A program made the translations under genes and the position numbers. The notes under the pieces were generated by a model. That model worked only from the letters and a program-made list of their open reading frames with translations. It had not been told where the DNA came from and ran no database searches. A stretch of 22,310 nt of DNA from Candidatus Bipolaricaulia bacterium (GTDB taxonomy: Bacteria; Bipolaricaulota; Bipolaricaulia; JBHIAT01), in NCBI GenBank assembly GCA_046758705.1, contig JBHIAT010000044.1:1-22310 (forward strand). Reading direction: 5' to 3'. Within the stretch, counting starts at the first letter, position 1, and the number at the start of each line of letters is the position of its first letter. Positions 1 to 22,310 of the stretch are shown here, one piece after another.

Positions 1-62
1 GAGTAAGGAGGCTGTTGCTGGGGGTGGTGGGATACATCACCCCCAGCTTTGATCTTATCGTG

Positions 63-3000
63 ATGCGTGCTGTCATCGTTTTGTTCTTGTTCCTTGCCCT
101 ATTAGGTGGCTACGCCTTCCAGCCTCCTCAATTTATGCTTGCTCACACAGGACATGCTCACACAGGACATGCTTATGAGGCGTATCTTTCCGACTCTCTT
201 CAGCGACCACCCACCGGCCATCAGGGAAGCGAAGGAATGCCGCTGGCAAGTGCTATAGGAGTAGAGAGCGTGTCTTCGGGGGCACGGTGTGACCCTACCG
301 CTCCCGTGCGAGCCTATCACGTCGTCGCCATCAACGTCGAGATCACGCTGAACCGCTTCCTGGATCATGACCCTCAAGGCCGCATGTATGTGCTGGAGGA
401 GAACCTGTTCCGTGTTCGCCAGGAAGAGGTCCAGAACCGGAAAGCTCGCGCCGGTCAGGCGGAGCCTGCCGTCTCCCTTGGCCTTCAGGGCGATGCCATC
501 CAGCCGCTGATCTTGCGAGTGAATCAGGGCGACTGCCTGCGGATCAACTTGAGGAACGCCCTGGAAAACGGTGAGTCGGCCAGCTTTCACCTTCACGGTT
601 CTGGCTTGTACGTGTCTTCCACCGGTGCCCCGGCGGTCGCCACCAATCCCGACGCTCTCGCTCCGCCCGGTGCCACTGTTGCCTACGAGTGGTGGGTGGC
701 GGAAGATGAACCGGAGGGCACCCATTACTTTCACAGCCACGGCAACGATCGCCTCCAGACCAACCACGGCCTGTTCGGCGCCGTCATCGTGGAACCCCAG
801 GGCTCCGTCTACCTTGACCCCATCGGTGGCGGGAAGCTGCGCAGCGGGTGGGCAGCCATCATTCAGGACCCTAACGGCAGTGATTTTCGGGAATTCGCTA
901 TCGTTTACCATGAGGTAGGCACGGAGCGTTTCCGCCACTTTGACAGGAATGGACAGTTTGTCCCCCTGGTGGACCCGTTCACCTCCGCTTACAAACCCGG
1001 GGGTCGCGCATTGAATTACCGCAGCGAGCCGTTCATGAATCGCCTGAAGCTACAGAATCAGACCTTCGGGCGCTTCGACCCATCTCTGGCCTACAGCTCC
1101 TACGCCTTTGGTGATCCGGCTACACCCATCGCCAGGAGCTATCTTGGCGACCCGGTAAAACAACGGGTGATCCACGGCGGCTCCGAAGTCTTCCATGTGC
1201 ATCACGTCCATGGCGGAGCTATCCGCTGGAGACGTCAGCCAGATGTGGAGCCGACCGCCTTCGATCGCGGCTTCGACAAAAGGCCCCTTCTGCTTCCCGA
1301 AGCCTCCAGTCGGACGGACTCCCAGGCCATTGGCCCTTCGGAAAACTACGACTTGGAGAACGAGTGCGGCAGCGGTGGCTGCCAGCAAAGCGCCGGGGAC
1401 TACCTCATTCACTGCCATGTGGCACACCACTACCTCTCTGGCATGTGGATGATCTGGAGGGTCTACAACACCAGGCAGGACGGCACCGTCTCCCAGGATG
1501 GCCCGTTGCCCCTCGTGGAGCTTCCAGATCGGCTAGGTCAGATGGAGCCTGCCGTGACCTCCCAAGAACTGGTAGGTCGAACGGTGGACTGGAAGGGGCA
1601 GACCTTCCAGATCACTCAGGACAGCTTGGTGGCATGGATCGAACGCCAGCTCCCGCCGCCGGGTATCCCTAAAGGCTACGACGCCTCAGTCCTGAACTGG
1701 CGAAAAGAAGGAGACCTCTACTTGAACGAGCCGGAGAGCGATCAGGTGTGGCCTGGCTTTCGCTCTCCGGCCCCGGGCACCAGACCCCCCATCTACTTCG
1801 ATCCCAAGACCGGCAAGCTGGCCTACCCGTTGTTGCGGCCCCACCTGGGCAAGCGGCCTCCCTTTGCGCCCAATCACGGCCCGGCACCGTTCCTGAACCC
1901 CATCCAGCAGGGACCAGATCCACCGCAGCCAGGGGAGAACGGGCCTTGGAGTCTGTGTCCCACTGAAACAACGTTGCAGGAATTTGTCATTCATGCCATC
2001 AACCTGCCCATCACCCTGAGCGAGAAAGCCGGGCTGGTGGACCCAGTGGGCCAGCTCTACGTACTAAAAGGGGAGGAGGATGCTGTCCGTGCGGACAACG
2101 ACCTGAGGACCCCGCTGGCGATACGGGCCAACGCCGGTGAGGACTGCATAGATATCGTCTTCAAGAGTGAGTTGCGGGATACCCGCGAGAACGCTTTCTT
2201 CAGCAAGGTCAGCATCCACATCCACTTCGTTCAGTTCGACGTCCAGGGCAGCGATGGTGTAGACACTGGTTTCAACTACGAACAATCGATTCGCCCGTTC
2301 ACCGTCGAAGGCGAGACCTTGGAAGTGGACGCCTCCGCTGGTGAGACGGGTGTGCGACTCACCGATGTCGAACGTTTCCATCCTGGGACCTTGGTCGGCG
2401 TCGGCATGGACCAAGACGAAACCTTTGAAATTAAGCGCATCCAGGCCATCGACGGCAACACGCTGATCTTTGACGAGCCGTTGCGCTACGCCCACACCCA
2501 AGGAGAGATCGCGAGCACCGAGTTTTTGCGGCACCGCTGGTACCCCGACGTGCAATTCGGCACCGCCTACTTCCACGACCACGTCAGCGCCCTGACCTCG
2601 TGGGAGCACGGCCTGTTCGGCGCCCTGATCGCCGAACCTCCCGGCTCCAGCTATCACGACCCCCATACCGGACAGGAGGTCGAAAGCGGGTCGGTGGTGG
2701 ATATTCATACCCGTTCTAAAGTCTCAGTAGATGTCTCCGGCAGCTTCAGGGAGCTGGTCTTGTTTATCCAGGATGATATGCTCTTAACCCAAATCGGCAA
2801 ATCGAGCGGGAGCGCGTTCAATATGCGTGTCGAGCCACTGGCAGCCCGAGGTGGCGACCCCTCCCGCCTGTTCAGCAGCGAGATCCATGGGGACCCGGAG
2901 ACACCTCTGCTGGAGGCCTTCCTGGAAGATCCTATCATGATCCGTGGTCTGGTTGCTACCACCAACGACGTTCACACCCTGCACGTGGACGGCCACTGGT

Positions 3001-4268
3001 TCCGGCTGGAGCCTTTCAGTGACACCTCCCCACCCATCAGCACCGTTCACATCGGCATCTCCGAACGCTACGATCTGGTGATACCCAGGGCCGGCGGTCC
3101 CCAGGGGTTCCCCGGCGACTACCTGTACTACAACGGCCGTCTCTTTAAGCTGCGGGAAGGGAGTTGGGGCCTCATCCGGGTCTACGATGGCCAGGCGAGC
3201 GTGCCCTTGCAGAAGCTACCGGGCCACGAAGTCATCCCTTCATCGGCGTCCTCCGTTTGTCGTGCCGGTGCGCTACGGAAGGAGTTCGCCGTCGCCGCGA
3301 TCGACGCCCCCCTGCCTATGTTGAATGGTGCTCAAGGCAAGCTCTACGTGTTGGAGGAGGACAAAGCGGTGGTGCTTTCGGGCGTCAAAGCTCCTGAGCC
3401 TCTGGTGCTCCATGTGAACGTGGGAGACTGCATTGTGGTCAGTCTGAAGAACGAGACCCAGGCTGGGCCGGTTTCGTTCTACGCCGACATGCTCGCCTAC
3501 AATCCGCAGGACTCTCAGCCGGTCGCTCCCAGCGAGACTCGAATCTACACCTACTTTGCTCATCCTGAAGTCGGGGAGACGGTCGCGCTGGTGCGAGATT
3601 TGGGAAACGTCCTGGAAAACCCTGGCTTGGGCCTCTACGGAGCCATCATCGTCGGCCCTCAGGGCACGACCTACACGCACCCCGCTACTGGAGAGGATAT
3701 GTCTTTGAAGGCGGGCTGGAGGGTGGACGTCCATCCTCCCTCTGGGTCCAGTTACCGGGATTTCACGCTGTTCATCCAAGACCAGGATGAGATCATCGGT
3801 ACCGCGATTATGCCTTACAGCGAGCATGTACAGGGTGTGGTTGGCCTAAATTACCGGGCGGAATCTCTGCTCACGCGGTTAGCCGAGAATGAGGACACTT
3901 CAAGCATTTTCCACAGTGGTGCCCATGGTGATCCGGCCACACCCATCATGGAGGCCTTCGTCGGCGATGCCGTTAAGATCCATGTGCTCGTCCCGTTCAG
4001 CGAGCAGGCTCATGTCTTCACACTGGAGGGTCATCAGTGGCCCCTGGAGCCGGATCGGTCCGGCTCCGACCTGTTGAGCTCGATCCAGGTCGGTGGATTG
4101 GAGGCGATCAGCATCGTGCCAGTTCACGGGGCAGGTGGGCGAGTGGGTCTCCCCGGCGACTACCTCTACGGCGATCACCGCGAGCCTTATCGTGAGGCAG
4201 GGCTGTGGGGGCTCTTCCGGGTCTATGAACCAAGCGCTGCTGGTGCCAAGCTCCGGCCTTTACCGTGA
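63..4268 (+). CDS. Large secreted multi-domain multicopper oxidase, MnxG (Mn-oxidase)-like architecture
   Basis: ORF 15..4268. ATG at 63 begins a hydrophobic signal-like segment (MRAVIVLFLFLALLGGYA); the start is uncertain because TTG at 15 follows AGGAGG by only 3 nt. Copper motifs in order: FHLHG, HYFHSH, HVHHVHG, HCHVAHHYLSGM (type-1 Cu Cys/His/Met), IHIHFVQFDVQGSDG, YFHDH, then degenerate HTLHVDGH and HVFTLEGH. Internal three-fold repetition (GLFGAVIVEPQGS / GLFGALIAEPPGS / GLYGAIIVGPQGT; GDPATP / GDPETP / GDPATP) implies six cupredoxin domains. Confidence 0.9.
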   Translation: MRAVIVLFLFLALLGGYAFQPPQFMLAHTGHAHTGHAYEAYLSDSLQRPPTGHQGSEGMPLASAIGVESVSSGARCDPTAPVRAYHVVAINVEITLNRFLDHDPQGRMYVLEENLFRVRQEEVQNRKARAGQAEPAVSLGLQGDAIQPLILRVNQGDCLRINLRNALENGESASFHLHGSGLYVSSTGAPAVATNPDALAPPGATVAYEWWVAEDEPEGTHYFHSHGNDRLQTNHGLFGAVIVEPQGSVYLDPIGGGKLRSGWAAIIQDPNGSDFREFAIVYHEVGTERFRHFDRNGQFVPLVDPFTSAYKPGGRALNYRSEPFMNRLKLQNQTFGRFDPSLAYSSYAFGDPATPIARSYLGDPVKQRVIHGGSEVFHVHHVHGGAIRWRRQPDVEPTAFDRGFDKRPLLLPEASSRTDSQAIGPSENYDLENECGSGGCQQSAGDYLIHCHVAHHYLSGMWMIWRVYNTRQDGTVSQDGPLPLVELPDRLGQMEPAVTSQELVGRTVDWKGQTFQITQDSLVAWIERQLPPPGIPKGYDASVLNWRKEGDLYLNEPESDQVWPGFRSPAPGTRPPIYFDPKTGKLAYPLLRPHLGKRPPFAPNHGPAPFLNPIQQGPDPPQPGENGPWSLCPTETTLQEFVIHAINLPITLSEKAGLVDPVGQLYVLKGEEDAVRADNDLRTPLAIRANAGEDCIDIVFKSELRDTRENAFFSKVSIHIHFVQFDVQGSDGVDTGFNYEQSIRPFTVEGETLEVDASAGETGVRLTDVERFHPGTLVGVGMDQDETFEIKRIQAIDGNTLIFDEPLRYAHTQGEIASTEFLRHRWYPDVQFGTAYFHDHVSALTSWEHGLFGALIAEPPGSSYHDPHTGQEVESGSVVDIHTRSKVSVDVSGSFRELVLFIQDDMLLTQIGKSSGSAFNMRVEPLAARGGDPSRLFSSEIHGDPETPLLEAFLEDPIMIRGLVATTNDVHTLHVDGHWFRLEPFSDTSPPISTVHIGISERYDLVIPRAGGPQGFPGDYLYYNGRLFKLREGSWGLIRVYDGQASVPLQKLPGHEVIPSSASSVCRAGALRKEFAVAAIDAPLPMLNGAQGKLYVLEEDKAVVLSGVKAPEPLVLHVNVGDCIVVSLKNETQAGPVSFYADMLAYNPQDSQPVAPSETRIYTYFAHPEVGETVALVRDLGNVLENPGLGLYGAIIVGPQGTTYTHPATGEDMSLKAGWRVDVHPPSGSSYRDFTLFIQDQDEIIGTAIMPYSEHVQGVVGLNYRAESLLTRLAENEDTSSIFHSGAHGDPATPIMEAFVGDAVKIHVLVPFSEQAHVFTLEGHQWPLEPDRSGSDLLSSIQVGGLEAISIVPVHGAGGRVGLPGDYLYGDHREPYREAGLWGLFRVYEPSAAGAKLRPLP
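141..173 (+). repeat. 15-bp perfect tandem repeat (GCTCACACAGGACAT x2 + GCT) encoding AHTGH-AHTGH-A
   Basis: Read directly: copies at 141-155 and 156-170, partial at 171-173; in frame with the oxidase. Confidence 0.95.
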
Positions 4269-4355
4269 GATAGATTCCATAGACTCCATTGTAGTGTAGC
4301 GAGAATTCAATGTATATAATGGGGTAGTCGGGTTTTGAACAAAGGAGGTCATCAG

Positions 4356-4715
4356 ATGAGAAGGGCTACTGTGATTTTGCTGTCCATTTCGTTTCTGGCG
4401 TTGGGAACTACCGGACTGAGCACCGATGTCTTTGGTCAATCACAATCGGAGCACGACGTGGTCATCTTATTTTGTGGAGCAGACCTCCCCGAGCCTAATA
4501 TTAAGGTTCTGGCTTTAAGTAGCAACTTAATAACGGAAGAAGGAGCACTGGAGATATCCCCGGGACAATACCTGGTGAACTTACAGAACGCTGAATGTGC
4601 TGATCTTATATCGCGTCTTCTCGATGCAGGCTTTACGATAGACAGCTTTCGACCTGCTTTTAGCACCGACTGGGTCCGGATTCTATACGTCTTGGTAAGA
4701 GTAAAAGAAATGTAA
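4356..4715 (+). CDS. Small hypothetical secreted protein (119 aa, two Cys)
   Basis: AAAGGAGG at 4341-4348 precedes ATG 4356. Signal-peptide-like N-terminus (MRRATVILLSISFLALGTTG). TATAAT at 4315-4320 upstream. No family recognised. Confidence 0.75.
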   Translation: MRRATVILLSISFLALGTTGLSTDVFGQSQSEHDVVILFCGADLPEPNIKVLALSSNLITEEGALEISPGQYLVNLQNAECADLISRLLDAGFTIDSFRPAFSTDWVRILYVLVRVKEM

Positions 4716-4724
4716 TACACGAAA

Positions 4725-6158
4725 TTAGCCATCATCAACCAAGCCTCGCGCAAACTGTACAAAGCGGTATACATCGGCAAAGTTGCTCACCAGGCCAACT
4801 GACACACGCACCGCGCCGGAGCTTTTGTCGTCAATGCACAAACGGAAATCGTCGAGCGTCAGTCGCTGTTGATGTTGAGGCTGAGTGAAGCAAGCCACGA
4901 GTTCGGTCTGGGAGAGGCCGAGGGCGATTTCGCCGCCGCCGGGGTTACAAAAGCAGCCCGTGCGCAGCGAGATATTGGCTTTATTCGCCTGTGCTGCGAC
5001 CAGCTGGTGGTCTATGCACTGCCCCCTGGGGTCGTAGAAGTTCATTGTCACCGCGCCGCCGCGCAGGTGGGTATCTGGCGGGCCGTACAGGCGTATTAGC
5101 GGTTTGCCGTTGCTGTGGCGCAAATCCAGCAGTTTGTCCAGCAACCAGCCGGTCAGGCAGCACACCCTCTCGTGAATGATCTCTATTCCAATCGCGGTGA
5201 TGTGCTTCAAGCCAATTTTTACGGCGGGTAGAGCAAGGTAATTGACGGTGCCGTCTTCAAATGCGACCTCGCCTTCAGCCAGGTAATGTTTGTCGCCCTG
5301 TACCGAGGCGACGGTGATCGTACCGCCGGCGAACCACGGACGGCGCAGTTTGGCTAGGGAATCTCTGCGGGCTAACAGGCATCCCACTCCGGTAGGATAA
5401 CCAAAGATCTTGTAAAAGGAGAGTGGTACAAAGTCTGGCTTCCATCGGTTCAAATCCAAGTGATTGGTGGGAACGAACGCAGCGGCATCTAGCAGCACGT
5501 CCCAGCCCTTGGCCTGCGCTTGGCCGATCCATTCTAGAGGATGTTGTACGCCCGAAAAGTTGGACTGCGCGTTGTGGCCGCCGGGCCGTGCCTGGCCGAG
5601 GTAGTCTGCCAATTGAGCCTCGTCCATGCGCATGTCCGGCAGAACTAGTGGTACGTAGGTGATTTGTGCTCCGCGGGCGCGAGCAAACTCGCGGATCCCG
5701 TTCACCGAGTTATGATTGTCGAACGTCAGCAGGTAGGGGTCACCAGCGCCGAAGGGGTAGGACTCGCCCACCAGTTTGAGTGCTCCGCTGGCGTTAGTGG
5801 TGAAAATCACTACATATTCTTCAGGGGAGGCGTTGAAGAATTCGAGCACATATTGTCGGGCCTGTTCCACCAGATGGGTCATCGCCAGCGAGGTCGGGTT
5901 GTGGGAGTGCGGGTTGCCGAACACGTTTTCGCACAGCAGGGCCATGTGCTCACGCACTTGACAGTCGGCATACAGGCTGCCGCCGGTGTAGTCCAGGTAG
6001 ATGTGACCCTGCTCGTCCAGGCGGCTATATTCGTTGGCGCGTAGTGTGTCTATCTGTTGAGTCGTTTCAAAGGCGGGATAGGCGTGCAAAAAGCCAGCCA
6101 ATGCTGCGTCCATGCTTTCAGTGCTAAACTCATCTGGGGTGTCGTTTTTTGCTAGCAT
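4725..6158 (-). CDS. Class V PLP-dependent enzyme, molybdenum cofactor sulfurase (MOCOS/ABA3 NifS-like domain) type
   Basis: Motifs HIYLDYTG, GNPHS, DNHNSVNGIRE, LLDAAAF, SFYKIFGYPTG (PLP lysine), FEDGT and LRTGCFCNPG (persulfide Cys). GGGAGA RBS upstream. No MOSC domain attached. Confidence 0.88.
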   Translation of the reverse strand: MLAKNDTPDEFSTESMDAALAGFLHAYPAFETTQQIDTLRANEYSRLDEQGHIYLDYTGGSLYADCQVREHMALLCENVFGNPHSHNPTSLAMTHLVEQARQYVLEFFNASPEEYVVIFTTNASGALKLVGESYPFGAGDPYLLTFDNHNSVNGIREFARARGAQITYVPLVLPDMRMDEAQLADYLGQARPGGHNAQSNFSGVQHPLEWIGQAQAKGWDVLLDAAAFVPTNHLDLNRWKPDFVPLSFYKIFGYPTGVGCLLARRDSLAKLRRPWFAGGTITVASVQGDKHYLAEGEVAFEDGTVNYLALPAVKIGLKHITAIGIEIIHERVCCLTGWLLDKLLDLRHSNGKPLIRLYGPPDTHLRGGAVTMNFYDPRGQCIDHQLVAAQANKANISLRTGCFCNPGGGEIALGLSQTELVACFTQPQHQQRLTLDDFRLCIDDKSSGAVRVSVGLVSNFADVYRFVQFARGLVDDG

Positions 6159-6279
6159 TCTGTCTCCCTTTGACGATCCAGTTTTTCCGATGAGGGATTT
6201 TGATTGTCGTCACGGGTTTGAAGTCGGTTTAGACGCTGCTGTACAGGTACTGTCTGAATGAAAGCTATCTATTAACCTT

Positions 6280-7131
6280 TTAACCTTTTCGAAAAATCCG
6301 TCCCGGTGGAATCAAGGTCACCTCAAAGTCGAGATCGTACTTCTGAGCGATCATCTCAGATGTCTTTTTGATATCGTTCCGGTAACGTGACGAGATATGA
6401 ATACAGAGAAGCTCCCGCTTGACCCCTGCTTCTCGAGCCACCTCGATCGCCTCATCCAATGTCGCGTGCTTATACTCCTTCCGGTCCTCCTCGTTCAGAA
6501 ACGTGGTATCATGGCAGAGAATCTCAGTCCCTGTGATCTTTTTCGGATCAATCGGCGCTGAGTCACCACCGTAGCTGAGCAGTCTCTGCTCGTAGACCTC
6601 GGTGATCTCATCCCGCTTTCCCTCGCGGATCAACCTCATGATCTCATCTTGTGCTAAATCCTGATAATCAGCCTTCAATCGGGTCCGTTCCTCAAGAACC
6701 GTGTAACCCAGGGAGATTTCATTGTGGGTGTGAACCGTCTCGAATATCTCCACCGTCCGTCGATTTTGTCCCTTGTCGAAGATCTCCACTCGGTCCCCGG
6801 CCTCCAAGGGGATCCATTCCAGTCGGTAGCGTAAATGCCGATTGGTCTGCTTGATGTAGTTTATCAATTCTAGGATGTGGTAGTTCCCCCGCGGGTAGTA
6901 GACATAAAGGGGTTTTTCGGTATCGCCCATACCGCTGTTCCGAATGTTGATCAATCCCAAAATACCGGCGACGTGATCGGTATGGCCGTGCGATAGGAAA
7001 ACACGCTGGATCGCAAACGATTTGTTACCCAGGATGCTGCTCACACTTTCCCCGGCATCGAATAACAACCGATCGGGGCTATAATAGATCCAGGTGGCGT
7101 ATAACGCTTTCGAATAAGCGATGAGCTTCAT
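6280..7131 (-). CDS. rnz: Ribonuclease Z (tRNase Z), Thermotoga-type short form
   Basis: Metallo-beta-lactamase motif SHGHTDH. The N-terminus YSKALYATWIYYSPDRLLFDAGE, NIRNSGMGDTEKPL, the arm segment RLKADYQDL, GDS, KHAT and HISSRY all closely resemble T. maritima RNase Z as I recall it. AGGAGG lies 6 nt before ATG 7131. Confidence 0.9.
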   Translation of the reverse strand: MKLIAYSKALYATWIYYSPDRLLFDAGESVSSILGNKSFAIQRVFLSHGHTDHVAGILGLINIRNSGMGDTEKPLYVYYPRGNYHILELINYIKQTNRHLRYRLEWIPLEAGDRVEIFDKGQNRRTVEIFETVHTHNEISLGYTVLEERTRLKADYQDLAQDEIMRLIREGKRDEITEVYEQRLLSYGGDSAPIDPKKITGTEILCHDTTFLNEEDRKEYKHATLDEAIEVAREAGVKRELLCIHISSRYRNDIKKTSEMIAQKYDLDFEVTLIPPGRIFRKG

Positions 7132-7172
7132 CAAGATCCTCCTGAAGGCCTTAAGGATCAGGGCATGGAGAT

Positions 7173-8075
7173 TCAGATCTGCTTGAGGTAATCCAGGTGC
7201 TTGGCCTCCAACCCTCTCGGTTCAAACCCGAAGTGACGTTCGACACTGTCGACGGGTTCCGTCACGTTATCCTTGCCCACGAGGTAAACCTGTTCGGGGG
7301 TGATTGGGGACGGGATACCAACTGCCTTCATCGCTCGGCTTCCGAAACTCACCAGACCTGCCGGCAAGTGGACCTTCGGCTTGCGCACCTGCATCGCCTC
7401 CATCACTACGTTGACAATCTCCTCAAACGTCAGGATCCGACTCCCACCTAGCTCAAGTGTCTTTTTGGAAAACTTCCCTTCTTCGTTCTGCAGCGTGCTC
7501 AGTGTGCATCGAATCACATCCTCAATCCAGATCGGCTGAAACCGGGAAGCGCCACTGCCAATAATCGGCATAATCCCGGGGCTCGTCCGAATCACACTGG
7601 CAAGTTTCGTAAAGAACCCGTCCCCCTTACCAAAGATCACCGATGGTCGAAGGACCGTGTAATCAAGACCACTATTCTCAACGGTCTGCTGACCCTTCCA
7701 CTTGTTGAGCAAATACGCGGAGCGTTCATCAGGTTCTACCCCCAACGCGCTCATATGGATCATCCGCTGGATCCCGGCCGCCTTCGCCACTTCGACAACG
7801 TTGTCCGTCCCGCGCCAGCAGATAGATTCGAACCGGGCTGCCCCACGTTCTTCAGCGATCGAAACCAGATGGATCACCGTGTCAACACCATCCACAGCCG
7901 GATCCAGGCTCGCCGGATCGATCACATCACCCACCGAAAGTTCGATCCCAAGCTCCTTTAGGGTTTTCGTGTCAGAGTGCTCTCGCACCAGCACCCGCAC
8001 TTTGCAATCGTCCTCTCGCAGGGCCTTGACCAAATAGGAGCCGACAAATCCCGTGCCCCCGGTCATCAATATCAT
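7173..8075 (-). CDS. NAD(P)-binding atypical SDR, complex I NDUFA9-like family
   Basis: TGGTGFVG Rossmann motif, HMSALG, YLLNK (YxxxK), LRPSVIFG, FQPIWIEDV. GGGAGA RBS. Confidence 0.88.
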   Translation of the reverse strand: MILMTGGTGFVGSYLVKALREDDCKVRVLVREHSDTKTLKELGIELSVGDVIDPASLDPAVDGVDTVIHLVSIAEERGAARFESICWRGTDNVVEVAKAAGIQRMIHMSALGVEPDERSAYLLNKWKGQQTVENSGLDYTVLRPSVIFGKGDGFFTKLASVIRTSPGIMPIIGSGASRFQPIWIEDVIRCTLSTLQNEEGKFSKKTLELGGSRILTFEEIVNVVMEAMQVRKPKVHLPAGLVSFGSRAMKAVGIPSPITPEQVYLVGKDNVTEPVDSVERHFGFEPRGLEAKHLDYLKQI

Positions 8076-8104
8076 CTCAACATCTCCCTAATTGAATTGA
8101 ACAG

Positions 8105-8896
8105 CTAATCCGATCCAACCTCTTCCCCCACACCCATCTCCACGGCTTCGATGATCCCGGCGAATCGGGACGGATCCAGGGAGGCGCCCCCTACCAAAAA
8201 TCCATCCACGTTCGCTTGCTCAATCAATTCCGCCGCAGTCTCCGGTGTCACGCTCCCGCCGTACTGGATCTGGATCGATTCGCCGGCCTCCCGACCATAC
8301 AATTCTGTGATTACTTTGCGCACAAACGCAGCACCCCTGTCAGCATCCTCCGGAACCGCCGTCTCACCCGTCCCAATCGCCCAGATTGGCTCATAGGAGA
8401 TGACCATCTGCGCCACCTGATCAATCTCCAAATCCATCAAACTAATCTTCAGTTGGCGCTCTAGCACCCTCTCTGTAACTCCACGACGTCGTTCCTCTAG
8501 GCTCTCACCAATACAGAAAATAGGGATAAGCTGAACTCCAAAGACGGCATGAAGTTTCCTCTTGATAAGCTCAGCATCCTCACAAAAATGCCTGCGCCGT
8601 TCCGAGTGACCGACGAGCACATAACGACACCCTAATTCCACGAGCATCATGGGAGAAATCTCCCCAGTATATGGGCCCTCAGACTCGAAATGGACATTCT
8701 GAGCCGCCAACCGGATCTCCGTCCCCTCAAGCTCTTTGCCAACGGCTTCAAGCCAGGTGAACGGCGGTGCGATCGTCATCTCCGTAGCTTTGATTCCCTC
8801 TATCCGTCGTTTGAAATCGCGGACGAAATCGACCGCCTCACGATGGGTCTTGTACATCTTCCAATTGGCCACGACGATCGGTCGTCTCATCCCCAT
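8105..8896 (-). CDS. tpiA: Triosephosphate isomerase
   Basis: NWKM, GPYTGEISP, VGHSERR (catalytic His), YEPIWAIGTG (catalytic Glu), YGGSV, LVGGASL. AGGAG RBS 9 nt upstream. Confidence 0.98.
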   Translation of the reverse strand: MGMRRPIVVANWKMYKTHREAVDFVRDFKRRIEGIKATEMTIAPPFTWLEAVGKELEGTEIRLAAQNVHFESEGPYTGEISPMMLVELGCRYVLVGHSERRRHFCEDAELIKRKLHAVFGVQLIPIFCIGESLEERRRGVTERVLERQLKISLMDLEIDQVAQMVISYEPIWAIGTGETAVPEDADRGAAFVRKVITELYGREAGESIQIQYGGSVTPETAAELIEQANVDGFLVGGASLDPSRFAGIIEAVEMGVGEEVGSD

Positions 8897-9012
8897 CCAA
8901 GATCACTCCTTCAGTTCATTATAATAGCAAGCGACAGCACAGAGTCCAACACCAAACACTAGGGCCTTGAAACCACCCTCGGAATATCGTAAAACATCTA
9001 CGGGGCGCACGG

Positions 9013-9360
9013 ATGCTCAAATCGTATCTTGGCATGATCCTACTGACGATCATGGGGTCGATCGGAATGCCCAGTGCGATCACCCCACTGATCAGCCCGC
9101 AACTCCTGAAGGAAAAAGAGCGATTCGATTCTAATGGCAAGGCATTACTGGTAACGCTGGGTATCGTCAATTTCTCCGCCATCTTTTTAGGGGCTCGGAT
9201 GATCTTCGCAAACCAAGTCTATCTTGGAGCTTCAATCGGAATTATCTCGACCATCCTGATCTTGAGGTTATTGAGCGACCTCTGGATCACCACGATCAAT
9301 GTAAGGATGTTAGCAATCACCTGGGCAATGGGCCTTCTGATCATCCTGCTATTGGTCTAA
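9013..9360 (+). CDS. Hypothetical small membrane protein (about 4 hydrophobic segments)
   Basis: 115-aa ORF filling the gap between tpiA and rtcA, strongly hydrophobic. No family recognised and the RBS is weak. Confidence 0.6.
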   Translation: MLKSYLGMILLTIMGSIGMPSAITPLISPQLLKEKERFDSNGKALLVTLGIVNFSAIFLGARMIFANQVYLGASIGIISTILILRLLSDLWITTINVRMLAITWAMGLLIILLLV

Positions 9361-9399
9361 ACCAACGTTTCAACTCGGTATATCCCGAATATTATGTAC

Positions 9400-10407
9400 T
9401 CAAGATCGTATTGTGTGTTCATCAACCTCGAACTGCTTTCCTAGAATCGTCTCAATGACCTCGATGTTTGCCCGCATGTGATCAGTCATTTCCCGATAGT
9501 GGAACGCACCACCGAAGATCGCAATGTATGGAAGGATCTGGTCACACATATGGCGGTCGAGCGTCGCCCCAGAGACAAGCTCCTCAATTAAATCCTCAGC
9601 GGCCTCCTGCCCAACAATCTCGGAGGGTTTTCCTCGCTCCCCAAGAGCGCTAGCACCGATCACGGTTCGTTCATGCTCGGCCCACAGGACTATCCCGGAT
9701 CCCGGCGATGCCGTGTCCCGATACTCGGCACGGACCCCAACCTGCAGATTTGAAAACCGATCGACCAACGTCTGGCGGGTAGCGCGTGCCTGGCGCTCGG
9801 CGACCTTCGCGTTCTTCAGGTGGGTCGAGGCGAGCGAGCGACCCCGGATTCGCAACAGCTTTCCCCGCTCCTCCAGATCAACCCGGTGCTTGGCCTCGGG
9901 CGGATAGAACCGGGCAATCACCCGAGCCCCACCCTTAGGATAGAATCCATCCCGATCCACATGGAGCTTGGATCGATGCCCGAATCGTTTGAGGATGCGA
10001 AACTTCACGTAGGTTAGATAGGGTGCAGGTGGCGCCCACTTGCCAAATGTTGCACCACCGTTGATCCGAACCGCGACCGGTGTTGTTGCTTTTAAACAAG
10101 CAAGCTGGATCGGTTGGAGTGCCAGCCCGATCGCCCCGGCCGTGGGAATTTTTATCGAGATCGTCTTCCTGCGGATCTCACCGGGGTAGAACTCGACGGT
10201 CTCCGAACCGAACTCCATACCCACCACTCGATCGGCACACAGTTCAACGACCGCTTTGATCCCGGCAAGATGTTGGTGCTGGAGCCCAGATTTGGGCCGT
10301 GTCCGTCGGATGTGGATGATGCGCACCGGCACCCCGATCACCGCCGCGAGTCCGACCGCAATCCGGACAACGGACCCCCCACCGCGTGAGCCGTCGATCT
10401 CGATCAT
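9400..10407 (-). CDS. rtcA: RNA 3'-terminal phosphate cyclase
   Basis: MIEIDGSRGGGSVVR, GLQHQHL, GFYPKGG, VAERQ, SPGSGI, LGERGKPSEIVG, DRHMCDQ, TDHMRAN (His that is adenylylated in RtcA). Confidence 0.95.
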   Translation of the reverse strand: MIEIDGSRGGGSVVRIAVGLAAVIGVPVRIIHIRRTRPKSGLQHQHLAGIKAVVELCADRVVGMEFGSETVEFYPGEIRRKTISIKIPTAGAIGLALQPIQLACLKATTPVAVRINGGATFGKWAPPAPYLTYVKFRILKRFGHRSKLHVDRDGFYPKGGARVIARFYPPEAKHRVDLEERGKLLRIRGRSLASTHLKNAKVAERQARATRQTLVDRFSNLQVGVRAEYRDTASPGSGIVLWAEHERTVIGASALGERGKPSEIVGQEAAEDLIEELVSGATLDRHMCDQILPYIAIFGGAFHYREMTDHMRANIEVIETILGKQFEVDEHTIRS

Positions 10408-10422
10408 AGTACTCTATTATCC

Positions 10423-10431
10423 ATTATATCA
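10423..10431 (-). promoter_or_regulatory. Extended -10 promoter element (TGaTATAAT) for rtcA
   Basis: Minus-strand TGATATAAT ending 15 nt before the rtcA ATG. Confidence 0.55.
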
Positions 10432-10465
10432 CGGACTTCCGCTTAAACTTAGGCTCCAGCAACGC

Positions 10466-10494
10466 TTGCCGACCAACTCTTTCTTTATCATAAT
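10466..10494 (+). promoter_or_regulatory. sigma70-like promoter for the SDR gene
   Basis: TTGCCG (10466-10471), 17-bp spacer, CATAAT (10489-10494). Confidence 0.55.
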
Positions 10495-10517
10495 GGGAAT
10501 GAGAAAAGATAGGACGT

Positions 10518-11270
10518 GTGAAAGCTATGTCGAGACGATCCTTACTGATCACCGGGGCGGCCGGCCTGATCGGCGGACTGCTCGTCAATCACTTCAGAGA
10601 CAAATATGAGCTGCGCTTGCTCGATCGTACGGCGATCGCCGGAGAGGATACGATCGTGGCCGATATCTCTGATCTCGACGCGATATCAGATGTGTTCTCA
10701 GGGATCGATACGGTGGTCCATCTGGCAGCCGACCCCGGGCTGGAAACCCCCTGGGAAATGCTTCTCCCCGACAACATTATCGGCACCTATCACGTCTTTA
10801 AAGCCGCCCGGCGGGCCAGCGTCAATAAGATCATCTATGCGAGCTCGAACCACGTCACCGGGATGTATGAACGGGTCGATCCGCCCCTATACCGGCGAGA
10901 GCGCCCGCCCCAGATCGATCACACCGTCCCGATCCGACCGGATAGCCTTTATGGAGTGAGTAAGTGTTTCGGCGAAGCATTGGGCCGGTTCTATGCCGAG
11001 GAGTACGGCATCTCAGTGATCTGCCTTCGGATCGGTTCGGTGCTCAGGGACAATGATCCATCTCGCGATGAGCGGTTTCGTTCCACCTGGCTCAGCCACC
11101 GCGATCTCGCCCAGCTAGTGGAGCGGTGTGTCGAGGTCGAGGGGCTTATCTTCGAAATTTTCTATGGCGTCTCGAATAACACTCGCCAGTTTTGGGATAT
11201 CTCCCATGTACGGGAGATTCTGGGGTATAATCCTCAGGACAATGCCGATTCTGTCCTGGCCGGTGTATGA
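10518..11270 (+). CDS. NAD-dependent epimerase/dehydratase family SDR, uronate dehydrogenase-like
   Basis: ITGAAGLIG, VVHLAA, YASSNHVTG, RPDSLYGVSK (YxxxK), CLRIGS, STWLSHRDL, YGVSNN. The start could be GTG 10518 or ATG 10527. Confidence 0.88.
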   Translation: MKAMSRRSLLITGAAGLIGGLLVNHFRDKYELRLLDRTAIAGEDTIVADISDLDAISDVFSGIDTVVHLAADPGLETPWEMLLPDNIIGTYHVFKAARRASVNKIIYASSNHVTGMYERVDPPLYRRERPPQIDHTVPIRPDSLYGVSKCFGEALGRFYAEEYGISVICLRIGSVLRDNDPSRDERFRSTWLSHRDLAQLVERCVEVEGLIFEIFYGVSNNTRQFWDISHVREILGYNPQDNADSVLAGV

Positions 11271-11329
11271 TATGATCGTACCGTGGAGATCGAGGTCATA
11301 CTCAGGGAAATTATCTTGACGCAGCCAGA

Positions 11330-12238
11330 ATGATGGAGATCATTCGAACCGAGAGGCTGACCAAGTTCTACGGACCGACGCGCGGTGTGGAAGACCTCAA
11401 CCTCGAGATCCAAACCGGCGAGATCTTCGGCTTTCTCGGACCAAACGGTGCCGGAAAGACGACAACGGTACGCCTGCTGCTCGGCCTGATCCGTCCGACT
11501 CGTGGACAGGCGACGATCTTCGGACTGGACACATGGCAAGATGCTGTCGCCATCAAGGAGAGACTCGGAGTCCTCTCCGAGGCGCTCAGTCTGTACGAAG
11601 GGATGTCCGGCGCGGAGTTCCTCCTCTTCATGGATCAGCTGCAGCCCCAACAAACTCCAACCCTGCGCGATGAACTCGCCGACCGGCTGAAGCTGAGCCA
11701 GCGCGATCTCGGCCGCCGGATCCGCGATTACTCCAGGGGGATGCGCCAGAAACTCGGGATCATCCAGGCGTTTCAGCATGATCCCGAACTCCTGATCCTG
11801 GATGAGCCAACCGAGGGGCTAGACCCGCTGATGAAACACGTGTTCTACGAACTCCTGGATGAGTGCCGGGACCACGGCCGGACAATCTTCCTCTCCTCCC
11901 ATATCCTATCCGAGGTGGAGCGGGTCTGCGACCGGGTGGCGATGATCCGTGACGGACGGTTGGTGGCGATTGATCGGGTGGAAACGCTGCAGCGTCGCAA
12001 GGTGCGGCGCATGGAGGTCACGTTCGCTCCAGGGGTAGAGATCGACAAGATCCAGTTGCCCGGCGCTACCATCGAACGAATCGAGAATCATCACGTCTGG
12101 TTGCTCGTCCGGGGGAATGCCGGCCCACTCATCCGAGAGCTCGCCCGCTACGATGTCGAAGACCTGGTCTTCGAACGTGCCCGTCTGGAAGAGGTGTTTC
12201 TCGAGTATTACCGCGGGGGAGAGGCACAGGAAACATGA
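11330..12238 (+). CDS. ABC-2 type exporter ATP-binding protein
   Basis: Walker A GPNGAGKTT, signature YSRGMRQ, Walker B LLILDEPT, H-loop LSSH. Confidence 0.95.
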   Translation: MMEIIRTERLTKFYGPTRGVEDLNLEIQTGEIFGFLGPNGAGKTTTVRLLLGLIRPTRGQATIFGLDTWQDAVAIKERLGVLSEALSLYEGMSGAEFLLFMDQLQPQQTPTLRDELADRLKLSQRDLGRRIRDYSRGMRQKLGIIQAFQHDPELLILDEPTEGLDPLMKHVFYELLDECRDHGRTIFLSSHILSEVERVCDRVAMIRDGRLVAIDRVETLQRRKVRRMEVTFAPGVEIDKIQLPGATIERIENHHVWLLVRGNAGPLIRELARYDVEDLVFERARLEEVFLEYYRGGEAQET

Positions 12239-13038
12239 ACCTGACGCTGCTTCGAAAATATCTCAAAAAGAGCCGGTTCATCCTGCTGGCTTCGGCCGTC
12301 TTTCTCGCTGGGTTCCAGTATATGTTTGTCGCACTCTCCCCCTCCATCGGGGAAGAGTTCACAGTCTATCTCGATGCTCTGCCATCAGCGATTCGGGCGC
12401 TTCTGGGCGGGCAGTTGACACAGATGTTGGCTCTCGACGGCTTCCTGGCAATCGGCTACAGCCATCCGCTCGTCCTGATCACCCTGAGCGCGTTCGCCAT
12501 CGCGCTGGCAGTCCGGGCGCTTGCCGGTGAGATTGAACGCCGGACAATCCGCCTGCTACTCGCCCGACCGATCCCACGATATAAGATGCTAACCAGCAGC
12601 GCCGCTGCGGTGATCGCTGGACTGATCGTCCTCATGATAGCCATGTGGGTCGGGACAGCCCTGGGAACGGTGACCGTCAATACCGAAACAACACCGGACC
12701 TGTCCGGCTTCGCCCTGGTCGCAATCAACGGCTTCTTCCTGTTCCTGGCGATCGGGGGATACGCGTTCCTCTTCTCAGCCGTCTCTGTGCGCGTCGGTCA
12801 GGCAATCCCACTCGCCGCCGGACTGACTGTGTTCCTGTTCTTGCTCAACTTCCTCGCCCAGCTGTGGAAGCCAGCTCAGTTTCTGAAAAACATATCGATC
12901 TTCCACTACTATCAACCGCAGGAGATCCTCAATCGTGGCGGGCTCGCTATCGTCGACCTCGGCGTGCTGCTCGGCGTCGCTGTCGTCACGTTCGCACTCG
13001 CCTGGTTCGCGTTCCAAAGACGGGATATCTCGGTATGA
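12235..13038 (+). CDS. ABC-2 type exporter permease
   Basis: Six hydrophobic segments, GEIERRTIRLLLARPIPR, C-terminal FQRRDI. Start overlaps the ATPase stop (ATGA). Confidence 0.92.
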   Translation: MNLTLLRKYLKKSRFILLASAVFLAGFQYMFVALSPSIGEEFTVYLDALPSAIRALLGGQLTQMLALDGFLAIGYSHPLVLITLSAFAIALAVRALAGEIERRTIRLLLARPIPRYKMLTSSAAAVIAGLIVLMIAMWVGTALGTVTVNTETTPDLSGFALVAINGFFLFLAIGGYAFLFSAVSVRVGQAIPLAAGLTVFLFLLNFLAQLWKPAQFLKNISIFHYYQPQEILNRGGLAIVDLGVLLGVAVVTFALAWFAFQRRDISV

Positions 13039-13103
13039 AACCTGAAACCAAGCGTCTCCCCGAAATTTCACCATGAAGACCGCCTTTTACTTCGGCCAAC
13101 AAA

Positions 13104-13132
13104 TTGCTCGTTCGAGAATTCTCTGGTAAAAT
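13104..13132 (+). promoter_or_regulatory. sigma70-like promoter with a palindrome in the spacer
   Basis: TTGCTC (13104-13109), 17-bp spacer, TAAAAT (13127-13132) with TG extension. Perfect palindrome GAGAATTCTC at 13114-13123. Confidence 0.5.
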
Positions 13133-13169
13133 TGCCTTAATCCGATGAGAGCAAGCAAGAGGTGACAGG

Positions 13170-14054
13170 ATGGGCGACAGAATACTGTTCCCTACCAGTG
13201 TTGTCGGAAGTCTGCCCCGACCGCGTTGGCTGCTCGATCTCCTCGAACGACATCAGCGCGGTGAACTCGATGAGGTGGAACTGGACCGGGCACTGGATCA
13301 GGCCGTCTCATTTGCGATCGCCCTCCAGGAGGCTGCCGGGGTCGACATCCTCTCCGACGGTGAATGGCGTCGACTCGGCTACTTTGAGGTGTTCGCCCAG
13401 CGGGTTGATGGCTTTACCACCGGGCAGTTCGACACACCAGCCGAGTCGAGCCCTACCGCCCAACAGCGGGCACCACAGCGCTGGACACTCAAGCCATTTC
13501 CTCAAGCGGTCGTAACGCGAAAAATCCGCTACCGGCGACCGATCGTGGCCGAGGATGCCCGGTTCTTGAAACACCACGCCGCTCACCCGATCAAGGTCGC
13601 TCTGCCCTCCCCCTACCTCGTCGCCAATCGCCTGTGGCACCCAAACTACTCCCAAGATGCCTATCCCACCCGGGAGGCGTTCATCAAGGCGGTCATTCCG
13701 ATCTTCCAACAGGAACTGGAATTGGCGATCGACAGCCTCAACCAGGTCGTGGACGGCCTCGACGGCATCAAGACGGCGCTCCATGTCTGCCGTGGCAACC
13801 GCGAACGGGTGAACTTCGCCTCAGGAGACTACGGACCGATCCTGCCGTATCTCTATTGCACCCAGGTCGATCAACTCGTTATGGAGTTCGCCCTCCCGGA
13901 AGCCGGTGGAATCGACGTTTTCAAAAAATACCCGCCGGAACATGAGATCGGCTTCGCCCCGACAAGCACCAACCCCATCCCGATCGATGAGGCGTATCTG
14001 AAGCTTCACGCCCAGTCCGAAGCAACCTGGATCCTCAGGAAACGCTACGGATGA
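13170..14054 (+). CDS. Cobalamin-independent methionine synthase II (MetE C-terminal/core) family protein, apparently internally deleted and possibly non-functional
   Basis: TSVVGSLPRP, QEAAGVDILSDGEWRR, KVALPSP, HVCRGN (Zn His/Cys) and VMEF are present. The usual IQxD(E/D)P and NPDCG segments are absent. Confidence 0.8.
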   Translation: MGDRILFPTSVVGSLPRPRWLLDLLERHQRGELDEVELDRALDQAVSFAIALQEAAGVDILSDGEWRRLGYFEVFAQRVDGFTTGQFDTPAESSPTAQQRAPQRWTLKPFPQAVVTRKIRYRRPIVAEDARFLKHHAAHPIKVALPSPYLVANRLWHPNYSQDAYPTREAFIKAVIPIFQQELELAIDSLNQVVDGLDGIKTALHVCRGNRERVNFASGDYGPILPYLYCTQVDQLVMEFALPEAGGIDVFKKYPPEHEIGFAPTSTNPIPIDEAYLKLHAQSEATWILRKRYG

Positions 14055-14079
14055 TCCCAGAAGGAGGAAGTGAGGGGGG

Positions 14080-15489
14080 ATGAGCGACGATATTCGATTC
14101 TACCGAGATCAGATTAAGGTGTTCCAGGCGATCAGCCGGTTGCTGGAACGATCGATCTCCCCGGGCCACGTGCTGGAGGAGACTCTGTGGCTTATCGATA
14201 ACCTGCTGAGAGCGGACGGCAGCTCGATCGTGATCCACGATGAGCAGCAAACAGACCAGCTGGTCTTCAGGACCGTCAGCGGTGGGATGAAGGGGATGCT
14301 CGAAGGGCAGAGGATGCCGGTGAACCAGGGGATCGTCGGCTGGGTGATACGCAACGGCAAACCCTTGAATATCAGCAATCCCGAGGAGGATCCCAGGTTC
14401 TACCGGAAGATGGATGAGAGCATCGGTTACCAGACCGAAAACGTCCTGTGCGTCCCACTGAAGCTGAAGAACCGAACGATCGGAGCGATCGAGCTCATCA
14501 ACAAACGAGATAGGCCGGGGTTCACTGACGAAGATCAAAAAATGGTGACCGCCATCGCCGGCCAGACAGCCATCCTCCTCGAGAACGTCCATCTCGAGGA
14601 TTTAGAATATCTGAACAAAGTCATCCGATCCCTCAACGAGGCGGCGAACCTGGAGAAGTTGCTAAACATCGCCCTGCAATGTGGGATTGAACTCGTACCC
14701 GGTGCCGAATGTGGCTTCTTTACGCTTCTAGATGAGGAAAACGGAGAGTTCGAACTGCGAGCAACGGTCGAGTTGACTCCACAGGAGCTCGACCGATTCT
14801 CCTCAGGGGAGCCAGCTGAGCCATTCGCCGCCTCGATATCGATCCCCATCGAACAAGCAGGGAGGGTAATCGGGTACCTCAACCTCTGTCATCGGACCGA
14901 TCCGAACGCGTTCGATGAGCAGGACGTCAGTCGGGTCAGTAAGCTGGTTCCGGAGATCAACCTCGCGATCGAGCGCGTCCGAGAGCGGGAACGACTGAAG
15001 GAGATGGCCAGAAAGGATCAGTTGACCGGGCTCTACAACCGCCATTTCTTTAACGAGATCATCGTCCGGGAGCGGAACCGGTCTCGAAGATACAAGCACC
15101 CGATCTCCCTCCTGTTGCTGGATGTGGACGGGTTTAAACAGATCAACGATGAGTTCGGCCATCAGATGGGGGATCGGGTGCTCAAACAGGTGGCTGACCT
15201 GGTGCAACGACAGGTTCGGGGGGTCGATATGGTGATTCGATACGGTGGGGATGAGTTCCTGGTGATGATGCCCGAGACAGATCATGATGGGGCGTACCAG
15301 GTCGCCACCCGGCTGCGCGAGCGGATCGCCACCTGGCAGGCGGAGCCAGGGTTGGGTCACCTGCGTCCCACGTTGAGCCTCGGCTTCGCCTGCTGGCCTT
15401 GGGATGATGAGCGGGAAGCCCAGGGGGTCCTCGCCGAGGCAGATCGACAGATGTACCAAGATAAGCACGGCAATAATGTGGTATCATAA
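14080..15489 (+). CDS. GAF-GAF-GGDEF diguanylate cyclase
   Basis: GAF1 (GIVGWV...LCVPL...IGAIELINK...FTDED), a shorter GAF2, DQLTGLYNR, DVDGFKQINDEFGHQMGD, I-site RGVD and active site RYGGDEF. Confidence 0.95.
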   Translation: MSDDIRFYRDQIKVFQAISRLLERSISPGHVLEETLWLIDNLLRADGSSIVIHDEQQTDQLVFRTVSGGMKGMLEGQRMPVNQGIVGWVIRNGKPLNISNPEEDPRFYRKMDESIGYQTENVLCVPLKLKNRTIGAIELINKRDRPGFTDEDQKMVTAIAGQTAILLENVHLEDLEYLNKVIRSLNEAANLEKLLNIALQCGIELVPGAECGFFTLLDEENGEFELRATVELTPQELDRFSSGEPAEPFAASISIPIEQAGRVIGYLNLCHRTDPNAFDEQDVSRVSKLVPEINLAIERVRERERLKEMARKDQLTGLYNRHFFNEIIVRERNRSRRYKHPISLLLLDVDGFKQINDEFGHQMGDRVLKQVADLVQRQVRGVDMVIRYGGDEFLVMMPETDHDGAYQVATRLRERIATWQAEPGLGHLRPTLSLGFACWPWDDEREAQGVLAEADRQMYQDKHGNNVVS

Positions 15490-16966
15490 ATTCATTACCT
15501 GGCCATTGTGGGTCATCCTGCTGATCACCTCCCTCTCTCCCTTCAGCGCCAGTGCTGCGCCAGTCAACGTTCATCGGGTCGCGATGATCCCCACCGCCCA
15601 AAGGGACTTGGACCAACTGGGCGATCTGCCCCGCTACTGGATCGAGATGACCATCGATCTGGAAGCGAGAGTGAGGCCAAACTTCACCGGTCGGGAGCGG
15701 ATCCTGTTCACCAATCATGAGAAACTTTCCCTTAAAGACCTCTACCTCCGTCTCTACCCCAACGGGGGAGCCGGCTACGGCAACGGTCGGCTCACGGTGA
15801 CCGAAATCCGGCTCGACGGGCAACCAGTTCGGTTCCAGTTGGAGATCGATGGAACGGCAGTCCGGGTGCCGCTCCCCGAGCCGTTGGCGCCGGGAGAGGA
15901 ACTGATGCTGGAGGCAGTGTTCACGGGTAGGGTGGCCAACGCGTTACGAGGTGAGGGGATCGGTTACGGAGTCTACAGCCAGCTTAACGGCCTGCTCACC
16001 CTGGCCAACGGCTACCCGATCCTGGCCGTCCTCGACGACGATGGCTGGAACCTGGACCCGGTCGGCGGCCCAGGCGATGCCGTTTACAGTGATGTCGGTC
16101 TCTACGAGGTGTCGATCACCGTCCCCGAGACCGCCCAGGTTGCCGCATCAGGGATCGAGATGGAGGCAAGCCAAAACGGAAATGGGACGGTGACACATCG
16201 CTACGTCAGTGGCCCGATGCGAGATTTCTTCATCGCAGTGGGAGACCGACTCTCCGTGCTCAGCGAACAGGTCGGCGACACGGTCGTCAACGCCTACTTT
16301 CTGCCCGAGGATGCGTCGGGCGGGAGCCGAGTGCTGGAGATCGGGGTCGCAGCGCTCGAACTCTTCAACCGACGCTTCGGCCTCTATCCGTATAAGGAAC
16401 TGGATATCGTCGAGCTTCCGGTCCGCCGTTCCCTGGGGGTCGAGTATCCGGGGATCGTGCTCATCGCCAAACCGCTTTACCAGAACCCCGACAACTTCAC
16501 GCTCCAGATGTTCGTCTCTCATGAGGTCGCGCATCAGTGGTGGTACGGTGTCTTGGGAAACGACGTCATCGAAGAGCCGTGGCTCGATGAGGCACTGGCC
16601 ACCTACACCTCGGTCGTCTACCTCGAGGAGGTATTCGGAGCCCGTGCAGCACAGGATACCTTTCGCTTCTTCAGTCAGCGCTACCAGGATATACGCGCCC
16701 GGGGAATACAGGAGCCGATCACTGCCCCTGCTCCCGAGTTCGCCCGAGGTGGCTATACACCGGTTGTCTACTATGGTGGCGCGCTCTTCTACCGCGCGAT
16801 CCGCGAGCAGATCGGGGATGCGGCCTTTGATGAGGGCCTGCGAACCTACTACCAACAATTCAAGTACCGGATCGCCACCAGCACAGATCTCCTGAAGATC
16901 TTCGAACAGATCTCGGGTCAGGAACTCGATCCGCTTTACGAACAATGGCTGTTCTCCTCAGAGTGA
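15476..16966 (+). CDS. Secreted M1 family zinc aminopeptidase
   Basis: GVEYPG (GxMEN-like), HEVAHQWW followed by WLDEA (HExxH-x18-E), VYYGG. ATG 15476 gives a signal peptide ending in ASA and overlaps the cyclase stop by 14 nt. Confidence 0.92.
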   Translation: MWYHKFITWPLWVILLITSLSPFSASAAPVNVHRVAMIPTAQRDLDQLGDLPRYWIEMTIDLEARVRPNFTGRERILFTNHEKLSLKDLYLRLYPNGGAGYGNGRLTVTEIRLDGQPVRFQLEIDGTAVRVPLPEPLAPGEELMLEAVFTGRVANALRGEGIGYGVYSQLNGLLTLANGYPILAVLDDDGWNLDPVGGPGDAVYSDVGLYEVSITVPETAQVAASGIEMEASQNGNGTVTHRYVSGPMRDFFIAVGDRLSVLSEQVGDTVVNAYFLPEDASGGSRVLEIGVAALELFNRRFGLYPYKELDIVELPVRRSLGVEYPGIVLIAKPLYQNPDNFTLQMFVSHEVAHQWWYGVLGNDVIEEPWLDEALATYTSVVYLEEVFGARAAQDTFRFFSQRYQDIRARGIQEPITAPAPEFARGGYTPVVYYGGALFYRAIREQIGDAAFDEGLRTYYQQFKYRIATSTDLLKIFEQISGQELDPLYEQWLFSSE

Positions 16967-17002
16967 ACAGATACGAGACATAGCCCCCCTGTCCCTGTCA
17001 TG

Positions 17003-18049
17003 TCATGATACAGTGGCCTCCTCAACTTGGCGACGGGTGATCCGCCTGCCAATCACCTCGGCGATCCGTCCCAGTTCATCCATCAGCCGGATGAAATCCT
17101 CGGGAAGGAGCGCCTGAGCGCCGTCACATAATGCGTTCCCCGGATCGTGATGGATCTCGACGAGCAGTCCATCCGCCCCGGCCGCCACCCCAGCTCGCGC
17201 GAGTGCCATCACCGGTTTTCGGATCCCCGCCGCGTGGCTCGGATCGACGATGATCGGCAAATGAGATCGCTCTTTGATCGCCGGGATCGCTGACACATCG
17301 AGTAGGAACCGGTGATGGTCGCCGAAGCTGCGGATCCCCCGCTCACACAGGGTGACCTGCTCGTTCCCCTCGGCCATGATGTACTCAGCAGCCATGAGCA
17401 GTTCCTTAATCGTCGCCGCCATACCGCGTTTGAGCAGGACCGGTCGGTCAACGTTGCCAACCGCCTTGAGCAAATCGTAGTTCTGCATGTTCCGGGTGCC
17501 GATCTGCAGGATGTCGGCATACTCGGCGACCAGCGCCACCTGGTCGACCGCCCGAACCTCGGTGACGATCAGCAGACCGTGGGCATCGGCCGCCTCCCGC
17601 ATCATCCGTAGGCCTGCCGCCCCGAGACCCTGAAAACTGTAGGGGGAAGTCCGCGGTTTGAACGCCCCACCCCGCAGTACCTTCGCCCCTGCCGCAGCCA
17701 CGATTCGGGCGATCGCCTGGATCTGTTCCTCGCTCTCGATCGTACACGGACCGGCCATCATCACCACCTCATCACCGCCGATCCGGACACCGTCAAGCTC
17801 AATGACCGTCCCTTCCGGTTTGAATCCACGGCTGGCAAGTTTGTAGGGCTCGGTGATCTCCAGCACCTCGTGGACGCCGTCAAGCACCTCGAGTTCCCGG
17901 GCGTCGCCCCCCTCTGGTTCGCCAATCGCCCCGAGAATCGTTCGGGTCACCCCCGTCACCCGATGAACCTGAAACCCAAATGCCTTCAACTTATGGGTCG
18001 CCGCCTCGATCTGCACTTCGGTCGCGTTCGGTTTCATCACCACAACCAT
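17003..18049 (-). CDS. aroF: DAHP synthase type I-beta with N-terminal ACT/ferredoxin-like regulatory domain
   Basis: MVVVMK N-terminal domain, AGPCTIES, RGGAFKPRTSPYSFQG, QIGTRNMQNY, LLKRG, LCERGIR, DPSHAAG, ALCDGAQ. Confidence 0.96.
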   Translation of the reverse strand: MVVVMKPNATEVQIEAATHKLKAFGFQVHRVTGVTRTILGAIGEPEGGDARELEVLDGVHEVLEITEPYKLASRGFKPEGTVIELDGVRIGGDEVVMMAGPCTIESEEQIQAIARIVAAAGAKVLRGGAFKPRTSPYSFQGLGAAGLRMMREAADAHGLLIVTEVRAVDQVALVAEYADILQIGTRNMQNYDLLKAVGNVDRPVLLKRGMAATIKELLMAAEYIMAEGNEQVTLCERGIRSFGDHHRFLLDVSAIPAIKERSHLPIIVDPSHAAGIRKPVMALARAGVAAGADGLLVEIHHDPGNALCDGAQALLPEDFIRLMDELGRIAEVIGRRITRRQVEEATVS

Positions 18050-18157
18050 CTTCTTGAACCCCCCTTTCGGTCTCTGACAGATGGAAGAACATGGACATAC
18101 ACCGCTTTTGTCCTAGAACACTTCAAAAAGAGTTTGGCGGAATCGGAGGTTGGTGAA

Positions 18158-18265
18158 TTATGCCCCTTGCGGGGCAAAATAGGAGGCAAAGAAGACAAAC
18201 CAGAAGAATCGAGTTGAGATGCTGCTTGTGAGATTCTCCTTCAGGTGCTGCGGTCCACTATGCAT
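18158..18265 (-). CDS. Putative aroF leader (attenuator) peptide, 35 aa: MHSGPQHLKENLTSSISTRFFWFVFFASYFAPQGA
   Basis: GGAGG RBS at 18277-18273, 7 nt before ATG 18265. Eight of codons 20-30 are aromatic (6 Phe, 1 Trp, 1 Tyr) and none of codons 1-19 are. The stop lies 108 nt upstream of aroF on the same strand. Confidence 0.8.
   Translation of the reverse strand: MHSGPQHLKENLTSSISTRFFWFVFFASYFAPQGA
18161..18176 (-). promoter_or_regulatory. GNRA-capped hairpin (UGCCCC-GCAA-GGGGCA) over the last leader codons
   Basis: Perfect 6-bp inverted repeat with a GCAA loop on the minus strand. No U-tract follows it. Confidence 0.65.
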
Positions 18266-18267
18266 GC

Positions 18268-18313
18268 CCACACCTCCCTCATACTGGTTTTTGCTATCAT
18301 ACCACACCTCCCT
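18268..18313. repeat. 12-bp direct repeat CCACACCTCCCT (minus strand AGGGAGGTGTGG) x2
   Basis: Copies at 18268-18279 (leader RBS) and 18302-18313 (promoter spacer). Confidence 0.85.
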
Positions 18314-18325
18314 ACTCTCTGTCAA
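18296..18325 (-). promoter_or_regulatory. sigma70-like promoter for the leader-aroF transcript
   Basis: Minus strand TTGACA (18325-18320), 18-bp spacer, TGg-TATGAT (18301-18296). It overlaps the 3' end of the glutaredoxin gene. Confidence 0.78.
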
Positions 18326-18557
18326 GCGTGAGCAACTCCTGAAGCGCCGCTGCATCGACCGCCCCCAAGAAGCGATCGACGCCGTCAACGGCGATCACCG
18401 GGATATCGTACCGGTATTTCTCATAGAGCTTGGGATCTTTCGTGATATCGACGATTTTGAGCCCGAAATCGAACTCTCCTTGGAGACTGCGAACCACCCG
18501 CTCCGCCTTGTGACACACGGGGCAATACGGCTTGCTGTAAACGGTGATCTCGGTCAT
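18312..18557 (-). CDS. Glutaredoxin-like protein (DUF836 type)
   Basis: 81 aa from ATG 18557: ITVYSKPYCPVC (CxxC), VDIT...LYEKYRYDIPVIAVDG (cis-Pro motif). Confidence 0.88.
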   Translation of the reverse strand: MTEITVYSKPYCPVCHKAERVVRSLQGEFDFGLKIVDITKDPKLYEKYRYDIPVIAVDGVDRFLGAVDAAALQELLTLDRE

Positions 18558-18585
18558 GGATCTATTGAAATACAGAGAAGAACTT

Positions 18586-19875
18586 TCAAGGGTTCCTCCT
18601 GTATTCAGGCTCAGGTTTCGATCGCAGCAGGTTGAAGGCGTAAACAGCATTAAAGACGAACGCGGCCTGACCCTGCCGGTAGACGATCCCGTCTTGGCGT
18701 CTCACGAAATCGAGGACCGCTTCAGACGCCTCATCCGGGCAGCAGGGGATCCCCCACCCTCGGTCCATCGCCAGGGTCATCATCTCTAGATCGGCCGGAT
18801 GATCGCCGAGGATGGCGGCACAAGGGTGCTCGATCTTCAGTGCCTCGATCGCCCGGACGAGACCGGCGGCCTTGTTCAGTTCCTTGGGGACTAGCCCGAC
18901 CGCGTCCGCCGGGAAGTAGATCAGATCGATCTCGTCAAGCAATGCCTCCAACGCGGCCGAGACCGATACAGGGCTCCTCCTCGATGGCTCCAGAATCTCG
19001 TTCAGCCAGGGATAGTTGCGACGGTAATGGGCCGTCAGCTCGTTCAACACCTCGTTGGGCTCCTCCCCGATGGTCTCCGCCGCCACTGTGGCCAACCCCC
19101 TCAGTAGCGCTCTCATCATCGTCTCGCTCGCTTCCAGCGCCCTCTGGGATCCGTCTGGATCGTTGGGCTTCAGCGTGATGTTGAACTCACTCCCTTTAAG
19201 ATGAAAGTCTCGATAGCCGCCAGCGAGCTCTCGGGTAACCAACTCAGAGATCTGCTTCTCCACCCGGTCGAATAGATTGAGAACCTTCTCATCCAACTCA
19301 GCGTAGAGCAGGATCTTCTCTCCACCCGGCGTGAAAATCCCCGCCCCTTGCTCATAAATGATCGAGAATCGCCCTGAGCCAACCATCTCTCGACCGAACG
19401 CTTGGATGATCAAACCCTGGATGTTCTCGAGCGTCTGACCGGTGTTGATGATGAACCGCATTTTGGGATATCGATGATAGAGCCGCTTCAGAGCGAAGAT
19501 CGTCGCCTCGGGGATCTCGTTGTCGGTGCCGCGCAGCCACCGCAACGTCTCATCGACGTCGGTGACGATCAGGCGGATCGGATGAATTCCTCGATCCAGC
19601 AGCCGACACGCCGCTTCCACCTCCGAGAGGGTGTTGTAGCACAGGATCTCTTTGCATTTCTTCTGCACGTCGGTCGACAGAGAGCCATTAGCCAACCACT
19701 CGTCGATCGCCGCGTCCATGCGGCTGAGCTGCTCTTTAAGCCGAGGCTCACATTCCACCCCTAGCCCGCTGAGCTGATCGACGATCGTATGAAGCCGCTG
19801 ATATTTCGAAATATCGATCGCATCGTAAACCGCCCTTAAGCTTTGGTATACTTGATTGCTGAGACGAGCTTCCAT
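18586..19875 (-). CDS. HAD superfamily hydrolase resembling a haloarchaeal family
   Basis: HAD motif I DVDETLR, motif II INTGQ, motif III NKAAG, motif IV GDHPAD, with a ~100-aa helical N-terminal extension. AGGAAGG upstream. Confidence 0.85.
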   Translation of the reverse strand: MEARLSNQVYQSLRAVYDAIDISKYQRLHTIVDQLSGLGVECEPRLKEQLSRMDAAIDEWLANGSLSTDVQKKCKEILCYNTLSEVEAACRLLDRGIHPIRLIVTDVDETLRWLRGTDNEIPEATIFALKRLYHRYPKMRFIINTGQTLENIQGLIIQAFGREMVGSGRFSIIYEQGAGIFTPGGEKILLYAELDEKVLNLFDRVEKQISELVTRELAGGYRDFHLKGSEFNITLKPNDPDGSQRALEASETMMRALLRGLATVAAETIGEEPNEVLNELTAHYRRNYPWLNEILEPSRRSPVSVSAALEALLDEIDLIYFPADAVGLVPKELNKAAGLVRAIEALKIEHPCAAILGDHPADLEMMTLAMDRGWGIPCCPDEASEAVLDFVRRQDGIVYRQGQAAFVFNAVYAFNLLRSKPEPEYRRNP

Positions 19876-19920
19876 GAAACCTTCCTACAGTAGTCAACTG
19901 ATATGATAATTATAACCCGT

Positions 19921-19952
19921 GACCGAGGATATTTCGACCCCGAACCTCGGTC
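19921..19952. promoter_or_regulatory. Inverted repeat in the divergent HAD/phoU intergenic region
   Basis: GACCGAGG (19921-19928) / CCTCGGTC (19945-19952) enclosing TTCG-accc-CGAA. Flanked by TATAAT on the minus strand (19909-19914) and the plus strand (19976-19981). Confidence 0.55.
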
Positions 19953-20024
19953 TCTCCATAGCTTATATCGCTCCTTATAATCTTGTTATCTCTCAGAGAA
20001 TTATGTAATATTGGGAAGATTACA

Positions 20025-21020
20025 ATGGAGACAAGGAAGGTGCAGATCACCGGCGGGTCGACGTTCATGGTGACTCTGCCCAAGGCCTGGGCCGAGAAAG
20101 TCGGTCTGGAGGCCGGGGCTCCGGTCCGGTTGATCCCTCAGGCGGCCGGAACGATGATTCTTCAACCGGTGATCGAAGATCGGCCATCACGGGGGATTTT
20201 GGATGTACGCGGCAAGTTCGATGCCATCTTGGGACGTGAGATCATCTCCATGTACATCTCCGGCTTCGACATCATCGAGGTACGGGGGGAACGGATCACC
20301 TCAGAACAACGTCAGACGGTACGGCGTGTCACCCAGTGGCTGATCGGACCCGAGATCATGGAGGAATCCGGAGATTCGATCGTCATCCACAATCTGCTCG
20401 ATCTCACGGAACTTTCGGTCCCCCAGACGGTGAACCGGATCTACCTCATCGCCAAGTCCATGTTCGAGGACGCCGTCAACGCACTCGGCACCAAGGACGG
20501 GGAGCTGGCGCGCGACGTCCGGGATCGGGATGACGACGTCGATCGCCTCTGCTTGATGATTTCACGTCAGTTCCGTTCGGTGCTGCGCGATCTCCTCGCC
20601 GAACAGAAGTTAGGGATCGGGGCGGTCGAGTTCTTGGCCTATCATACAGCAACCGGCCAGCTGGAGCGGATCGCCGATCACGGAGTCAAGATCGCGCACA
20701 TTGTCGACCGGTTGGAAACGACCGTCTCCCGCAACATCGCGGCCGAGGTCGAGGCGGTCACCGACCAAGTGATCCAGGTCATCGACGATTCGATGCGTGC
20801 GCTGCGGAAGCGTAACGCAGAGCTGGCCAACCAGGCACTGGAACTCAGTCCGGCTGTGGACGAAAAACTGCTGCAGGTGAACCAGATGCTCCAGGACCTC
20901 GACCCCAGTTCCTCGTTGCTCATGGGGATCGTCACCGACAGCCTCGGACGGGCGAAGGACTATGGGGCCAACATCGCCGAGACAGCCCTTAATGCCTCCA
21001 GTCCCATACCCGGAGCCTGA
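20025..21020 (+). CDS. phoU: Archaeal-type phosphate uptake regulator: AbrB/MazE-like DNA-binding domain plus PhoU repeats
   Basis: METRKVQITGGSTFMVTLPKAWA (AbrB-like), YISGFDIIEV, RDDDVDRL, LERIADHGVKIA, DSLGRAKDYGANIAE. ATG 20025 matches the family's typical N-terminus. Confidence 0.9.
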   Translation: METRKVQITGGSTFMVTLPKAWAEKVGLEAGAPVRLIPQAAGTMILQPVIEDRPSRGILDVRGKFDAILGREIISMYISGFDIIEVRGERITSEQRQTVRRVTQWLIGPEIMEESGDSIVIHNLLDLTELSVPQTVNRIYLIAKSMFEDAVNALGTKDGELARDVRDRDDDVDRLCLMISRQFRSVLRDLLAEQKLGIGAVEFLAYHTATGQLERIADHGVKIAHIVDRLETTVSRNIAAEVEAVTDQVIQVIDDSMRALRKRNAELANQALELSPAVDEKLLQVNQMLQDLDPSSSLLMGIVTDSLGRAKDYGANIAETALNASSPIPGA

Positions 21021-21030
21021 GCCGAGAACC

Positions 21031-21450
21031 TCATCCCTCTCCCAGAATCTCCTCCAGCAGTGCCATCACCTTCATCTCGATCTCATCTCGCACGTGGCGA
21101 AAGACCTCGATCGGGCGGCTGACCGGATCGCGGATCCCCCAGTCCCGGGATACGCCGGTGAAGTCCGCCGGGCAGACATCCCGATCGGAGCAGCCCATGG
21201 TGATCACATAGTCATACTCCAGCAACGCCTCCGAATCGATCCCTGTAGAACGGTGGCTGGAAATATCGATCCCGACCTCGCGCATCACCGCGACCGCATT
21301 TGGGCTGACGTATCCGGCAGGGGCGGTGCCACCGCTGGCAACCTCGATGCGATCGCCGGCGTGATGTCGGGCGAAGCCCTCCGCCATCTGGCTACGGCAG
21401 CTGTTTCCGACACAGATGAACATCAGCTTCAGCTTCGGTTTCGGTTTCAT
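21031..21450 (-). CDS. arsC: Arsenate reductase, LMW-PTP fold (thioredoxin-coupled type)
   Basis: P-loop CVGNSCRSQMAE, resolving Cys pair in TMGCSDRDVCP, WGIRDP, FRHVRDEI. Confidence 0.85.
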   Translation of the reverse strand: MKPKPKLKLMFICVGNSCRSQMAEGFARHHAGDRIEVASGGTAPAGYVSPNAVAVMREVGIDISSHRSTGIDSEALLEYDYVITMGCSDRDVCPADFTGVSRDWGIRDPVSRPIEVFRHVRDEIEMKVMALLEEILGEG

Positions 21451-21471
21451 CGGATAACGTCGGCCTTGTGC

Positions 21472-22116
21472 TTACACCTTACGGCGGGCGACGAGGATCT
21501 CGATCTGGTCGGATAGATCCTCAGCTCGGTCAGAGATATCGGTCAGTAGTATCACAAACTCGCGCACCAATATCTTTTCGGCCAGCTCCATATCCATCTT
21601 GAACAGTTCCTGGATGAACTCCCGCTCCAGCCCGTCGACCTGGCTCTCCAACTTTTCGATCTTCTGAGTGTGGGAGAGCGCCTCGTTCATATCGCGAAAC
21701 AGGGAGTGGAGCGCTTCCTTGACCTCGGTGAAGATCTCGAGCGACAGATCGGTGATGTCGAGGGCAAGCGATGTTAGAGGTTGGGGAACTGAGACGCGCT
21801 GCAACAGCAGGAAGTCGAGGATCGACTCGGCCTTGTTGGCAAGTTTGTCGGTCCCTTCGATGACGTTGAGCAGATCACCCCGGAAGCTGGCGAGCAGGGC
21901 ACCGCTGAGCAGTTCTGTCTCTACGGCTCTGCGAACATCATCGGCGCGACCTTCGAGCTTGTGGACTTCGTAGGCAAGCTGGTTGGCACGATCGATGTCA
22001 TCGGTGGTGAGGTAGGTGGCGAGCGCCTGCTTGAACGTGTTGAGTACCTCCTCGACAAGCTCGATGTGCTCATGAAAGCGCTTCTCAACTTCCTGTGGCT
22101 TACTCCAGAGGATCAT
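21472..22116 (-). CDS. DUF47/TIGR00153 family PhoU-like phosphate transport regulator
   Basis: Two helical repeats with LEGRADDVRR and LESQVDGLER, RGDLL...DKLAN, ISDRAEDLSD. Confidence 0.88.
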   Translation of the reverse strand: MILWSKPQEVEKRFHEHIELVEEVLNTFKQALATYLTTDDIDRANQLAYEVHKLEGRADDVRRAVETELLSGALLASFRGDLLNVIEGTDKLANKAESILDFLLLQRVSVPQPLTSLALDITDLSLEIFTEVKEALHSLFRDMNEALSHTQKIEKLESQVDGLEREFIQELFKMDMELAEKILVREFVILLTDISDRAEDLSDQIEILVARRKV

Positions 22117-22258
22117 TTCTCATACTTTATACTTTCTGTATCAGCTATATAACTCTATTTAAAATTATATACCCTGGTATCCGGTGGCGTCAAGGGTTGG
22201 ATATCGATCTTCGCTTCCGCTACACTAAAGGTGTATCGTGTATAATCGATAACAGCAG

Positions 22259-22310
22259 GTCAACTACCCCGGACTCAAGTCCGGGGCCTGTAAAAGGAGT
22301 GAGGTAGCCT
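22259..22310 (+). mobile_element. Probable end of an IS200/IS605-family element (IscB omegaRNA/HEARO-like 5' motif), truncated by the window edge
   Basis: GTCAACTACCCCGGACTCAAGTCCGGGGCCTG: GTCAACTA followed by the hairpin CCCCGGAC-TCAA-GTCCGGGG (22267-22286). This matches the recalled GTCAAC(T/A)ACCCC...AAG...GGGGCTTG pattern. No element ORF lies in the window. Confidence 0.6.

Follow-up and report, generated by a model that had tools for sequence, protein, structure and literature searches.

An aromatic-codon leader upstream of a DAHP synthase gene in Candidatus Bipolaricaulia: a probable ribosome-stall sensor without an intrinsic terminator

The window (the whole stretch of 22,310 nucleotides that was analysed) carries on its minus strand an aroF-type gene preceded by a short open reading frame (sORF) rich in aromatic codons. 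The locus comprised the following elements.

18296..18325, minus strand: promoter TTGACA-18 nt-TATGAT with a TG preceding the -10 element (11 of 12 matches; best site in 20 kb)
18273..18278, minus strand: leader Shine-Dalgarno (SD) sequence GGGAGG, read from the sequence, 7 nt 5' of the leader AUG
18158..18265, minus strand: leader ORF MHSGPQHLKENLTSSISTRFFWFVFFASYFAPQGA, 35 codons plus UAA, with homologous sORFs in 16 loci
18176..18208, minus strand: aromatic run F F W F V F F A S Y F, codons 20–30, the presumed stall zone
18047..18064, minus strand: aroF ribosome-binding site (RBS), consisting of GGGGGG, the 9-nt purine-rich spacer UUCAAGAAG and AUG, read from the sequence
17003..18049, minus strand: aroF-type gene for a DAHP synthase (DAHPS) of type I-beta, 348 aa (PF00793 and PF18152)

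The aroF product matched PF00793 with an E value of 2.6e-74 and had an N-terminal ferredoxin-like domain at residues 1–67 (PF18152, E 2.7e-19). Its start codon (18049-18047) lay 108 nt downstream of the end of the leader ORF. The leader began with AUG at 18265-18263, which corrects an earlier reading, and ended with UAA at 18160-18158; eight residues among its positions 20–30 were aromatic. The promoter was situated 24 nt upstream of the leader, and transcription would start at approximately 18289. The layout TTGAC-N17-TGCTAnnnT was present 13–52 nt 5' of the leader AUG in 15 of 15 relatives and also in locus L105. Because the leader has an SD sequence, eight aromatic residues at positions 20–30 and conservation in 16 loci, it is probably a ribosome-stall sensor of Phe, Trp or Tyr shortage that works without a terminator. 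A search of the whole window against Rfam gave no match at the gathering score, and between 17980 and 18340 there were just two chance-level matches (E 0.13 and 5.2) to unrelated families. The 3.7-Mb assembly yielded no other SD-bearing sORF with a similar run of aromatic codons, and two genome scans for sORFs rich in a single amino acid, together with one for aromatic sORFs, gave no second convincing case. Candidate leaders on contigs C36 and C251 were dismissed, the genes downstream of them being unrelated to the enriched amino acid.

Leaders of this kind, designated type A, were found at 16 loci in families f1, f4, f7, f10, and f11 of the Acetothermia-type class. These loci share the promoter, the SD sequence, the aromatic run, a CCUCC-type motif and a covarying GC hairpin before the UAA; the leader codon run has been retained in all of them despite nucleotide divergence, and their DAHPS genes formed one clade with support values of 100/97. 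The motif CCUCC or CUCCU occurred in the stall zone of all 16 type-A leaders, where shuffling predicts 4.5, and sat in differing reading frames; it was present in none of 15 aromatic leaders of a second kind, type B, from the sister families f5 and f6. No terminator was detected in 13 of the 15 type-A relatives scanned, and 13 of 15 type-B leaders had one, indicating that the class does use intrinsic terminators. As to the scope of these comparisons, a phylum-level search gave the same 184 genomes as the class-level search, and a single-protein scan of genome contigs yielded one type-A locus, L020, which matched L101. A metagenome scan with the DAHPS alignment returned at least 80 loci of at most 64% identity, with no type-A leader among the matches listed. 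The sequencing runs listed as containing this DNA were all DNA runs from a single study, with no RNA run among them.

Two elements lie at the end of the leader and directly behind it.

18162..18175, minus strand: GC hairpin GCCCC-GCAA-GGGGC over the final leader codons, with the UAA 1 nt further on
18113..18157, minus strand: tract following the UAA, rich in C and poor in G (fractions over these 45 nt: C 0.31, G 0.13)

An earlier inspection of the DNA without database searches (the sequence-only reading) had described a GCAA-tetraloop hairpin covering the last leader codons, a C-rich and G-poor tract following the leader stop, and the lack of a hairpin-plus-U-tract terminator. All three descriptions held: the hairpin was located at 18175-18162, the tract had the composition given above, and two scans of the minus strand from 18157 to 18050, between the leader and aroF, found no hairpin-plus-U terminator. 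A classical terminator-based attenuator of the trpL/pheL type was therefore rejected. The GC hairpin was kept in 16 loci, with compensatory changes in three of its five consensus pairs. Pairing of a freed 3' hairpin arm with the C-rich tract was considered and dropped, as at most 4 bp could be formed by hand.

The following segments of the leader and the spacer take part in predicted pairings.

18181..18196, minus strand: pyrimidine-rich segment GUCUUCUUUGCCUCCU, which contains CCUCC and can pair with the aroF RBS (codons V24 F25 F26 A27 S28 and the U of Y29)
18112..18137, minus strand: spacer segment CCAAACUCUUUUUGAAGUGUUCUAGG, with which the aroF RBS can pair instead (as in the whole-leader minimum-free-energy (MFE) fold and in the +6 construct)
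18202..18240, minus strand: local helix of the purine segment AGGAGAAUC (K-E-N codons, 18240-18232) with GAUUCUUCU (R-F-F codons, 18210-18202), present in most printed MFE folds

The sequence-only reading had stated that the V-F-F-A-S codons can pair with the aroF SD through the start codon, and that a second segment at approximately 18130-18121 can pair there as well. The first statement was confirmed: 18196-18181 and the SD-to-AUG stretch 18064-18048 (GGGGGGUUCAAGAAGAU) formed 8 bp, an internal loop (U / UC) and 7 bp, with a duplex energy of -18.9 kcal/mol (RNAduplex). The second segment was also real and lies one base away, at 18131-18122, inside the longer stretch CCAAACUCUUUUUGAAGUGUUCUAGG. 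The duplex of CCAAACUCUUUUUGAAGUGUUCUAGG with the aroF RBS reached -16.4 kcal/mol, and pairing of the RBS with the whole spacer reached -21.3 kcal/mol, against -20.7 kcal/mol, making the spacer an equally good partner. In MFE folds, the codon:RBS helix was present in the +30 and +40 constructs and missing from the +6, +20, and +60 constructs; it predominated among the RBS pairings in no more than 5 of 16 constructs. Across the ensemble computed for the transcript running from the start site to +40, it occupied 10.7 of 18 RBS nucleotides. In shortened transcripts, before the RBS has been transcribed, the predicted partner of the leader CCUCCU was the SD of the leader itself. The local helix of the K-E-N and R-F-F codons had a duplex energy of -13.0 kcal/mol and disappeared from the constrained fold once a ribosome was placed at codon 20 or 25.

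The codon:RBS pairing in this window exceeded chance only modestly, and in some tests was borderline. Of 984 SD-bearing RBSs from this genome, 97.8% paired less well with the 16-nt segment than its own RBS did (2.2% were as good), in a comparison that was generous because the segment had been picked for pairing with its own RBS. Against the same 984 control RBSs, the own-RBS pairing of a 32-nt block was better than 94% (6% as good) and that of the 57-nt aromatic region better than 80% (20% as good). When the leader region was shuffled by mononucleotides, 16% of the shuffles paired with the RBS as well as the native sequence. The native codons were among the best 1.4% of 768 synonymous versions for RBS pairing and among the best 6% when the versions were weighted by codon usage, which was not significant. 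The whole 266-nt leader folded no better than shuffled sequences (z = +1.1; 171 of 200 shuffles were at least as stable).

The effect of a ribosome on the leader was calculated as the energy needed to open the aroF RBS. Over 16 constructs, masking the aromatic codons changed this energy by 0 to -4.1 kcal/mol and never raised it: opening required 11.2–15.0 kcal/mol in the free leader and 8.0–12.2 kcal/mol with a ribosome on codon 25 or 29. The masked-codon RBS thus still required 8–12 kcal/mol, approximately the genome mean of 9.5 ± 4.0 kcal/mol obtained by folding 150 of 946 control contexts. A free-state value of 12.7 kcal/mol was exceeded by 17% of the control contexts. In one construct, the number of unpaired RBS nucleotides rose from 2.9 to 7.8–8.9 of 18 with the ribosome on the regulatory codons. 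Masking lowered the opening energy by 10.4 kcal/mol in L100, 5.8 kcal/mol in L102, and 1.9 kcal/mol in this window.

Among the 16 type-A loci, the codon:RBS helix was predicted as the main RBS partner in only four and was missing in 11, where the predicted partner of the CCUCC is the SD of the leader. When helix use was placed as a label on the DAHPS tree, its distribution was patchy and required three changes, and 95 of 500 shuffles required as few. In family f7, L100 had a helix of matching position with 16 contiguous bp, and this helix appeared in the RNAalifold consensus of five sequences with two compensatory pairs in L116; L103, from the genus of L100, had three uncompensated mismatches in it. 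When L001 was aligned with f7, its helix was three columns out of register. L100 and L102 paired better with their own RBSs than with 99.7–99.8% of the 984 control RBSs. A 15 x 15 duplex matrix of cognate and non-cognate leader-RBS pairs showed no diagonal signal.

The best single reading of the locus, which we favor tentatively, is attenuation by ribosome stalling: the leader would respond to the charging of Phe-, Trp-, and Tyr-tRNA and regulate the DAHP synthase gene at the level of translation, without an intrinsic terminator. We infer stalling, the switch itself and its level of action in the following manner. With aromatic amino acids plentiful, a ribosome would traverse the 35-codon leader and exit at the UAA, and codons V24–S28 with their CCUCC would then be free to pair with the stretch from the aroF SD to the AUG; aroF would be poorly translated, and the untranslated RNA and the C-rich tract would be exposed to Rho and decay. 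The five hairpin codons would hold the stop 21 nt from the anti-RBS segment, and a terminating ribosome would therefore not mask that segment. With aromatic amino acids scarce, the ribosome would wait on codons 20–30 and cover the anti-RBS segment together with the 5' arm of the terminal hairpin, which would leave the aroF RBS more available. Such masking of the anti-SD by a stalled ribosome had been proposed in the sequence-only reading, and the outcome was mixed. The complementarity and the direction of masking agreed with it, RBS accessibility being never lowered and usually raised on masking, but the effect was small, the spacer was a competing partner, and the helix was predominant in only 4 of 16 loci. 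On covariation in orthologous leaders the picture was mixed as well, with two compensatory pairs in the f7 helix but three uncompensated mismatches in L103. Codon:RBS pairing is a plausible candidate for the actual switch, and sequence alone cannot separate translational from transcriptional regulation.

The main rival, which we judge somewhat unlikely, is that Rho-dependent attenuation of transcription is the primary switch. The pyrimidine-rich regulatory codons and the C-rich tract after the stop would together form a loading site flanking the hairpin; stalled and queued ribosomes would cover the upstream half and block loading, whereas a finishing ribosome would bare the site, and transcription would then end before or early in aroF. 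The codon:RBS complementarity would be a by-product of C- and U-rich codons facing a purine-rich RBS. Rho is encoded in the genome (a 418-aa frame of contig C32 matches PF07497 at 119.5 bits), and the non-aromatic residues of the leader mostly use C-rich codons (P, S, A, L, T, R). Over the 45 nt behind the stop, C outnumbered G in 15 of 15 type-A loci, with L105 as an exception (C 0.20, G 0.31). These compositional features are family-wide and the RBS helix is not. Ranked by C minus G among all minus-strand stretches of 78 nt in this window, those over the tract fell within the top 3%, but the excess of C was moderate (25 C to 12 G per 78 nt). Hairpin-plus-T sites were not enriched in the window (15 found against 15.3 expected), suggesting that factor-dependent termination may be common in the organism, and Rho has been proposed for terminator-less leaders of Actinobacteria in the comparative account of Seliverstov et al. 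(2005, PMC1262725). Against this rival, the tract after the stop would be bare in both states, and the sign of regulation therefore requires that the upstream half be essential for loading; that half was predicted to be paired with the leader SD in 9 of 15 loci. The conserved hairpin is also given no role.

That the leader senses the charging of aromatic tRNAs and acts through an unrecognised element, with the RBS complementarity incidental, appears improbable. The hairpin and the CA-rich tract might bind a protein or an RNA, or the output might be regulated decay or a non-canonical terminator. Apart from the sORF, the hairpin by the UAA and the sequence after it were the only elements kept in 16 of 16 loci, genus g4 retains a conserved spacer block, and the thermodynamic switches tested were weak in most loci, all of which suits such an output. 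No candidate partner was found, however. Lacking a U run, a hairpin terminates poorly, the terminators of relatives carry proper U runs, and a terminator at this hairpin would be melted by terminating and late-stalled ribosomes alike, giving no sensible sign of regulation.

Finally, translational control might operate without the aromatic codons ever contacting the aroF RBS, a possibility that we consider quite improbable. The CCUCC would close the leader SD and the pyrimidine segment of the spacer would close the aroF RBS; a ribosome stalled on the CCUCC would free the leader SD region, which resembles the aroF SD in sequence and would capture the spacer segment, releasing the aroF RBS. The leader SD was predicted to pair with the aromatic region through 6–11 of its 11 nt in the nine loci mentioned above and also in L105, the aroF RBS paired with the spacer in 11 of 15 loci, and in this window the leader-SD pairing formed in transcripts ending before the RBS. 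Leader SD and spacer can pair here at -19.2 kcal/mol. In genus g4, the leader-SD pairing was a 14-bp consensus helix, GGAGGCGA : UCGCCUCC, which extends past the SD core; its central eight pairs were invariant in six of six sequences and show no covariation. In the loci concerned, masking shifted RBS opening by less than 1.6 kcal/mol, and in the wrong direction in L106 and L107. Moreover, the leader SD of a stalled message would likely be occupied by further ribosomes.

It is conceivable, if rather unlikely, that the 16 loci represent an attenuator design of the Acetothermia-type class that has not been described before, composed of regulatory codons that bear an anti-SD, a covarying GC hairpin before the UAA and a C-rich tract. 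One stall-masked anti-SD would be shared by the leader SD and the gene SD, the translation of leader and gene would be controlled reciprocally, and Rho would serve as an amplifier. This arrangement would have replaced the terminator design that the sister families still use for a paralogous DAHPS clade.

Several known systems resemble this leader in part. In the pheL and trpL attenuators of gamma-proteobacteria (Rfam Phe_leader and Trp_leader), ribosome stalling on an aromatic-codon sORF decides between an antiterminator and a terminator hairpin with a U run. The present leader has a similar sORF and presumably senses by stalling as well, but terminator and antiterminator are absent and there was no Rfam match. 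Translational attenuation of the ermCL/cat type depends on stalling by an antibiotic together with the nascent peptide and uses compact local hairpins, whereas the helix predicted here spans approximately 130 nt. The tnaC leader is Rho-dependent, stalls at its stop codon on free Trp and switches on a catabolic operon; both it and the present leader lack a terminator, and the C-rich tract by the leader stop is a possible Rho site, but the codon run found here would sense starvation. A close parallel is the polycysteine sORF Ms5788A of Mycobacterium smegmatis, in which the Cys codons base-pair with the SD of the gene that follows, and for which the preprint describes reporters and compensatory mutants, translational control and polarity on genes further downstream (bioRxiv 10.1101/834739). 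As described there, Ms5788A shares with the present locus an upstream sORF rich in end-product codons, predicted pairing to the downstream SD and no terminator. It differs in sensing cysteine, in its leaderless sORF and in its very stable, near-full-length duplex; here aromatic amino acids would be sensed, and the predicted helix is marginal and has competitors. The LEU element 5' of actinobacterial leuA was defined by comparative analysis as a candidate leader peptide whose regulatory codons form a stem with the SD, with no terminator described (PMC1262725). A regulatory-codon run pairing with the SD of a biosynthetic gene is common to both, but the LEU element is portrayed as a conserved pseudoknot, and none was found here; its authors, in the same account, doubted leader-peptide control and proposed a protein factor. 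The aroR leader 5' of the aroF operon of Corynebacterium glutamicum (Neshat et al. 2014, as described in the review PMC11802643) has Phe and Tyr codons and responds to Phe limitation. It is thus likewise a leader peptide with aromatic codons upstream of a DAHP synthase gene, but according to that review it acts by transcription attenuation, has a short Phe-Tyr-Phe motif and belongs to another phylum.

The principle of translational attenuation is already known experimentally from the cysteine leaders of mycobacteria. To our knowledge, these represent the only amino-acid-sensing leader without a terminator shown to act on translation, and terminator-less leader peptides have been awkward to place ever since the first cases were noticed in Actinobacteria. 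Here, one candidate phylum uses both designs ahead of the same enzyme, with a terminator in the leaders of one DAHPS clade and none in those of the other, and this offers a ready-made comparison for studying how the output of an attenuator can change. If the codon:RBS helix is not the switch, the conserved module of hairpin and C-rich tract still wants an explanation. If it is the switch, translational attenuation by end-product codons would extend to the entry step of aromatic synthesis and would reach an uncultured lineage of hydrothermal vents.

The leader and aroF, the gene for DAHP synthase (DAHPS), were laid out as follows, and every element listed by the sequence-only reading was found in the sequence.

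18325–18296, minus strand: near-consensus promoter, TTGACA-18-TATGAT (11/12 matches, best site in 20 kb)
18278–18273, minus strand: leader Shine-Dalgarno (SD) sequence, GGGAGG
18265–18158, minus strand: leader ORF of 35 codons, MHSGPQHLKENLTSSISTRFFWFVFFASYFAPQGA
Minus strand, 108 nt: spacer from the leader ORF to aroF
18049–17003, minus strand: aroF, DAHPS gene, 348 aa

The aroF product matched DAHP_synth_1 (E = 2.6e-74), and its residues 1–67 matched the DAHP synthase ferredoxin-like domain (E = 2.7e-19), through which Tyr and Phe feedback-inhibit the Thermotoga enzyme. The last leader codons were covered by a GCAA hairpin (GCCCC-GCAA-GGGGC, 18175–18162) with UAA 1 nt further on, and the first 45 nt after the stop formed a C-rich, G-poor tract (C 0.31, G 0.13). 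The scan detected no terminator-like site between the leader and aroF, as had been claimed; the window contained 15 such sites versus 15.3 expected, with no enrichment, and the sole strong hairpin-plus-T-run of its first 20 kb, with a 13-bp stem, lay at 17–47 on the plus strand. A glutaredoxin-like gene (18312–18650, minus strand) ended 5 nt into the -35 region of the leader promoter. No terminator was found after this gene, so read-through could yield leader transcripts extended at their 5' side, and moving the 5' end out to 18300 altered the predicted leader fold. A 35-codon ORF (MSMFFH..., 17991–18098, minus strand) with two Phe codons overlapped the aroF start out of frame; it had a weak SD, was not seen in relatives, and is probably a chance ORF.

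The proposed complementarity between leader codons and the aroF RBS (the SD-to-AUG stretch, 18064–18047) was confirmed. Positions 18196–18181 (GUCUUCUUUGCCUCCU, codons V24–S28 plus one base) paired with 18064–18048 (GGGGGGUUCAAGAAGAU, SD through the AU of AUG) at -18.9 kcal/mol, as 8 bp, a small internal loop, and 7 bp, and the second RBS partner was located at 18131–18122, within 18137–18112 (-16.4 kcal/mol). Because a purine-rich RBS is inherently complementary to Phe codons (UUC/UUU) and to C-rich codons, we compared this pairing with that of 984 RBS windows from this genome that carry an SD and whose starts were assigned by a simple rule (ORF of at least 200 codons plus best SD). The pairing of the 57-nt aromatic region with its own RBS (-20.7 kcal/mol) was equalled by 20% of the controls; 6% paired equally well with the 32-nt block before the hairpin, and 2.2% with the 16-nt segment of the sequence-only reading, which had been chosen for this pairing. 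Mononucleotide shuffles of the leader region reached the native pairing in 16% of 1000 trials, and the native sequence was in the best 1.4% of 768 synonymous versions of F-V-F-F-A-S (6% with genome codon-usage weighting). Folding of the 266-nt leader did not surpass that of its shuffles (z = +1.1).

The effect of a stalled ribosome was analyzed by equilibrium nearest-neighbour folding of transcripts with ends chosen by us, using a footprint of A site -15 to +12. For a transcript spanning the inferred start site to +40, the MFE structure contained the codon:RBS helix, which held 10.7 of 18 RBS nt in the ensemble. A footprint on codon 25 or 29 abolished the helix and increased unpaired RBS nt from 2.9 to 7.8–8.9, with the aroF start codon in a weak local stem. 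The opening energy of -15 to +4 decreased from 12.7 kcal/mol unmasked to 10.8–10.9 kcal/mol with a ribosome at codons 21–33, and was 12.3 kcal/mol with a ribosome at F20 and 13.0 kcal/mol with one at the stop; control RBS contexts (150 of 946 collected) averaged 9.5 ± 4.0 kcal/mol, 17% being above 12.7. The result varied with the transcript cut point. Across the 16 constructs obtained by combining two 5' ends with eight 3' ends, at least 8 of 18 RBS nt were held by the aromatic region in five and at most 4.0 in the remaining 11. Masking never made opening costlier: the energy changed by between 0 and -4.1 kcal/mol and still came to 8.0–12.2 kcal/mol. The effect was weak because the RBS, spacer, aromatic codons, and leader SD compete for partners: the aroF RBS formed duplexes of -21.3 kcal/mol with the spacer versus -20.7 with the aromatic codons, the leader SD formed duplexes of -16.2 kcal/mol with the aromatic segment and -19.2 with the spacer, and in transcripts stopping short of the RBS, CCUCCU paired with the leader SD. 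The refuting outcome named in the sequence-only reading, SD accessibility unaffected by masking of the codons, thus did not refute the proposal, but the predicted switch was small.

DAHPS was searched for in 184 genomes of the class (the phylum, in this collection), 67 of which matched at E ≤ 1e-60, and the DNA around 48 DAHPS places (L001–L019 and L100–L120, duplicates removed) was examined. The source assembly (3.7 Mb, 319 contigs) is the sole member of its own family, and the relatives compared were all of the "same class". An aromatic sORF ending 73–133 nt upstream of the DAHPS start was present at 16 loci, here termed type A: the window; L002, L100, L102, L103, and L116 (family f7); L105 (f10); L101 and six loci of genus g4 (f4); and L111 and L112 (f11). 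L118, a truncated near-copy of L116, was left out of this count, and the relatives, few and akin, represent roughly seven to ten independent lineages. The upstream leader ORFs of L101 (genome G092) were the same as those of L020, from "Candidatus Acetothermia bacterium". All 16 loci had a TTGAC-N17-TGCTAnnnT-type promoter 13–52 nt ahead of the leader AUG, a leader SD, an aromatic run, a UAA stop, and a 5–7-bp GC hairpin at the ORF end, with compensatory changes in three of five consensus pairs. CCUCC or CUCCU occurred within 60 nt before the hairpin in 16/16 loci versus 4.5 expected from shuffles, in varied reading frames (e.g., GCC-UCC, AAC-CUC-CGC, and UUC-CUC-CAC). C exceeded G in the 45 nt past the leader stop in 15/15 type-A loci scanned, with L105 as the exception. 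Terminator-like hairpins (at least five U in 8 nt) were found in 2/15 loci, namely the L003 leader hairpin and an L110 mini-hairpin over the SD. The g4 loci (L003, L004, L104, L106, L107, and L110) shared a conserved CUCAGACUGUUCCGGCGGAUUCAUCC-like spacer block, part of which RNAalifold matched to aroF codons near +27 to +38. A GAUUC(C) word was also present in both the window and L100 spacers. We firmly conclude that the leader is a ribosome-stall sensor of aromatic tRNA charging ahead of the pathway entry enzyme, and that it operates without an intrinsic terminator, although relatives use such terminators.

These relatives belong to the sister families f5 (L109, L113, and L115) and f6 (L005–L014, L018, L117, L119, and L120), whose type-B leaders are Tyr/Phe-rich (..DGYYFPGGV and ..NYFFGYFYFVN), and lie approximately 345 nt upstream. 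Next comes a chorismate-mutase-like ORF, with DAHPS after it. Of 15 type-B leaders, 13 had a hairpin with a U run, which in f5 was of textbook form (GGUCGGGGCC-GAAA-GGCCCCGACC, then six U). The type-B leader is a classical attenuator of this two-gene operon. The CCUCC motif was found in 0/15 type-B leaders, an absence for which their U-rich composition may account. In the DAHPS tree, type-A genes formed one clade (support 100/97), and the type-B genes, L007, and L017 lay on the opposite side. L017 (G000:C9:14499-15524) is the second DAHPS of the window genome, has a ferredoxin-like domain, and shows 62% identity to the first; no aromatic sORF was found within 500 nt upstream, and the two paralogs are probably under different regulation. 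Outside the class, Tyr/Phe/Trp-rich sORFs preceded the same DAHPS type at four loci of other phyla (L069, L173, L187, and L192), with a terminator called by the scan in two and a hairpin plus U run seen by eye only in the other two; aromatic leaders ahead of DAHPS therefore seem widespread. About 20 DAHPS matches of family f3 (e.g., G167:C1:20031-21047, G155:C23:24696-25721, and G026:C89, which is L015) each had exactly one in-frame TGA, which might reflect recoding, selenocysteine, or a break common to them; matches of other families had none.

The codon:RBS helix was partly conserved. RNAalifold of five f7 sequences gave a 16-pair consensus helix that joined AUCUUCCCGACCUUUU, the I-F-P-T-F-W codons immediately next to the terminal hairpin, to AAGGAGGUUGGGAAGAU, which runs from the SD into the AU of AUG. 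In position, AUCUUCCCGACCUUUU corresponds to GUC-UUC-UUU-GCC-UCC of the window, and each of the two helices opens with (A/G)UCUUC pairing with GAAGAU from the start region. All 16 pairs were contiguous in L100, and L116 retained the helix by two double changes (UCGUUCCG:CGGAACGA replacing UCUUCCCG:UGGGAAGA); L103, of the same genus as L100, had three uncompensated mismatches. Among the 984 control RBSs, 0.2% paired as well as the cognate one for L100, 0.3% for L102, 6% for the window, 10% for L116, 19% for L112, 46% for L105, and 39–89% for the other ten. A 15 × 15 matrix showed no advantage of cognate over non-cognate pairs. The aromatic region was the main RBS partner in the full-transcript ensembles of only 4/16 loci, the window, L100, L102, and L116 (10.7, 15.4, 14.9, and 9.0 of 18 RBS nt), and held 2.1 nt in L002 and 0.1 or less in the remaining loci. 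The four helix loci were scattered on the DAHPS tree (three label changes; as few in 95/500 shuffles), and the helix was absent from L111, whose DAHPS is nearest to that of the window. Upon masking, RBS opening became cheaper by at least 1.5 kcal/mol in 5/16 loci and by at least 5 in 2/16; in L106, L107, and L112 its cost stayed the same or rose. In 9/15 loci the aromatic/CCUCC region instead held 6–11 of 11 leader-SD nt, and in g4 this pairing was a 14-bp consensus helix with the central 8 pairs invariant.

Of the possible accounts of the output, we favour that of the sequence-only reading, tentatively and at somewhat less than even chance: the pyrimidine segment of the leader, unless masked by a stalled ribosome, would sequester the aroF RBS. 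Our caution reflects a helix that in the window is marginal and has competitors, and that occurs patchily in the family. The five hairpin codons put the stop 21 nt from the anti-RBS segment, so that a terminating ribosome (footprint approximately 15 nt upstream of the A site) would leave the segment free. An untranslated aroF with its C-rich 5' tract would lie exposed to Rho, which is encoded in the window genome. Rho-dependent termination as the primary switch agrees with the features common to the whole family but offers no clear logic for the sign of regulation, and we consider it rather unlikely. An output element of unrecognised kind appears improbable, and a relay via the leader's own SD slightly more so; for the relay, the leader-SD helix was strongly predicted, but folding predicted no effect on the RBS. 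A non-regulatory sORF or a non-canonical terminator takes the small remainder.

Sequestration of an RBS by leader codons has precedents. For the actinobacterial LEU element, pairing between the leader's end-product codons and the downstream gene's SD was proposed (PMC1262725). For a polycysteine sORF of Mycobacterium smegmatis, the codon:SD principle was demonstrated with compensatory mutants and with reporters of both translation and transcription, and distal genes showed polarity (10.1101/834739). In Corynebacterium glutamicum, a Phe/Tyr leader ahead of a DAHPS operon is described in a review as a transcription attenuator (PMC11802643). A literature search, which excluded approximately 1.7 million PMC articles and all subscription-only papers, found no paper with "leader peptide" and "Acetothermia" or "Bipolaricaulota". 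The novelty therefore lies in the family variant and not in the principle: these are aromatic leaders that lack a terminator, belong to an uncultured phylum, and carry a conserved hairpin and a C-rich module of their own.

Follow-up and report, generated by a model that had tools for sequence, protein, structure and literature searches.

In an uncultured vent bacterium of the phylum Bipolaricaulota, which is known from a metagenome-assembled genome, the DAHP synthase gene aroF is preceded by a short ORF that is very probably a leader-peptide sensor of aromatic supply. This sensor may act by exposing the ribosome-binding site of aroF, possibly with additional help from Rho, and we place this part of the reading just short of evenly balanced. 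The statement as a whole, namely that a translated leader gauges charged aromatic tRNAs, chiefly Phe-tRNA, and controls aroF by this mechanism, stands an even chance of being correct. The principle of such control has already been characterised in the aroR-aroF attenuator of Corynebacterium glutamicum, and the switch described here is of a textbook kind, found in a little-studied phylum and without its usual terminator.

The leader ORF upstream of aroF

The window (the whole stretch of DNA that was analysed, 22,310 nucleotides) contains the following features at this locus:

18296-18325, minus strand: sigma-70-type promoter, with TTGACA at 18325-18320, an 18-nt spacer and TGg-TATGAT at 18304-18296
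18273-18277, minus strand: leader Shine-Dalgarno (SD) sequence GGAGG, 7 nt 5′ of the ATG at 18265
18158-18265, minus strand: leader ORF of 35 codons plus TAA, with the start ATG at 18265 and the stop codon at 18160-18158
18176-18208, minus strand: aromatic codon cluster FFWFVFFASYF (codons 20-30), where the ribosome presumably stalls
17003-18049, minus strand: aroF, encoding DAHP synthase with an N-terminal ferredoxin-like domain (Pfam)

The promoter agrees with the consensus at 11/12 positions and has the TG extension (promoter scan), and it overlaps the stop codon (18314-18312) of an upstream glutaredoxin-like gene. The leader ORF encodes MHSGPQHLKENLTSSISTRFFWFVFFASYFAPQGA, followed by TAA, and a Pfam search with it matched no family. 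Its cluster holds six Phe, one Trp and one Tyr codon, that is, 8 aromatic codons out of 11, and re-reading of the sequence agreed with the original prediction that aromatic residues are absent from the rest of the ORF. The promoter, the GGAGG, the 35-codon ORF, the FFWFVFFASYF run at codons 20-30 and the distance of 108 nt to aroF, all described in that prediction, likewise match base for base. When the 55,599 short ORFs of the 3.7-Mb genome (12-80 codons, six frames) were ranked by aromatic residues per 11-residue window, the leader ORF came first; it alone reaches 8, seven ORFs reach 7 and 51 reach 6. Two of the seven runners-up were inspected: the C99 ORFs (two overlapping entries) are antisense to a 230-codon ORF, and the C36 ORF has no gene downstream on its own strand. 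An ORF of C23 with 6/11 aromatics precedes a RecF-like gene.

In Pfam, aroF matches DAHP_synth_1 (E 2.6e-74) and DAHP_snth_FXD (E 2.7e-19), and since the next gene points towards it, it is monocistronic in the window. A leader was also looked for at the two chorismate-binding genes, pheA and the second DAHP synthase copy of this genome, and none was found at these genes.

Aromatic-rich leaders across Bipolaricaulota

No close relatives of the window lineage were found among genomes and metagenomes, the best DAHP synthase identity being 67-68%. An aromatic-rich upstream ORF (ATG-started, 12-70 codons, at least 4 aromatic residues in 11) stands at 43/69 Bipolaricaulota DAHP synthase loci, compared with 9/69 in the antisense control, and at 14/148 (sense) and 6/148 (antisense) DAHP synthase loci of other phyla; with the threshold raised to at least 6 aromatics in 11, the counts become 23/69 for the phylum, 4/69 for its antisense control and 2/148 for other phyla. 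Short ORFs rich in Phe, Trp and Tyr, whose recurrence before related DAHP synthase genes had been put forward as a check, are thus present. Across the phylum these ORFs each have their own ribosome-binding site, and the association is specific to aromatic-pathway genes. Leader ORFs of this kind are unannotated small ORFs. The mark ‘1 TGA’ inside many DAHP synthase matches is a stop codon in one translated locus (L015).

In the class to which the window belongs (19 loci), the start codon, SD and open frame are preserved at every locus, as they also are in other leader classes. The related leaders are preceded by promoters of the same type as that of the window, and in the 18 nt upstream of each ATG a purine-rich, SD-like motif was seen by eye before nearly all of the 19. 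Relatives differ freely in the N-terminal part, while Phe/Tyr exchanges and synonymous TTT/TTC changes leave the cluster aromatic; a cluster preserved despite such variable N-termini suggests selection on codon identity. Among related leaders sequence conservation was seen only in the aromatic run and in the tail encoded by the hairpin, and within one genus nucleotide conservation in the 3′ part of the leader extends to synonymous positions. Some leaders of relatives terminate in Pro-stop or contain a Trp-Pro-Pro motif.

The original prediction also had a single leader integrating Phe, Trp and Tyr availability. This part is not supported, since the cluster is made up mainly of Phe codons, with Trp and Tyr present once each at positions that are not conserved among relatives. 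A second paralogue has a Trp/Tyr-rich leader, and another has a Trp triplet.

Stop-codon hairpin, spacer and terminators

The 3′ part of the leader region contains the following:

18157-18180, minus strand: GC hairpin ending at the leader stop codon, with GCCCC at 18175-18171, the loop GCAA and GGGGC at 18166-18162
18066-18157, minus strand: untranslated spacer, a possible Rho loading site; the leader stop codon and the aroF ATG (18049) are 108 nt apart (18157-18050)
18093-18113, minus strand: weak hairpin of GGACA, an 11-nt loop and UGUCC, then AUGUUCUUCC; not a canonical terminator

The GC hairpin, at -12.6 kcal/mol in the window, has a counterpart in 19/19 loci, and its stem finishes at or crosses the stop codon in 15/19. 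CG/GC swaps occur in it between lineages, the C-terminal residues of the leader change with the hairpin sequence, and both the hairpin and the G-poor, CA-rich tract hold their position even where the stop codon is displaced. In the first 45 nt of the window spacer C is abundant (0.31) and G scarce (0.13). The whole-leader fold is no more stable than its shuffles (z +1.08), and Rfam, with its leader and T-box families, gave no match at gathering score in the window and only chance-level matches (E up to 10) in 17950-18400.

Several leader architectures occur in the phylum, and three sister families have canonical intrinsic terminators after the leader; the terminator-bearing leaders stand before chorismate mutase-DAHP synthase operons and, in the case of the Trp-triplet leader, before a second paralogue. 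A hairpin-plus-U-tract terminator was found at 17/22 loci examined (-11 to -24 kcal/mol), and we take these families as proving the leader-peptide principle in the phylum. In masked equilibrium folding of the terminator-bearing families, the terminator formed in every ribosome state and its 5′ arm was not captured upstream upon stalling. The 19 loci of the window class have no canonical terminator, and the terminator scan found no terminator-like site in 18050-18265. Moreover, the arms of the stop-codon hairpin have downstream complementarity no better than chance (mean z -0.10 and -0.11, 19 loci), and therefore there is no antiterminator topology. Because it has no terminator/antiterminator pair, the window leader is not a classical transcription attenuator of the trpL/pheL type. 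The attenuator that had been proposed for this locus thus stands in so far as aromatic upstream ORFs are conserved and sister families bear terminators, and falls as a device of the trpL/pheL type in the window itself.

The idea that terminator-less leaders belong to terminator-poor genomes was tried and dropped: by a crude frequency measure with no positive control, which does not discriminate, terminator-like motifs in the genome of the window number 27/400 after long ORFs and 23/400 inside them, and in eight other genomes of the phylum, with either leader type, they are likewise no commoner after than inside long ORFs.

Predicted pairing between the aromatic cluster and the aroF initiation region

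Two segments of the transcript are complementary to each other:

18180-18199, minus strand: pyrimidine-rich segment in the aromatic cluster, complementary to the aroF initiation region, with the anti-SD word CCUCC at 18186-18182
18045-18065, minus strand: aroF translation-initiation region, with the SD GGGGGG at 18064-18059 and the AUG at 18049-18047

They are predicted to form a 17-bp duplex with six G-U pairs (-20.7 kcal/mol), a pairing that appears in both the MFE and the centroid structures of the window leader, and the CCUCC coincides with the codons for Ala27-Ser28. An anti-SD 5-mer (CCUCC, CUCCU or UCCUC, within the 49 nt ending at the hairpin) is found in 19/19 terminator-less leaders from about 10 lineages, compared with 7.1 expected from same-letter shuffles, a control that corrects for nothing beyond composition, and the Phe, Ser, Pro and Leu codons are pyrimidine-rich and favour such words; the same 5-mers are found in 0/21 terminator-bearing leaders, with 1.5 expected. 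For the six nearest-type relatives, RNAalifold predicts a helix between GCCUCCU and the aroF SD, and the SD:anti-SD pairs are all invariant, so that this helix has no covariation. Among 2,527 other initiation regions in the same genome, only 4% pair as well with the duplex core; the duplex surpasses dinucleotide shuffles by only a small margin, since 8% of 300 equalled it. The predicted openness of aroF is 0.22 at the SD and 0.22 at the AUG, compared with 0.42 +/- 0.15 and 0.44 +/- 0.18 in 300 other genes.

Other measures speak against this pairing as a switch. When leaders and initiation regions were swapped between lineages, the difference between cognate (-17.3 kcal/mol) and non-cognate (-16.6 kcal/mol) pairs was not significant (lineage-level p 0.25). 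Equilibrium folding with a ribosome-sized mask, which cannot reveal kinetic switches, gave no opening of the aroF SD in the window: its unpaired probability was 0.20 with the leader free, 0.24-0.26 with the ribosome stalled and 0.23 with the ribosome at the stop codon, and over the 19 loci the openness of the SD shifted barely, from 0.31 to 0.35-0.37. The spacer holds a second partner of the aroF initiation region, at about 18137-18119, so that a ribosome on the leader strand may not suffice to release that region. In addition, the long-range helix with its six G-U pairs would be fragile if the organism grows hot.

Proposed mechanism and its alternatives

From these observed parts, their conservation and their complementarity, we infer translation of the leader, stalling of the ribosome, and the direction and size of the effect on aroF. 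With aromatic amino acids in ample supply, the ribosome would traverse codons 20-30, melt the GC hairpin, stop at the TAA and depart. Once it is gone, the stretch 18199-18180 with its CCUCC could pair with the SD and start codon of aroF (18065-18045), aroF would be translated poorly, and the untranslated C-rich RNA might also be shortened by Rho. When Phe, Trp or Tyr is scarce, a ribosome parked on the cluster would cover the anti-SD, the ribosome-binding site of aroF would open and aroF would be made. This model leaves unexplained what the stop-codon GC hairpin, the element conserved best, is for.

The same sensor could have Rho-dependent transcription attenuation as its output, which we regard as unlikely. 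Rho would load on the naked pyrimidine- or C-rich RNA after termination and halt the polymerase before or within aroF, and a ribosome parked on the aromatic codons would mask part of the loading site or keep the polymerase coupled. The genome contains a rho gene, the leader has no canonical terminator, and the C/G ratio of the leader-spacer is 2.27 in its best 78 nt, which places it at the 92nd percentile among 1,035 upstream regions; the values of the 19/19 related leaders span 1.94-3.78, the genome median being 1.31, and G is at most 0.16 in the first 45 nt past the stop codon at 13/19 loci. The G-poor, CA-rich tract that follows the hairpin even with a displaced stop codon is also consistent with Rho loading, and the same explanation was given, in the available part of their paper, by Seliverstov et al. 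for terminator-less cys leaders of Actinobacteria (PMC1262725). However, the C excess stems partly from the Phe, Ser and Pro codons and the anti-SD words, and with the ribosome stalled as much as 30 nt short of the stop codon the spacer would lie exposed, which makes the two states hard to distinguish; moreover, the division of the anti-SD word between window-class and terminator-bearing leaders would be left unexplained. Classical transcription attenuation at a weak, non-canonical intrinsic terminator, formed by the hairpin 18113-18093 and the AUGUUCUUCC after it, is highly improbable. Some second hairpin was seen by eye 25-50 nt before the aroF SD in each related spacer, several of them with moderately U-rich tails, and the sister families use true terminators, but the hairpin of the window has five pairs around an 11-nt loop, and the leader scan found no terminator-like site.

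Ribosome-binding-site unmasking and both transcriptional outputs assume that the ribosome reads amino-acid supply. It is improbable that the reading frame is instead incidental and that the pyrimidine tract, the anti-SD and the GC hairpin bind a protein or a small RNA or act as a thermosensor. Nucleotide conservation of the 3′ part of the leader in one genus, down to synonymous positions, would suit such an RNA-only element, as would a hairpin and CA-rich tract that stay put when the stop codon moves; the actinobacterial LEU element has the same codon-run:SD pairing, and a protein-binding model is favoured by its authors in the available part of the source (PMC1262725). Nevertheless, the preserved start codon, SD and open frame in this and other leader classes argue against it, a need for pyrimidines does not explain the Trp (UGG) and Tyr (UAU/UAC) codons, and both the Trp/Tyr-rich and Trp-triplet leaders on other paralogues and the restriction to aromatic-pathway genes point the same way. 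It is extremely improbable that the product of the ORF is a functional small protein, whether a hydrophobic peptide of the membrane or, like TnaC, an arrest peptide that senses a metabolite. Its hydrophobic core comprises 11 residues, and some relatives have Pro-stop ends or a Trp-Pro-Pro motif, contexts that can slow termination. Against this, the peptide has no Pfam family and no conservation beyond the aromatic run and hairpin-encoded tail, the hydrophobic stretch is too short for a membrane span, the C-terminal residues follow the hairpin sequence, and a free amino acid as inducer would be the wrong logic for a biosynthetic gene.

Comparison with known leader systems

In the translational attenuation of the cat/cmlA and erm resistance genes, stalling is induced by the drug, and in rtpLP-rtpA of Bacillus subtilis a terminating ribosome sterically blocks downstream access. 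Unmasking of the aroF ribosome-binding site would resemble these systems in that a ribosome stalled on a leader ORF alters access to a downstream ribosome-binding site, and would differ from them in its presumed signal, a shortage of charged aromatic tRNA. Rho-dependent leader-peptide control is exemplified by tnaC and mgtL, of which tnaC responds to free Trp by inducing a catabolic operon. As in these two, a leader ORF in the window is followed by C-rich, unstructured RNA without an intrinsic terminator; unlike the target of tnaC, the gene in the window is biosynthetic, and the role of Rho is only putative. The tna system is mentioned in the available part of PMC1262725.

The LEU element upstream of leuA in Actinobacteria, as far as the available part of its description goes, forms a pseudoknot or an alternative hairpin, and its authors favour sensing by a protein over sensing by the ribosome because mutations of the leucine codons left regulation unaffected (Seliverstov et al., 2005; PMC1262725). 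According to the same part of that paper, it pairs a codon run with an SD and has no terminator, features shared with the window; in the window, however, the anti-SD is a word among aromatic codons beside a simple hairpin, and no pseudoknot was seen. Enterobacterial trpL, pheL and pheM are treated as leader-peptide transcription attenuators in the available part of a review (PMC11802643). The window shares with them a promoter, an SD, a short ORF with a run of codons for a pathway product and a hairpin overlapping the ORF end. It differs in having no terminator and antiterminator and no match to an Rfam leader family, and in that the regulated gene encodes the pathway entry enzyme, not one of a terminal branch.

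The aroR-aroF attenuator of C. glutamicum was reportedly described by Neshat and colleagues in 2014, and the AroF enzyme of this species belongs to another DAHP synthase subclass. In the available parts of the literature, aroR specifies a Phe-Tyr-Phe leader peptide upstream of a DAHP synthase gene, and stalling raises expression (PMC11802643; PMC4046766); the system is a transcription attenuator that responds to limitation of Phe and not of Tyr (review PMC11802643, in its available part). So far as these sources describe it, its likeness to the window lies in a mixed-aromatic short leader before a DAHP synthase gene. The window, in contrast, comes from a different phylum with no sequence relation found, and has eight aromatic codons including Trp, a stop-codon GC hairpin and an anti-SD word, and no terminator. 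The original prediction knew of no characterised mixed aromatic leader on a DAHP synthase gene, and aroR-aroF is one. In literature coverage that mostly excludes subscription journals, no paper was found on such leaders in Bipolaricaulota or on DAHP synthase leaders apart from C. glutamicum aroR; aro terms are absent from PMC2965389.

Significance

Leader control of an aromatic entry enzyme, previously characterised in one actinobacterium, is extended here to an uncultured, deep-branching phylum. Within that phylum there is a natural comparison, in which one and the same sensor feeds either a canonical terminator or a terminator-less output. Because the anti-SD word cleanly divides the terminator-less from the terminator-bearing leaders (19/19 and 0/21, respectively), the mode of action of the terminator-less leaders is testable by two or three point mutations in a reporter. 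In addition, the unannotated leader ORFs predict which DAHP synthase paralogue answers which amino acid.

Tentatively, and with the balance of probability somewhat against it, one may picture in Bipolaricaulota a leader family matched to DAHP synthase paralogues, in which the branch of the window has swapped the terminator for an anti-SD-bearing stall zone. If this were true, Phe-rich, Trp/Tyr-rich and Trp-triplet leaders would each sit on different DAHP synthase copies, the leader family would fill the role of the three repressor- or feedback-specific isoenzymes of E. coli, and in the branch of the window a starved ribosome would directly uncover the ribosome-binding site of the next gene.

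Variation within the aromatic cluster

Contigs of four DNA runs from one study contain, besides 102 further differences, a change in the leader, A>G at position 18198 (plus strand). It stems from a single low-depth relative of about 90% identity and is too slight a basis for any conclusion. The change converts Phe23 to Ser and, in the proposed duplex, a U-G pair to C-G.

Leader ORF upstream of aroF

The elements of the original prediction (promoter, GGAGG, ORF, spacer and aromatic cluster) were each recovered on the minus strand at the positions listed here, together with neighboring and internal features.

18312-18650, minus strand: glutaredoxin-like gene (Pfam Glrx-like, E 5.8e-18)
18325-18320 and 18304-18296, minus strand: promoter, TTGACA, 18-nt spacer, TGg-TATGAT (11 of 12 consensus positions)
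18277-18273, minus strand: Shine-Dalgarno (SD) sequence GGAGG of the leader, 7 nt 5′ of its ATG
18265-18158, minus strand: leader ORF of 35 codons, MHSGPQHLKENLTSSISTRFFWFVFFASYFAPQGA, ATG at 18265, TAA at 18160-18158
18186-18182, minus strand: anti-SD word CCUCC, in codons 27-28 (Ala-Ser), flanked by Phe26 and Tyr29
18176-18161, minus strand: core of the stop-codon hairpin, from folding
Leader stop to aroF ATG at 18049, minus strand: spacer of 108 nt

All aromatic residues of the leader ORF, six Phe, one Trp and one Tyr, lie within codons 20-30, a composition that makes the originally proposed 'three-amino-acid' sensing an overstatement. In Pfam, the aroF product (348 residues) matches DAHP_synth_1 and also the ferredoxin-like DAHP synthase domain, and aroF is monocistronic in the window because the next gene is convergent. 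The 3′-end of the glutaredoxin-like gene falls within the leader promoter, so that read-through from this gene into the leader is possible. The window DNA is present in metagenome runs from hydrothermal vents, all belonging to one study. In a relative of ~90% identity from one vent run, represented by a single low-depth contig, a plus-strand A>G exchange at 18198 changes leader Phe23 to Ser.

In all six frames, the 3.7-Mb assembly contains 55,599 short ORFs of 12-80 codons. The leader ORF alone packs eight aromatic residues into an 11-residue window; seven ORFs reach seven. Two cases among these runners-up were inspected: on contig C99, two overlapping entries are antisense to a longer ORF, and on C36 the ORF is not followed by any gene on the same strand. 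A short ORF on C23 with six aromatic residues of 11 lies upstream of a RecF-like gene. Rfam gave no family for the leader at the gathering score or at relaxed thresholds, and no close relative of the genome was found among the genomes compared, its 40 nearest all ranking as 'same class'.

Conservation and diversity of the leaders

A DAHP synthase match was obtained in 67 of 184 genomes of the phylum (Bipolaricaulota), and upstream DNA was taken for all full-length matches. The fixed rule was an ATG-started ORF of 12-70 codons on the same strand, ≤580 nt upstream, in which at least one 11-residue window holds ≥4 aromatic residues. Aromatic-rich ORFs upstream of aroF in relatives, for which the original prediction had proposed to look, were found by this rule at 43 of the 69 phylum loci with enough upstream DNA versus 9/69 in the antisense of the same stretches; DAHP synthase loci of other phyla gave 14/148 in sense and 6/148 in antisense. 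With a threshold of ≥6 aromatic residues, the counts were 23/69 (sense) and 4/69 (antisense) in the phylum and 2/148 in other phyla. Of the phylum loci outside the rule, most come from a single family with pheA immediately adjoining aroF, which would place any leader further upstream; a few others carry homologous leaders with a non-ATG start or only three aromatic codons.

At least four leader architectures occur in the phylum. The window's class (19 loci from ~10 lineages, found by program) has the leader directly 5′ of aroF, with 73-133 nt from stop to ATG. In a second type, ordered leader, chorismate mutase, aroF, a leader of ~40 codons has a terminal Tyr/Phe run, behind which lie a long hairpin across the stop codon and then a hairpin-plus-U-tract terminator. 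The third type has the same gene order; its leader ends in Tyr-Tyr-Phe, and the GC terminator behind it has 10 bp, six U and an energy of about -23 kcal/mol. The fourth, on a second DAHP synthase paralog in a further family, combines a Trp-triplet leader with a canonical terminator. Among 22 loci of the second and third types examined, a hairpin directly precedes a TTTT run in 18, in 17 of these at -11 kcal/mol or stronger. Given these leaders and terminators in sister families, the phylum seems to use ribosome-mediated attenuation generally for its DAHP synthase genes, with the window as one of the set.

In one genome (G110; L196 and L207 on two contigs) and at L208 of G109, the paralog leaders differ, being either Phe-rich with a final Trp or Trp/Tyr-rich; different leaders on two DAHP synthase paralogs of one genome suggest paralog-specific sensing. 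In five genomes of one family (L228-L232), the second DAHP synthase copy has a leader ~90-230 nt upstream with Phe before a Trp triplet, then a canonical terminator with a 9-bp GC-rich stem and U-tract; the first copy lies directly 3′ of pheA. At L005-L018 and L197-L206, the leader is ~470 nt upstream of aroF, with the chorismate mutase gene in between, and its ATG is ~9 nt 3′ of the TATAAT box (TTGAAGGC-17-TATAAT), so that the mRNA may be leaderless or nearly so.

Stop-codon hairpin and C-rich tract

The best-conserved element of the window's class is a GC-rich hairpin located in the leader's final codons, present at 19/19 loci (mean -12.8 kcal/mol), with a stem that terminates at or crosses the stop codon in 15 of them. 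It reaches -10 kcal/mol or stronger in 18/19 leaders versus 29% of 1,500 control ORF ends. The arms vary among lineages: stem positions 3-5 show CG/GC exchanges. Since the C-terminal residues of the peptide change with the hairpin, the RNA and not the peptide tail is conserved. By analogy with the trp 1:2 hairpin, it could conceivably act as a transcription pause synchronizing polymerase and ribosome. A G-poor, C/A-rich tract follows 3′ of the hairpin and keeps its position even in a lineage whose stop comes five codons later; its best 78-nt C/G ratio is 1.94-3.78 across all 19 loci (2.27 in the window), compared with a genome median of 1.31 over 1,035 upstream regions.

Mode of action

The window ORF is very probably a translated leader sensing aromatic, mainly Phe, tRNA charging; the core of the original prediction, a leader peptide reading aromatic supply before DAHP synthase, holds, and the feature is real and conserved. 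In C. glutamicum, aroR (Phe-Tyr-Phe) lies upstream of aroF and responds to Phe limitation (PMC11802643, PMC4046766). This system is a characterized precedent for a mixed aromatic leader before a DAHP synthase gene, and the novelty originally attached to the window's leader was overstated. Neshat 2014 is reportedly the primary paper on aroR-aroF. A literature search, mostly outside subscription journals, found no DAHP synthase leaders beyond C. glutamicum and none of this kind for Bipolaricaulota/Acetothermia.

As to the output, a scan found no terminator-like site in the window leader, the lone spacer hairpin (18113-18093, minus strand) is weak, and a downstream partner for either arm of the stop-codon hairpin was not above chance; the classical four-segment attenuation scheme is, on these predicted structures, inapplicable. 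The favored output, tentatively and at somewhat under an even chance, is that a parked ribosome would unmask the aroF ribosome-binding site, because the anti-SD word (CCUCC, CUCCU or UCCUC) splits cleanly between terminator-less and terminator-bearing leaders: it is found in or just 5′ of the aromatic cluster at 19/19 loci (7.1 expected from same-letter shuffles) and in 0/21 terminator-bearing leaders of the two families examined (1.5 expected). In the window, 18199-18180 can pair with 18065-18045, covering the aroF SD and AUG, in a duplex of 17 bp (six G-U, -20.7 kcal/mol), an energy also reached by 8% of 300 dinucleotide-shuffled sequences. Among the genome's 2,527 other initiation regions, equally good pairing occurs in 4% with the core and in 12% when a wider stretch of the leader is taken. 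The first fold has the window pairing in both its MFE and its centroid structure, and RNAalifold gives the equivalent GCCUCCU:AGGAGGY helix as consensus for the six nearest-type relatives, with all pairs invariant. Predicted accessibility is 0.22 for the aroF SD (0.42 ± 0.15 in 300 control genes) and 0.22 for the AUG (0.44 ± 0.18). A second partner of the initiation region, located in the spacer, counts against unmasking; a ribosome footprint masked on the cluster gave no opening of the aroF SD in equilibrium folding, and swapping leaders and initiation regions across lineages gave no significant result. In the actinobacterial LEU element, a run of regulatory codons pairs with a downstream SD, with no terminator (PMC1262725).

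The same source raises Rho to explain terminator-less cys leaders (PMC1262725), and a rho gene is present in the window's genome. Rho-dependent polarity may well reinforce unmasking or take its place, at a clearly lower probability than unmasking itself. A crude count of hairpin-plus-U motifs after genes showed no excess in this genome or in eight other phylum genomes and, with no excess in genomes of either leader type, does not discriminate. The terminator-less output of the window leader, with ribosome-binding-site unmasking as the favored form, merits a simple bench test.

Other loci

Further loci of the window's genome (G000), those of the short ORFs in script coordinates, are as follows.

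C9, 14499-15524, minus strand: second DAHP synthase copy (L017)
C42, ~15210-15252, plus strand: Trp-rich short ORF
C109, ~9795-9987, plus strand: Trp-rich short ORF
C181, ~4842-4920, reverse-complement strand: Trp-rich short ORF

L017 has an N-terminal extension of ~90 residues before its ferredoxin-like domain, with no Pfam match at E 0.001; its promoter (TTGACA-17-TAAAAT) ends ~9 nt 5′ of the ATG, with no leader peptide. The three short ORFs share the motif W-x-[KR]-R-W-F-G-R-G. Each either overlaps a longer ORF (168-192 codons) or adjoins its 5′-end, and the three may represent the N-termini of members of a repeated gene family. Outside the phylum, an AT-rich contig with a DAHP synthase gene (L069), its bin labeled uncultured Methanosarcinales archaeon, carries a 24-codon ORF very rich in Phe/Tyr/Trp/Asn 99-170 nt upstream of that gene; behind the ORF lie two hairpins, A/U-rich and overlapping, that have U-tracts, and this element looks like an attenuator.
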